Assembly (NCBI GenBank): GCA_044226625.1
Contig: JBGAGQ010000036.1
Coordinates: 1-60,784 of the forward strand
DNA length: 60,784 nt
Reading direction: 5' to 3'
Origin: Thermoanaerobaculia bacterium
GTDB lineage: Bacteria; Acidobacteriota; Thermoanaerobaculia; Multivoradales; UBA5704
A model generated the notes under the pieces. The model worked only from the letters and a program-made list of their open reading frames with translations, did no database searches and was not told the origin of the DNA. Positions 1-60,784 of this stretch are shown piece after piece. How positions within the stretch are numbered: the first letter of the stretch is position 1; every line of letters starts with the position of its first letter. The position numbers and the translations under genes are program-made.

Positions 1-920
1 AGCTGGCCGATCTTCTTGCCCTGGGTGACCCAGCTGGTCTGCAGGTGCACGACATTGTCGAAGAAGAGCCGGGTGACCGCGAGCGTCCGAAGGTACTCCT
101 CGGCATAAGTCTCGGGAATGTCGGGTAGGTCGGTATGCTCGTGCTGGAACGTCCAGGAGATGAAGGCGGTGAAGCCGCCGGTCTCGTCTTGGAGATCGCG
201 GATCCGCTGGATGTGTTCGATCCGCGCCTCTATCGTCTCGCCCATGCCGTACATCATGGTGGCCGACGTGCGGAGACCGTTCGCGTGCGCCTGCCGCATC
301 ACGTCGATCCACTCTTCCGACGAGCACTTCGGATAGGCGAGGACATCCTTACGTATCCCGTCGGAGAGGATCTCGGCGCCGCCGCCGGGGATCGACTGGA
401 GACCCGCCGCCTTCAACCGGGCGATCACGTCGTAGAAGCTCATCCGCTCTTTCTTCGCGATGAACTTCACCTCGGGGGGCGAGAACGCGTGGAGGTGGAC
501 GGCCGGGTATCGCTCTCTGAGATACCGCAGCAGATCCTCGTAGTAGGAGAGCGGCAGGTCGGGATGGACGCCTCCCTGCATCAGGACGCCGGTGCCGTTG
601 AGCGCGATCGTCTCCTCGATCTTTTTGCCGATCTCTTCGAGCGGCAGGAGATACCCCTCCGGATCGCCAGGCGGGCGATAGAACGCGCAGAACTTGCATT
701 TGTAGACGCAAACGTTAGTGTAATTGATGTTCCGGTCGACGTTGTAGGTGGCGACCTCCGGGTCGTTCCACCGGTTGCGAACCTCGTTGGCGGCTTCGCC
801 GAGCTCCAACAGGTCGCCGTCGAGCAGGAGAGTATGCGCATCGCCGGCCGAGATGCGCAGGCCGGCGAGAGCGTCGTCGAGAATCGAAGAGACGGGGCGT
901 CCGGAAGGCGAGAGACTCAT
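1..920 (-). CDS. mqnC: Cyclic dehypoxanthine futalosine synthase (radical SAM), 3' end runs off the window
   Basis: Not in the ORF track because it has no stop in the window. Manual translation from ATG at 920: MSLSPSGRPV...ATYNVDRNINYTNVCVYKCKFCAFYR (CxxxCxxC), LQGGVHP, and HLQTSWVTQG near position 1, typical of MqnC/CofH family. Confidence 0.85.
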   Translation of the reverse strand, partial: MSLSPSGRPVSSILDDALAGLRISAGDAHTLLLDGDLLELGEAANEVRNRWNDPEVATYNVDRNINYTNVCVYKCKFCAFYRPPGDPEGYLLPLEEIGKKIEETIALNGTGVLMQGGVHPDLPLSYYEDLLRYLRERYPAVHLHAFSPPEVKFIAKKERMSFYDVIARLKAAGLQSIPGGGAEILSDGIRKDVLAYPKCSSEEWIDVMRQAHANGLRTSATMMYGMGETIEARIEHIQRIRDLQDETGGFTAFISWTFQHEHTDLPDIPETYAEEYLRTLAVTRLFFDNVVHLQTSWVTQGKKIGQ

Positions 921-969
921 CCGGGCACTCTACCGAGATCGGGAAAGAGCGGCAACCGGACGGCGCGTA

Positions 970-2369
<1,400 letters not shown>

Positions 2370-2376
<7 letters not shown>

Positions 2377-3128
2377 GCAGCAGCTCCTGGATATCGAGGC
2401 AAGGAGAAATCTATCTGAAAAACGTCCGAACCGGCGCTCTCGCGGCATTCTCCGCCGAGCCGACGGGCGAGCTCCCCGAGGTCCGCGCAGAGCCGTTCGG
2501 CTTCCCCCTCGCCACCGCTAGGGCGTCGGGGCTCGACCGTGAGGCGGATCTTCGCCTCGGCGGGGTCGGCGTTCAAGGACAGCGCCATCCGGGAGCCCGC
2601 GCCCGCCTCGGCGAGTCCTCGGCACAGAAGCGACAGAAGGGCCGGCGCCAGAAGGTCACGACGCGCCCGGACCGGCACGGGGTGGGGCGGGAGCTCAAAG
2701 CTCCAAGTAGCCCGCAGCAGAATCGACTCGGTGCCGCCCAACGTCGACAGGCGACGGAGCAACCGGACGAGATCCACCTCCTCTTCGCGCCGGGTCGCGG
2801 CGGGGAGGAGATCCAGTGCCGTCGCGGACGACTCCACGAGCCGGCCGTAACCCGCGCGCAACGCGGAAAGCACCGGTACGAAGGTCTCGCCGGGGCGGAC
2901 CCCCACGGCGTCTCCCCGATCGACCTGCCTTTGGAGATCGGAAGTCTCCGCCGCCAGAAGCTCCACGTTGAGGCCGATCGAGTTGAGGGGGCTGTTCAAA
3001 AGGTGCTCGAACGAAGAGTAGAGGCGCCGCAGGGCGCGAAAGTGAGCGGCAAAAGTTGCCGCCTCGTCGGCTCGATTTCCATCGTTCGGGCCGAGGGAGG
3101 CAGGAAAGGAATCCTCGAAGGCACTCAT
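2370..3128 (-). CDS. Degenerate histidine-kinase-like protein
   Basis: H-box-like EHLLNSPLNSIGLNVELL and a HATPase-like C-terminus without recognisable N/G1/G2 boxes; overlaps the start of the activator gene. Confidence 0.6.
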
Positions 3129-3134
3129 CTTGCT
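3119..3134 (+). promoter_or_regulatory. Sigma-54 -24/-12 promoter for the M23 peptidase gene
   Basis: AGGCACTCATCTTGCT, with GG and GC exactly 12 nt apart, 60 nt before ATG 3194. Confidence 0.6.
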
Positions 3135-3193
3135 CCTTACCGGATGATCGGAGTCGTTTGAACCTTGGTCTCAACGCGGGAGGTGGTGGAACC

Positions 3194-4000
3194 ATGAATC
3201 CAGAACCCGTTTCGACGGAGCCTCGGACCTCGCAAAACACGAAACCGAAGATTCCGCCGCAGGTCTCGGCGATCCTGGCGGCCTTGCTCGCCGGATTCCT
3301 CCTGGGAGCCGGCGTCGTCCTCTACTTGGTAGCGAAAAAAGGGCTCACGTTCCGCTTCGCCTCGACCCAGACGGCCGTGGAATCTTCGAGCCCCGCAGTC
3401 GGGCGAGCCGCCCCCGCCATCCCGACACGAGCCCCGGCTCGAGGAGGTGGAACGGGAGCGCCCTTCACCACACCCGGCGCTCCCGCGACGGAACAACCCT
3501 CGGGGCCCCCCTTGGCACCGGGTCCGGCGCTCGCCGAGGGCGAGCTCCTCCAGACCCCGGGCGGTCCCCGTCAGCTGGCGATCCCGGTCGCCGGGATCCA
3601 ACCGGCCGACCTTCGCAACACGTTCGACGAGGCGCGGAGCGGCGAGCGGAAGCACGAAGCGATCGACATCATCGCCCCGCGTAACACGCCGGTCCTCGCG
3701 GTCGACGATGGCAAGGTCGAGAAGCTCTTCTTCAGCCAACGTGGCGGCACCACCCTTTACCAGTTCGATCCCACGCGAACTTACGCCTACTACTACGCTC
3801 ACCTCGACGCCTACGCGCCAGGGCTGGTCGCCGGCCAGGAGCTCCGAAGAGGCGAGCTGGTGGGCTATGTCGGTACCACGGGCAACGCCCCCCCAGAAAC
3901 GCCGCACCTCCACTTCCAGATCTTCCGCCTAACCCCGGAAAAGCACTGGTGGGAAGGGGAGGCGATCAATCCCTACCCCTACCTGGCACGCGCCCATTAG
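3194..4000 (+). CDS. M23 family metallopeptidase, membrane-anchored
   Basis: N-terminal TM, Pro/Ala linker, HEAIDI (HxxxD), YAHL and PHLHF motifs; RBS GGAGG before ATG 3194. Confidence 0.9.
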   Translation: MNPEPVSTEPRTSQNTKPKIPPQVSAILAALLAGFLLGAGVVLYLVAKKGLTFRFASTQTAVESSSPAVGRAAPAIPTRAPARGGGTGAPFTTPGAPATEQPSGPPLAPGPALAEGELLQTPGGPRQLAIPVAGIQPADLRNTFDEARSGERKHEAIDIIAPRNTPVLAVDDGKVEKLFFSQRGGTTLYQFDPTRTYAYYYAHLDAYAPGLVAGQELRRGELVGYVGTTGNAPPETPHLHFQIFRLTPEKHWWEGEAINPYPYLARAH

Positions 4001-4017
4001 CTTCCGAGAGGGACCGC

Positions 4018-5013
4018 TCACTCGACGAACTCGACCGGGGTTCCTACCGCGATCCGCGCCATCAGCCGCTCGGCGTCCCAGTTGGTCAACCGGACGCAGC
4101 CGTGGCTCTCGGCGTGCCCGATCGCCCCGGGAGAGGGCGTGCCATGGAGGCCGTAATGCTCCTTTGAAAGCCCAACCCAACCCAACCCCACGGGGTTGTT
4201 GGGCCCCGGGGGCAGCAGCGCCTCTTCTTCCTTCGGCTCAGCGTCCCAGAAGAGATCGGGGTTGTAGTGGAAGACGGGCTCGCGCGAGATCGAGACCACC
4301 TTCCACGATCCGATCGGCAGGGGGTCGTGCTCGCTGCCGGATGAGATCGGGGCGTAGAAGACCGGGTCTCCCCGGTCCGACACGCCTCGCATCGCGCTCT
4401 CCGACTTCGAGACGACGACCTTGGCGATCGAGGATGCCGCCCCCGATCCCTCCGCCGGTGACTCCAGAACGTTCGGCACCCGAAGGGTCTCACCCGAGGT
4501 GAGCTTTACGTTCGGGTTCAGCTTCTGAAGCAGCGCGGGGCTCGCGTGGAAACGCTCGCCGAGGGCCTCCGCGAGCGAGGAGTAGTCCATGCGGCCGAGC
4601 TTCGCCTGATCGGCGGGCTCGGCGGGGATCTCGACGAACGGACCCGCGGCCTCCTCGGGGGTCACCCGATGGAGTGTGAGAACAGGGGCCTGTGTCCTTA
4701 GTCGCAGCTCCCGCAGGGTCACGCGATCCAGCCGACCGTCTGCCGCCGACCGACGGATCCGACGCTGGAACTCGGCGAGCGCCCTGGCGGAGTTGGGTCC
4801 CTCGACGCCGTCGATCTCGCCGGGCGAGATGCCGAGCCGATCGAGCAGGACCTGCGCTTCGAGCCAGGGAGCGAGAGGCTCGGGCTGGCTCGACGCGGCT
4901 CGGGTTGATCGTTCTTTCGCCTTCTCAGCCATTCCAGGTTCGAAACAGCAGGCGGCGAGTACTCCGCAGATCAGGATGGCCCTCGTCGGGCGTCGGCTAT
5001 CCGGATTCGTCAC
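4018..5013 (-). CDS. L,D-transpeptidase (YkuD) with peptidoglycan-binding domain
   Basis: PG-binding GISPGEIDGVEGPNS, GPNNPVG, catalytic YGLHGT...SHGCVRL; GTG start at 5013 after GGAGGGAG. Confidence 0.88.
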   Translation of the reverse strand: MTNPDSRRPTRAILICGVLAACCFEPGMAEKAKERSTRAASSQPEPLAPWLEAQVLLDRLGISPGEIDGVEGPNSARALAEFQRRIRRSAADGRLDRVTLRELRLRTQAPVLTLHRVTPEEAAGPFVEIPAEPADQAKLGRMDYSSLAEALGERFHASPALLQKLNPNVKLTSGETLRVPNVLESPAEGSGAASSIAKVVVSKSESAMRGVSDRGDPVFYAPISSGSEHDPLPIGSWKVVSISREPVFHYNPDLFWDAEPKEEEALLPPGPNNPVGLGWVGLSKEHYGLHGTPSPGAIGHAESHGCVRLTNWDAERLMARIAVGTPVEFVE

Positions 5014-6646
5014 AAAGCTCCCTCCGTACGTACGGGGGAGCTTGAGCAAGGGCGGTGCCACGACGTGGCAAGCCGAGCTTCTCCTCTCGGGCCTCGATCA
5101 GCTCCTCGAGCGCCTCGCGCAACGTGGCGAAGGTGATTGGCTTCGTGAGGTGGCGGGAGAAACCGGCCGCGAGGCTGCGCGCGATCGCTTCCTCACCGCC
5201 GAGACCCGAGGTGGCGATCCCTTCGAGACGGTACCGCTGGACCAGCTCCGGCATCAGATCGAGCCCGCTGCCCGACCGGAGCCAGAGATCGCTCACCACG
5301 AAGTCGATCGTCGACTCCGGAGCCCCCGCCGCGGCCAGCGCCGCCTCCGCGCTGTCGGCGAGCGTCACCCGATGCCCCATTCGGCGCAACAGGTGGGAGA
5401 TGGCAAAGGCGGTGTCGGCATGGTCCTCGACCAGGAGAATGTGAAGCCGGGGCCCGTCGAGCGTCGGATCCTCCGCCGGAGGAGCCGAATCGGACGCATC
5501 CGACGCCAGGGCATCCTCCGGCAAGGCCGTCGGCAGGAAGACGAAGAACGTGGCACCGCTTCCGGGTCCCTCGCTGTGGGCCGAGAGCACCCCGCCGTGG
5601 TCGTCGATGATCGACTTCGCGATCCACAGCCCGAGGCCGAGCCCCCCTCCTTCCGGAGCGCCGTTGCGCTCGAACGGCTCGAAGAGCTTCGGAGCGACCT
5701 CGGTGGCGAACCCCCGGCCGCTGTCGGAGATCTCGATCGCCACCCCGTCGGACTGTGGGAAGCTCGAACGAACCGAGACCTTTCCCCCGGCGGGGGTATA
5801 GCGAACGGCGTTGGTCAGTAGGTTGCAAAGCGCCTGGGTCAGGCGAATCGGATCGCCCCACACTCGCGCGCCGCGCGCCGCGAGGTCCGTCTCGAGCGCG
5901 AGCTCCCCTGTCGCGAGCGCAGTGGTCACCGCGGTCTCGATCGCTTCGGTGACCAGCCGGCTTACGTCCACCACCTCGCGATGGAGCGCGAAGGTGCCGC
6001 GGTTGATCCGCGTCAAATCGAGCAGGTCGTCGATCAGCCGGGCTTCGATCTCGGCGTTGCGGCGGACGATGTGGAGTTGCTCGCGCACTTCGCGAGGCAG
6101 CGCCTCGTCGATCTCCAACAGCGAGGAGATGCCGAGGATTGGCGCCATCGGCGTCCGCAGCTCGTGGCTCAGCCGCGCGAGGAACCGATCCTTGGCCCGG
6201 TTGGCGTCCTCGGCCGCGGTGCGCGCAGAGCGCTCGACCGCGAGGTCGACCTGCGCCTCCGCCGCCCGTTGCTTCTGCAAGGCATAGCGGATCGACCGGT
6301 CGAGTAGGGCCGGCGTCAGTCCGGCCTTCTCGAGGAAGTCGGAGGCGCCCGCGTCCATCGCCGCGAGGTCCACCTCGCGCGAGCCGGAACCGGTGAGGAG
6401 GATCGCCGGCGTCGCGGCGTGATGCCTCTTGAGATCGCGTACGAACTCGACCCCGGTCCGCGGCCCGAGGTAGTGGTCGACCAGACAGAGGTCGTACCCT
6501 CCCGAGCTCAGGCGCCGGAGCGCCTCCTCATAGTGCGGAACCCAGTCGAGCTCGAAACGGAGCTCAGGAATGTCGGACAGGAGGTCGCGCGCGACGACGA
6601 AGTCGTCTTCGTCGTCCTCGACCAACAGGATCCGCAGGACCTCCAT
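4997..6646 (-). CDS. Hybrid sensor histidine kinase/response regulator (REC-HK-REC)
   Basis: N-terminal REC, LSHELRTP H-box, NLLTNAVRY N-box, DSGRG and GLGLGL G-boxes, C-terminal REC. Confidence 0.92.
   Translation of the reverse strand: MEVLRILLVEDDEDDFVVARDLLSDIPELRFELDWVPHYEEALRRLSSGGYDLCLVDHYLGPRTGVEFVRDLKRHHAATPAILLTGSGSREVDLAAMDAGASDFLEKAGLTPALLDRSIRYALQKQRAAEAQVDLAVERSARTAAEDANRAKDRFLARLSHELRTPMAPILGISSLLEIDEALPREVREQLHIVRRNAEIEARLIDDLLDLTRINRGTFALHREVVDVSRLVTEAIETAVTTALATGELALETDLAARGARVWGDPIRLTQALCNLLTNAVRYTPAGGKVSVRSSFPQSDGVAIEISDSGRGFATEVAPKLFEPFERNGAPEGGGLGLGLWIAKSIIDDHGGVLSAHSEGPGSGATFFVFLPTALPEDALASDASDSAPPAEDPTLDGPRLHILLVEDHADTAFAISHLLRRMGHRVTLADSAEAALAAAGAPESTIDFVVSDLWLRSGSGLDLMPELVQRYRLEGIATSGLGGEEAIARSLAAGFSRHLTKPITFATLREALEELIEAREEKLGLPRRGTALAQAPPYVRRELCDESG
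5045..5060 (-). promoter_or_regulatory. Sigma-54 promoter for the L,D-transpeptidase gene
   Basis: Minus strand TGGCACCGCCCTTGCT matches TGGCAC-N5-TTGCT, 32 nt upstream of the GTG start. Confidence 0.7.
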
Positions 6647-6649
6647 GGT

Positions 6650-7114
6650 TCAAGCGATCCTCATCACCTCGTCCGGACGCTTGACGATTCCGAACCAGTA
6701 ACGCCCGAGGCAGCTCATGGCGCGGACGAGCTCGTCGAACAACGCCGGTTTGGTGATGAAGGAGTTGCTCCCGAGATCGTAGCTCTGCACCACGTCGACA
6801 TCGGCCGACGAGGTCGAGAGCACCACCACCGGGATCCGGCGCAGGACCGGATCCTCTTTGAGCTCGCGCAGCGCCTGACGGCCGTCTTTCTTCGGCATGT
6901 TCAGGTCGAGCAGGATCAACCCCGGCGGAGGAGCCGGCCCCGCGGATTCGAAACGGCCGCGGCCAGCGAGGTAATCGAGCAACTCCTCCCCATCTTCCAC
7001 TTCGAACAGGGGGTTGACGACCTCGCCTTCGGCCAGCGCTTCCCGAGTCAGCATCCGGTCTTCCGGATCGTCGTCGGCGAGGACGATGAGGGCTTTGTCA
7101 GAGATTCGGCGCAT
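6650..7114 (-). CDS. Single-domain response regulator (Rcp1-like)
   Basis: LADDDPED, ILLDLNMPKKDG, IPVVVLSTS, FITKP. Confidence 0.92.
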   Translation of the reverse strand: MRRISDKALIVLADDDPEDRMLTREALAEGEVVNPLFEVEDGEELLDYLAGRGRFESAGPAPPPGLILLDLNMPKKDGRQALRELKEDPVLRRIPVVVLSTSSADVDVVQSYDLGSNSFITKPALFDELVRAMSCLGRYWFGIVKRPDEVMRIA

Positions 7115-8288
7115 GGACGGTTTCCTCGCCCCGGGACGGTGTGCCGATCGGCAACGTCACCTCGAACCGAGAGCCCCCGCCCGGATTGGCGAAGACGTGG
7201 ATCTCGCCGTTGTGCCGCTCGGCGATCTTGCGGCAAACCGCAAGACCGATCCCGGTTCCCTCGTAGACGTCGCGACCATGGAGGCGCTTGAACATGTCGA
7301 AGATCTTCTCACGATGATGCTCTTCGATCCCAATGCCGCGGTCGGCGACGACCAGCCGACAGACGGCCCCCAAGGGACCCGGCTCGATGGCGCCCGAGAT
7401 CTGGACCTGGGGGACTTCGCCCGGAGCCACGAACTTGAGTGCGTTGGCGACCAGGTTCTGGAGCAACTGACGCATCTGCGCCTTGTCGGCCTCGATCGTA
7501 GGCAGCGGCTTCAAGTCGATGATCGCCTGCGATTCCGCGATCCGGCCCTCGAGATCGGAGATCACGTCGGCCGCAATCTTCGCCAGATCGACCGGCAGAT
7601 GCGGCTGGGCTCGCGTGGTCAATCGAGAATAGGTGAGCAGGTCCTCGATCAGCTGGGTCATCCGCTCGGCGGCGCGCGCGGAGCGGTTCAAGTAATCGCG
7701 CCCCTCCGGATCGAGCCCGGCCGCGTGGCGCTGCAAGAGCCGGTCGGAAAAGGTGCGGATCTTCCGCAGCGGCTCTTGAAGATCGTGCGACGCGACCGAG
7801 GCGAACTCCTCGAGCTCGCGGTTGCTCGCCTCGAGCCGACGGCTGGTTTGCACCAGCTCCTCGATCGTCCGTTCTTGCTCGAGGGTCTGAGCTTCGAGGC
7901 GGGCTTTCGAGTCCGCCAGGTCGGCCGTCCTCTGGGTCACCCGGGCCTCCAACTCCCGGGTCAAGGACTGCCATTGCGTGACGGCTCGCCATCGCGCCTC
8001 GCCGAACAGGGAAAGCAACGCGCCCTGGACGAAGAGGAGAAGGAACCCGGAGAACGTCGCGCCCGAGAGAGGAAGGACCCAGAGCGCGACGACGAGCAGA
8101 TGGGATCCCGTGGCGACCAGGCCGGGAACGAGGCCCCCGAGCCAAGCGGCGATGATGACCAGGATCCCGTTGTGCAGGAACGGTGTCTGGGCCGGGTTTT
8201 CCTCGTAGTGGACGCGAAACGCGACCACCAGGACCGGGAGGACCAATCCGAGAAGGTTGGCGAGCACGGGGCGGCGTCTGCGATGCAT
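7098..8288 (-). CDS. Membrane sensor histidine kinase (phytochrome-type kinase core)
   Basis: Several N-terminal TM segments, SHDLQEPLRKI H-box, NLVANALKF, DRGIGI, GTGIGLA. Confidence 0.9.
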   Translation of the reverse strand: MHRRRRPVLANLLGLVLPVLVVAFRVHYEENPAQTPFLHNGILVIIAAWLGGLVPGLVATGSHLLVVALWVLPLSGATFSGFLLLFVQGALLSLFGEARWRAVTQWQSLTRELEARVTQRTADLADSKARLEAQTLEQERTIEELVQTSRRLEASNRELEEFASVASHDLQEPLRKIRTFSDRLLQRHAAGLDPEGRDYLNRSARAAERMTQLIEDLLTYSRLTTRAQPHLPVDLAKIAADVISDLEGRIAESQAIIDLKPLPTIEADKAQMRQLLQNLVANALKFVAPGEVPQVQISGAIEPGPLGAVCRLVVADRGIGIEEHHREKIFDMFKRLHGRDVYEGTGIGLAVCRKIAERHNGEIHVFANPGGGSRFEVTLPIGTPSRGEETVHAPNL

Positions 8289-8306
8289 GGTCGGTGTCCC
8301 TGCCGT

Positions 8307-10202
8307 TTACGGGTTGGCGCCTACGCCGCTGGCGAACCAGGCCTCGGCGCGCCGCCAGTGGATTTTACGGCCGCCACCCATGAGCTCGATGCCCAGCCGG
8401 CGACGGCCGATGCGGGCGAGGAGAGCGCCTTCGATTCGCCCTTCTTTGCCCGTGAGCCGGGCCTCCGCGGTGAGCCGGGGTCCGGCTTGTCCCTGCCCCA
8501 CCGCTCGCCAGGAAGCGCTCGATAGCTCGACCCTGCCGGTGGCCGCCACCGCCTTGTCGCGGAAGAAGTGCGCCGCGATTCGGGCCCCCGGCCGATCGCC
8601 GAACAGGGCGAACAGCGGCAGCGCGTCGCGCGCTTCGGCCGCTCCGGAAAAGGCGAGGAAGCGCTCGGTGCCGGGCGCCACGAAACCCTCGCGAAGAGTC
8701 CCCTTTGCCCACCAGTTCGTAGAGGACGGGGGCTTCCCGCCCTCCGTTCTTTGGACGGTGACCTCGTCACAGCGGACCTCGGTCCCGTCGAGCGCGAATC
8801 GACCGCTCCGAACGTCTTCGCTCGCGATCGCGACCGCCACCCGGCAGCGGCCGGCAAGGGCCAGACGGCGAGCGGTCGCGGCGACGTCCTGGGTCGTCAG
8901 GCTGATGCGGCCACGCGCGCGGCCGGTCGGCGCGATCTCCACGTGGGTCGCAAGCCTGCCGCGCCCACCGGTGAGCTTCACCCCGGCTCCCGCCGGCAGG
9001 TAGGAGTTGTAGTAGCGGAGATCCGGCACCTCGGCGACGGGGAGATCGGCCCGGGCGGAGACTTCCGTAAGGCGGCCGTCGAGATCCAGATCCGGTGAGG
9101 CGAAAGCCAACGTCAGCCGAGGCGCCGTCGCGTACGGCACCGACGCGCCGTGCCGGCGGATTTCGCAGCGGGAAAGCTCCGCCTGGCCGGTCATCCCGCC
9201 ACGCTCGGCCCGCCAGGTGAGAAGCGCCTCGCCCCGGGCTTGATAGTCGAGGAACTCGACCTTCGCGGCGTGCGCCCGGATCTGCGCGTCTCCCCCGGGC
9301 TCGAGCCGGCCGCGGACGAAACGGACGTGCGAGCGGAGGTCTCCCTCCCCGCCCTCTAGCGAAAGCCACGGAACCTTCGGCATCAGGCCGACGAGGAAGC
9401 GAAGCGATCGGAGGCGACCGTCGAGCTGCAAGCTGCCGGACACATGGCGCATCGCCGCCCAGCCCCGCTCGCGGCGGGGGGAGAAGGGATCGGTCGCGGC
9501 TTCGAGGTTTCCTCGCACGCCGGAGGCTGCCGGCAGGCCCACGACCGAGATCTCCGCGTCGAGCAGGTCGAGCCGGGTGGGAAACACCTGCGCGTCCCGC
9601 CCCAGGCGCAGCTTCAAGCCGCCCCGTGCGGCCATCGCGCCGGTCGCCCGCCACCGTTCGACCCAGAGCTCGCGAATCCGACGCATCGCGACCGATTGGA
9701 GCTCGATCGTCCAACGACTATTCCTCGGCGCCGCGAGCATCGTCTCGAATTCTTCGGGGGTCGCGCTGAACGCCGGCACGATCTCCGGCTGCCCCTCAAG
9801 CGGAGGCGCGCCGCTTGGCAGGATTCGTGCGATCCGGACGGCGACCCCCGAAGCTTCCACGCCACGAAACAAGGCGCGGCGGTTCAGGAGCGACGGGAGG
9901 TGCAGCGCTCCTTCCACCACGTCGGCATGGAGGCTCCAGCGGACCCGCCGGGTGCGGCCCGCGAGCTCGAGATCATGAACCACCAACCATCCTGGCCAGG
10001 GGCTCCTGGCCTCCCGCCAACCGATGCGAAACCGTTCGGGTTTGCGATTGAGCCGGCCGACCAGGTCGGCCGAGCGGAGGTAGCGGGCGGCCGCCAGCGT
10101 ATACAGCCCTTCTCCCCCGAGCAGAAGCACCGCCGCGATGACAAGGAAAAGCCAGAGCTTCCGTCGTCTCGCCGGCATCGGGCTCTTCGTCGGGAGGTCC
10201 AT
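8307..10202 (-). CDS. Hypothetical membrane-anchored beta-rich protein (possibly AsmA-like)
   Basis: Long ORF with a single N-terminal TM (LWLFLVIAAVLLLGG) followed by alternating beta-strand pattern; start uncertain. Confidence 0.65.
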   Translation of the reverse strand: MDLPTKSPMPARRRKLWLFLVIAAVLLLGGEGLYTLAAARYLRSADLVGRLNRKPERFRIGWREARSPWPGWLVVHDLELAGRTRRVRWSLHADVVEGALHLPSLLNRRALFRGVEASGVAVRIARILPSGAPPLEGQPEIVPAFSATPEEFETMLAAPRNSRWTIELQSVAMRRIRELWVERWRATGAMAARGGLKLRLGRDAQVFPTRLDLLDAEISVVGLPAASGVRGNLEAATDPFSPRRERGWAAMRHVSGSLQLDGRLRSLRFLVGLMPKVPWLSLEGGEGDLRSHVRFVRGRLEPGGDAQIRAHAAKVEFLDYQARGEALLTWRAERGGMTGQAELSRCEIRRHGASVPYATAPRLTLAFASPDLDLDGRLTEVSARADLPVAEVPDLRYYNSYLPAGAGVKLTGGRGRLATHVEIAPTGRARGRISLTTQDVAATARRLALAGRCRVAVAIASEDVRSGRFALDGTEVRCDEVTVQRTEGGKPPSSTNWWAKGTLREGFVAPGTERFLAFSGAAEARDALPLFALFGDRPGARIAAHFFRDKAVAATGRVELSSASWRAVGQGQAGPRLTAEARLTGKEGRIEGALLARIGRRRLGIELMGGGRKIHWRRAEAWFASGVGANP

Positions 10203-10445
10203 CGGCGCTGGTTCGGGCGGTGATTCCGGCGGCCTTTCGTTTCGCTCCGCGATGGTACAACAGCGTTTCGCAGCCTCTCTTCCCGGCAAAACCTGCTGGC
10301 GAACCGTCGTTCGACAGCGCAGTTAATTCCGACGCTTGTTCCCAAAGATCCGACCGTCGAAAAGACGAGAAACAGGGCCGCCGACCGCCTTCGCGCCAAC
10401 AGAGGGCAGGGTAAGATCGGCCGGCGCAAGAAAGGAATCCGTATC

Positions 10446-13148
10446 GTGCTTCTGTCTCGACTTCGCTCGGGGCGTCCGACGCCCGATGCACCCCAAGCCA
10501 GCGATATTGGCCTGGAGCGGTCCCATCGCCGCCGCGCCTCCGCGGCCACGGCGCTCGCCCTCGCGTGCCTCACCCTCGGCTTCCCGCCCGGTTTCCCCAA
10601 TTCCCTAGGCAGCCAGGAGGAAGAACCGGCCCCGCAGGCGAACTGGCTGCGAATCGGCTCATTCAGCGGCGCGCCGGTCGAAGGGGCGGGCGAGTTCTTC
10701 GACAACGAGCTGTTTCGTGAGGCCCGCAGCGGCGACCTCTTCCAAGAGCTCGGAGATCTCGACATCTCGATCGGCAAGAGCTGGTCGATCCCGAGCGTCG
10801 ACGGATCGATCGCCTACTCCCGGCGGGTGCTCGACAAACACCGCGAGCTTCCCGCCGGCACAGCGGTCGGCGACGGCGACCTCTCCTGGTTCCAGGCAGT
10901 CAACTCGGCCCGCGCCAAAGCCTCGCTCGACCTCGACTACCTCCCGGACTCGGGAGGGACGATCGGCGTCGGGCTCCATTCCGAGGCGGGCTTCGTCCTC
11001 ACCGCCGCTGAGACCCAGGATCCCCGCCGGCTCGGCCTGGAATTCTCGCGGACGGTCAGCCGCGAGAGTCTGCGCGCCGAGCTCGCCGGCTATTGGGACA
11101 AGAAGGACGCCCGGTTTCGCAAGAAGATCCTCCCTCGCTTGAGCCGCACGCTGCTCGCGATGCTCGATGCGCTCGCCACGGAGGTCAACCTCGGCTTCGA
11201 GGACACGGAGAAGGGCGCGCTTTATTTCGAGGGCTTCGTCGAGCCGATGACCCTGTTCGTCGACCTCAGCTTTCCGCTCGAGACCGACCTGTTCACCTCT
11301 GCGGATCCTCGTCTCGCCCCGGGCGACGGCGCGACCTATACGGCGTTCGTGGGCATTTCGCCGCTCCGGATTTCGGCGCGCGAGATCGGCCTGCGCACGA
11401 GCTACGAGTATTTCTATCGCCTGATTCGCGAGACCACGGTGATCGAGCAGGCGGACGATCACGTGCTCGTGCGGGTGCGGACGATCGCGGCCAAAGGACA
11501 GGAGATCACGCCGATCAAAATCCGTCCGGAGATCCGTCTGGCGCTTCTGCGTTACGGCTACACCTTCCTCCAAGACCGCCGCGACGCGGGCCGGTTCCGA
11601 GTCGCCGATCTCGTCTACCGCTTCGACCTCGGCGTGCCGGAGGGGCGGGCGGCGCTCGACGATCTGCTCGGCGCGAAGAACCGCGTCCGGCTAAAGACCT
11701 CAATCGATGCCGCGAAATCGGGCCACGGCGTCGAGGTGCTGTCGGCCGAGCTCCGGACTGGGGATCGCCGAGACGCGAACTTGCTCGCGCGCCTCCCGTC
11801 CTGGTTCCGCGCCAAGCGGCAGAGCCTCGCCGTCGTCCAGGACGTCCGGATCGGTCAGACTACCCTTCGCGAGGCGACTCAAGGTCAACGGACCAGCCTG
11901 AAGGTCCGAAAGATCGCCCGGCGACGCGACCGCGGAGCGACCGCGGTCGTCACCCTGCAGGCGACGCCGCCCCAGGGCGATCAGGGAGCCCAGCCGCGCG
12001 CGATCGAGGTACGGACGACGATGAGCGACCGCCACACTCCGTCGACCCAGCGCCGTGCGGTGGCGGAATTCTGGCGCACCCTTCCCGGCAGACCGGAGCC
12101 GCCGCCCGAGTTGTTCGGCCAGGAGGACCTGGGCGTCGTCGCCTCCTTCACCGCTGGAGCGAGAGGCGCGGCGCTCGTCCGACTGCTCACCATGCATTCC
12201 GAGGAAATCTGGCGCGGAGTGGCTCAGGCGATCCTGGGTCCCGGCCAGGCGAAATCATGGGCGACCCCGGCCGATCGCGCGCTCTGGCGCGCGAGCCATG
12301 GCCGGAAAGATCGGCGACGGCTCGAAGCTGCCGAGCGCTTCACCGCCTGGTTCGACGATCTGCGCTATCGCGCCGCGCGTGGGGAGATCGACGGCCGAGG
12401 GTGGACGCGCAACGCGCTACGCCGCGAGGATTTCCCGATCCTCTCGCGGCTGATCCTCGCGGCCGGAGCGCCCCCTGCCGGCGGCGGAGACCTCGGATCT
12501 GACGGCGGCAGCGTTGCCGCCGAGATCTGGACCGATGAGATGCCGCGGCCCCTGCGTCTGGTGCGCGGCCGTTCGCCGATCTCGCGCCTCGGATCGCTGG
12601 CCGCCGAGCCCGAGGCCGCCCCCGTGGGTGCTCTGCCGACCCCGATCGGCACCAATGGATCACCGCAAAGGCTCGAGGGATCGACCGTCGAAACGGCCGC
12701 GCAGGCGCGAGACATCGACAGCCTTCACTCCTCGGCGCCGCGCCTGCTCGCGGGCCGGATGTTCCTGGTCCAGCCCGATCCCAGGGCGCCGGTGATCCAA
12801 GTGCCGCCGCGTTTCTTCCTCTCCCTGTTCAGCGACCTTCGCTTCGCCTCCGGGCACCGGGCGCGCATCGAGCTGCGTCGGTCGCGCATCCGCGCCGACC
12901 TTCCGCTCGCCGTGGCAATGGTACCGATGGGTGAGCCCCAACCGGTGCCGGAGGGGCCGTTCGCGGTCAGCAAGTTCCGTTACGACTTGAGGATCCCACC
13001 CGATCTCGCGAATCGCATTGATGATCGGAAACCTTATTCGGTATACGTCAGGGTGCTGAACTCCGCCGGCCTGCCGCTCACCGAAGAAGAGCCGCTCCAC
13101 TTCCGGGTACCGAAAAAGAAAGCGGGCCCTCCCAAGAATCAGCGTTGA
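10446..13148 (+). CDS. Large hypothetical exported protein (~900 aa)
   Basis: Long ORF with protein-like composition and a signal-like segment (RRRASAATALALACLTLG); no family recognised; start uncertain. Confidence 0.75.
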   Translation: MLLSRLRSGRPTPDAPQASDIGLERSHRRRASAATALALACLTLGFPPGFPNSLGSQEEEPAPQANWLRIGSFSGAPVEGAGEFFDNELFREARSGDLFQELGDLDISIGKSWSIPSVDGSIAYSRRVLDKHRELPAGTAVGDGDLSWFQAVNSARAKASLDLDYLPDSGGTIGVGLHSEAGFVLTAAETQDPRRLGLEFSRTVSRESLRAELAGYWDKKDARFRKKILPRLSRTLLAMLDALATEVNLGFEDTEKGALYFEGFVEPMTLFVDLSFPLETDLFTSADPRLAPGDGATYTAFVGISPLRISAREIGLRTSYEYFYRLIRETTVIEQADDHVLVRVRTIAAKGQEITPIKIRPEIRLALLRYGYTFLQDRRDAGRFRVADLVYRFDLGVPEGRAALDDLLGAKNRVRLKTSIDAAKSGHGVEVLSAELRTGDRRDANLLARLPSWFRAKRQSLAVVQDVRIGQTTLREATQGQRTSLKVRKIARRRDRGATAVVTLQATPPQGDQGAQPRAIEVRTTMSDRHTPSTQRRAVAEFWRTLPGRPEPPPELFGQEDLGVVASFTAGARGAALVRLLTMHSEEIWRGVAQAILGPGQAKSWATPADRALWRASHGRKDRRRLEAAERFTAWFDDLRYRAARGEIDGRGWTRNALRREDFPILSRLILAAGAPPAGGGDLGSDGGSVAAEIWTDEMPRPLRLVRGRSPISRLGSLAAEPEAAPVGALPTPIGTNGSPQRLEGSTVETAAQARDIDSLHSSAPRLLAGRMFLVQPDPRAPVIQVPPRFFLSLFSDLRFASGHRARIELRRSRIRADLPLAVAMVPMGEPQPVPEGPFAVSKFRYDLRIPPDLANRIDDRKPYSVYVRVLNSAGLPLTEEEPLHFRVPKKKAGPPKNQR

Positions 13149-13189
13149 GAGGGCCGGACTGGCCTTTCGGTTTCGAGTCGGGGAGGGCG

Positions 13190-13234
13190 AAAAAGGGCCG
13201 GGTTGCCACGTCACGATGACGTGGCTCGCCCGGC
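13190..13234 (-). terminator. Probable intrinsic terminator between convergent genes
   Basis: Stem GCCACGTCA-CGA-TGACGTGGC extended by CCGGG/CCCGG, followed by a U-tract on the minus strand. Confidence 0.6.
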
Positions 13235-13270
13235 GGGAGAAGAGTACAACCTCGGGGGGTACTCCTATCG

Positions 13271-13795
13271 TCAACGACCCGCGTTAGCGGCGTCGACGAC
13301 CTGGAACCTTTCGGTATTCACGTTTTCGTCACCGATCCAGATCTCCGCTCGGTAATCGCCCTTGGCCCAGCCCTTGGTGTCAGCCTGGAAATTCAGGTAG
13401 GTCTGGCCGGTTTCGACGGTCTTGCTCTCCTCGTCGATCCGCTTGTCCTCGGGGCCGTACCAAACGACCTTCACCGCCGAGCCTGCGGGCGTATCGCCGA
13501 CTTTCATCGCGATGTGAACGGTTTCGCCGGGAGCGAAATCGTCGCCCACCTGGCTGCTGTCGATCGAGCCGTCGGCGGCCAACGCATGACCGGTGGTCAC
13601 GTCGTCGATCCGCGCTTCGGCGGCCGCCGGCGAGAGATCGCTCGGGCTGCTGGTGCCCGGAATCTCGCTCTCGGTGGCCATCGGAGTGGTCTCGCTCACA
13701 TCGGGCTCGGCTTCCTTCTTCTGACACGCCGAGATACCGAACACGGAAACGAGCGCAAGGCTCAGAAGGATTCGGTTGACGTTCATGTTGCTCAC
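13271..13795 (-). CDS. Lipoprotein of unknown function
   Basis: Signal peptide with lipobox ISAC, acidic linker, small beta-rich domain (VKVVWY...GDYRAEIW); RBS GGAGG. Confidence 0.85.
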   Translation of the reverse strand: MSNMNVNRILLSLALVSVFGISACQKKEAEPDVSETTPMATESEIPGTSSPSDLSPAAAEARIDDVTTGHALAADGSIDSSQVGDDFAPGETVHIAMKVGDTPAGSAVKVVWYGPEDKRIDEESKTVETGQTYLNFQADTKGWAKGDYRAEIWIGDENVNTERFQVVDAANAGR

Positions 13796-13857
13796 CTCCG
13801 CATGGGAACTCTCGCCGTTCGGGTGACGTAGAGTTTCGTTTTCCGGACCCCCAAAAG

Positions 13858-13873
13858 AGCAACCGACATGCCA
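13858..13873 (-). promoter_or_regulatory. Sigma-54 promoter for the lipoprotein gene
   Basis: Minus strand TGGCATGTCGGTTGCT with correct -24/-12 spacing, intergenic, about 60 nt upstream of the ATG. Confidence 0.75.
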
Positions 13874-14053
13874 GAGCGCCTCGGGGAGCCGCTCCGGCTT
13901 TTCTCAAGGGAAATCATCCGGATCGCCCGCGAAAAGAGGCAAAGAATTCCGCCCCGCCGGTCGGCCTTGCCATTTTCACGGCAAGCTCTCCCACTCCCGC
14001 CGCCCAGGAACCCACGCGAACCGTTGAGAGATTCGGGCTAGACTGGCGATGCG

Positions 14054-15526
14054 TTGGAAGACCTCTCGCTCCTCCTTCAATCGCGCTACCCCATCCTCTA
14101 CGTCGAGACGTTCGACGAGGAGCGGTTGCGCCGACGGCTCGGACGGACCGCGCGCTCGCTTGGCTTCACCTTCTACACCTGGTCGGTCTCGGGCGGCCTC
14201 GCGTGCGACGGCGGCCGTGACGAAGCGGCCGACGCACGCGAGCCGCTCGCGTTGCTCGGGGCGATCCGCAATATCGGTTGGCCCTCGGTCTTCCTGCTGC
14301 TCGATTTTCACCCGTATCTCGAATCTCCCGGAGTCGTCCGCGCGCTGCGCGAGCTCGCCGAGGAAGCGCCCGGAAAGCTCCGGACGATCGTCCTCTCATC
14401 GCCCTCGATCGACCTGCCGCTCGAGCTGCGGCGCTCGGCCGCGCGGTTCCGAATGGACGGACCGGAACCGGACGAGATCCGCGCGACGATCATCGAGACC
14501 TTTCGTTCCCTTCGCGGCACCCGCCCCTTACGTTTCGACCTTCCGGGCGTGCACCTCGACCGAATGGTTCAAGCGTTGCGCGGCTTGACGCTCGCCGAAA
14601 TCCGCCGGCTGATCGCCAGGGCGACCCTCTCCGACGGTGCCCTGCATGCCGAGGACCTGCCGCTCATTCTCGCGGCTCGGCGCGAAGAGATCGAGCAGAC
14701 CGGCGTGCTCGACCTTTGCGAGGTAAGCGGCGAGGTGGCCGATCTGGCCGGAGCGGACCGGCTCAAATCCTGGCTGCGGATCCATCGCGCCGGGTTCGGT
14801 GCCAAGGCGAAGGAGCTCGGACTGCCCGCGCCGCGCGGCCTGCTCCTCGTCGGCGTGCAGGGATGCGGCAAGAGCCTCGCGGCGAAGACGATCGCCCGCT
14901 CCTGGGGTTTGCCGCTCGCGCGCCTCGACCCGGCGCGCCTGTTCGACAAGTTCGTCGGCGAAACCGAAAAGAACCTTCGCCGAGCGCTCGAGACGGCCGA
15001 AGAGCAAGCGCCGATCGTCCTCTGGATCGACGAGATCGAAAAGGCTTTCGCGGGAGGCAGCGGCGACGCGGATGCCGGCCTCGGCCGGCGCCTGCTGGGG
15101 AGCTTCCTCACCTGGCTCCAAGACCATCGAGAGCCGGCGTTCGTCGTCGCGACGGCCAACGATCTCGATTCCCTCCCTCCTGAGCTGCTGCGGAAGGGGC
15201 GCTTCAACGAGATCTTCTTCATCGACCTGCCGACCCCTGAGGAGCGGCGCGAGATCTTCGAGATCCATCTGCGTTTGCGACATCAGGATCCAAGCGGCGT
15301 CGACATCGCCCGTCTGGTCGCCGAGTCGGAGGGGTGGAGCGGCGCTGAGATCGAGCAGGTGGTGGTCGCCGCGCTCTACGGCGTGCTCGACGACCCGGAC
15401 GAACGTCTGACCACGGAGCGGTTGAGCGCCGAGCTGCGGGCCACCCTCCCCCTCTCCCGGACTCGAGCCGAGGAGCTCGAGGTGCTGCGTTCCTTGGCGC
15501 GGGTACGTTTCGTCCCGGCGCGATGA
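14054..15526 (+). CDS. Ycf46-like AAA+ ATPase
   Basis: N-terminal SRYPILYVETFDEER and LLDFHPYL; Walker A GVQGCGKS, Walker B LWIDEIEK, PPELLRKGRF; TTG start. Confidence 0.88.
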   Translation: MEDLSLLLQSRYPILYVETFDEERLRRRLGRTARSLGFTFYTWSVSGGLACDGGRDEAADAREPLALLGAIRNIGWPSVFLLLDFHPYLESPGVVRALRELAEEAPGKLRTIVLSSPSIDLPLELRRSAARFRMDGPEPDEIRATIIETFRSLRGTRPLRFDLPGVHLDRMVQALRGLTLAEIRRLIARATLSDGALHAEDLPLILAARREEIEQTGVLDLCEVSGEVADLAGADRLKSWLRIHRAGFGAKAKELGLPAPRGLLLVGVQGCGKSLAAKTIARSWGLPLARLDPARLFDKFVGETEKNLRRALETAEEQAPIVLWIDEIEKAFAGGSGDADAGLGRRLLGSFLTWLQDHREPAFVVATANDLDSLPPELLRKGRFNEIFFIDLPTPEERREIFEIHLRLRHQDPSGVDIARLVAESEGWSGAEIEQVVVAALYGVLDDPDERLTTERLSAELRATLPLSRTRAEELEVLRSLARVRFVPAR

Positions 15527-15562
15527 GAATCCTGCTACAGAGCCGAGTGGTTTAACCTGGAC

Positions 15563-16357
15563 CTATTCCCAGAATTCGAGCGGCCGCGGCTCCAGGATCA
15601 GGCCGTGGGAGTGGGCTCGCCGGTAGAACTCCTCGAGGCCCGCGATCTCGTCCTCGCGCAGAAAGAAGCTCAAGCTCTCGGTGAGGTACGAGCGGACGTC
15701 CGCGGTGTCCAGATCGAGCTCCGCCGCGGCCTCGCGGACCAGGACGTCGAGCGAAGAAAGGCCGTACCGTAAGCTGCTCTTAAAATAGAATGCGAGCTCG
15801 GCGAGCTCGACCTCCGGACGGACCGCCCAGACCGCGAAAACGAAAGGCAGTCCGGTGAGCGCCCGCCATTCGGCGGCGAGGTCGTAAACGAAATACTTCT
15901 CCCGGTCGACCTTCAAGGCCGGATCGCCGATGACCAACGCGGCATCGGCCTCGGCCATCATCCGGTCGACCTCGGGCCGAAGCGGCAAGGTTTCGGGGCG
16001 CACGCCCCACCGCTCGGCGAGCAGGATGCGCACTAGCCCGGCCGAGGTCCGGCTATTCTGGTCGAGCGCCAGCCGCCGCACCTCTTCGATCGGGCCCTTG
16101 GTGACGAGCAGAACGCTCTTGACCTCGTGCGTCGCGGCGACGCAGAGGTCGGGAAGAACCTTGAGCCGAGGAATTCGCTGTACCTCGATCGACGGGATCA
16201 GACCGACGTCGAGGGAACCCTCGGCGAGTAGACGGGCCACCTGAGCCGGCGGATGGAAGCTCGGCGAGAAGAGGTCCGCGTGGTGCCCCTTCATGAAGCC
16301 CCAGGCGAGCGGTTTGCTGTTCAGGTAATTGACGATGCCGATGCGCAGCTTGGGCAC
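15563..16357 (-). CDS. mqnA: Chorismate dehydratase (futalosine menaquinone pathway)
   Basis: [31 protein letters not shown] motifs. Confidence 0.9.
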
Positions 16358-16372
16358 GGCCCTCTCTCCCCT

Positions 16373-17617
<1,245 letters not shown>

Positions 17618-17698
17618 GACGTTCCTCGCGATGATTCGTTGTGCTCGGTTTCGGCCGCCTCCGGAAAACCGGATGAAGGACCGGAGGAGGGTGCTGTA

Positions 17699-18292
17699 CT
17701 AGCCCCGAGAATCCAGCGCGCTCCAGAGCGCCGGGATCCCGTCACCCGATTCGGAGGAGACGGGAAGAACTTGTGCGTCCTCGGCCGCGCCCAAGGCACG
17801 CCGGATCGCCTGCAACTGACCCTGCCGTTCGCCGCGCTTGATCCGATCGATCTTGGTCGCGACGATCAACGTCGCGGCTCCCATTTCGATCAGATAGCGA
17901 TAGGCCTGCACGTCGAGCGGCGTGGCTCCTACCTTGCCATCCACCAGCAGCAGCACGGTCCGCCGCGGGACCTCACTGCGCAGGTAGTCGTCAACCAACG
18001 CCGCCCACTCCGCGCGGTCGGCGCGACCGGCCTTGGCATAGCCATACCCGGGCAGGTCGACGAAATAGACGCGATCGTTGATCAAAAAGTAATTGATCGC
18101 CCGCGTCCTACCGGGCGTCGAGCTGATTCGCGCGAGCCCTCGGCGGCCTAGGAGCCGGTTGAGCAGGCTCGACTTGCCGACATTGGAACGTCCCACGAAC
18201 GCGAACTCCGGTCGCCCGTCGCGTACGAAGTCCTCCGTCCGATGTCCGGCGCGAACGAACTCCGCCTTATCGATTTTCAAGGGTTGTGCCAC
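17699..18292 (-). CDS. engB: Ribosome biogenesis GTPase YihA/EngB
   Basis: GRSNVGKSS, DLPGYG, TKID motifs. Confidence 0.95.
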   Translation of the reverse strand: MAQPLKIDKAEFVRAGHRTEDFVRDGRPEFAFVGRSNVGKSSLLNRLLGRRGLARISSTPGRTRAINYFLINDRVYFVDLPGYGYAKAGRADRAEWAALVDDYLRSEVPRRTVLLLVDGKVGATPLDVQAYRYLIEMGAATLIVATKIDRIKRGERQGQLQAIRRALGAAEDAQVLPVSSESGDGIPALWSALDSRG

Positions 18293-18444
18293 CGTAACGG
18301 GCCGCGACCGAAACGGGTGAACCGCCTCCGGGCCCTGGGGAAAACCAGCTTTCGTAGGGCACCCACCGGCCGTGTGCGCGGTCCGACGGGGTCATCGCGC
18401 GAACGGGAGCTGGCGACGAACCGCCTCGCTCCCGATCACGATCT

Positions 18445-20862
18445 TCAATGGGCCATTGAATCCGGCGCGATCGGAGTGTCGACTTTCCCTTCGGAAAACG
18501 CCTCTTGCCCCTTGCCCAACGGCAGAACCGGGCCGTCGAGCGCCAGGCGCAGGACCTCGTCCATCGACTCCACGAGGTGGAACTCCATCTGATCGCGCAC
18601 CTCTTGGGGGATTTCGTCGAGATCCTTCTCGTTTTCCTTGGGCAGGACGATCTCGGTCAAGCCGCCGCGGAAGGCGGCAAGAACCTTATCCTTGATCCCG
18701 CCGACCGGCAAGACTTTACCTCGCAGGGTGATCTCTCCGGTCATCGCCACGTCCTTGCGCACGGGCGTCTTGGTGAGCGCCGAGATCAGCGCCGTCGCCA
18801 TCGTGATACCGGCCGACGGCCCGTCCTTCGGAATCGCCCCTTCCGGCACGTGCAGGTGGACGTCGAGCTTCTCGTTGAAGTCCGGATCCACACCGAGCAG
18901 CTCGGCCCGCGCGCGCAGATAGGAGACCGCCGCTCGGGCCGACTCCTGCATCACGTCGCCTAGCTTGCCTGTGAGCGTCAGCTTGCCCTTGCCCGGCATC
19001 AGGCCGACCTCGGTTTCGAGCAACTCGCCGCCCACCTCGGTCCAGGCTAGCCCCGTGGCCACGCCGACCTCCGAGAGCTCGTTCTTGCGCCGTGCGCGGA
19101 ACTTGAGCTTGCCCAGGTACTCGACCACCGCCTCGGGCGTCACGCGGACCTCGACCTTCGATCCCTCTTGGACGACTCGGCGCGCGATCTTCCGGCAGAT
19201 CGAAGCGATCTCGCGCTCCAGGCTGCGCACGCCAGCCTCACGGGTGAAGCTTTCGATCACCACCCGGATCGCTTCCGGCTCGAAGGTCACCTTGTCTTTC
19301 GACAGACCGTGATTCGAAAGCTGCTTGGGCACCAGGAACTGCTCGGCGATGTTCAGCTTCTCGTTCAGGGTATAGCCCGAGAGCTGGATCACTTCCATGC
19401 GGTCCCGCAGCGGCGCCGGGATGGTGTGCGCGACGTTCGCGGTCGCGATGAACATCACCTTGGAGAGGTCGTAGTCGACGTCGAGGTAGTGGTCCATGAA
19501 CGCGTCGTTCTGCTCCGGATCGAGCACCTCGAGCAGCGCCGCCGATGGATCGCCCCGGAAATCCATCGACATCTTGTCGACCTCGTCGAGCAGGAACACC
19601 GGGTTGACCGTCCCCGCTTTCTTCATCATCTGGATGATCTGCCCGGGGAAGGCGCCGATGTAGGTCCGGCGATGACCGCGGATCTCCGCCTCGTCGCGGA
19701 CACCGCCGAGCGACAAGCGGACGAACTTGCGTCCGGTCGCCCGCGCGATCGACTTGGCGAGCGACGACTTGCCGACCCCGGGAGGTCCGACGAAGCAGAT
19801 GATCGAGCTCTTCGTCTGCCCCACCAGCTGGCGCACGGCGAGAAACTCGAGGATCCGGTCTTTGATCTTCTCCAGACCGTAATGGTCCTCGTTCAGCACC
19901 TTGTCGGCGAGAACGAGGTCCTTCATCTCCTTGCTCTTCTTCTTCCAGGGAACGCCGACCAACCAGTCGATGTAGTTGCGCGAAACGGTCGCCTCGGCCG
20001 AGACCGGCGGCATCGCTTCCAGCCGTTTCAGCTCCTGGTCGGCCTTCTCGCGTACCTCTTTCGGCAGACCGGCCTTCTCGATCTTGTCCTTGAGCTCCTG
20101 CAGCTCGTCGCCGCGCTCGTCCTTCCTCCCGAGCTCCTGGTGGATCGCCTTGATCTTCTCGTTGAGGTAGTACTCCTTCTGCGCCTTCTCCATCTGCTTC
20201 TTGACCTTGACGTTGATCCGCTTGTCGATGTTGATCTTTTCGATCTCCACGTCGAGCAGATCGTGCAGTCGCTGCAAGCGCTCATACGGATTGAGCAACT
20301 CGAGCAACGACTGCTTGTCGGCGGTCGACACCATCAGATGGGCGGCCAGGGTGTCGGCGAAATGGTCGGCATTGTCGACCTTCAAGGTCGACATCAGCCC
20401 TTCGAACGCCAAGTGGTGCGACATCTTGGCGTACTGCTCGAAGGCCTGGAGCACTTTGTTCATGTAGACCTGGAGCTCTTCCGAGATCGGGAAGTTGACC
20501 TCGTAGGTCTCGACGTCGACGTTCAGCGCACCGTCGCGGTCGATCACCTCGACCACCTTGCCGCGCTGCACGCCTTCCACCATCACCTTGACGTTGCCGT
20601 TCGGCAGCTTCAGGTTCTGGATCACCGTCGCGATGACCCCCAGCTCGAAGACGTCGTCCCGCAACGGCTCGTCGATCTTCGGGTCCTTCTGCGCGACCAG
20701 GAAGATCCGCTTCTGCGGCGTACCGAGGCTCTGTTCGAGAGCTCGCACGGAGCTTTCGCGTCCGACGATGAACGGCGCCATCATGTGAGGGAAGACCACC
20801 ATGTCCCGGAGTGGGACGAGCGGCAGGATTTCCCGTTTCTTGTCGATGAACGATGCGGCCAT
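18445..20862 (-). CDS. lon: ATP-dependent protease La
   Basis: LON N-domain, [16 protein letters not shown] catalytic Ser motif. Confidence 0.98.
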
Positions 20863-20899
20863 CGGTTCTCGCTTCCGTGGACGGGCCCGGGACGACCGG

Positions 20900-22138
20900 T
20901 CAGCCCGCCTTTTTGAGCATGATCGGCTGAATTCGACTCGCGACGACTTCCTCGTTGATCACGCACTGTTTGATGTCCCGCTGCGACGGAACCGTATACA
21001 TCAAATCGAGCATGAGGTCTTCGAGGATGATCCTCAGACCTCGCGCTCCCACGTTGCGGGTCAGCGCCTCGCGCGCGATCGCGACCACCGCTTCGTCGGT
21101 GAACTTGAGCTCGACCCCTTCGAACTCGAACATTGTCTGGTACTGCTTGATCAGGCTGTTCTTCGGCTCCTTGAGGATACGCACCAACGCCTCCTCGTCG
21201 AGCTGCTCGAGTGTCGCCACGACCGGTAGGCGGCCGACGAACTCAGGGATCAGGCCGTAGCGGATCAAATCCTCGGGCAGGACCTGCTCGAAGACCTCGC
21301 CCTTCGAGCGCTCCTTCTTACCCCGGATCTCGGCGCCGAAGCCGAGCGACTTCTGGTTCAGACGGCGCTCGATCACGTCCTCGAGACCGACGAACGCGCC
21401 GCCGCAGATGAACAGAATGTTGGTGGTGTCGATCTGCAGGAACTCCTGGTGCGGATGCTTGCGCCCTCCCTGAGGCGGCACGTTGCACTGGGTTCCTTCA
21501 AGAATCTTGAGCAGCGCCTGCTGGACGCCCTCGCCGGACACGTCGCGGGTGATCGAGGGGTTGTCGCTCTTCCGGCAGATCTTGTCGACCTCGTCGATGT
21601 AGACGATGCCGCGCTGGGTCTTTTCTTTGTCGCTGCCCGAGGCCTGGTAGAGCTTGAGGATGATGTTCTCGACGTCCTCGCCGACATAGCCCGCCTCGGT
21701 AAGCGTCGTCGCGTCGGCGATCGTGAACGGAACAGAGAGCAGGCGCGCCAGGGTCTGGGCGAGCAGCGTCTTACCGGTGCCGGTCGGACCGATCAGGAGG
21801 ATGTTCGACTTCGACAGCTCGACCTCGCCGTGGGGCGCCTTCTCGGCGAAGTCGATCCGCTTGTAGTGGTTGTAGACCGCGACCGCGAGCTTCTTCTTCG
21901 CCGTCTCTTGGCCGATCACGTACTCGTCGAGGAGCGCCTTGACCTCTTTCGGTTTCGGCAGCGAGGTGTCCTGCTGCTGCTCGAGCATCCGGTCTTCTGC
22001 GATGATGTCGATGCAGATGTCGACGCATTCGTCGCAGATGAAGACCGTCGGGCCCGCGATGAGCTTTTTAACCTCACGCTGGCTCTTGTTGCAGAACGAG
22101 CACCTCAAAACCTCGTCGCCGCTCTCTTTCTTCGGCAT
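20900..22138 (-). CDS. clpX: ATP-dependent Clp protease ATP-binding subunit
   Basis: CSFC zinc finger, [22 protein letters not shown]. Confidence 0.98.
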
Positions 22139-22183
22139 TTCTTCTCCAGTGCGGCCGGTGCCAAGGTCAGGGACGTTGAAGTC

Positions 22184-22212
22184 ATGCTAGGAGCGATCCC
22201 CCGCCCTGTCAA
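22184..22212 (-). promoter_or_regulatory. Sigma-70-type promoter upstream of clpX
   Basis: Minus strand TTGACA-17 nt-TAGCAT in the clpP-clpX gap. Confidence 0.65.
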
Positions 22213-22305
22213 CTCTCGAAAACCCCGGCGAAAGCCGCCGACCTGCCCGTTACAACACCCCTCTACGCGAACCCTATTTCAAACTCAAAAGATCAGAGGT
22301 TTCAA

Positions 22306-22893
22306 CTAGTTGCGCCGCTTGGCCATGACCCGGTCGACGATTCCGTAGCTGACCGCCTCATCGGCAGAGAGGATGCGATCGCGCTCGGTGTCGTGATGGA
22401 CCTCTTCCTTGCTGCGTCCGGTGTGGAACGCCAGGATCTCGTCCAGGCGGTCGCGCATCTGCAGCAGGTCCCGGGCATGGATCTCGATGTCCGACTGCTG
22501 CCCGCCGAGCCCCTGAAGCCAGGGCTGGTGGATCAACACCCGGGAGTTCGGCAGCAGGGTGCGCTTTCCCTTGGCACCCGCCGCGAGCAGCACCGCCGCC
22601 ATCGATGCCGCCTGACCGACGCAGTAGGTCGAGATGTCGGGCTTGATGTACTGCATCGTGTCGTAGATCGCGAGACCGGCCGAGACCGAGCCACCCGGGG
22701 AATTGATGTAGATGGAGATGTCCTTTTCCGGATTCTCGGCTTCCAGGAACAGCATCTGCGCGATCATCAGGCTCGCCACGTCGTCGTCGATCGGACGCCC
22801 GAGGAAGATGATGTTGTCCTTGAGGAGACGCGAGAAAATGTCGTACGACCGCTCGCCGCGGTTGGTCTGTTCGAGGACGATGGGAATCAACAT
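22306..22893 (-). CDS. clpP: ATP-dependent Clp protease proteolytic subunit
   Basis: [41 protein letters not shown]; ATG 22893 after AAGGAG. Confidence 0.97.
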
Positions 22894-22903
22894 CGGGCTC
22901 TCC

Positions 22904-24208
22904 TTACTTCGACGGCTCATCGGCGCCCGTCCGCTCGTCGCCGAGCAGATGGCGGATCGTCTTGTCTCGGCGCAGCTGCTGGCGCAGCGCCTGGAGGCGC
23001 CCGTCCGCATCGAGCGCCTTGCGCAGCGCGGGAGTCGAGGCGCCCTGAGCGCGCGCGAGCGTCGCGAGCGCCGATTCGAACTCGGCCTCGGACACGGCGA
23101 GCTTCTCAGCGTCCGCCACCGCGTCGAGCACGAGGCGGGCATGGACACGCTTCTCGGCGAGCGGCTGCATCTCGTGTCCCAGGCGATGCCAGTCGATCCC
23201 CGCCTTCTCGAGATCGACGCCGCCTCGCGCGAGGTTCTCGGCATAGTCGCGCAGCAACGTCTCGGTCTCGCGGCGCACCACGCCCGCGGGCAACTCGAGC
23301 GGATGGCGCTCGCGCAGCTGGTCGAGCAGATTCCGCTCGCGCTGCTCCCGCCGGTTCTGGCTCTTCTCGCTGCGGATTCGGCCGGCGACCGCGGACTCGA
23401 GCGCCGCGACGTTCTCGAACGAAGCGTTCACCTTCTGGGCGAAGGTGTCGTCGAGCGCGGGGAGGTCGCGCTCACGCACCGCGTCGACCGCGACACGGAA
23501 ATGCCGGAGAGGAGACTCCCCGCCTTCCGTGGCCCCTTCCGAGCCCGCCGCTTCCTTGCGCTCGAAGCGCCCTTCACGTCCGGCCGCAAGGCCGGTGAGC
23601 GCGAGCGACATCTCTTCCCAAACGCGGGGGTCGCCGATCTCGACCTCGAACGGATTGCCCTCGCTTTCGCGGTCCTCCGCCGGGAAGCGCTCGTAGATCT
23701 TGCCCACGACGAGATCGCCGCGCACCGCAGTCCGCTCGACGTCGCGCCAATCGGCCATGCGCTTGCGCAGGTCGTCGAGCGCCTCTTCCACCTCGATCGG
23801 AGCGGGCTCGGTCGGGGGGTCGGGAAGGTTGAATCCCGACAAGCTGCCGAGCTCGATCTTCGGCCGGATCTCGACGGTGGCGGTGAATTTCATCGGCTCG
23901 CCAGGTTGGATCGGATCGACCGAATCGACGTCGGGGGCGAGCAACGGCTCGAGCTCCGCCTCCGCCTGCGCCTGACGCCAGTAGCGCGGCACCAGGCGCT
24001 CGACGACCTCTTGGTCGATCTCTTTGCCGAAATGGCGGCGAACCAGCGCGCCCGGGACCTTGCCCTTACGGAACCCGGGGATCCGCGCCTTGGCGCCGTA
24101 TTCGTGCTGCACGCGCGCCGCTTCCGCTTCGACCGCAGGCGCCGGGATTTCAATCGTCAACTGTTTGCGGCAAGGACCGACGTCCTCCACCGAAAGGACC
24201 ACGCTCAT
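22904..24208 (-). CDS. tig: Trigger factor
   Basis: [10 protein letters not shown] signature; tig-clpP-clpX-lon synteny. Confidence 0.95.
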
Positions 24209-24279
24209 CGATCTTGGACTCCAGAGTTGCCCGGGAAAACGCCATCCATCGGAACCTACCGGCGAGAGTGCGGCGAGAG

Positions 24280-24365
24280 TGCGAAAGAGGGGACTCGAAC
24301 CCCTAACCCGATCTCTCGGGACTAGATCCTAAGTCTAGCGCGTATACCAATTCCGCCACTTTCGC
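24280..24365 (-). tRNA. tRNA-Leu(TAG)
   Basis: GCGAAAGTGGCGGAATTGGTATACGCG...CTAGA-CTTAGGA-TCTAG anticodon arm, long variable arm, GTTCGAGTC; CCA not encoded. Confidence 0.95.
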
Positions 24366-24451
24366 GAAGGGCTCACGGCAGCAAGTTACCCGGAAAAGAG
24401 GTCGGCAAATTCATCGACAGATGCTGTCGCAGAGGTTGTCGGATGATGGGA

Positions 24452-24527
24452 TGGTGAGCCGAGAAGGAATCGAACCTTCAACCCGCAGATTAAGAGTCTG
24501 CTGCTCTGCCAGTTGAGCTATCGGCCC
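24452..24527 (-). tRNA. tRNA-Lys(CTT)
   Basis: GGGCCGATAGCTCAACTGG...anticodon loop CTCTTAA...GTTCGATTC...ACCA, 76 nt. Confidence 0.96.
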
Positions 24528-24648
24528 GTCGAGGAGATTTTATGCCCTGCGAGGGTGGGACGCAACCCTACGACCCACGCGGCGGAAGAGAACCGGTGGG
24601 AGAGAATCTCTATTCCACTTTCCGGGGAACTGCCGCGCAAGCAGCCTC

Positions 24649-24861
24649 TCAACCGCCCTGCACGAAGTGGACGATCTCGATCCGATCTCCCTCAGCCAAC
24701 GGGGAAGCGCCGTATTCGGTGCGCGGGACGATGAGCCCGTTCTTCTCGATCGCCACCGTGCGCGGATCCCGCCCGAGCGCCGCGAGCAGATCGAGCAGCG
24801 TCTCGCCGGTCACGGCGCTGCGGGGCTCGCCATTCAGGAACAGCTCGAAGATCTCAGCCAT
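24649..24861 (-). CDS. thiS: Sulfur carrier protein ThiS
   Basis: 70 aa ubiquitin-like, LNGE, VAIEKNG, GDRIEIVHFVQGG C-terminal di-Gly. Confidence 0.85.
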   Translation of the reverse strand: MAEIFELFLNGEPRSAVTGETLLDLLAALGRDPRTVAIEKNGLIVPRTEYGASPLAEGDRIEIVHFVQGG

Positions 24862-24885
24862 GAATCGGGAAACCTAGCCGGATCT

Positions 24886-25614
24886 CTAGAGGAGGTGCTT
24901 GAGCTCGGCGCGGCCGATCGCCGAAACGGCCGAGACGATCAGGGCCGCCGTGCCCCGACCGAGCGCGGGGATTTCGAAACGAAGGGCCACCAGCCCCATC
25001 TCGTCGCTCTGCCCGGTCGCAAGCGTGCGCGGTTCGGCGATGGTCGAGATCATCTTGACGATCACCTGGGCTCCCGTGACCGGCTGGCCGCTCTTGCTCG
25101 AGCTGGCACGAAGCATCAGGCTCGCTGGCTGGCCGATCGTCAGCTCCCGTTCCCCTTCCAGGGTCACCACCAGTTGCTCTTGATCGGCCTCGTGGGTCAG
25201 GTACTCGAGGATCACCTGATCGAGGCTCCGTTCGGGCGCCATCGTGGCGTCGCCGCGGATCGGTCCGTTCCGGGTCTCCTCCGCCTCCTCCGGCTTCGGA
25301 GTGCGGATGATCGGTACCTTGACGGAGGTGTTGCCCCCGCGGGCCGCCGCCATCGCAGCCCATTTCTCGTCGAGCTTGCCGTGGCGGATCGCGGCGATCA
25401 TCGTCCGGTGCTGCTGATCCATCAGGGCGAGGATCGCCTTCTCTCCATGGCCTTCCGCCAGGAGCCCCGCGTAGCTCGCCTTCTTGCTCACCAGGACCTG
25501 GCCGCTCACGTAGACCAGGCTTTCGATCTGGGGGTTCGCCGCGCCCTTGTCCTCGGTCTGGACGTGAAAGACCACGTCTTTATGCCGGACGTCCGTGTTG
25601 TAGCCGGTGATCAT
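24886..25614 (-). CDS. Conserved hypothetical protein
   Basis: Starts MITGYNTDVRHKDVVFHVQTEDKG; C-terminal beta-rich domain; the longer ORF-track extension overlaps the riboswitch and is unlikely. Confidence 0.75.
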   Translation of the reverse strand: MITGYNTDVRHKDVVFHVQTEDKGAANPQIESLVYVSGQVLVSKKASYAGLLAEGHGEKAILALMDQQHRTMIAAIRHGKLDEKWAAMAAARGGNTSVKVPIIRTPKPEEAEETRNGPIRGDATMAPERSLDQVILEYLTHEADQEQLVVTLEGERELTIGQPASLMLRASSSKSGQPVTGAQVIVKMISTIAEPRTLATGQSDEMGLVALRFEIPALGRGTAALIVSAVSAIGRAELKHLL

Positions 25615-25773
25615 CGTGGCCTTGGGGATCGCGGAGTCTGGCGTTGACGGATGAACAGACCGCGGATTGGGCGCCATTTTAAGAACAGGCACCGCCCGAA
25701 TCAAGGACGCCGCCTCGCGGGCCCGCGAGGCGCGACGTTGGCAGCCGACCGCGCGCGAGCGTAAGATGAAAGT

Positions 25774-25887
25774 GGCCCTCCGAGCTCGGCCGCCCCTCCC
25801 CGGAGACAACGGCGGGAGGCCGAGCCGCTCGAAACTCCAGGGTGGCCGGGGAAACCCGGTCGCCTCCCGCGCTCGGAAAGGTGGGCC
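25774..25887 (+). ncRNA. Moco (molybdenum cofactor) riboswitch
   Basis: CTCCGAGC...CCAGGG-TGGCCGGG-GAAA-CCCGGTCG-CCTCCC...GGAAAGG pattern matching the moaA leader motif; GGCCC/GGGCC closing stem; directly upstream of moaA; TTGGCA-18-TAAGAT promoter just before it. Confidence 0.85.
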
Positions 25888-25988
25888 GGCCCGCCGCAGG
25901 CTCCCGCGCCTCGGCCGTCCGGCTCTTCGTTTCGGCCGGGCGAACCGAACACGCGAAGGCGTCCATGGAGCAACTGGTACAGATCGGG

Positions 25989-27083
25989 ATGAGAAAGCCG
26001 CCGAGCTCACCGGGACTCAGCTCGTACGTCCGGGCGAGCGAAGCGTCTGCGGATCTTTCGACCCGAGCCGACGACCCGGAGGAAGCTCATCCGAGCACCC
26101 GGTTGGTCGACGCGTTCGGGCGGGAGCTTACTTATCTGCGGGTCTCGGTCACCGACCGCTGTAACCTGCGTTGCGTCTACTGCCTGCCAGAAGGCTCCGA
26201 GCTGCCGTTCGGTGAGCGCGATTTCCTTTCGCCCGCGGAGATCGAGGCCCTCGTGGCTGCGCTGGTCCGGCTCGGGATCAGGAAGGTGCGCTTGACCGGC
26301 GGCGAGCCGCTTGTGCGCAAGGACCTCCTGGAGATCGTCAGCCGAATCCGGTCGCTCGGGGGTGTCGAAGACCTCTCCCTCTCGACCAATGGCATGGAGC
26401 TCGAGCGCCTGACTCCCGCTTTGCGCCGGGCCGGTCTCGACCGGGTGAACGTCAGCCTCGACACCCTCGATCCGGTGGAATTCGCCCGAGTCGCCCGGCG
26501 CGGCGATCTCGAAAAGGTCTGGCGCGGGGTCGAGGCGGCCCTGGACGGTGGTCTCCAACCGGTCAAGCTCAACGCGGTCCTGCTGGCCGGCGGCAAGCTC
26601 GAGGAGATGGAGCGTCTGGCCGCTCTCACGCTCGACCGTCCGCTCTCGGTTCGATTCATCGAGATGATGCCCACGCCGGCCAACCGCGACCTGATCTCCG
26701 GCGAGCTCACCTGCGACACCGTGCGCGCTCGGATCGAGCGGCGCTTCGGTCCCCTGGAAGAGGCAGGATCGTTTCGCATTCGGACCGGACCGGCCCGGGC
26801 CTATCGTCTGGCGGGCGCCCGCGGGGAGATTGGCTTCATCACGCCGCTCTCCCATACCTTCTGCGCCGACTGCAACCGCTTGCGATTGACTTCGCGCGGC
26901 GAGCTGAGGCTCTGTCTGTTCGATGAGCGAAATCACCCGCTGCGACATCTGCTCGGCGCAACGGATCCCGAGCGGGCGCTCGAGGCCGAAATCTTGCGGG
27001 TGCTCCAGGAAAAACCCGCGGAACACCTGCTACTTCAGGGTAAGAGCGGGAACCTCGGGAGCTTCATGTCGATCGGCGGCTGA
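25989..27083 (+). CDS. moaA: GTP 3',8-cyclase MoaA
   Basis: YLRVSVTDRCNLRCVYC, RLTGGEP, FCADCNRLRL, C-terminal MSIGG; alternative start at 25965. Confidence 0.95.
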   Translation: MRKPPSSPGLSSYVRASEASADLSTRADDPEEAHPSTRLVDAFGRELTYLRVSVTDRCNLRCVYCLPEGSELPFGERDFLSPAEIEALVAALVRLGIRKVRLTGGEPLVRKDLLEIVSRIRSLGGVEDLSLSTNGMELERLTPALRRAGLDRVNVSLDTLDPVEFARVARRGDLEKVWRGVEAALDGGLQPVKLNAVLLAGGKLEEMERLAALTLDRPLSVRFIEMMPTPANRDLISGELTCDTVRARIERRFGPLEEAGSFRIRTGPARAYRLAGARGEIGFITPLSHTFCADCNRLRLTSRGELRLCLFDERNHPLRHLLGATDPERALEAEILRVLQEKPAEHLLLQGKSGNLGSFMSIGG

Positions 27084-27131
27084 TTCCGCAGCGGTGCGGC
27101 CGCGGGCTCCCATCTCCATTCCCTTCCTTCT

Positions 27132-27398
27132 CTACTCCTCCCCCTCCTCCAACAGCTCTTCCAACCGACCGGCGAGCGACTCGACCCGCTCCCGGATCGC
27201 TTCCCGCTCCTCCCGCCAGGCGGCGGCCCCGTCGCCCGGCTCCTCCGCTTCGGCCAGCCGCGCTTCGAGGTCGGCGACCTTCCGCGCGAGATCTCGATTT
27301 TCGGCCCGCAACGCACGAAGCCGCTCCGACGCCTCGTGAATCTTGGCCTCGAGGGCATCCAGGAATTCGATCGCGGGGGCCTCGACGACGGGGGTCAT
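27132..27398 (-). CDS. Short coiled-coil protein (ZapB-like)
   Basis: Heptad pattern LDALEAKI...WREEREAIRERVESL; position downstream of pheT is typical of zapB/zapA-like genes. Confidence 0.65.
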   Translation of the reverse strand: MTPVVEAPAIEFLDALEAKIHEASERLRALRAENRDLARKVADLEARLAEAEEPGDGAAAWREEREAIRERVESLAGRLEELLEEGEE

Positions 27399-27405
27399 CA
27401 GCGGG

Positions 27406-29601
27406 TCATCCTTTCCAGCCGAAACGGCTCTCGAGAGCGCGGACCAGCTCCATCTGCCGCTCGTTGACCTCGGCCTGCGTCAACGACCGGTCGCCCGCGT
27501 TGTAGAGGAAATAGAGGGTGGTGTTGACCGCGCCCTCGGGCACGCCTTGGCCCCGGTAGCGGTCTTTGAGTCCATGGGACACGAGATCCGCGGGCGAAAG
27601 CTCCGCGATCGCCGCCGCGATCTCCTCCCACGATACCGAAAGCGCGTGGGTGATCGTCGCGTCCGCGGCGACGCTCGGGAACCGGGACGGTGCCTCGACC
27701 GCGAGGCCTACGATGGCATCGGTCTGCTCGGCGCGATCCTCGGGCGCCCCGCCGCGGGCGAGGAATCCTTCCGGCTCCGCTTCGAGGGCGTCGGCTTCGA
27801 GCTCGGCGACGAACAGGGGATACCCTTCCTCACTCGCGAGCCGCCCGATCACTCCGATCGTCCGGTGTTCCGCCCCTTCGTTCACCAGGATCTCCGCCGC
27901 AATCCCCGGCGCCAACCCTCGCGGGGTGGCGGCGTGGAAGGCAAAGGTTTTGCCGAACTCGCTCCCCAGGCTCTCGAGCACCCCCTTGAGGTCGAAGAAG
28001 TCGAGCTCGGTCTGGTGCTCCCAGGGCGTACCGACCCGGCCGCCCATTACCAGGCCGACGCGCTCCGGCTGAAGTGGCAGCGAGCTGCCCCCGAGGTCTT
28101 GGCCCGGGTCGCGGTAGTACACGCGTCCCACCTCGAACAGCCGAACCGCCGCGGCGCCCCGGCGCTTGTTGAAGCGGGCGGTCTCCACGAGGCCGGGAAG
28201 GAGGGACCGACGCATCGAGCCGAGCCGCTCGGAGAGCGGGTTGATCAACGGCACGGCAACCCCGTCCGGCGCGAGCAACGGCAGCTCAGCCTCGTCGCGC
28301 GGATCGAGGAACGCGTACTGGACCGTCTCGGCGAGACCGCAGGCGGCGAGCCGATCCTGGATCCGCGACCGGCGCGCGAGGACCGGATTCTTCGGCGCGT
28401 CCGCGCCGGAGAGCGCCGGAAGCGTCGGCGCGATCGGGTCGAACCCGTGAAGGCGGAGAATCTCTTCGTAGAGGTCGGCCGGGTAGATCTCCTCGCTCTC
28501 GATTTCCCCTTCGTTTCCATCGTTCCGATCGTTCCCTTCGCTCGGTCGGGGCGCGAAGTCGAAGTAGCGCCACGAGGGGACTTCGACCTCCCACGCCTCG
28601 GCTCGGCCCGATTCCGATCCGGCCGGACGGGGCGAGAAGCCGAGGTCGGCGAGCCAGCGCTCGACCGAGTCCGGAGCGATCCGGGCCCCGGCGAACGCCT
28701 CGAGCTTGTCGTGCTCCAACCGGCCACGCCGGGGCGGCCGGCGGCCGGGGCGGACGTCGATCGCCCCTTCGAGCGCCTCGCCGCCCGCGATCTCGACGAT
28801 CAGGCGGGTCGCCCGGTCGACTCCCGCGCGGCACGCTTCGAGGTCGGCGCCGCGCTCGAACCGATGGCTCGCGTCGGTCTTCAAACCGAGCGCACGGCTC
28901 GTCCGGCGCACCGTCGCGCGGTCGAAATGAGCGCCCTCGATCAGCAGGTCGACCGTGCTCTCGGTGACCTCGCTCTCGTAGCCGCCCATCACCCCGCCGA
29001 CGCCCACCGGCACCGAGGCGTCGGCGATCACCAGGATCTCCGGATCGAGCGGGCGGTCGACGCCGTCGAGCGTCTTGATCCGCTCCCCTGCGCGCGCGCG
29101 CCGGACGAGGATCTTCGCGCCACCGAGCTTCGCGAGGTCGTAGGCGTGGAGCGGTTGGCCAAGCTCCCAAAGCACGAAGTTGGTGACGTCCACCACGTTG
29201 TTGATCGAGCGATGGCCGATCGATTCGAGCGCCGCGCGCAGCCAGTCCGGGCTCGGGCCGATGCGCACACCGCGCACTACCCGCCCGACGAAGCGCGGGC
29301 AGAGCCCGGGCTCGGCGATCTCGACCGTCACCACGTCGACGCTGCGGCCTCCCCCTTCACGCTCCGGGGCGACCGGCGGCCGGCGCAGCGGGCGATTTAG
29401 GATCGTCGCGATCTCGCGCGCCAGACCGAAATGGCACATCGCATCCGGGCGGTTCGTGGTCACCTCGACGTCGAGGAGGGTATCGCCGTCGCGGCGCTCC
29501 ATCGTCTCGACCGCAAGCCCGGCCGCCGTGAGCCGGAGCGACAGCTCGATCGGATCGGGCAGGTCGACGTAACGCGAGAGCCATTCACACGAGAAGCGCA
29601 T
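27406..29601 (-). CDS. pheT: Phenylalanine-tRNA ligase beta subunit
   Basis: MRFSCEWL, TTNRPD, INNVVDVTN, RFERG, C-terminal FDX-ACB domain; starts at ATG 29601. Confidence 0.95.
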   Translation of the reverse strand: MRFSCEWLSRYVDLPDPIELSLRLTAAGLAVETMERRDGDTLLDVEVTTNRPDAMCHFGLAREIATILNRPLRRPPVAPEREGGGRSVDVVTVEIAEPGLCPRFVGRVVRGVRIGPSPDWLRAALESIGHRSINNVVDVTNFVLWELGQPLHAYDLAKLGGAKILVRRARAGERIKTLDGVDRPLDPEILVIADASVPVGVGGVMGGYESEVTESTVDLLIEGAHFDRATVRRTSRALGLKTDASHRFERGADLEACRAGVDRATRLIVEIAGGEALEGAIDVRPGRRPPRRGRLEHDKLEAFAGARIAPDSVERWLADLGFSPRPAGSESGRAEAWEVEVPSWRYFDFAPRPSEGNDRNDGNEGEIESEEIYPADLYEEILRLHGFDPIAPTLPALSGADAPKNPVLARRSRIQDRLAACGLAETVQYAFLDPRDEAELPLLAPDGVAVPLINPLSERLGSMRRSLLPGLVETARFNKRRGAAAVRLFEVGRVYYRDPGQDLGGSSLPLQPERVGLVMGGRVGTPWEHQTELDFFDLKGVLESLGSEFGKTFAFHAATPRGLAPGIAAEILVNEGAEHRTIGVIGRLASEEGYPLFVAELEADALEAEPEGFLARGGAPEDRAEQTDAIVGLAVEAPSRFPSVAADATITHALSVSWEEIAAAIAELSPADLVSHGLKDRYRGQGVPEGAVNTTLYFLYNAGDRSLTQAEVNERQMELVRALESRFGWKG

Positions 29602-30668
29602 CAGCGGCTCACCTGACGTAGCAGACGCTCGTCGTTGTCGAACAGCAACCGGATGTTCGGAATACCGTAGCGAAGCATCGCAACCCGATCGACGCCCATG
29701 CCGAACGCAAAGCCGGAGTAGATCTCCGGATCGATGCCGCACCCTTCGAGCACGCGCGGATCGACCATGCCGGAGCCGAGGATCTCCATCCAGCCGCTAC
29801 CCGAGCAGGTTTCGCACCCCTTGCCGTGGCAGAAGACACAGGTGATGTCGACCTCGGCCGAAGGCTCGGTAAACGGGAAGTGGCTCGGCCGGAGTCGAAC
29901 TCCAGTGTCGGCCGAAAACAGCCGCCGCACGAAAGCGAGAAGCGTCCCTTTCAGATCGGCGAAGGTGATCCCCTCGGCGACCGCGAGACACTCGATCTGG
30001 TGGAACATGGGCGAGTGGCGCAGGTCGTTGTCGCACCGATAGACCCGGCCCGGGCAGATCACGCGGATCGGCGGCTTCCGCGAAAGCATGGTCCGGATCT
30101 GCACCGGCGAGGTGTGGGTGCGCAACAGCAGCCCCCCTTCCACGAAGAAGGTGTCCTGCGTGTCGCGCGCCGGATGGTCTTCGGGGAAGTTGAGCGCCGT
30201 GAAGTTGTGGAAGTCGTCCTCGATCTCCGGCCCCTCGGCGACGCTGTAGCCGAGCTCGGCGAAGATCCGCTCCATCTCCCGCATCACGCGGGTCACGGGA
30301 TGGAGGCTGCCGAGCGCGGGGCGACGGCCGGGCAGCGTGACGTCGATCGAGGCGGCGGCGAGGGCCGCCTTCCGCTCGCGCTCGGCGAGCTCGGATTCTT
30401 TGGCGGCGAGGCCGGCCTCGACCTGGGTCTTCAGCCGGTTGACCTGCTCACCGTAGGCCTTGCGTTCGGCCGGAGGGATCTTGCCGATCGCCTCCAGGAG
30501 CGAGCGAAGGACGCCCTGTTTCTTACCGGTCCAGCGCAGACGCAAAGCTTCCCACGACGGCCGGTCGACGACCGTCGAGAGAGCGGCTTCGAATTCCGAA
30601 CCGAGATGTTCCGGGGCGTTCGCGGCCCCGGGGGCCGGGGCCTCGGCCGAATCGCCCGCGGCCGACAC
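29601..30668 (-). CDS. pheS: Phenylalanine-tRNA ligase alpha subunit
   Basis: HPARDTQDTF, LRTHTS, FPFTEPSAE, GFAFGMG. Confidence 0.97.
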   Translation of the reverse strand: MSAAGDSAEAPAPGAANAPEHLGSEFEAALSTVVDRPSWEALRLRWTGKKQGVLRSLLEAIGKIPPAERKAYGEQVNRLKTQVEAGLAAKESELAERERKAALAAASIDVTLPGRRPALGSLHPVTRVMREMERIFAELGYSVAEGPEIEDDFHNFTALNFPEDHPARDTQDTFFVEGGLLLRTHTSPVQIRTMLSRKPPIRVICPGRVYRCDNDLRHSPMFHQIECLAVAEGITFADLKGTLLAFVRRLFSADTGVRLRPSHFPFTEPSAEVDITCVFCHGKGCETCSGSGWMEILGSGMVDPRVLEGCGIDPEIYSGFAFGMGVDRVAMLRYGIPNIRLLFDNDERLLRQVSR

Positions 30669-30669
30669 G

Positions 30670-31044
30670 CTACGCCCCTGACGCGCCCTGACCGAGAGCC
30701 TGCTTGGCGGCCTCGGCGAGCCGCCCGAACCCGGCGGGATCGACCACCGCGAGATCGGCGAGCACCTTGCGGTCGAGCGTCGAGCCGGCGGCCTTTAGAC
30801 CGGCGATCAATCGACTGTAGGAGAGGCCGTGGGTGCGCGCTGCGGCGTTGATCCGCACGATCCAAAGCGCGCGCATCTGGCGCTTGCGCTGCCGGCGGTC
30901 GCGATAGGCGTAATTGAGGGATTTGTCGACCGCCAGCTTGGCGATCCGGTGGGCCTTCGACTTCGTGCCGTAATAGCCCTTGGCGAGCTTCAAAATCTTA
31001 CGGCGACGATCGACCCGCTTGGTTCCGCGCTTTACGCGTGCCAT
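30670..31044 (-). CDS. rplT: 50S ribosomal protein L20
   Basis: MARVKRG...AKGYYG...LWIVRINAA. Confidence 0.98.
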
Positions 31045-31235
31045 CTTCTAGAACCTCGTTTCTGCTCGCCGAGCGTCTCGGGAGCGGTCAGGGTCTTCCG
31101 GGCACTTTCGATCGGGCGAAAGCGGTGCGTCGCTCGGAGGACCGACGGCGCCGGTGGACAGGTTCGTCCCACCGGAGGCCGGGCTGGTTTAGACAGGTCT
31201 CTCGGGGCGCGAACGAATCGCGCGGCCCTCGAGCG

Positions 31236-31430
31236 CTACTGGTGAAGCATCGACTTGATGATCGCCTCGAACGCCGGGGAGCAGACCACGGCCTTGCGCA
31301 GGTTCCGCTTCCTCTTCGTCGTCTTCGAGGTCAAACCGTGGCGGTGTTCCGCCTGGTGGCGCACCACTTTGCCGGTCCCGGTGACTTTGAACCGCTTGGC
31401 AGCGCCCTTGTGAGTCTTCTGCTTGGGCAA
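31236..31430 (-). CDS. rpmI: 50S ribosomal protein L35
   Basis: (M)[20 protein letters not shown]; TTG start after AAGGAG. Confidence 0.95.
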
Positions 31431-31609
31431 GGGCTTCTCCTTTTCTCTCTCGACTTCTCTCGGGTCTCTTACTTCTCGCTCGGGCCGTCGAGACACACCT
31501 CGACGGCAAAAGACGCGAGATGGTAGCACAGTCCATCCCGGATCCGCGCACGGCGCGCGATCCGCGAGATTCCTCTACCCGGCTTCCTCTCCGGCCGGCT
31601 CGGCGACCG

Positions 31610-32149
31610 TCAGGCTTTGGTCTCGACCTTCTTCACCGGGTTCTTCGGTCCGCCGAAGATCGCGTGCATTCGATTGCCCGCCATCTCCGGGTTGCCTTCG
31701 AGCGTGCCGTTTTCGCCGATGTCGGCCGCGAGGCGTTGGATCAGCTTGAAGCCCAAATCGGTCCGCGCCATCTCCCGGCCGCGGAATTGGACCGTCGCCT
31801 TGACCTTGTCGCCCTCCTCGAGGAAGCGAATCGCGTTCTTCAGCTTGAAGTCGTAGTCGTGGTCGTCGATGTTCGGCCGGAACTTCACTTCCTTGACGTG
31901 GATGATCTTCTGCTTCTTCTTCGACTCATGCGTCTTCTTCTTCTGCTGGTAGAGGAATTTGCCGAAGTCCATGATCCGGCAAACCGGGGGCTTCGCCTCC
32001 GGCGCCACCTCCACCAGATCGAGGAGGCTTTCCTTGGCACGCCGCAGGGCATCCTCGATCGGCACGATGCCGACCTGCCCACCTTCGGCGTCGATCAGCC
32101 GCACCTCGCGGACGCGGATTCGCTCGTTGACTCTCGCGGTCTTGTCGAT
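31610..32149 (-). CDS. infC: Translation initiation factor IF-3
   Basis: RVNERIRVREVRLID, PPVCRIMDFGKF, KEVKFRP; probable non-canonical ATC start at 32149. Confidence 0.95.
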   Translation of the reverse strand: MDKTARVNERIRVREVRLIDAEGGQVGIVPIEDALRRAKESLLDLVEVAPEAKPPVCRIMDFGKFLYQQKKKTHESKKKQKIIHVKEVKFRPNIDDHDYDFKLKNAIRFLEEGDKVKATVQFRGREMARTDLGFKLIQRLAADIGENGTLEGNPEMAGNRMHAIFGGPKNPVKKVETKA

Positions 32150-32234
32150 GGCTAGCTCACCTTTCCTTTCGGTCGCATGCGACCGCTCGAACCGCGGCTT
32201 CGTGCCGCCGTCCGCCTCTGCATCTCGAGGAGCC

Positions 32235-34187
32235 TCAAAGCTCCCGGCTGCGCGCCGACACCTGGGTCTGGACCCGCGCTGCGAAGTCGGCGATCGAAGT
32301 CGCGCCCAGGTCGGCCCCGGCTCGGCGGCGCACCGACACGGTGCGCTCCTCCTGCTCTCGGGCTCCGACCACCAACATGTAGGGAACCTTCTGCAGTTGC
32401 GCCTCGCGGATCTTGTAGCCGAGTTTCTCGTTGCGCTCGTCCACCTCGACGCGCACGCCCGCCGCCGTGAGCTCCGCCCGCACCTCTTCGGCGTAGGCAG
32501 CGAACTTTTCGGAGATCGGCAGCACGACCCCTTGGACCGGCGCGAGCCAGACCGGAAATGCGCCCGAGGTCTGCTCGATCAGCACGGCGAGGAAACGCTC
32601 GAGGGAGCCGAGCATCGCGCGGTGGATCATCACCGGCCGATGCTCCTCTCCGTCGTCGCCCACGTAGGACAGATCGAAGCGCTCGGGAAGTTGGTAATCG
32701 AGCTGGATCGTGCCGAGCTGCCAACCGCGGCCCAGCGCGTCCTTCACGTGGAAGTCGATCTTGGGCCCGTAGAACGCGCCGTCCCCCGGGTTGATTCGAT
32801 ACGAGAGCCCCGCCTTGTCCAGCGCCGCGGCGAGCTTGCCCTCCGCGCGCTGCCACAGCTCGGCTGTGCCGATCGACTTCGCCGGACGCGTCGAAAGCTC
32901 GATCTCGACGTCGTCGAAACCGAACGTGGCGTAGACCTCGAAAATCATCCGGCCGAGCGACAGCACTTCGCTCTCGACCTGCTCCTCGGTGCAGAAGACG
33001 TGAGCGTCGTCCTGACAGAACGAACGCACACGCAGGAGCCCCGCCGTCACCCCGCTCCGCTCGTATCTGTGGAGCCGACCGAAGTCCGCGTAGCGGATCG
33101 GCAGATCGCGATACGAGCGCCGCTTCGTCCCGTAGATCAGGCAATGGGTCGGGCAGTTCATCGGCTTGAGCGCGAGCTCGCGCTCGTCGGCCTCGACGAA
33201 GAACATCGAGTCGCGATAGTTGTCGTAATGGCCCGAGATCTTCCACAGCTCGACGTCGAGCACCTGCGGCGTCAAGACCTCGCCGAACCCGTACCTCTTC
33301 TGAAGCTCGCGCACGAAGTCGACCAACTGGTTGTAGACGAACGCCCCCTTGGGATGGAAGAACGGCATCGCCGGCGCAAGCGGAGAGAAGCTGAACAGGT
33401 CGAGCTCCGGCCCGACCTTGCGGTGGTCGCGAGCCCGCGCCTCTTCCTGCATTGCAAGGTGGGCATCGAGCTCCGCCTGTGAGGCGAACGCGGTGCCGTA
33501 GATCCGCTGCAGCTTCTCGCCCTTCTCGTCGCCTTTCCAATAGACGCCGGAGGCTTCCAGCAGTTTCACCGCGCCGATCTGAGATAGGCGCTGGACGTGC
33601 GGGCCGCGGCAGAGGTCGGTAAAGCCGTCCGCTCCCCCATGGCGGTAGAGCGTGATCCGCTCCCCCTCCGGAATGTCCTTCAAGCGCTCGATCTTCAGGC
33701 GCTCTCCCATCGCGGAGAATTTCTGCTCCGCCTCTTCGCGCGAGATCTCGCTCCGCTCGAACGACAGGTCGCCGCCGGCCGCCACGATCGCGCGCATCTC
33801 CTGCTCGATCCGCTCGAGATCCTCGGGCGAGAAGGGGCGCGAGATCCGGAAGTCGTATTGGAACTTCTCGCTATGGTCCTTCCGGCCGACGTCGATCTCG
33901 ACCTCGGGGAAGAGGCGCTTGACCGCGTCGGCGAGCACGTGCTCCGCGCTGTGGCGGATGAACTCGCCCGCCTCCGGGCTCTTCGCGGTGAAGATGCGGA
34001 ACGCCCCGGAGGCGCGGATCGGCTCGCGAAGATCGATCTTTCGGCCGTCGAGCTCGGCGCCGATCGCGTCGCGGCCGAGGCGCGGACCGATCGAGTGCGC
34101 CACGTCGAGCGCCGTAGCGCCGGGCGCCACTTCGCGCACCGCCCCATCGGGCAGCGTTAGACGGAGAACTTCCGTGATTGTGCTCAT
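32235..34187 (-). CDS. thrS: Threonine-tRNA ligase
   Basis: TGS domain, DLCRGPH, KPMNCP, AFYGPKID, IHRAMLGSLERF. Confidence 0.97.
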   Translation of the reverse strand: MSTITEVLRLTLPDGAVREVAPGATALDVAHSIGPRLGRDAIGAELDGRKIDLREPIRASGAFRIFTAKSPEAGEFIRHSAEHVLADAVKRLFPEVEIDVGRKDHSEKFQYDFRISRPFSPEDLERIEQEMRAIVAAGGDLSFERSEISREEAEQKFSAMGERLKIERLKDIPEGERITLYRHGGADGFTDLCRGPHVQRLSQIGAVKLLEASGVYWKGDEKGEKLQRIYGTAFASQAELDAHLAMQEEARARDHRKVGPELDLFSFSPLAPAMPFFHPKGAFVYNQLVDFVRELQKRYGFGEVLTPQVLDVELWKISGHYDNYRDSMFFVEADERELALKPMNCPTHCLIYGTKRRSYRDLPIRYADFGRLHRYERSGVTAGLLRVRSFCQDDAHVFCTEEQVESEVLSLGRMIFEVYATFGFDDVEIELSTRPAKSIGTAELWQRAEGKLAAALDKAGLSYRINPGDGAFYGPKIDFHVKDALGRGWQLGTIQLDYQLPERFDLSYVGDDGEEHRPVMIHRAMLGSLERFLAVLIEQTSGAFPVWLAPVQGVVLPISEKFAAYAEEVRAELTAAGVRVEVDERNEKLGYKIREAQLQKVPYMLVVGAREQEERTVSVRRRAGADLGATSIADFAARVQTQVSARSREL

Positions 34188-34263
34188 CGCCAAGAAAGCG
34201 AGTCCCTACCAGGAGCCGAGGCTCCGCGGACCGCGGTATTCACAAGCTCATGAATTGAAAGGG

Positions 34264-34340
34264 TGGTAGGCGCTGACGGACTCGAACCGTCGACCTCTAC
34301 CGTGTGAAGGTAGCGCTCTAACCAACTGAGCTAAGCGCCC
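34264..34340 (-). tRNA. tRNA-Val(CAC)
   Basis: GGGCGCTTAGCTCAGTTGG...CTACC-TTCACAC-GGTAG...GTTCGAGTC...ACCA. Confidence 0.96.
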
Positions 34341-34553
34341 GGTCATGAACTTCCCGAGGGTCGAGATTTCGGCATCATTTGCATCAGAGGGTGCATTCTG
34401 AATGCATTCGAGGGCTTCGAGCTTCTCCGTCGAGGCGCGGCAGCGGCCTCGCTTTCGGCGCTCGGACTTCCCCCTCGTTCCCTCCAGTCGATACCGATCT
34501 CCTTCCGATCCTCGCTCCTACGAAGGCTGCCTACGGATTCGCTGGAGGCTATC

Positions 34554-34630
34554 TGGTAGGCCCGAGCGGACTTGAACCGCTGACCTCTACGATGTCAACG
34601 TAGCGCTCTAACCAACTGAGCTACGGGCCT
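34554..34630 (-). tRNA. tRNA-Val(GAC)
   Basis: AGGCCCGTAGCTCAGTTGG...CTACG-TTGACAT-CGTAG...GTTCAAGTC...ACCA. Confidence 0.96.
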
Positions 34631-34669
34631 GTAACGTCCTCGGCTGCGCTTCTTGCTACCGGGGACGGG

Positions 34670-34699
34670 AAACTAGCAGAGCCCGGAAGAGGGTGTCAA
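34670..34699 (-). promoter_or_regulatory. Sigma-70-type promoter for the tRNA-Val pair
   Basis: Minus strand TTGACA-18 nt-TAGTTT with extended TG. Confidence 0.6.
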
Positions 34700-34763
34700 T
34701 GGCGGGCGGCGGCCCGGCAGCGACGGGACGCTCACTGGCATGGTGCTTGTAGAACCCCGCGCC

Positions 34764-35411
34764 ATGAAGCCACCGGAACCCGATCTCTTCTCGGCGGAGC
34801 CCCGAACGCCGCCTCCGAGCTTGCGGGCTCTCGCTGCCGCGGAGCAGGCTTGCCGGGCGTGCGGCCTCTACCGTAACGCGACGCAAGCGGTTCCGGGAAC
34901 CGGGCCGGCGCGGGCCTCGCTCCTCCTGATCGGCGAGCAGCCGGGAGATCTGGAAGACCTCGCGGGGCAGCCGTTTGTCGGGCCCGCGGGCAAGGTGCTG
35001 GACGAGGCGCTGAGCGCGGCCGGGATCGATCGCCGCGAGGTCTACGTTACGAACGCCGTCAAGCATTTCAAGTGGGCGCCACGCGGCAAGCGCCGGATCC
35101 ACCAAAAGCCCAATCTCACCGAGGTTCGCGCTTGCCTGCCGTGGCTCGAATCGGAGCTGGCCCTGGTTCGACCCGAGGTAGTGGTCTGCATGGGCGCGAC
35201 CGCGGCTCAGGCGTTGATGGGCTCGACGTTCCGCGTGACCCGCGACCGCGGCCGATTCTTCGAGACCTCCTGGGCCCGTTGGCTCACCGCCACGATCCAT
35301 CCCTCCGCCGTGCTTCGCATGCCGGACGAGCCGAAGCGCAAAGAGGCTTTCGATCAGCTGGTCGCGGACCTCGCCCAAGCCGCGGAGAAGGCGGCCCACC
35401 CCCACCGCTAG
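34764..35411 (+). CDS. udgX: UdgX-family uracil-DNA binding protein (family 4 UDG)
   Basis: CRACGL Fe-S motif, GEQPG, NAVKHFK, diagnostic KRRIH loop, HPSAVLR. Confidence 0.88.
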   Translation: MKPPEPDLFSAEPRTPPPSLRALAAAEQACRACGLYRNATQAVPGTGPARASLLLIGEQPGDLEDLAGQPFVGPAGKVLDEALSAAGIDRREVYVTNAVKHFKWAPRGKRRIHQKPNLTEVRACLPWLESELALVRPEVVVCMGATAAQALMGSTFRVTRDRGRFFETSWARWLTATIHPSAVLRMPDEPKRKEAFDQLVADLAQAAEKAAHPHR

Positions 35412-35850
35412 AAGGTGGCAGGAGATCGCTGAGATCTAGATCGCTCGCTGAGCCGAGAATCACCGGCTCCGAATCGCCGCCTGCGAACACCCTACCTTTA
35501 GGAAGATTCTCTTTCGGCTCGAAGATCCGTCTCGACGAAGGTCCGACGCGTGAATCCGGCTTCTTTCAGCTCGCCACGGGCGCGAGGCATTCGCCTCGCC
35601 CCTGTCTGAGGGGAGGCCGCTTCGCCGCGGCGGCTTCTCGTCCCGCGGGAGCGCCCACGGCGTTCGCGAGCGCCTACGATCTCGTCGAGACCCAAGGGCA
35701 CTGACATCTCGGGGGAGACAACCCGAGCGAGAGGAGGACCGGCAGAGCTCCACGATCGAAACCGCGCCACCGTTCCAGCCCACCAATCGTTCAACCGAGA
35801 GCGGCCCACCGTCCGGGGATCCCACCTCTCCGCTCTCTCGAGGAGGCAAC

Positions 35851-38748
35851 ATGAAACGTGGCCTGCTGTGGCTGTTCGCCGTTCTCGGAGTCCCCGCCGT
35901 CCTGCTCGGACAATCGCAAACCACGGGAACCATCTCGGGTCGGATTCTCGACGACGCCGGCCAGCCGGTCGTCGGGGCCGAGGTCACCGCGACCGCCGAG
36001 GAGCTCTCGCTCGAGCGCAAAGCCGAATCCAGCACGGAAGGCGATTTCCGCATCTCCCTGCTGCCGGTCGGCTCCTATAGCGTCCTGATCGAAAAGTCCG
36101 GTTTCCAACCCGCCGTCTACACTTTCCGTTTGAGCGTCGGCGCTAACGTACCGCTCGAGGTCACGCTCGCGCCCGGCGAGGCTGTCACCGAGACGGTGAA
36201 CGTCTACGGCACGGCGAGCGCGCTCGAAACGACCGCCGGCGGCGAGACGTTCACCTACGAAAAGCAGATCGATGCGCTGCCGGTCAACGACCGGCGGATC
36301 GACAGCGTCGCCGAGCTGTCGCCGAACATCGCCCACGGGCCGACCACCGACTCGATCTCGATCGCCGGAGCTCCTTCTTTCGACACGGTGGTGCTGCTCG
36401 ACGGGGCCGAGATTTCGGATCCCTATTTCGGCAATTCCCCTTCGCTCTACCTCGAAGACGCCGTCGAAGAGGTGCAGGTCCTCACCTCCGGCGTCTCCGC
36501 GCGCTACGGCCGCTTCCAGGGCGGAGTGATCAACGCGATCACCAAATCGGGTAGCAACGAGTTCAAGGGGACCCTGCGCGCCGAGCTGGACAAGGAATCG
36601 TGGAACTCGAAGACGCCTTTCGGCGAGACCCAGAGCGACCACCTGAATCCGACCTATCAGGCGACGCTCGGCGGTTACGTGGTGAAAGACCGGCTTTGGT
36701 TCTTCGCGGGCGGTCGGAAAATACCCACCACGTCGGAGAACAAGACGACCGAATTCACCAACGAGAGCTTCACCGAATCGAGCGACGAGAAGCGCTGGCA
36801 AGGCAAGCTCAAGGGCGCGATCACGCCGAGCCATCTGATCGACATCTCCCATCTCGACTTCGACGCGACGACTACCGGCTACGAAGGGCTTCCCGCGGGC
36901 GACGGTCGGGCGCTGGGTACCCGGCTCGATCCGCGCACGACCGACACCCTGGGTTACCAGGGCGTGTTCACCTCGAACACTTTCGCCGACTTCCAGGCGA
37001 CCCGAAAGCGGGTTTCGATCTCCGCGGGCGGCGATCCGAGCAAGGGCGATCCCTTCATCGATCTCACCAATTTCCAGGTGTTCCACAACCATTGGTGGGA
37101 CGTCAACGATCCGAGCCTGCGCGATAACGACACGGCGGCCCTCTCGCTCACCCATCTTCTCGACGCCGGACGCTACGGCGCCCATACGATCGAGGGCGGA
37201 ATCCAGTACGTCAAGTCGCTCACCGGCGGCGAGAATCGACAGACCTCGACGGGATTCAACCTGCTCGCCTTCAATCCGGACTTTCTCGCCGGAACCGTCA
37301 ACGGCGCTCCGCGTTTCAACTTGCGCTCGGGTGGCGCGCTGCGCTGGGAAGCGCTGCCGCTCGGCGGCGACCAGACGCTCAAGAACACGGCCGCCTACGT
37401 CCAGGACACGATCAACTTCTCGAAGGTTCGCCTCGACCTCGGCGTCCGGTATGACAAGTACGAGGGAACCGGGCCGCTCGCGCAGTTCAACCTCTCGTTC
37501 TCCGACGTCTCGCCCCGCCTCGGCATCACCTACAGCGTGACCGACACCTGGCAGCTGCAGGCGACCTACGGCAAATACTCGAGCCGGTTCAACGACAGCG
37601 TCGCGAACAGCGTGACGGGCGTTTCGGCCGCGCCGCGGATCGAGACCTTCTACCTCGGCCCCGATCTCTTGAACGCGACCGCGGACGAGGTCCAGGCCGC
37701 CTTGCGAAACGACGAGAACTGGCCGGTCGTGACGAGCTTCATCAGCCCGCAGTTCCCGACCACCTACCTCGCCCACGGCATCGAGGCGCCGTACGCCGAG
37801 GACATCAACCTGTCGGTGCGCCACGCCCTGCCGCGCAACACCGGCTCGGTCGTGCTCACCTACACCAACCGTCAATACAAGAAACTGCTCGACGATTTCG
37901 TCGGCGGCGCCTGCGATTTCGGGTTGAGCTTCGACCAGCCCTGCCCTGCCGGCAACGTCACCACGGTCCCCGGACCCGACGGCACGCCGAACTTCGCCAC
38001 GGTCGACAGCATCGTCTGGGCGAACAACCGCTTGGCCAAACGGAAGTACCAGGCGCTCACCGCGGTCTGGAACTACCGGCCGAATTCACGGCTCCAGTTC
38101 GTCGGCAACTACACCTACTCCCGCCTCCGCGGTAACTACGAGGGCGAAGGAGAGAACACGCCGGCGTCCGGCTCGCCGATCGGCAACTATGCCCGCTCGA
38201 CCGACGTCGCGGCGGCCAATCCGTACGGAACCCTCGCCGAGGACATCCCTCATCGTCTGAACGCGCTTGCGACCTACCGCTTCGACTGGCAGCAACGCGG
38301 CGCCTTCACCCTCGGCAGTTCGTTGCTGTATGAGTCGGGCCAGGCCTACAGCCGGACCGCGCTGGTGCCCTATCTCGACGATCCGGCCTACCTGGGTGAC
38401 AGCGGCACCTACACCCACCACTTCAGCCGCCGCGGTGCGTTTCGCTTCGACGACTGGTGGAGCCTCGGCCTCTCGGGCCGCTATGACCTGCCGCTGATCC
38501 GCGACTTCCGCACCTTCGTCAAGGTGAGCGTCGCCAACGTCACCAACAACCACGCCCTGATCGAGTTCCAGACCTCGGGTCAATCCGGACGTGACGCGAA
38601 CGGCAACGTCCTCCCCTGGCAGCCGGTCGGCAACTGTGGCCCAGGCGACAAGCCGTCCAAGAGCTGCACGGGCTACGGTCGGATCACGAGCGAGGACGAC
38701 TACCAGACGCCGCGCGAGTTCCTGGTCACCGTGGCGTTCGAATTCTGA
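35851..38748 (+). CDS. TonB-dependent outer membrane receptor (Oar-like, N-terminal carboxypeptidase-regulatory-like domain)
   Basis: Signal peptide, TGTISGRI, plug region EVQVLTSGVSARYG..GGVINAITKSG, barrel ending in ...VAFEF; RBS GGAGG. Confidence 0.92.
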   Translation: MKRGLLWLFAVLGVPAVLLGQSQTTGTISGRILDDAGQPVVGAEVTATAEELSLERKAESSTEGDFRISLLPVGSYSVLIEKSGFQPAVYTFRLSVGANVPLEVTLAPGEAVTETVNVYGTASALETTAGGETFTYEKQIDALPVNDRRIDSVAELSPNIAHGPTTDSISIAGAPSFDTVVLLDGAEISDPYFGNSPSLYLEDAVEEVQVLTSGVSARYGRFQGGVINAITKSGSNEFKGTLRAELDKESWNSKTPFGETQSDHLNPTYQATLGGYVVKDRLWFFAGGRKIPTTSENKTTEFTNESFTESSDEKRWQGKLKGAITPSHLIDISHLDFDATTTGYEGLPAGDGRALGTRLDPRTTDTLGYQGVFTSNTFADFQATRKRVSISAGGDPSKGDPFIDLTNFQVFHNHWWDVNDPSLRDNDTAALSLTHLLDAGRYGAHTIEGGIQYVKSLTGGENRQTSTGFNLLAFNPDFLAGTVNGAPRFNLRSGGALRWEALPLGGDQTLKNTAAYVQDTINFSKVRLDLGVRYDKYEGTGPLAQFNLSFSDVSPRLGITYSVTDTWQLQATYGKYSSRFNDSVANSVTGVSAAPRIETFYLGPDLLNATADEVQAALRNDENWPVVTSFISPQFPTTYLAHGIEAPYAEDINLSVRHALPRNTGSVVLTYTNRQYKKLLDDFVGGACDFGLSFDQPCPAGNVTTVPGPDGTPNFATVDSIVWANNRLAKRKYQALTAVWNYRPNSRLQFVGNYTYSRLRGNYEGEGENTPASGSPIGNYARSTDVAAANPYGTLAEDIPHRLNALATYRFDWQQRGAFTLGSSLLYESGQAYSRTALVPYLDDPAYLGDSGTYTHHFSRRGAFRFDDWWSLGLSGRYDLPLIRDFRTFVKVSVANVTNNHALIEFQTSGQSGRDANGNVLPWQPVGNCGPGDKPSKSCTGYGRITSEDDYQTPREFLVTVAFEF

Positions 38749-38873
38749 TCGGGCGATTCACCGCTCCAACGGGCCGCCCGAGGTTTGGGCGGCCCACCTG
38801 CCGACGCGCTCGCGCCATCCCCGCGCACCTCAATTTTCGTAACCGTCCGGAGCCGCGCTCCGAGGAGGATCCC

Positions 38874-39041
38874 ATGAAGAAGCGGACCCAGAAGCTCCAG
38901 CTATCCCGGGAAACCGTCACCATCCTGCAATCGACCGATCCCCTGAACCGCGCCAACGGCGCCACCGAGCCCACCGGGCCGCGCGATCAGAGCTTCTGCG
39001 TCGAGTGCTACTGGCCTTCGATCAACTACCCCTGCGACTGA
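38874..39041 (+). CDS. Putative RiPP precursor peptide 1 (55 aa)
   Basis: Below the ORF-track cutoff. RBS GAGGAGG; MKKRTQKLQLSRETVTILQSTDPLNRANGA-TEPTGPRDQSFCVECYWPSINYPCD; leader homologous to the peptide at 47892-48071. Confidence 0.85.
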   Translation: MKKRTQKLQLSRETVTILQSTDPLNRANGATEPTGPRDQSFCVECYWPSINYPCD

Positions 39042-39091
39042 GGCTCGACGGCACGATTAGGGCGCCGACTGATTGCGGTCGGCGCCTTCCG

Positions 39092-39505
39092 CTACCGAGG
39101 CCAGGCCGCCCAGTCCCGCCGAAAAGACGGCCAAGCGTCGACGAGGTACAGGCCGAACGGCACCCACCAGATGAAGTCGTTCGTGGCGCAGAGAACGATC
39201 GATCGCAGAGGCCACTCGCCGCGAGCGATGAGCACCGCGAGGCCGATCGGTCCGAGGATCTTCCCCGTCAGGCCCACCGCCGCGAGCGGCCATCCTCTCT
39301 CGGGCATCCGCGCAACCTCGAGATAGATCACGCCGTATAGCCCGATCACCATCGCGAGGCAGGCGAAAATGCCGGGGTGGTTGAGCGGCGGCATCCCGCT
39401 CCACCGAAACAGCCACTGCGGATCGAGCGCGGAGAAGATTCCCCACGTAATGTTGTAGACGCCCGCGGCGAGGAAGATCGCGCGGTGGAAACGGCGACGG
39501 GGCAT
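39092..39505 (-). CDS. Small multi-pass membrane protein
   Basis: About four hydrophobic segments (AAGVYNITWG, MVIGLYG, GKILGPIG, NDFIWW). Confidence 0.8.
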   Translation of the reverse strand: MPRRRFHRAIFLAAGVYNITWGIFSALDPQWLFRWSGMPPLNHPGIFACLAMVIGLYGVIYLEVARMPERGWPLAAVGLTGKILGPIGLAVLIARGEWPLRSIVLCATNDFIWWVPFGLYLVDAWPSFRRDWAAWPR

Positions 39506-39591
39506 GACGAGGGAATTGTAGCTTCACAGCTCTATGTCCGAAGCCGTTTCCACTCGATCCAGCGCTCGAATCTGGCCCGTGCCCAGGAGGC

Positions 39592-40185
39592 TCAACTCCC
39601 GAATCGGACCACGACTCCAGAAATGCTCGCGAAGTCCTCCGAAATATTGATGATGGCGTCGCCACCCAGCTGGATAGCCTGGCTCTTCAATTCTTCGTCT
39701 ATGGCGTCACGCTTCTTCGTCCTACCGAACGTACTGTACTTGCTCACGCTGACTCGACCCCGCTCGACGAAAGGCTGCGATGGTCTTTCCGTGAAGAAGA
39801 GCTTCACTTCCGGTGCGGATTGAGCATGGACAACAAGTGAGTCTTTCGGGGGGGTTGTGGACGCTTGCTTCTGTTCTGGCTTGGGTACAGATGAGGGCGC
39901 CTGTGCTTGCACCAGGAGTCGCTCACTGACGGCTGTCAAAATCGGCTGATGGAGTCCGGCATCTCGAAGTGCGTTGAGGGCAGGGAGGCTACCGTCCAAT
40001 CGCTGAAGGGGCGAGCCTTGGATCGCAGCCAAAATCACGCTTTCGCCGATTCCGGCTCGCTTCATCGCGACGATGTCTGCGTTTTCTAGAGGCTTGTCGC
40101 CGTCGCCTACGGGCGACTGGGCCGCCAGAGATGTGCTCAAAAGGACAACTTGGACAGTGGCGATTTGTGCCAGTCTTAGCAACAT
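39592..40185 (-). CDS. Exported hypothetical protein, C-terminal YbjQ/heavy-metal-binding-like domain
   Basis: Signal peptide, LENADIVAMKRAG helical domain, C-terminal LKSQAIQLGGDAII; start uncertain. Confidence 0.7.
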   Translation of the reverse strand: MLLRLAQIATVQVVLLSTSLAAQSPVGDGDKPLENADIVAMKRAGIGESVILAAIQGSPLQRLDGSLPALNALRDAGLHQPILTAVSERLLVQAQAPSSVPKPEQKQASTTPPKDSLVVHAQSAPEVKLFFTERPSQPFVERGRVSVSKYSTFGRTKKRDAIDEELKSQAIQLGGDAIINISEDFASISGVVVRFGS

Positions 40186-40291
40186 CGGTTCGTCCTCCCA
40201 GCCGTCGGCGCAACGAGTGATGGATGGCTCTAGATCGGTTCAAAAAACGATACTGATCACCCCAAGTTCGACAGCCCAAGGATCGCCGAGC

Positions 40292-41290
40292 TCAAGGACG
40301 AAACGCGGACTTGTCGACGACTCCGGGCAGCGTATCGCTATCCGTGGCAAGCTGAGGAAGCAGGTAGTACTGGATCACCCCCGTGCTGATCTGCTGAATC
40401 CATACTTCGGTCTTCGTTGTATTGAACCTCACGATGTTCGACCACAGGTAGCCATTAGACTTCGGTCCGACGATACGAACCAACACCTCGGCGCGCGTTG
40501 GGATCGATCCGGCAACACAAACCGTTTCCGGTAAGCAGTCGGCCACCGAGGTGCCGATTCGCGTGTCGCTAATCCGCACCCAGAAACGGAAGTTCGGGTA
40601 CTGCGCCGAGGTGATTCCCTGAACCGAAGGCGGAACAGGATCGGGGGGTGGTGGCGGAGGGGGAGGAGGTGGCGGCGGAGGTGGCGGCGGAGGTGGCGGA
40701 GGGGGAGGAGGCTCGTTGCTTTCGGTGAATCTGTACCTAATGCCTACCCCATGCATCTGAATCGACCCTTGAGGACCGTTGGCAAACGGGGGCCTTGCGC
40801 CTCCGATCTGAACGTCGAAGACCGTGCCCGAATCGGTAGCTGGCAGGCCAAGAAACACATTGTCAGAATCAAAAATGTCGTATGAGACCTCGACCTCATA
40901 CGCCCCGGGCTTGACGGTCGCATTGAATCCGGTGAGCGTGTGGCACGTGAAGGATTGCGAGGGGAACGTGCGGGCGAAGGTGATCGACTGGATCGTCGAG
41001 TGCTCTTGAGTGACAGACGCCGTTGCGGTGAACGTGCGGGTAAACGCCGACTCGTTGTAGAGACAGGCCGTAACCTGAGAAACGATGCCGCCATTCGTCG
41101 TGGAGGCGTGCCCGATCATGCTCAGATCGGTCGAACCAGCCTGGTAATACCAATTCAACGCGCCGCTATAGAAGGTGAAATCGGCAGGAGCGGCATCGCC
41201 GAGCAATACCTGACGCGCGATGGGTTGCTGAGCCGCGACCGCACCGACCGACAAGGATCCAAAGAGAATCAAACTGAAAGGTCTGAGCAT
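40292..41290 (-). CDS. Secreted protein with poly-proline linker and compact C-terminal domain
   Basis: Signal peptide (AVAA-QQ), beta-rich N-domain, 23 consecutive Pro codons (40643-40711), ~110 aa C-domain with a Cys pair. Confidence 0.85.
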   Translation of the reverse strand: MLRPFSLILFGSLSVGAVAAQQPIARQVLLGDAAPADFTFYSGALNWYYQAGSTDLSMIGHASTTNGGIVSQVTACLYNESAFTRTFTATASVTQEHSTIQSITFARTFPSQSFTCHTLTGFNATVKPGAYEVEVSYDIFDSDNVFLGLPATDSGTVFDVQIGGARPPFANGPQGSIQMHGVGIRYRFTESNEPPPPPPPPPPPPPPPPPPPPPPPDPVPPSVQGITSAQYPNFRFWVRISDTRIGTSVADCLPETVCVAGSIPTRAEVLVRIVGPKSNGYLWSNIVRFNTTKTEVWIQQISTGVIQYYLLPQLATDSDTLPGVVDKSAFRP

Positions 41291-41652
41291 TTCGGCTCCC
41301 GATGATGCAAATACGCACTGCCAGGTTCCACGCTAGGGTTCGGCCCTAGGGCGATACCGATAGAACGCAGGGTTGATAAGCGTCCTCTATCCATTTACGC
41401 GACGGAACCCCTGCGGTCGGCTCATTCGAGCCTCAAGTGGGCAACACATATTTGAGACATGGAGACGGCTAAGGCTAAGGAAGCGCTCTTCGTCGAGCGC
41501 ATCGGGCAACGACGGACGTCCTCCCCATCGGAAGGGTGGGCGCCGCGCCAGCGCCCTACGGCAATCTCGGGCTCCTGGCGCTACTGGCGGTTGGTTCGCG
41601 CTGCGGCTTGGGAAGGGTTCGTTGGAGCCGGCCCCAGCCGCCAGACCTCGCC

Positions 41653-44600
41653 TTACTCCACCCGCAATACCTCCCCCGCCGAATACGCCACGAACTCGGG
41701 CGCGTACAGGCTCTGCAGCGTCGCCGGGCCGACTCGGAAGGTGCCGGCGACGTTCGCTCGGACGCGGTACTTCAGGGTGTATTCGCCAGCCGGGAGCCAT
41801 TCGAAGAAGAAGTTGGTGCCGGAGTCGCGGGTCTCTTCGTAGCGGATGAGCCCCAGATCCCAACGGTAGCCCGAGACGACGATTCCGGGCTCGAAACCCG
41901 CACCTCTCGGATCGCGGAGATGGACGTATTCGGCCGCGGCTCGGCTGCGAATCGAGAGCTGGACCTCGACCTCGTCGCCGACCGCGAGGACCGCGTTCTC
42001 GGCGAGCGGCTCGAGCGTCGTTTCTGCGCCGGTGCGGACGCGTTTCAAATATCGCCTCTCGACGTGGAACAGGTCGCCGCTCGCTTGTTTCGGCAGCTGA
42101 TCGGTCGCGAAGTGCCAAGTCGCCGAGGCGAACATGAGCCCCGGCGTCTCCTGCCGGATCTCGACCTTCGCGCCGACGGTCTTCGCCGCGGCGTCGACCT
42201 CCGGGCCGGGGACTACCAGCTGGTTGTGCTTGCCGGTGTAGCGGTCGGGCTCGAAGACGAACTCTGTCGATTTCCCAGCGACCGCGACACGAGCCGCCTC
42301 GCGCACGCCGAGCAGGTTCTCCTTCTTGAGATAGGCCGCGAGCGAGTAGAGAACCTCGGCGGTCGCCCTTGTGCTCTGCCAGTGGCCGAGCTTCTTCTGG
42401 AGGAAGATCCACTGGACGAGACCGGCGAGACGCGGATCGTCCGGGCGGAGCTCCAGCAGCGTCCGCAGGGCGAAGGCGTGAGTTTCAATTGTGTCGTTGT
42501 ACCAGAGCCAGGCACGATCCTCGGGCTGCCAGAAGGTCCCCTCGTCGCGAGTGGTCTTCGCCGTATCCATCACACTGTCCCAGACGAGATTCGCGTCGGC
42601 CTTCCGTCCCATCCGGTGCAGGGTGAGCGCGAGCAGACCCTTTAGATAGCCCGAGTGCTCGCGCCACTTCGAGAAGCTCCAGTCGGCGATCTTCGCGCGG
42701 TCGGCCGGGTCGAGCGCGCCGCCCATCCATGACGGATCGGGATAGGCCGAGGCGACGTAGTTGAGCAGCGTGAGCAGCTCGACGCAGCAGCCGTTCTTCT
42801 TCCCCACCTCTCGCGACCATTCCTCCCGGTAGCGGGCGCCGAGATAGCTCCATCCCCGCTCGACCATCTCGCGCGGGACCTCGACACCGAACTCACCCGC
42901 CTTGGCGAAGCCGTAGAGGAGGTAGATCGTCATGTAGTCCGACGGCGGGCCACCCGGCCACCAGGGGAAGGCCCCGCTGCCGAGCTGGGCCTTGCGCAGC
43001 TTCGAGAGGGAATCGTCGCGCTGCGCCTCGGCGATCTTCGGATCGAGCACCTTGAGCAGGGCGGGATCGCCCTCTCCCGGGATCTTGCCGCCACGCGCTG
43101 TTTCGAGCCACGGCGACTCTTCGAGGGCCATGCGCCGGTTCGGGTCGTCGGCGTTCCAGGCTTCGTACGGCGTCTCACGCTTCGCGAGCGAGGCGGACAT
43201 CTCCCCGACCGCCGGGTAGCGGTCGAACAGGCTGCGCAGGATGCCCGTCGAAAGGAACCGGTTGAGCGTCTGCTCGGTGCACTCGTACGGGTAGTCGATC
43301 AAGTAGGGAAGCGCGTCGAGCACGCCGTAGAAGAGCTGGCCGTCGAGCGTCACTACCAATTGCTCGGTGACGCGCGTCGGATCCTCCGGAGCTCCGGGCG
43401 CGAGATCGGCGAAAGCGAGGGTTCGAGCCCCGCTGCCGCGCAGCGCCGCGAAACGCGATTGCGCGAGATGGAGCCGAGAAGGCAGGACAGGCAGCGCGCG
43501 GCGCTCACCGTCCGAGGCCGCTCCGGCGCGAGCCGTCACCTCGAAGGCGACCTCACCCACCCGCTTGGGAACGACGATCGGGAAGGTGACCGTGGCGGAG
43601 CCTCCCGGCTGGATCGAGAAACGCGCGATCGCCTTCTCCGGGGTGAGTCCGAAGTCGGCGAGCCGGCTCTCCTCCGACTCCGGATCGCGGAGGTCGAAGC
43701 GGACCTCGCCCGAGAGCGAACTCTCCCCCGCGTCCTGAACCACCGCGCGGATCTCCGCGCGGTCCCCTTCGCGCAGAAAGCGCGGTAGGTAGGGGCGGAC
43801 CATCAGCTCCTTGGCGCTCCGCGTCTCGCGCTCGGCAGATCCCGAGCGGAAGTCGCGGGTGAGCGCGCGAACCCAAACCTTCCAGGCGGTGAGCGAGTCG
43901 GGGACCGTGAACTCGATCGCCGCCGAGCCGTCCGCGCCGGTGATCAGGTGCGGCTGCCAGAACGCGGTTTCGACGAAGTTCGTCCGCGGCACGACGGGCT
44001 CGGCTGCCGGCCCGGGCGCGGCTTCGCCCGGAGCGGGCGGAGCGGGGGGCGGGGGTGGCACGGACTGCGGCTTGGGTACCTCGAGAGCCGCATCCTCCGG
44101 TGCCTCCGCCGCGCGGCCGCCGGCACTCGGCGCCGCCATCGCGAAGCTCATGGACCTGCGAGTCATCAGGAAGGTCTCGAGCGATCGCAGTACGTCCCGT
44201 TGGAAGATCGGCCCGTCGGGCAGGACCACGAAATCCTCGTCCGACACCTGCCAGCCCGTGGTCGAACCGAGGCTGATTCGGGCGTCGTAACTCCCCCGCG
44301 CGCGGTCGGGGAAGAGGTCGAGCGGCGCCGGGGGCCGGTGCTCAACGAACGCGTCGAGGCTCCGGTCGTACATCGAGGCGAGCAGCTCCGCCGCGGCCAC
44401 CGGAGCGCCGGGCGAATCCCCTTCTTTCTTCCCGGGCTCCCGAACGGTCACCCGCCAGGTCTCGCGATCACCGGGGCGGATCCGATCGCGGAAGGTCGAG
44501 AGCTCCACCTCGACCTTCCGGTCGTCCCACGGCACCCGGATCGTCGCCTGGCGTTCGAGCGCCTGGTGGTCGCGCAAGGTGAACAGCCGGAACAGCACGC

Positions 44601-47600
44601 CGCCTCGATCGGCGGGCCCCACGGGCCAGGCGATCTTCGTCGGGGCGGGGCCGGCAATCAGCCGTCGGCGCTCGCGCAGCTGGCCGGATTGCCAGGTCTC
44701 GAGCACCAGCTCCTGGCCCGGAAAGCCGGAATGGACCACCAGGTTCGCCGTATCGCCGACCCGCAGATCGGCGCGCTCGACCGAGAGGAACGCCGCCAGG
44801 GCGAGCTGGCCCGTCTCCTTGCCCTGCCCCGGGTCGCCCGCGACGACGATCTCGCGTCGCGCCTCGGCTTTCTGGCCGAGGTCGTCCATCGTCTCGTAGC
44901 GCAATCGATAAGCGCCCGCGCCGAGCGCCGGCAGGGAGACCTCGGCGCGGCCGTCGGCACCGTGGACCGCTTCGCCCCGCGCCACCTCGCGGCCGTCTTC
45001 CCAGCCCGCGAGCGCGCGCTCGGAGCCGCCGTCCGCTTCCCAACGCGGCCGGAGCGCATCGCCTGGAGTAGTAAAAGCTCCTGGGGCCGCCGTGGGCGTT
45101 CCGGGCGCCTCCCGAATCGGCTCTTCGCTCGGTAGGAGCGGGTGCGTCGGCTGGATCAGCTCGACGAGGCGCCACGATCCCCGGCCCGGTCTCGGCGCGC
45201 CGTCGAGGTCGGAGCGGTCGATTCCGAGCCGAGCCGCGCGCCCGGCGGTGAGGAATCCGGGCTCGCCGTCGATCCTCGCCTCGACCGAGGTGAAGCCCAC
45301 GCGGTAGGCACGGTCGGCCTCGCGTGTCTCTCCCCCCTCGTCGGTCACCTCGACGCTCACGCGGAAGCGGTAGCTGAGATCGCGGGAATCGCCCTCTTCC
45401 GCCTCGGGCGTGAAGGTGAGGGAGAACGCGCCCGTGTCGTCGAGCGCCGACTCGCCCCAGGCGACCCGCTCGGCCTCGCTACCCCCGCCTCCCGGCGGAC
45501 GGAACCACCAGCCCCACCACCACGGATAGACCGGCTCGCGCGTCACCTGCCAGCGGGCGGAAGCTCCGACCACCGGCAGGCCGAACAGATACCGGGCGTT
45601 GCCGCCGAAGTTCGCCGGCCGATTCAAGCGCAACGCATCTCGCGGCGCGTCGAGGGTCACCTCGAACGTCGGCCGCTTGTACTCCTCGACGCGGATCGAG
45701 GCGTTTCCCCGCGGCTCGCCACCCACCGTGGAGGCCGCGAGGGTCCAAGCGCCGAGCGGCCGGCCGGCGGGGATGACGAATTCCGCCGCCGCGGTGCCGT
45801 ATTCGTTGGTTTTGACCGTCGTCGCGGCGGCCTCCTGACCGTTCGGGTCGGTCAGCGCGATCTTGAGCTCGGTGTCAGGCGCCAGATGGAGATCCCCCTT
45901 CTCGACGAACCCGCGCCAGGCGAGGACTTTCCACAGGACCTTCTGCCCCGGCCGATAGATCGCCCGGTCGGTGTAGAGGAGGGTCGAGGCGATCCCGACG
46001 GTCGGCTCCGGCGCGGAGACCCAGCCCAGGTCGAGATAGGCGAGCGAGGCGCCGCGCCGCGCGGCTACGGTGAAGCGTCGCGAAAGGGACGAATCGTTGC
46101 CGCTCTCCGGACCGGCGGCCTCGGAGTACCGGACCGTTCCATCGGCACCCGAGGTCGCGACCGCCACCCGCGTGCCGCCGTCGTCGTAGCTCATCCGATA
46201 CAGGCGGACCTCGACCCCCGGCACCGCGCGGCCGGTCTCGCCGTCCAGCGCGAGGACCACGAGCTCGCCGTGATCCGTACCGCGGCTCGCGAGGACCAGG
46301 CCGCCGATCAGCATGCGGAGCGAAACGCGCCTGTTGTGGGCCCGGCGAAAATCCTCGCGGGCCGAGACCAGCACGGCGTACAGACCTGGCTGCGCCAACG
46401 GCGGCTCGACGTAGGTCGAGTGGACGCGGTAGTCCGGCGTCGTCGGCAGCTCGACGCGCCAGCTCGCCGCGGGCTTCCGGCCGGCCAGCGTCTCGAACGG
46501 ATCGGAGTAGTCGGAGAGCGGGAGCTTGCCGCCACGCTCGAAAAAGCCCGCGAGATCGAGCGGATAGGCGCGGAAATAGAGCGCCGGCAGGTTCGCATGG
46601 CGAACCCGGATCGAGCGACGGCCGGGCGCGTCGCTCGCCATCGCCTCGACTGCGAGGCTGGGCGCCTCGATCTCCCGCGCGATCCGGCGGCACGCGGCGC
46701 CGCCGGGCGAGCCGGGATAGGCCTCGACGCCCTCGAGTGCGATCTTGCGTGCCTCGACCAGGGCATCCGGCCGATCGAAGGCGTCCTGCTCCCGCGTCCA
46801 ATCGGCGAGCTGCGCCATCCCCATCGCCCACCACGAGATCTGGCGATACCGAGGGAGCCGCGCCGCGAGGTCCTCCCGGACCCGCGCCCGATCGGCTTTC
46901 GAGCTCCAGGCGGCGTTGAGGCGACGAAGCCTCTCGAGCCGCGCCTCGAGCTCCGCCGCCGGTCGAGCGGAGGCACGATGCCAGGCCTCGAGATCGGCGA
47001 GCACGAAGGCGAGCTTCGCGAGCGGATGGGTGGCCGGGTCGGCGATCGCGCCCGAGGACGGAGAGTCAGCGAGCAGCTCCGTCCGGTCGAGCCGCCAGAC
47101 ACCGTTCGACTGCGCGGGCGACCAGAGCGAGCCGTCCGCGAGCAGCTCGACGAAGAGATAGGAAACCGCGTCGCGCAACGTGCCGCGCACCTCCGCCGGG
47201 TAGTCGTTCGGCGTGAGGAAATCCGACCACTCGGAGACCTTGCGCGTGCCGAGCGCCTCGCGCAGATCCCAAGCTCGCGCGTACGCCGCCACTGCCTCGG
47301 CGGCGATCTGATCGCGGGTCCAAGCCTTCAGATCGACCGTCTCGGTGCCGACCGTCTTCTCGCGGTTTTGAATCTCCCAACGGTAGGCGCGGAGGTAGTT
47401 GACCAGAGCCGCGCCGTAATAGAGGTCGAGGATCGCCCGCTCCTCCCGCGCCTGCGGCCAGGTCTGCTCGCGCAAGAATCGGACCGCCGTCTCGAACCCC
47501 GCGAGGTTCGTCCGCAGCTCGACGGCTTTGACCAGAGCCCGCGTCAGCATGCGCTCGTCCTTTGCCGCGCGGGCCTTCTCGATCAGCGCGACGGCGCGGT

Positions 47601-47784
47601 CGTACGCGGTCTGCATCTTCTGCTCCTCATGGGCCAAACGGTCGATCTCAGCGAGTTCCACGCTCAAGGACGGGCGCTTCGCCGGCCGTTTCTTCGCCGC
47701 GAGGGAGGCGTTCGGCGCGCAGAAGGCGAAGACCAGACCAAGGACGAGACCGATGCGGACGACGGAGACCGGGCGCGATTTCAT
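41653..47784 (-). CDS. Bacterial alpha-2-macroglobulin family protein
   Basis: 2043 aa, signal peptide, YTDRAIYRPGQ, VEEYKRPTF, RTNFVETAFWQP, thioester motif YPYECTEQ, C-terminal MG10 domain. Confidence 0.93.
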   Translation of the reverse strand: MKSRPVSVVRIGLVLGLVFAFCAPNASLAAKKRPAKRPSLSVELAEIDRLAHEEQKMQTAYDRAVALIEKARAAKDERMLTRALVKAVELRTNLAGFETAVRFLREQTWPQAREERAILDLYYGAALVNYLRAYRWEIQNREKTVGTETVDLKAWTRDQIAAEAVAAYARAWDLREALGTRKVSEWSDFLTPNDYPAEVRGTLRDAVSYLFVELLADGSLWSPAQSNGVWRLDRTELLADSPSSGAIADPATHPLAKLAFVLADLEAWHRASARPAAELEARLERLRRLNAAWSSKADRARVREDLAARLPRYRQISWWAMGMAQLADWTREQDAFDRPDALVEARKIALEGVEAYPGSPGGAACRRIAREIEAPSLAVEAMASDAPGRRSIRVRHANLPALYFRAYPLDLAGFFERGGKLPLSDYSDPFETLAGRKPAASWRVELPTTPDYRVHSTYVEPPLAQPGLYAVLVSAREDFRRAHNRRVSLRMLIGGLVLASRGTDHGELVVLALDGETGRAVPGVEVRLYRMSYDDGGTRVAVATSGADGTVRYSEAAGPESGNDSSLSRRFTVAARRGASLAYLDLGWVSAPEPTVGIASTLLYTDRAIYRPGQKVLWKVLAWRGFVEKGDLHLAPDTELKIALTDPNGQEAAATTVKTNEYGTAAAEFVIPAGRPLGAWTLAASTVGGEPRGNASIRVEEYKRPTFEVTLDAPRDALRLNRPANFGGNARYLFGLPVVGASARWQVTREPVYPWWWGWWFRPPGGGGSEAERVAWGESALDDTGAFSLTFTPEAEEGDSRDLSYRFRVSVEVTDEGGETREADRAYRVGFTSVEARIDGEPGFLTAGRAARLGIDRSDLDGAPRPGRGSWRLVELIQPTHPLLPSEEPIREAPGTPTAAPGAFTTPGDALRPRWEADGGSERALAGWEDGREVARGEAVHGADGRAEVSLPALGAGAYRLRYETMDDLGQKAEARREIVVAGDPGQGKETGQLALAAFLSVERADLRVGDTANLVVHSGFPGQELVLETWQSGQLRERRRLIAGPAPTKIAWPVGPADRGGVLFRLFTLRDHQALERQATIRVPWDDRKVEVELSTFRDRIRPGDRETWRVTVREPGKKEGDSPGAPVAAAELLASMYDRSLDAFVEHRPPAPLDLFPDRARGSYDARISLGSTTGWQVSDEDFVVLPDGPIFQRDVLRSLETFLMTRRSMSFAMAAPSAGGRAAEAPEDAALEVPKPQSVPPPPPAPPAPGEAAPGPAAEPVVPRTNFVETAFWQPHLITGADGSAAIEFTVPDSLTAWKVWVRALTRDFRSGSAERETRSAKELMVRPYLPRFLREGDRAEIRAVVQDAGESSLSGEVRFDLRDPESEESRLADFGLTPEKAIARFSIQPGGSATVTFPIVVPKRVGEVAFEVTARAGAASDGERRALPVLPSRLHLAQSRFAALRGSGARTLAFADLAPGAPEDPTRVTEQLVVTLDGQLFYGVLDALPYLIDYPYECTEQTLNRFLSTGILRSLFDRYPAVGEMSASLAKRETPYEAWNADDPNRRMALEESPWLETARGGKIPGEGDPALLKVLDPKIAEAQRDDSLSKLRKAQLGSGAFPWWPGGPPSDYMTIYLLYGFAKAGEFGVEVPREMVERGWSYLGARYREEWSREVGKKNGCCVELLTLLNYVASAYPDPSWMGGALDPADRAKIADWSFSKWREHSGYLKGLLALTLHRMGRKADANLVWDSVMDTAKTTRDEGTFWQPEDRAWLWYNDTIETHAFALRTLLELRPDDPRLAGLVQWIFLQKKLGHWQSTRATAEVLYSLAAYLKKENLLGVREAARVAVAGKSTEFVFEPDRYTGKHNQLVVPGPEVDAAAKTVGAKVEIRQETPGLMFASATWHFATDQLPKQASGDLFHVERRYLKRVRTGAETTLEPLAENAVLAVGDEVEVQLSIRSRAAAEYVHLRDPRGAGFEPGIVVSGYRWDLGLIRYEETRDSGTNFFFEWLPAGEYTLKYRVRANVAGTFRVGPATLQSLYAPEFVAYSAGEVLRVE

Positions 47785-47891
47785 GATCGAAGCTTAGATC
47801 ATGCGGCGAGCCGGAGGTTCCTGGTCGAGGGTGCCGCCCCAAGGGAGGCTCGGCCGCGGCGGACCCTCGGATCAACGGTTCGTCTTAGGAG

Positions 47892-48071
47892 CTACGGACA
47901 GCACTGAGAGAGCCGGGTCGGATCGCAGGAGGTGATGTTGGTGCACTCGACGTCCAGAGTGTTGCAGGTGGCGGCCCTCGTCGCCCCTGCGGCCACTCCG
48001 GTCAGATCGCGATCCGCGAGTCTGCGGACCGTTTCGCGGGACAGCGTGAGCTTGCGGTGGCGCTTTACCAT
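47892..48071 (-). CDS. Putative RiPP precursor peptide 2 (59 aa)
   Basis: RBS AAGGAG; MVKRHRKLTLSRETVRRLADRDLTGVAAGA-TRAATCNTLDVECTNITSCDPTRLSQCCP. Confidence 0.88.
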   Translation of the reverse strand: MVKRHRKLTLSRETVRRLADRDLTGVAAGATRAATCNTLDVECTNITSCDPTRLSQCCP

Positions 48072-48143
48072 GGCTTTTCTCCTTTTCGGAATTGCCGCGC
48101 CGGGCCTCCGAAATTCATGGTGCGCACGCGTCGGAGTGACGCG

Positions 48144-48359
48144 CCTCCCACGCAAGAGGGGGAGGCTAGAAGGGGGTTGATTCAAGGAGGGTTGCTCTCA
48201 AGCCTCCATCGTCTGCTCAAAGCGGTAGACCCCCACCTCGGTCCTCCCCCGCAAGCGGGGGAGGAAGAACTGCAAGCTTTGCGGTAGACACATCGAGCGC
48301 CTGGCCGGGCAAGCGCTCAATCCCTCCCCCCGCCTGCGGGGGGAGGCTAGGAGGGGGGT
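48144..48359. repeat. Cluster of three REP-like GC palindromes
   Basis: CCTCCCACGCAAGAGGGGGAGG, CCTCCCCCGCAAGCGGGGGAGG and CCTCCCCCCGCCTGCGGGGGGAGG with a shared tail CTAG(A/G)AGGGGGTTG; the middle copy is inverted. Confidence 0.8.
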
Positions 48360-48397
48360 TGTTGAAGCATCAGGGAGGCTGGAGCCGTACCCCCGCC

Positions 48398-48781
48398 TCA
48401 TCCGTCGTGCGATCGCACCCCACGGGCCATGAGCCCGAGGCCGCCGAACAGGAGCACGAGCATCAGCAGCGTATTGAACAGGCTCGTCCGCTCGAAGTAG
48501 ATCTCCAGGTGGGTGAGAATGCCGGCCAGGATGATCACCGAGCCGGCGACCAGCAAGAGCCATCCGATGACCGAGCGGCCGTTCCAGAAGAGGAGGCCGA
48601 CGCCGATGAGCATCGGGATCAGCGAAAGGCCGAACGCGCTCCGCCCCCAAAGCACCCAGGCGCCGCTCGTGACCGTCACCTGGTTGGTCAGCAGGTAGCC
48701 CCCGGCGACCGCCATCACCAAACCGATCAGGAACTCCCCCATCCCGCCGGGAGTGCCCCCGGGGCCTCGGCGTTCGGCCAT
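48398..48781 (-). CDS. Small four-TM membrane protein
   Basis: GGTPGG..EFLIG N-terminus followed by four hydrophobic helices. Confidence 0.8.
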   Translation of the reverse strand: MAERRGPGGTPGGMGEFLIGLVMAVAGGYLLTNQVTVTSGAWVLWGRSAFGLSLIPMLIGVGLLFWNGRSVIGWLLLVAGSVIILAGILTHLEIYFERTSLFNTLLMLVLLFGGLGLMARGVRSHDG

Positions 48782-48796
48782 GTCCCTACGATCGCC

Positions 48797-49294
48797 TCAG
48801 TCGAGCTGGCCCGATTTCGCGATGACGATCCGCTTGCTCGTCCGGCCGTCCTGGCTGCCGTAGGACTCGACCTTCTTCACCACGTCCATCCCTTCGGTGA
48901 CCTTCCCGAAGACGACGTGCTTGCCGTCGAGCCAGGCGGTCTGGATGGTGGTGAGGAAGAACTGCGAGCCGTTGGTGTTCGGACCGGCGTTTGCCATCGA
49001 GAGGATGCCCGGCCCGGTGTGCTTGAGCTGGAAGTTCTCGTCCGCGAACTTGGCGCCGTAGATCGATTTGCCGCCGGTGCCGTTGTGGTTCGTGAAGTCG
49101 CCACCCTGGCACATGAAGTTCGGGATGACGCGGTGGAAGGTGCTGCCCTGATAACCGAAGCCCGGCTCGCCGGTGCAGAGAGCGCGGAAGTTTTCGGCGG
49201 TCTTCGGAACGACGTCGGCCGCCAGTTCCATGACGATGCGGCCCAGAGGCGCGCCGTCGGCTTCTATGTCGAAGAAAACGCGTGGATTGCTCAT
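48797..49294 (-). CDS. Cyclophilin-type peptidyl-prolyl cis-trans isomerase
   Basis: [41 protein letters not shown]; starts at MSNPRVFFD. Confidence 0.96.
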
Positions 49295-49314
49295 GGCGCG
49301 GGAGAGTACCACCC

Positions 49315-50280
49315 TCACTCCCGGGCTCGCCACCATGCTTCCGCCTCGGCCATCCCCTGCTCGTAGGTGCGGACAGGCGAATATCCCAGCTCGCGGCGAA
49401 TCCGTTCGTTCGAACAGCGCTCGGCGAACGTGCACGAGGGAGGAGCCTCGACGACCGGGGCGGGCAGGGCGTCGGGAAACCAGCTCCGCACCTGCTCGAC
49501 GTAACGCCGCATCGTGACGTGGCCGTCGACCACGTTGTAGGCGCGGCCGATGGCTTCCGGGTGATCGACCGCGAGGTCCACCGCCAAGGCGACGTTCTCG
49601 ACATGTGTCCAGGGGAGCGGACCGAGGCCGCCTCCGACCAACGGAACCTTGCCCGCGCGGATCGACGACGGAACCTTGACCGCCCAGTACGAGCCGGGAT
49701 GGACGCCGAGCACGGCGCCGAGCCGGAAGGTCGTCGCCGGCAGCCCGGCGGCGATCTCCTGCTCGAGCGCCCGCTCGGCTTCCGCCTTGGAGATACCGTA
49801 CCAGGGGGTCGCCGCGGGAGAGTGAGGAAAGGCCCGATTCTCCGCTTTGAGCGGCGTCGTCTCGTCGAACTCGGCCTGGAGCCCCAAATCCGGCTGACCC
49901 TCGCGCGCCGCCCGGGCGGCCTCCCAGTCGTAGACCGAGATCGTCGAGACGTGGAGGAATCGCCGGCAGCCGGCCGCGCGGGCCGCCGCGGCCATCTCGG
50001 CCGTGCCGCGGGCGTTGACCCGTCGGGCATCCTCCGCATCACCGCCGATCGAGGCTGCGGCGTGGATCACGATCTCCTGGCCCTCGCAGGCCCGGCTCGC
50101 CGTTTCGGGCTCGACGAAATCCCCCTGCACCTTCTCGACCTCGGCAAGCCAGGGGAAATCGTCGAGGCGCCGAACGATCGTGCGGACGCGGGCGCCGGCC
50201 TGAGCCAACCGTTCCGCGATCCGCCCACCGACGAAACCGGTACCCCCGGTGATGAGAACGGCCCGATCTTTCCAGCTCAT
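49315..50280 (-). CDS. NAD-dependent epimerase/dehydratase (extended SDR)
   Basis: [13 protein letters not shown] (YxxxK). Confidence 0.9.
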
Positions 50281-50324
50281 CGGTCGATCCTACCTTGGAG
50301 CTCTCCGTTCAAAGGCCGACTCGG

Positions 50325-51887
50325 CTAGGCCGTTCCGAACCATCGGGCCAACGCGTCGGCGAGGCCCGCCCACGTCCCTTCGCCCACCCACGCCACGACG
50401 CCGTCGGGCCGGATCAAGACGGCGCTCGGAGCGGCGACCTCGCCGAGCGCGGGAAGCTCCCACGGTCCCTTGTGCTCGGCGGCGGCAAAGCGCACCCGAT
50501 CCGCCCAGGGAGAGAAGTCGAAGCTCTCGAGTCCGTCCGCAGAGAGGCGAGAACGCAAATCGAGCAGGACCGGCCGCGCTTCGTGGAGCAGCGTGAAAAC
50601 GCGCACCGCACCCTCGACGGTGACCAATTCGAGATCGGGCATGCGGCGACCGAGCAGCGGATGCCCCTCGCCGAGGTCGTAGCGAAGGCCGAGGCCCGAT
50701 AGCTCCGCCGCGAGACGCTTGCGTGGCGAGTCCAACGGGAGGATCTCTGCCAGGATCTCGCGCAGCGCCGCGGTGCGATCGTCGGTGCGGTGGATCGCGA
50801 CCTGGGCCATCGTGAGCCGCAGGACGCGCGCCCCGACCGGATGACGCTCGGCTTGGTAGGAGTCGAGAAGGCTCTCTGGCGAAGTTCTCCGGACCACCTG
50901 TGCAAGCTTCCAACCCAGGTTGAAGGCGTCTTGCACGCCGGTGTTCAGGCCCTGGCCACCGATGGGAGAGTGCACGTGCGCGGCGTCGCCCGCGAGCAGC
51001 ACGCGGCCGGCACGGTAGGTGGCCGCCTGCCGCGACGCATCGGTGAACCGGGAAATCCAGGTCGCTTCATGGACGCCGTAATCGGTTCCGCAGACCGCGA
51101 GGAGCGCCTCCCGCAAATCCTCGAGAGTTGGCTCGGCTTTCGACCCGACCCGCGCTTCGGGCACCATCACCCGAACCGGGCCGACGTCCTTGAAGATCAC
51201 CTCGCCATTCTTGATCTCGTATTCGATCCGGCCGAAAGAATGGACTCCCGCCTGCGTGCGATGGATACCCATCGGCGGCATCTCGGTCACCTCGACCTCG
51301 GCGATGAGGTTGCTGCTCGTCGCCTCCCAGCCGGGAAAGTCGATGCCCGCCACCTTGCGGACCACGCTTCGTCCGCCGTCGCATCCGACGAGATACTCCG
51401 CCCGTAGGCGGCGCCCCCCGGATAGATTCACGTCCACTCCGAGGTCGTCCTGCTCGAACCCTTCCACCACGCTTTCGCGGTAGATCGGCACCCCCAGCTC
51501 TTCGACCCAGCCGGCGAGAAGGCGCTCGATGTGGTTCTGCCAGAGGGCGAGCCCGTAATTGTGCCGGGTGGGAAAATCGCTGATGTCCAACCGCGTCGCG
51601 CCGAATCCGGTCACCTGCGCCTTCTGCCCTTCGGCGAGGAAGCGGTCGACGATCCCCCGCTGATCGAGGATCTCCAGCGTTCGTGCCGAAAGCCCGCCCG
51701 CGCGCGCACCGACGAGCGCCTGGCTCGCGCGCCGCTCGACGATCGCGACGTCGATCCCGGCCAATGCGAGCTCCGCCGCCAGCATCAGCCCGGTCGGTCC
51801 CCCTCCCGCGATCACCACGGCATGTCCGGGCTCCGCGCCCGATTCGGCCCGCGGTTCGAAGTGCTCGGTGGCTCGTCGTTCACCCAT
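50325..51887 (-). CDS. FAD-dependent monooxygenase (PheA/TfdB / aromatic hydroxylase family)
   Basis: GGGPTG, GCDGGRSVVR, LAGDAAHVHSPIGGQGLN, C-terminal LIRPDG. Confidence 0.9.
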   Translation of the reverse strand: MGERRATEHFEPRAESGAEPGHAVVIAGGGPTGLMLAAELALAGIDVAIVERRASQALVGARAGGLSARTLEILDQRGIVDRFLAEGQKAQVTGFGATRLDISDFPTRHNYGLALWQNHIERLLAGWVEELGVPIYRESVVEGFEQDDLGVDVNLSGGRRLRAEYLVGCDGGRSVVRKVAGIDFPGWEATSSNLIAEVEVTEMPPMGIHRTQAGVHSFGRIEYEIKNGEVIFKDVGPVRVMVPEARVGSKAEPTLEDLREALLAVCGTDYGVHEATWISRFTDASRQAATYRAGRVLLAGDAAHVHSPIGGQGLNTGVQDAFNLGWKLAQVVRRTSPESLLDSYQAERHPVGARVLRLTMAQVAIHRTDDRTAALREILAEILPLDSPRKRLAAELSGLGLRYDLGEGHPLLGRRMPDLELVTVEGAVRVFTLLHEARPVLLDLRSRLSADGLESFDFSPWADRVRFAAAEHKGPWELPALGEVAAPSAVLIRPDGVVAWVGEGTWAGLADALARWFGTA

Positions 51888-52020
51888 TTCGTGCCTCCTT
51901 GTCTCGCCGGCCTTTCGGCGAAGGAGCGCGATGGTGCGGCACGGCACCCGCCTTGTGGCAAGCCCATGGGCGGGCGATAATGTAGAAGTGGGAAGGGACG
52001 ATGCTGCGGGGTCGGAGCCG

Positions 52021-52458
52021 GTGCGCGATGTTTTACCCCGCCGATTCGTCGTTCGCCGCACCCTCCGCTTCGCCGATTGCGACCCCGCGGGCATTGCGTT
52101 CTACCCGCGCCTCTGCGGTCATATCAATGACTTGGTCGAAGACTGGTTCCGGGACGGGCTCGGTTACGGATTCCCCGTCCTCCACGGCGAGCTCAAGCGC
52201 GGCATCCCCATCGTCCGCCTGGAGGTCGATTTCACAGCACCCGGTCTGATGGGCCAGGAAATCGACTGGAGCCTCGCCGTCCGCGAGGTCGGGCGCTCGT
52301 CGGTCTCGATCGAGGTCCGCGCCGATCCGGCCGAAGGCAAGCCGGTCCTCGTCGCGCAGGCGCGCCTGGTCCACTGCGACATGACGTCCGGCGCTCCCGT
52401 GCCGCTGGCGTTTCCGGACGAGGTCCGGGCGCGGATGGCGGAGTTCTCGATCGGCTGA
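52021..52458 (+). CDS. Acyl-CoA thioesterase (4HBT hot-dog fold)
   Basis: RFADCDPAGIAFYP motif; start uncertain. Confidence 0.85.
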   Translation: MRDVLPRRFVVRRTLRFADCDPAGIAFYPRLCGHINDLVEDWFRDGLGYGFPVLHGELKRGIPIVRLEVDFTAPGLMGQEIDWSLAVREVGRSSVSIEVRADPAEGKPVLVAQARLVHCDMTSGAPVPLAFPDEVRARMAEFSIG

Positions 52459-52529
52459 TCTCGTTCCGGTCTCATTCGGGAACCGCACGCCGGCACCGTC
52501 GATCCAATCGAGGCGGGGAGGGTTCCACG

Positions 52530-52952
52530 ATGGCCTTCGATCGAAACAGCCTCGGCTCGGCCGCTCCGGTGCGGGCGGAGATCAACGTTGCCCCGCTGGT
52601 CGATGTTTGCCTGGTCCTGCTGATCGTCTGCATGGTCATCACCCCGACGATCTGCGGCGGCCTCGTGGTTCGGGTGCCGCAAACCCGAAATCCTCGCTCG
52701 CTCGCGGCGGACGAGCCGCGGATCACGCTCTCGATCGAACGGACTGGCTTGGTCTATGTGAATTCCCGGTTGATCCCCGACGAGCGTTTGGACGCGACGC
52801 TCGCCGAGATCGCGGAGCTGGAGCCCGAGAAGAGGATCTTGATTCAGGCCGACCGCGAGCTGGCGTATCGCGACGTCCGCCGGCTCGTCGAGCGACTCGA
52901 CGCCGCGGGTTCGCCGCGCGTGGCGCTCGCGGCCGATCCACGGTTCCGCTGA
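52530..52952 (+). CDS. exbD: ExbD/TolR family protein
   Basis: AEINVAPLVDVCLVLLIVCMV TM with conserved Asp; IQADRELAY. Confidence 0.88.
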   Translation: MAFDRNSLGSAAPVRAEINVAPLVDVCLVLLIVCMVITPTICGGLVVRVPQTRNPRSLAADEPRITLSIERTGLVYVNSRLIPDERLDATLAEIAELEPEKRILIQADRELAYRDVRRLVERLDAAGSPRVALAADPRFR

Positions 52953-53013
52953 GCCCACGGCGGCAACGCAGATGGGATTGCGCGGCCGCAGACCGATTGG
53001 CGCGCCCGATAGG

Positions 53014-53209
53014 TCCGTATCCGGGGGTTCCACCTCCCATTCCGGGACCGCTGATCCCAAGCGGGGACGGATATTCCTATTCCGGGACAGATAGTCCTTT
53101 GTGGGGACAGAAAGTTCCTATTCCGAGGCCGACACCTCCCGTCACGAGGCCGCAGATCCCGTGTTGGGACCAATACTCTGATGCCGGGACAGAACTTCCC
53201 ATTCTGGGA
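53014..53209. repeat. Tandem array of ten imperfect TCCY-N5-GGGA palindromes, 20-21 bp period
   Basis: Units start at 53014, 53035, 53055, 53075, 53095, 53116, 53137, 53157, 53177 and 53197. Confidence 0.85.
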
Positions 53210-53299
53210 CGGAAAAATCGCGATCCGGCGCGGAGTGTCGCTTTCGCGCGCCGATACGGACGATCCGGCGCCGATCTTCTAAAGGGACGTTCAGTAGCC

Positions 53300-55018
53300 C
53301 TATTTCTGTTCGATCCGCTTCAAATTCTCCTGGGCGTTGGCGTCGCGCGGATTGATCTCGATCACTCGCCGCAGGAGCTCCACGGCCTCGGCCTTTTTGT
53401 TCTGGACGCTCAAGAGAATCGCGAGGTCGCTCATCGCCGCGGTGTTCTTCGGATCGACCGCGATTGCCCGGCGGAAGTCGGACTCGGCGTCTCCTGCGTG
53501 GCCGAGCGCCATCTGCACCGCTCCGTGCTGGTAGATCATGTCGGGATTCTGGGGTGCCTGGCGCAGGGCGGAGTCGGCCGCCGCGAGCGCCTCGGTATAT
53601 CGCTTGGAGGAAAGCAGCAGCCGGACTTCGAGCGCCCGGGCCACCAGATCGTCGGGAGCCGCCACCACGCGGCGATGGATCGCGGTGATCGCGCCCGCCT
53701 GGTCGCCGGAGGCCATCTTGCGCATCGCTTCCTGCATCTCGGGAGAGGCCGGGGCTGGAGCGGCGGCGAGGGTCGCGGGAGTGGCGGCGGGCGCGGCAGC
53801 GGCAAACTCCTGAGCCGCTTTCTCCGCTTCGGCGCGCGCCTGGGCGCGGCCCGCGGCGAGCTCCTGCGACTTGGCGAGGGCCGCCTTGCCCTCCTCGCTC
53901 CGCTTCGCCGCGTTGAGCGCCTCGCCATAGGCGCGGAACGCCTCGGGCGAGACGGGATTGAGCTTCGTCGCCCGCTCGAGGTAGGAAAGTCCCTCGGCCG
54001 CCCGGCCAGCGCCGATCAGCAACTGGCCGTATTCGATCGCCATCGCCGCTGCGGGGCGCGGATCGCCGATCGCCGCCGGATCGGCCGGCATCTTCTCGGC
54101 GAACGGCTGGAGCGTCGCGAGCGCACCGGCGGCGTCCTTGGTCTGCCGCTGCGCCCGGGCGAGCAGCAGGGCGACGGATGGGACGTTGCCCGCCTTCCCC
54201 TTGAGCAGCGTGAGCGCCTCGGCGGGAGAATCGGCGAGCAGGTAGGCCTCGGCCTGGGTGCGCGCGAGCTCCAGGTCCATCGCCGGCGGATGCTTCGCGG
54301 GGACCGACTGGAGCACGGCGAGCGCCGCGGGCCCGTCTCCCTTCTGGATCGCGACCTTGGCGCGGAGCAGGAGGATCGCCGGATCCTGGATGTTCTGGCC
54401 GGAGAGGAGCTGCTCCGCCTCGAACGGTCGCTCGAGCTGGAGCGCGAGCACCGCCGCGGTGAGCCGGGCCTCGCCGTCGCGCGGGCTGCGGATCGCCCAG
54501 GGGCGGAGGCTTCGATAGGCCTCGACGACCTGGCCTTCACGCGCGAGGAGCAGACCCAGCTCGCGCGAGGCGGGCGAGGCCGGTTCCTTCGACACGGAGA
54601 GCGCAAAATCGCGGCGCGCTTCAGGGATCTTGCCAAGCGCGAGCTCCGCCCGGCCGGCGTTGTAGAGCACGGAGGCGTCAGCGTCCGCGGCGGCCGCGAG
54701 CGGTCCCAGAATCTCCAGGGCCGGCTGCGGCTTGCCGGCGTCGACGTAGAGCGCGCCGAGCAGCGCGAGCAGGGGTGGCTGACCGGCGAGCTCGGCCTTG
54801 TGCGGCTCGAGGATCGCGAGGGCGCCGGCCGCATCTCCCGTCTTGTACTTCTCGATCGCGTCGTACACCGGCTTGTTGAGCGCGGTGCCCACGGGCGCCG
54901 CGCCCGGAGCGCCCGCCGGCTTCGGCGCTTGGGGCGCGGCGACCAACTGCGCCGCGGCGAACAGCCAGACGGCGACGACGGAAGTTACCTCGAAACGGTT
55001 CGATCGCTTCATGAGCAC
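53300..55018 (-). CDS. Exported tetratricopeptide-repeat protein
   Basis: Signal peptide, many TPR-like helical repeats. Confidence 0.85.
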   Translation of the reverse strand: MLMKRSNRFEVTSVVAVWLFAAAQLVAAPQAPKPAGAPGAAPVGTALNKPVYDAIEKYKTGDAAGALAILEPHKAELAGQPPLLALLGALYVDAGKPQPALEILGPLAAAADADASVLYNAGRAELALGKIPEARRDFALSVSKEPASPASRELGLLLAREGQVVEAYRSLRPWAIRSPRDGEARLTAAVLALQLERPFEAEQLLSGQNIQDPAILLLRAKVAIQKGDGPAALAVLQSVPAKHPPAMDLELARTQAEAYLLADSPAEALTLLKGKAGNVPSVALLLARAQRQTKDAAGALATLQPFAEKMPADPAAIGDPRPAAAMAIEYGQLLIGAGRAAEGLSYLERATKLNPVSPEAFRAYGEALNAAKRSEEGKAALAKSQELAAGRAQARAEAEKAAQEFAAAAPAATPATLAAAPAPASPEMQEAMRKMASGDQAGAITAIHRRVVAAPDDLVARALEVRLLLSSKRYTEALAAADSALRQAPQNPDMIYQHGAVQMALGHAGDAESDFRRAIAVDPKNTAAMSDLAILLSVQNKKAEAVELLRRVIEINPRDANAQENLKRIEQK

Positions 55019-55048
55019 GGTACTCCTTTGCGCTTCGGCGGCGAAGGG

Positions 55049-57271
55049 CTAGAGCCGGCGGAGCTCGCGGCTCTCCGGAAACTGGGTCTGGGCATAGCGC
55101 AGGAGGCGGCCGGCGCTTTCAGGGTCGCCGAGCACCCGCAGGGTGCGGACCGCCTCGCCATAGGCCGCGGGGGTATGGTTGGTCTCGGTCATCTTGCGCA
55201 GCATGCCCACCGCCTCTTCGGCGCGCCCCTGCGCGGCGTAGAGCGTGGCGAGCCGGCAATAGGTCGGCAGGGCGCTCGGGAACTGGGTGATCTCGCTCAG
55301 GAAGGCGTTCTCCGCCTCGGCCGAGCGTCCGAGCCTGGCGAGCAGGTCGCCGCGCAGGGCTTGGAGCCCCTCGTGCTTTCCACCACTCCGCGCGAGATCG
55401 GCCGCAGCCTCGTCGACGTTCCGGAGCGCCTCTTCGGTCTTGCCCTGTTTCTGGAGGAGCTGGGCGAGCGACACGAGCGGCTGGATGCGCGAGCCGCCTT
55501 TTTCGAGCGATTGGCGCACTTGCTTCTCCGCCCCGGCGTAATCGCCGCGCGCCTCCGCGATCTGGGCCATCAGGTCGCGACCCGCCGAGGGCGAGCTCTT
55601 CATGCCGATCTCGGCGTACTTCTCCGCCTCGTCCAGCCGGCCGAGCATGACCAGGACCGAGGCGGCACCGATCGCGATCTGCGGCGATCCGCCGGTCACC
55701 TCCATCGCCTTCTCGTACGCCTGGAGCGCCTCGCGCGGACGGCCGACGCGGGACTGGGCGACGCCGAGACCCACCCAGGCGTCGATCATCTTCGGGTTTT
55801 CCTCGACCAGCCGCGAGAGCTTCGGGATCGCTTCGGCGAAGCGCTGGTCGGCGACGGCCTGCATCGCCGTTCCGAAATCGGCGAGGCTTGCGATCCGGCT
55901 CTTCGGATCGGGCAGGACCGCCCCAGGGTCCGAGAGGCTGGTGCCTCCGAGGTAGCCGAGGGCGGCGAGCTTCTGCGAGGTCTCGGGATCGACCTCGGTC
56001 GGTTTGGCGAGCGGGCGCTCGATCTTTGCGAGCGCGTCGCGCATCTCGGCAAAGGCGCGCCGCTCGGAGCGCAGCACGTCGTTCTTCTCGCCCGGATCGG
56101 CGACTAGGTCGAACAGCTCGGGGGCCGGACCTTGGATGAGGTGGTGCGGCCCTCGAATGAGCGAGGTGAGCTCGTTCCAGCCCAGGTGGAGGCGCGGATA
56201 GAACGTCTCGGCGTAGATCGTCCTGGTTCCCGCGCTCGCCGCCGGCTCCTCCTTGGGCGTCTCGACCGGCAGCGGCCGGCCGTCGAGGTCAGGGGGGAGG
56301 GCTACGTCCGCGAGCTGGAGCACCGTCGGCGCGACGTCCACCAGGCCGACCGGCGAGGCGACCCGGCGGCCGCCCAGGCGGCCTTTCGGCAGCTTGAGGA
56401 TCAGCGGCACCTGGAGCGCCTCGCGGTAGAGCAGGATGCCGTGCTCTTCCTCGCCGTGATCGCCCAACCCTTCCCCGTGATCGGAGAGCAGGATCACCGT
56501 TGCGCGGTCGTAGATCCCCGCTTCCTTGAGCCCGTCGAGGAAGCGGCCGACGATCGCATCCGCCGTCGCGATCTCGCCGTCATACGGTCGCGCGTACTTG
56601 GACCGGAACGGCTCGACCGGCTCGTACGGCGTGTGCGGCTCGTAGAGATGCAGCATCAAGAAGAATGGCCCGCTCCCCTGCTTCTTCGCCCAGTCGAGGG
56701 CGAGCGAGGCGGTTTCTCCTCCGGGCCGTTGGCTGCGGCCGAGCGCCTCGCCCGTGCGCAGATCGATCGCCCCTTCGTAGTAGTCGAAGCCGGCAGCGAG
56801 CCCCGTCTCACCGCGCAACACGAAGCTCGAGATCGCGGCGCCCGTGGCATACCCCGCCTTCTTGAGCAGCAGGGGCAGGAACGGGTGCTTCGTCGCCTCG
56901 AACAGATAGCCGGTGTTGTCGCGCACGCCGTGATCGGCCGGATACTGACCGGTGAGGATCGAGGTGTGCGACGGCAGCGTGAGCGGGATCTGGCTGTAGG
57001 CGCGCTCGTAGACGATCCCTTCCTGGGCGAGCGAATCGATCGCCGGCGTCTCGATCCCCTGCGCGCCGTAGGCGGGCAGGTGGTCCGACCGGAGCGTGTC
57101 GATCGAGATCACGATCACCGGCGCGTTCTTCGCCGTGCCGAGGGTCGATCCCCCGCCGAGCCCGCAGCCGGCCGCGAACAGAGCGACCGACACCAAAGCG
57201 GCCGTCGCCGCCGGCAGGCCAGATCGCTGTAGTCCAAAGCGGGACGACGTCTTGCCGTGCTTCATCCTCAT
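55049..57271 (-). CDS. Sulfatase-like (alkaline phosphatase superfamily) hydrolase/transferase with C-terminal TPRs, probable lipoprotein
   Basis: Lipobox AAGC, IDTLRSD, TLPSH, HLYEPHTPY, SDHGE, TPR tail; start overlaps the upstream stop. Confidence 0.88.
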   Translation of the reverse strand: MRMKHGKTSSRFGLQRSGLPAATAALVSVALFAAGCGLGGGSTLGTAKNAPVIVISIDTLRSDHLPAYGAQGIETPAIDSLAQEGIVYERAYSQIPLTLPSHTSILTGQYPADHGVRDNTGYLFEATKHPFLPLLLKKAGYATGAAISSFVLRGETGLAAGFDYYEGAIDLRTGEALGRSQRPGGETASLALDWAKKQGSGPFFLMLHLYEPHTPYEPVEPFRSKYARPYDGEIATADAIVGRFLDGLKEAGIYDRATVILLSDHGEGLGDHGEEEHGILLYREALQVPLILKLPKGRLGGRRVASPVGLVDVAPTVLQLADVALPPDLDGRPLPVETPKEEPAASAGTRTIYAETFYPRLHLGWNELTSLIRGPHHLIQGPAPELFDLVADPGEKNDVLRSERRAFAEMRDALAKIERPLAKPTEVDPETSQKLAALGYLGGTSLSDPGAVLPDPKSRIASLADFGTAMQAVADQRFAEAIPKLSRLVEENPKMIDAWVGLGVAQSRVGRPREALQAYEKAMEVTGGSPQIAIGAASVLVMLGRLDEAEKYAEIGMKSSPSAGRDLMAQIAEARGDYAGAEKQVRQSLEKGGSRIQPLVSLAQLLQKQGKTEEALRNVDEAAADLARSGGKHEGLQALRGDLLARLGRSAEAENAFLSEITQFPSALPTYCRLATLYAAQGRAEEAVGMLRKMTETNHTPAAYGEAVRTLRVLGDPESAGRLLRYAQTQFPESRELRRL

Positions 57272-59424
57272 CCTCCGGCCTGCGCGAGCCAGCGGCGGGC
57301 CTTTTCGAGATCGGGTCCGAAGCGTGCCGGCGGCGCGGTCGCGACGAACCGTCGGAGCGCCTCGATCGCCTCGGCTTTCCGGCCGGCCTGCGCCGCGACC
57401 AGCCCGAGGTTGAACAGGGCGTCGAACTGGCGGGCGTCGAGGGCGACGGCTTTCTGCCAAGCGGCGAGCGCGCCCGCCGCGTCGCCCCGCTGATAACGGA
57501 TGACCCCGAGGGTGTTCCAGGAGATCGGCAGTTGGTCGTTCTCCCGGAGTGCCTGCTCGAGGCGTTGGCGCGCCTCCTCCAAGCGCCCCTGCCGCAGCTC
57601 GATGACGCCCAGGTTCTCGAGCGTCTTGGGATCGCGCGGAGCGGTCTTCAAAGCCTTCTCGAGCATCGCTTTGGCGTCGCCGAGCCGGCCGGCGTCGGCG
57701 TAGGCAATGCCTAGTGCGTTCTGCGTCGCCGGGTCGGTGCTCTCGGCGAGCGGCCGGAGGACCTCGACGGCCTCGGCGCCGCGACCGTTTTCCGACAGCG
57801 CGAGCGCCAACTGGCGGCGTAGCGATTCGCGGTCGACTCCACGGCGCAGGGCGGCCTGGAGCGCCTCGATCGCCTCGCCCGGACGCTCGAGCTGGCGCAG
57901 CGAGAGGGCGAGGTTCTCGTACGCCTCCGACATGGTCGGCCGCGCCGCGATCACCTGCCGCGCCAGGCGGATCGCCCCCTCGAAGTCGCCGCGGGTATAG
58001 CTCTCGACCAGGCTCTGGAGTTGATGGTCGATCTCGAGCAGGCGTTTCGGATCGTCGTCCGCCGTGTAGGTCGTCTTCGCCACCGAAGCGCCCGTCATGT
58101 AGCCGAGGCTGCGCAAGCGGGCGACCTCCTCGGCCGAGGCTTCCTGCTCTCGGCGTGGCGGCCAGACCGATTCGGGAGGCAGCCGCTTCGCGAGCTCGGC
58201 CTGCCGGCGGGTCGCTCCGGGCAGCAGGTTCTTCTCTTCCTTCGGGTCGGCGGCCAGGTCGTAGAGCTCGGGCAGAGGCAGCGAGATCCACTTGTCGCGG
58301 CCTGCGAGAACTCCCCGCAGGGGCGCCCAGCCCCGGTTCAGGTTGGTCGAGAGCGACTCGAAATAGGTCGAGAGGCCGGCCGGTTCGGGGAGCAGCAGCG
58401 AACGCCCCGGCAGCCCGGCGGGCGCCGGCAGGCCGAGCAGGCCGAGGATCGTCGGCACGAGGTCGACGTGGCGCGCCGGGCGGTCGTCGCGGCCTGGAGC
58501 GATTCCCTTACCCCAGAGCACGAGCGGCACTTTGAGCGTCGCCTCGTAGGCGAACAGGCCATGGGTCAGCTCGCCGTGGTCGCCGAGCGCCTCGCCATGG
58601 TCGGACGTGAGCGCCAGGATGGTCGGACGGGCCGGGTTCGCCTTGCCCGACAGCAGCGGTTCGAGCAGCGGCGCGAGGTACGCGTCCGTCGCCGCGACCT
58701 CCCCCAGATAAGGCCGCCCTTTGTAGCGCTCGGCGTACGGGGCCGGCGGCTGATAGGGCGCGTGCGGGTCGTAGAGATGAACCCAGAGAAAACGCTTCTT
58801 GCCGGCGTGCTTCAGCCACCAGGCGTTCGCCGCCCCCACCACCTGGTCGCCGCGGCGCTGGACCATCTCGAATCGGTCGGGATGGGTGCCCAGCGGGTAG
58901 GAGTCGTCGTAGACCGAGAACCCCTGGTTCAGTCCGAACCTCCGATCGAGCGGGAACGCGGCCACGAACGCCCCCGTTTCATAACCGGCCCGAGCGAGCA
59001 GGGTGGCGAGCGTCGGTACCCGCGGCGAGAGCGAGAACCCCGTGTTCTCGCGGACCCCGTGCCCGTACGGATAGCGACCGGTGAGGATGTTGGTGTGGGA
59101 CGGCAGCGTGACCACGTTGTGGGCATGCGCGAAGGTGTAAACGCGGCCCGCCCCCGCGAGACGGTCGAGCAGCGGCGTCTGGACGTCGCGGTTGCCGGAA
59201 AATCCGACCGCGTCGGCCCGCAGCGTGTCGATCGTGATCAACAGGACGTCGGCGCCCGAGGCGAGGCCGGCGCGATAGCCGGGAGAGCCGCCCGCGAGCG
59301 CCTGCGGGCTATCCCCCCCTCCGCCCTTGCCAAAGAAACGCCGAGCTCCCATCGCGGCGCCGAGTAGGGCGAACGAGAGGAGCGCGGCGAGCGCCCAGCG
59401 TGCGAGACGGGGAATGCGGCGCAC
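57268..59424 (-). CDS. Sulfatase-like hydrolase/transferase with C-terminal TPRs
   Basis: N-terminal anchor, IDTLRAD, TLPSH, HLYDPHAPY, SDHGE, TPR tail. Confidence 0.88.
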   Translation of the reverse strand: MRRIPRLARWALAALLSFALLGAAMGARRFFGKGGGGDSPQALAGGSPGYRAGLASGADVLLITIDTLRADAVGFSGNRDVQTPLLDRLAGAGRVYTFAHAHNVVTLPSHTNILTGRYPYGHGVRENTGFSLSPRVPTLATLLARAGYETGAFVAAFPLDRRFGLNQGFSVYDDSYPLGTHPDRFEMVQRRGDQVVGAANAWWLKHAGKKRFLWVHLYDPHAPYQPPAPYAERYKGRPYLGEVAATDAYLAPLLEPLLSGKANPARPTILALTSDHGEALGDHGELTHGLFAYEATLKVPLVLWGKGIAPGRDDRPARHVDLVPTILGLLGLPAPAGLPGRSLLLPEPAGLSTYFESLSTNLNRGWAPLRGVLAGRDKWISLPLPELYDLAADPKEEKNLLPGATRRQAELAKRLPPESVWPPRREQEASAEEVARLRSLGYMTGASVAKTTYTADDDPKRLLEIDHQLQSLVESYTRGDFEGAIRLARQVIAARPTMSEAYENLALSLRQLERPGEAIEALQAALRRGVDRESLRRQLALALSENGRGAEAVEVLRPLAESTDPATQNALGIAYADAGRLGDAKAMLEKALKTAPRDPKTLENLGVIELRQGRLEEARQRLEQALRENDQLPISWNTLGVIRYQRGDAAGALAAWQKAVALDARQFDALFNLGLVAAQAGRKAEAIEALRRFVATAPPARFGPDLEKARRWLAQAGG

Positions 59425-59519
59425 CGGTCGTGTCTCCGTGGTCTTGGCGATCGATGCGGCCGGAGCCCGATGACGCGATACCCCGTCTCGCGGGTGGGCG
59501 GCGGAGGGGACGGCCTCGA

Positions 59520-60572
59520 TCAGAGCGACTTCAGGAATTCGCGCGCGTCCGAGGCGTGCGAGTTGTTGGGATCGAGCTCGATCAGCTTCTTGAAGTCAGC
59601 CTTCGCGGCCTCGATCTTCGACAGGCCGAGGCTGCACAGACCACGGTAGTAATAGGCCTCCGCCATCGCCGGGTTCTCCTGGACCACGCGGTCGAAGCTC
59701 TGGAGCGCCTCGGCGAGCTTTCCGTCGTTGTACTGACGGATGCCGATGTTCAACAGGCTGGACGGATCGACCTTGGTCCCCTGCGGCAGCTTCGCCATGT
59801 AGGTTTTCGCTTCTTCCTCACGGCCGGCGTCGACCAGGAAGTTGACCAGCTGCTCGAGGAGCGGAACGTTGTCCGGGGCGACGGCCACCGCCGCCTTCAA
59901 GGTGTCGATCGCCTTGTCGGTTTGTTTGAGCTCGTACTGGGTGGCGGCGAGGATGGTGATCGCCTCGATGTTGTTCGGCTCCAGCGCGAGCACCGACTGA
60001 AGGGTCGAGGACACCTTGTCGTAGTTCTTTTCCTGCAGATAGGTCTTGGCGATCCGCAGCTCCAGCTTCGGTTTGTTGGCCGCGTCGATCTTCTCCAGGG
60101 CCTTCTCGTAATTCGCGCGGGCGTCGGCCCACTTGCCGGCGGCAAACTGCTTGTCCCCTTCGTCGATGACGCCCCCGGTGCTCGCCTTCTCGGCCGCCTC
60201 AATGACCTCTTTGGGGATCACCTTGAGGACGATGTTGACCGGTTTCGTGGGCGAGAACTCGTCCACCTTCACAGTGCCCTCCGAAGTCAGATATCCCTCT
60301 TTCTCCAGGAGGACGCCCCACGACCCTCCGGCCAGCCCGCCGATCGACCACTTTCCGTGCTCGTTCGAAACGATCGGCTTGGGCCCCGACTTGTTCACGT
60401 CGACCCGGTCCGTGCCGATGCGAAACGTCACCTTGACTCCCCCGAGAGGCTTGCCCTGCTCGTCCTTCACCTCGCCTTGAAGCCTGCCCCTCCCCGCCCA
60501 TTCCTGCGCGGCGAGCGACGAGCCGATCATGAAAATCGCGGCAACCACCGCCATCCAACGCTTGCGCAACAT
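59520..60572 (-). CDS. Exported protein: carboxypeptidase-regulatory-like domain plus TPRs
   Basis: Signal peptide, GRLQGEVKDEQGKPL, TPR repeats; RBS GGAGAG. Confidence 0.88.
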   Translation of the reverse strand: MLRKRWMAVVAAIFMIGSSLAAQEWAGRGRLQGEVKDEQGKPLGGVKVTFRIGTDRVDVNKSGPKPIVSNEHGKWSIGGLAGGSWGVLLEKEGYLTSEGTVKVDEFSPTKPVNIVLKVIPKEVIEAAEKASTGGVIDEGDKQFAAGKWADARANYEKALEKIDAANKPKLELRIAKTYLQEKNYDKVSSTLQSVLALEPNNIEAITILAATQYELKQTDKAIDTLKAAVAVAPDNVPLLEQLVNFLVDAGREEEAKTYMAKLPQGTKVDPSSLLNIGIRQYNDGKLAEALQSFDRVVQENPAMAEAYYYRGLCSLGLSKIEAAKADFKKLIELDPNNSHASDAREFLKSL

Positions 60573-60784
60573 GGTCCTATCTCCTCTCCTGCCGGTTCGA
60601 TTCGGCCGCGGGTCGATCGGCGGAACGTCCCTGATGGGATGGTCTATGCAGGATGCGGTCCAGCGGCCGCCCGGCGTGTCGGACCGAGTCTATCGAACTC
60701 GGTTCGAACTCGGTCGAAGCTCCGTCGAAATCTTGACACGGGGAGATCGGCAAGGGGCGGGGACGACTGACGGCAAGGCCCCAA

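Follow-up and report, generated by a model that had tools for sequence, protein, structure and literature searches.

Two small genes with a class I lanthipeptide-type leader, and their dispersed relatives, in a Thermoanaerobaculia genome

Two small open reading frames (ORFs) on opposite strands of the 60,784-nucleotide stretch analysed here (the window, located on contig C25) encode peptides, designated precursors A and B, that begin with a common leader and end in unlike cores. This locus raises the question of whether the two ORFs are genes and, if so, which enzymes act on their products. Neither is adjacent to lanB or lanC, and neither of those enzyme genes is on C25. In agreement with the sequence-only reading that had singled out the pair, searches of this contig for LanB, LanC, LanM (DUF4135), YcaO, SPASM and Peptidase_C39 gave no match, all matches being located on other contigs.

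Precursors A and B and their genome-wide family

The features of the two small ORFs are as follows.

38862..38869, plus strand: Shine-Dalgarno-like GAGGAGGA, a few bases 5' of the ATG of A
38874..39041, plus strand: precursor A, 55 aa plus stop
38874-38963, plus strand: leader of A, about residues 1-30, with a GA end
38964-39038, plus strand: core of A, 25 aa, with 3 Cys and 4 Ser/Thr
48079..48084, minus strand: Shine-Dalgarno-like AAGGAG, a few bases 5' of the ATG of B
47892..48071, minus strand: precursor B, 59 aa plus stop
48071-47982, minus strand: leader of B, about residues 1-30, with a GA end
47981-47895, minus strand: core of B, 29 aa, with 5 Cys and 8 Ser/Thr

In the ORF list, B was contained in a 97-aa TTG ORF (47892..48185, minus strand); translation from the ATG within it at 48071 yields the 59-aa peptide. 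The leaders of A and B aligned without gaps, with 17 of 31 residues identical; in each, positions 29-30 are GA, and each core contains VEC; the coordinates, ribosome-binding sites and common leader described in the sequence-only reading were thus all reproduced. Both leaders fit LxLxRx5L with a GA end, and the earlier reading of A and B as RiPP-type precursors bearing the class I lanthipeptide LxLx(K/R)x5L...GG/GA leader is supported. When a leader HMM was run against 102,688 ORFs from all six frames of the genome, A and B were recovered with E-values of 3.2e-14 and 7.0e-15, respectively, a likeness far beyond chance. Neither peptide had a match in Pfam, and scans for consensus promoters and terminators around A and B gave 0 sites. 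Orthologues of A in two genomes of the same genus kept 23 of the 25 core residues. Those of B in same-genus genomes kept 26/30 and 19/30 aligned core positions (counted by eye from printed orthologue pairs), plus every Cys. We conclude that A and B are both genuine genes. In genome G001, the orthologue of B has AA in place of GA, which makes the cleavage site uncertain.

A and B are not alone. The leader family comprises 55 solid copies and 1 borderline copy scattered over the 6.6-Mb metagenome-assembled genome (MAG) of this member of the Thermoanaerobaculia (Acidobacteriota): a leader-profile search of six-frame translations recovered 54 ORFs, with one further ORF at C60:6918-7010 and the borderline one on C9. 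The existence of a genome-wide library, as had been proposed from A and B, was thereby borne out. When the leader profile was searched across genomes, the window's own genome gave at least 55 matches among the best 150 scored candidates, so that such cross-genome counts are not exact copy numbers. The MAG consists of 133 contigs with an estimated contamination of 5.53%, and any statement on linkage between contigs depends on the binning. The pattern recurred in 7/7 other genomes of the genus, which speaks against a binning artefact.

The leaders of the family take the form LxLx(K/R)ETLxxL...GG/GA, with K mostly replaced by R in this genome, and a GGAG-type ribosome-binding site lies upstream of nearly all 54 ORFs. 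The only NCBIfam family matched was NF038153 (lant_leader_L1a, 'class I lanthipeptide'), which recognised 24/54 leaders at E <= 0.001; A and B scored 14.6 and 14.7 bits (E about 0.03), both below the model cut-off of 22 bits. The cores contain 17.2% Cys, 14.6% Thr and 8.6% Ser, compared with 0.76%, 4.9% and 6.0% in the called proteome, whereas all leaders together contain only 2 Cys. Each core has 2-10 Cys, and Ser plus Thr equal or exceed Cys in 53/53 cores; one of the 54 peptides, having no G[GA] site by the rule used, was left out of the leader and core statistics. Some cores reach 10 Cys, for which disulfides are equally possible. Between paralogues, identity was 50% in leaders and 34% in cores, against 23% and 30% in the respective shuffled controls. 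The expectation that such peptides would be largely missed by gene callers did not hold, for 10/10 peptides looked up were already in the protein collection with exact boundaries, unnamed or as 'hypothetical protein'.

Clustering of the 309 genes within 5 kb of the 54 precursors revealed no recurrent family (best hypergeometric p 0.003, for 4 genes at 2 loci). Likewise, when the 150 nt upstream of the 54 precursors were compared with 4,028 other upstream regions, no k-mer motif survived multiple testing, the best of 2,743 hexamers having p 1.7e-4. The gene calls behind these scripts came from a crude GC3-based caller (4,118 genes) and are not a validated annotation. A REP-like repeat that lies beside B was found within 3 kb of 7/54 precursors, compared with 2.6 expected, and 1% of 500 random draws reached 7. 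We read this as a shared intergenic location and set the repeat aside as a vehicle of dispersal.

Maturation enzymes in the genome and in relatives

The outcome that was to refute the sequence-only reading, a genome lacking both other leader copies and any RiPP maturase, did not arise. Outside the window, the genome encodes one LanB, two LanC and one C39-peptidase exporter.

C93:86992-90363: LanB, full-length and the only one; 572 bits to Lant_dehydr_N and 229 bits to Lant_dehydr_C
C4:58628-59944: LanC1, adjoining three precursors
C114:7232-8530: LanC2, orthologue of the cyclase that adjoins LanB in relatives
C93:132017-134380: C39-peptidase ABC exporter, the only one, with C39, ABC membrane and ABC ATPase domains

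The two LanC (LANC_like matches of 147 and 141 bits) are both stand-alone proteins of about 435 aa, and both carry GVAHG, WCYG and CHG motifs, consistent with the C...CH zinc triad described in the accessible text of PMC10352776. The exporter, whose C39 domain occupies about residues 60-210, carries SDCGSAC and NHFVV motifs and is alike over its whole length to ComA (8hf4, 354 bits) and PCAT1 (4ry2, 350 bits). The genes for LanB, LanC1, LanC2 and the exporter are unlinked from one another and from almost all precursors; only LanC1 adjoins precursors, leaving 51/54 without a neighbouring maturase. A search for DUF4135/LanM gave no match in this genome, and none in the control genomes either.

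In relatives, the top-scoring leaders sit inside canonical clusters.

G027:C11, 31133 / 33455 / 33947 / 35307: lanT-lanA-lanC-lanB cluster
G024:C142; G030:C127; G027:C7: further lanT-lanA-lanC-lanB clusters

A leader match was present within the flanks of 34/80 LanB loci from several phyla, and at 54 of those 80 loci the LanC was closest to LanC2 of the window's genome. Moreover, among 41 related genomes, which are linked by kinship and so are not independent, a LanB orthologue was found in 24/24 leader-bearing genomes but in only 1/17 leaderless ones. The orthologue was in one piece, with at least 495 bits, in 21 of the 24, and fragmented in G011, G018 and G022; the sole leaderless genome with an orthologue was G029 (477 bits). 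By comparison, a C39 domain was still present in 12/17 leaderless genomes. Contrasts within genera (G012/G022, G013/G023 and G014/G024) agreed with the pairing of leader and LanB. Across these 41 genomes, the leader tracks the LanB orthologue, not the exporter.

Conservation of the peptides was assessed in 26 pairs of likely orthologues, which represent 14 distinct peptides of this genome and were retained from 44 after pairs with identity below 60%, fewer than 50 aligned residues or a length difference above 12 were dropped. Identity was 596/831 in cores and 543/747 in leaders, and Cys was kept at 144/148 positions, showing that the cores are under purifying selection. The description of these peptides as hypervariable therefore stands between paralogues, whose cores are unlike, and fails between species of the genus, where cores are as conserved as leaders.

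A proposed trans-acting enzyme set and the alternatives

The explanation we favour, and regard as probable, is that A and B belong to a group of about 55 lanA genes, dispersed through the genome and bearing a class I L1a-type leader, which one enzyme set serves in trans. The leader would dock on the single LanB (C93:86992-90363), which would glutamylate Ser and Thr of the core and eliminate the glutamate to give dehydro-residues. Glutamylation followed by glutamate elimination is how class I LanB enzymes are established to work. Class I dehydratases draw on glutamyl-tRNA (PMC9993889). A stand-alone LanC would then add Cys thiols to the dehydro-residues, forming thioether rings, and the single C39-peptidase ABC transporter would cut after GG/GA and export the product. 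Because all four enzyme genes are unlinked, one enzyme set would serve the whole library. Processing in trans, as the sequence-only reading had it, thus appears well supported by the genomics; we infer the modification itself, the LanC that acts and the cleavage site from sequence. It is our guess that the products are secreted polycyclic peptides for competition or signalling.

The proposed docking was also modelled. When LanB residues 1-780 were folded with the leader, a score of 0.50 was obtained, compared with 0.00 for the best of 3 controls. The mark applied was reached by 58/80 solved complexes and 2/110 mismatched pairs, and scores of 0.60 or lower included only 7 of those 80 solved complexes but both passing mismatches. 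The runs agreed in at least 50% of contacts, with a partner pLDDT of at least 49. These predictions lend weak support to LanB-leader docking. A similar complex, NisB with the nisin leader, has reportedly been solved already, so that the pass may reflect reproduction of that structure by the folding model.

The alternative that survives best, and which we consider rather unlikely, is that the orphan copies are unmodified or disulfide-only double-glycine peptides akin to class II bacteriocins or pheromones. The C39 transporter would cleave and export them, and LanB and LanC would act only on the few precursors that adjoin LanC1. The isolation of 51/54 precursors from any maturase and the lack of a recurrent neighbouring gene family are in keeping with this; 2-10 Cys per core suffice for disulfide knots; and C39 transporters generally recognise GG/GA leaders as a signal for export, double-Gly leader peptides being common according to the accessible text of Walker 2020 (PMC7268733). 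The substrates of the ComA/PCAT1 bacteriocin and pheromone systems have the same GG/GA signal, and those exporters resemble the one in this genome over their whole length. Such substrates, however, need no LanB or LanC, whereas here the leader family co-occurs with LanB and not with the exporter (LanB in 1/17 leaderless genomes, C39 in 12/17). Furthermore, one and the same HMM gives similar scores to orphan leaders and to those embedded in clusters, and Thr and Ser are enriched together with Cys.

It is more doubtful still that another class of enzyme modifies the cores, such as a radical SAM/SPASM thioether maturase of the sactipeptide or ranthipeptide type, with a shared leader serving several pathways; we rate this as very improbable. 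On C17, 170 nt separate the end of a radical SAM/SPASM gene (C17:4223-5590) from the precursor downstream of it (C17:5762), and an StsB-like maturase with an ABC transporter is encoded on C31. The C17 enzyme, however, best matches the heme b synthase AhbD (290 bits) and NirJ2 (278 bits), has a PCP_red domain, and adjoins only 1/54 precursors, and it was set aside as a maturase on these grounds. The ORFs adjoining its gene are presumably cytochrome oxidase genes. In the C31 cluster there is a separate small ORF whose leader is of another kind (E 8.3 against the leader HMM). SPASM matched at four places in the genome, on C17, C71, C72 and C31, and a precursor adjoins only the match on C17. Finally, the view that the small ORFs are unexpressed chance frames, conceivable in DNA of 68% G+C with many spurious ORFs (88 ORFs of 30 aa or more in 10 kb), is effectively refuted by the 55 paralogues with ribosome-binding sites, by the core residues kept in other species (including Cys at 144/148 positions) and by gene callers that predict exactly these ORFs (10/10).

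Relation to described systems and meaning

The favoured explanation, one class I enzyme set acting on dispersed lanA genes, places the family beside the class I lanthipeptides with an LxLxKx5L/Gly-Gly leader (the Bacteroidetes type, NF038153, including the pinensins and PedA of Pedobacter lusitanus), with which it shares the leader motif and the GG/GA end. As in those systems, according to the accessible text of PMC7268733, the enzymes comprise a full-length LanB with LanC as a protein of its own, and a C39 protease/transporter to remove the leader. A review counts PedA15.2, which the GG-specific protease LahT150 cleaves, among new class I lanthipeptides (PMC12328550). The present family differs from the Bacteroidetes type in having mostly R for K, an Acidobacteriota host, unlinked enzyme genes and about 55 scattered precursors. 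To call it an undescribed system was therefore too strong: leader type and enzymes belong to a described class, and only the layout looks new. In the literature covered, chiefly main texts from outside subscription journals, no dispersed class I precursor library and no class I system of Thermoanaerobaculia was described; the sole paper found with both 'Thermoanaerobaculia' and 'lanthipeptide' (PMC13083261) reports, in its accessible text, class II and class III clusters. The search of Walker 2020 was confined, as far as its accessible text states, to seven genes either side of a LanC-domain protein (PMC7268733) and would have missed such dispersed copies.

The layout of one synthetase and many dispersed precursors (1 LanB match versus at least 55 leader matches) is best known from marine cyanobacteria and recalls the class II prochlorosins of marine picocyanobacteria, in which one enzyme, ProcM, likewise acts on many precursors with a common leader, unlike cores and a GG-type leader end. 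ProcM, however, is a single bifunctional LanM and its substrates have Nif11-type leaders, whereas here LanB and LanC are separate and NF038153 is the sole family that the leaders match. The cores of prochlorosins differ even among closely related strains, unlike the cores described here, which are conserved between species. Prochlorosins comprise 29 precursor peptides, many encoded far from the enzyme, according to the accessible text of PMC7268733 and PMC12328550.

Our reading is that the family belongs to an established RiPP class, laid out unusually throughout the lineage as a broken-up gene cluster with a large precursor library, and is the class I analogue of the prochlorosins. On a wider proposition our judgement is evenly balanced: that one LanB, unlinked LanC cyclases and one C39 exporter naturally mature more than 50 unrelated cores, as a class I equivalent of ProcM; that this arose from the break-up of a canonical lanT-A-C-B cluster together with precursor expansion, in two or more families of a single Thermoanaerobaculia order; and that each peptide, in contrast to the prochlorosins, is conserved between species, implying dozens of distinct maintained functions and not a library in rapid change. 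Cluster-based mining finds only enzyme-proximal precursors, and would credit a genome like this one with three lanthipeptides next to a single LanC, when about 55 may be produced. The conserved cores point to defined products worth synthesising. Should a single LanB/LanC set accept so many unlike cores, peptide engineering would gain a class I machinery that is promiscuous by nature. Together with the prochlorosins, this would then make two independent cases of one enzyme with many peptides, and the purpose of such libraries could be examined outside picocyanobacteria.

Two precursors of the window and their family

Two small RiPP-type ORFs of the window, each preceded by a GGAG-type ribosome-binding site within a few bases of its start, were examined:

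38874-39041, + strand: precursor A, 55 aa
48071-47892, - strand: precursor B, 59 aa, with an ATG start inside a longer TTG ORF

Counting on the sequences confirmed that 17 of the first 31 residues are identical in an ungapped alignment of the leaders, that GA occupies positions 29-30 in both peptides, and that both cores contain VEC. The sequence-only reading had proposed that further copies of this leader are dispersed throughout the genome as hypervariable peptides largely missed by gene callers. In the assembly whose entire contig 25 is the window (6.6 Mb, 133 contigs, 67.7% G+C, 97.9% completeness, 5.5% contamination), a strict leader pattern recovered 17 six-frame ORFs, and an HMM made from these yielded 54 ORFs of the same build across the six-frame ORFs of the whole genome. 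When the leader HMM was run against all 102,688 six-frame ORFs, A and B were matched at E 3.2e-14 and 7.0e-15, respectively. A second round added the ORF at C60:6918-7010 (contig 60) and a borderline ORF on contig 9, with noise from E 0.2, and a control search of the same genome with the leader alignment gave 55 matches. The proposed genome-wide set of leader copies was thus recovered, but gene callers had not missed it: 10 of 10 queried peptides were already in the public protein collection, nameless or as "hypothetical", so that annotation, rather than gene calling, overlooks them.

The 54 peptides are 48-83 aa long, and a GGAG-type site precedes nearly all of them. Under a simple cut-site rule (n = 53), mean length is 28 aa for leaders and 34 aa for cores, and the cut site is GG in 32 and GA in 21. 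Cores contain 17.2% Cys, 14.6% Thr and 8.6% Ser (compared with 0.76%, 4.9% and 6.0% in the called proteome); all family leaders combined hold 2 Cys, and Ser plus Thr equals or exceeds Cys in 53/53 cores. Paralogous leaders share 50% identity (23% when shuffled), and paralogous cores 34% (30% when shuffled); the cores therefore have little in common beyond composition. No recurrent neighbour gene family was found around the 54 precursors.

A Pfam search with A and B gave no match. The sole NCBIfam match was NF038153 (lant_leader_L1a, "class I lanthipeptide"), at 14.6 bits for A and 14.7 bits for B, both below the 22-bit cut-off; at E ≤ 0.001 this model matched 24 of the 54 leaders (best E 9.7e-07). 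The family consensus KLxLx(R/K)ETLxxL agrees with LxLxKx5L, which passages of Walker et al. 2020 (PMC7268733) give as the motif of Bacteroidetes class I LanAs, adding that Gly-Gly terminates many such leaders and that the clusters frequently include a C39 protease gene.

Other elements were also observed in the window:

24279-24527, - strand: tRNA genes Leu-tag and Lys-ctt
25766-25899, + strand: Moco riboswitch (Rfam RF01055; molybdenum/tungsten cofactor), 49.7 bits, gathering score 36
34264-34630, - strand: tRNA genes Val-cac and Val-gac
40292-41290, - strand: 332-aa ORF with an unbroken stretch of about 27 prolines
41653-47784, - strand: 2,043-aa ORF, starting 107 nt 3' of precursor B
about 48230-48268 and 48321-48359: copies of a GC-rich hairpin repeat

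Precursor B and the start of the 2,043-aa ORF, which lie on the same strand, also adjoin in the related genome G007, and the two may possibly be co-transcribed. The hairpin repeat (stem CCTCCCCC...GGGGGAGG) lies directly 5' of precursor B, at 48130-48360. It resembles a REP-type element; in this genome, about 118 copies of 28 nt or more are spread over 43 contigs, often paired or in small arrays (e.g., contig 86, 172.7-173.4 kb), and it was found in same-genus genomes too.

Candidate enzymes on other contigs

A genome-wide search for the maturase loci whose presence elsewhere had been anticipated found a putative class I lanthipeptide set:

C93:86992-90363: LanB, 1,123 aa, the sole LanB (Lant_dehydr_N 572 bits, Lant_dehydr_C 229 bits)
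C4:58628-59944: LanC1, 147 bits
C114:7232-8530: LanC2, 141 bits
C93:132017-134380: the sole Peptidase_C39 ABC transporter, with SDCGSAC and NHFVV motifs

LanC1 and LanC2 are 41% identical and both carry the GVAHG, WCYG and CHG motifs; the exporter resembles ComA and PCAT1 over its full length. Three precursors (C4:57634-58500) lie immediately 5' of LanC1; no precursor or partner enzyme was found beside LanB, LanC2 or the exporter. No DUF4135/LanM match was found in the genome, which is weak evidence because the control genomes gave none either.

The remaining RiPP-type enzymes, on contigs 5, 31, 71 and 17, look unrelated to the family. Contig 71 encodes a twitch radical SAM protein. An AhbD/NirJ2-like radical SAM gene on contig 17 ends 170 nt before precursor C17:5762, which was taken as chance. 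At C5:23592-26850, a YcaO gene (275 bits) is followed by a 467-aa gene and preceded by a pair of short ORFs (79 and 88 aa) with an N-terminal pattern in common; these genes may form a separate RiPP locus with another leader. At C31:29200-33086, an ABC transporter gene follows that of an StsB-like radical SAM/SPASM maturase (184 bits), and a small ORF containing Cys lies 5' of the maturase gene; this is a predicted separate, sactipeptide-like locus.

Binding of the leader by LanB was modelled by folding LanB residues 1-780 with a 34-residue leader. The fold score was 0.50 (best of 3 controls, 0.00), in a range (≤0.60) that held only 7 of 80 solved benchmark complexes plus both passing mismatches; overall, 58 of the 80 reached the mark, as did 2 of 110 mismatched pairs. 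Contact agreement between runs was at least 50% and partner pLDDT at least 49. The model hints at leader binding. A LanB-leader complex structure has already been solved, and the pass may reflect mere likeness to it.

Leaders and LanB among relatives

Leader matches were found in 24 of 41 related genomes, and all 24 contain a LanB orthologue, which is unbroken (495 bits or more) in 21 and split into pieces in G011, G018 and G022. All 8 genomes of the window's genus have 16-55 leader matches and one LanB match each, although these are not exact copy numbers. Three genera each pair a genome having leader and LanB with one having neither (G012/G022, G013/G023 and G014/G024). The genomes are kin, so the comparison does not amount to a formal statistical test. 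Among the 17 leaderless genomes, such a LanB occurs in only one (G029, 477 bits), with a 254-bit relative in G009, whereas a C39 domain is still present in 12. Leaders thus follow LanB and not the exporter, and export of the precursors without lanthionine formation seems improbable. Processing in trans by LanB and LanC is the reading that we consider likely.

The nearest LanB loci (82-85% identity) are in MAGs labelled Thermoanaerobaculia, Acidobacteriota or Holophagales. In several relatives, the best-scoring leaders lie in canonical lan clusters:

G027:C11: C39 31133, leader 33455, LanC 33947, LanB 35307
G024:C142: LanB 16122, LanC 18311, leader 19760, C39 21807
G030:C127: leader 12273, LanC 12875, LanB 14269, C39 20359
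G027:C7: LanB, LanC, at least 5 leaders, C39

Among 80 LanB loci of public genomes (including Archangium, Cystobacter, Kofleriaceae, Holophagaceae, Acidobacteriaceae, a Paenibacillus and Actinomycetota MAGs), 34 had a leader match in their flanks and 54 a LanC, closer every time to LanC2 than to LanC1. No LanC was found at any of the 7 loci whose LanB identity reached 75% or more. This pattern points to LanC2 as the ancestral partner of LanB, and to a lan cluster that has since fallen apart in the window's genus. Of 151 genomes drawn evenly from the class, 16 gave leader matches, and at least 30 matches occurred only in the window's own genome, G001, G011 and G025, which represent two families within its order.

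Conservation of the cores and meaning of the layout

Orthologues of A in G001 and G003 retain 23/25 core residues and 19-20/30 leader residues. Those of B in G001 and G007 retain 26/30 and 19/30 core residues, and the aligned pairs keep all Cys of B. Across 26 likely orthologous pairs, leader identity was 72.7% and core identity 71.7%, with Cys kept at 144 of 148 positions. Such maintenance between species is strong evidence that the cores are translated and functional. "Hypervariable" is thus apt for paralogues but not across species. At G002:C100:80050-80141, syntenic to window 38750-39110, A is missing and the interval is cut to about 90 nt, indicating that single library members come and go; in other same-genus genomes A is 1.8-3 kb away or rearranged.

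A and B are members of a described RiPP class with an unusual architecture. The claim of an undescribed system does not hold for the class; it may hold for the broken-up cluster with about 55 dispersed precursors, a layout of which our literature search found no account for class I or for Thermoanaerobaculia, while sections of PMC7268733 and PMC12328550 document it for class II prochlorosins. In this genome, one LanB, together with a single exporter and the separately encoded LanC cyclases, would presumably serve all of the approximately 55 dispersed precursors.
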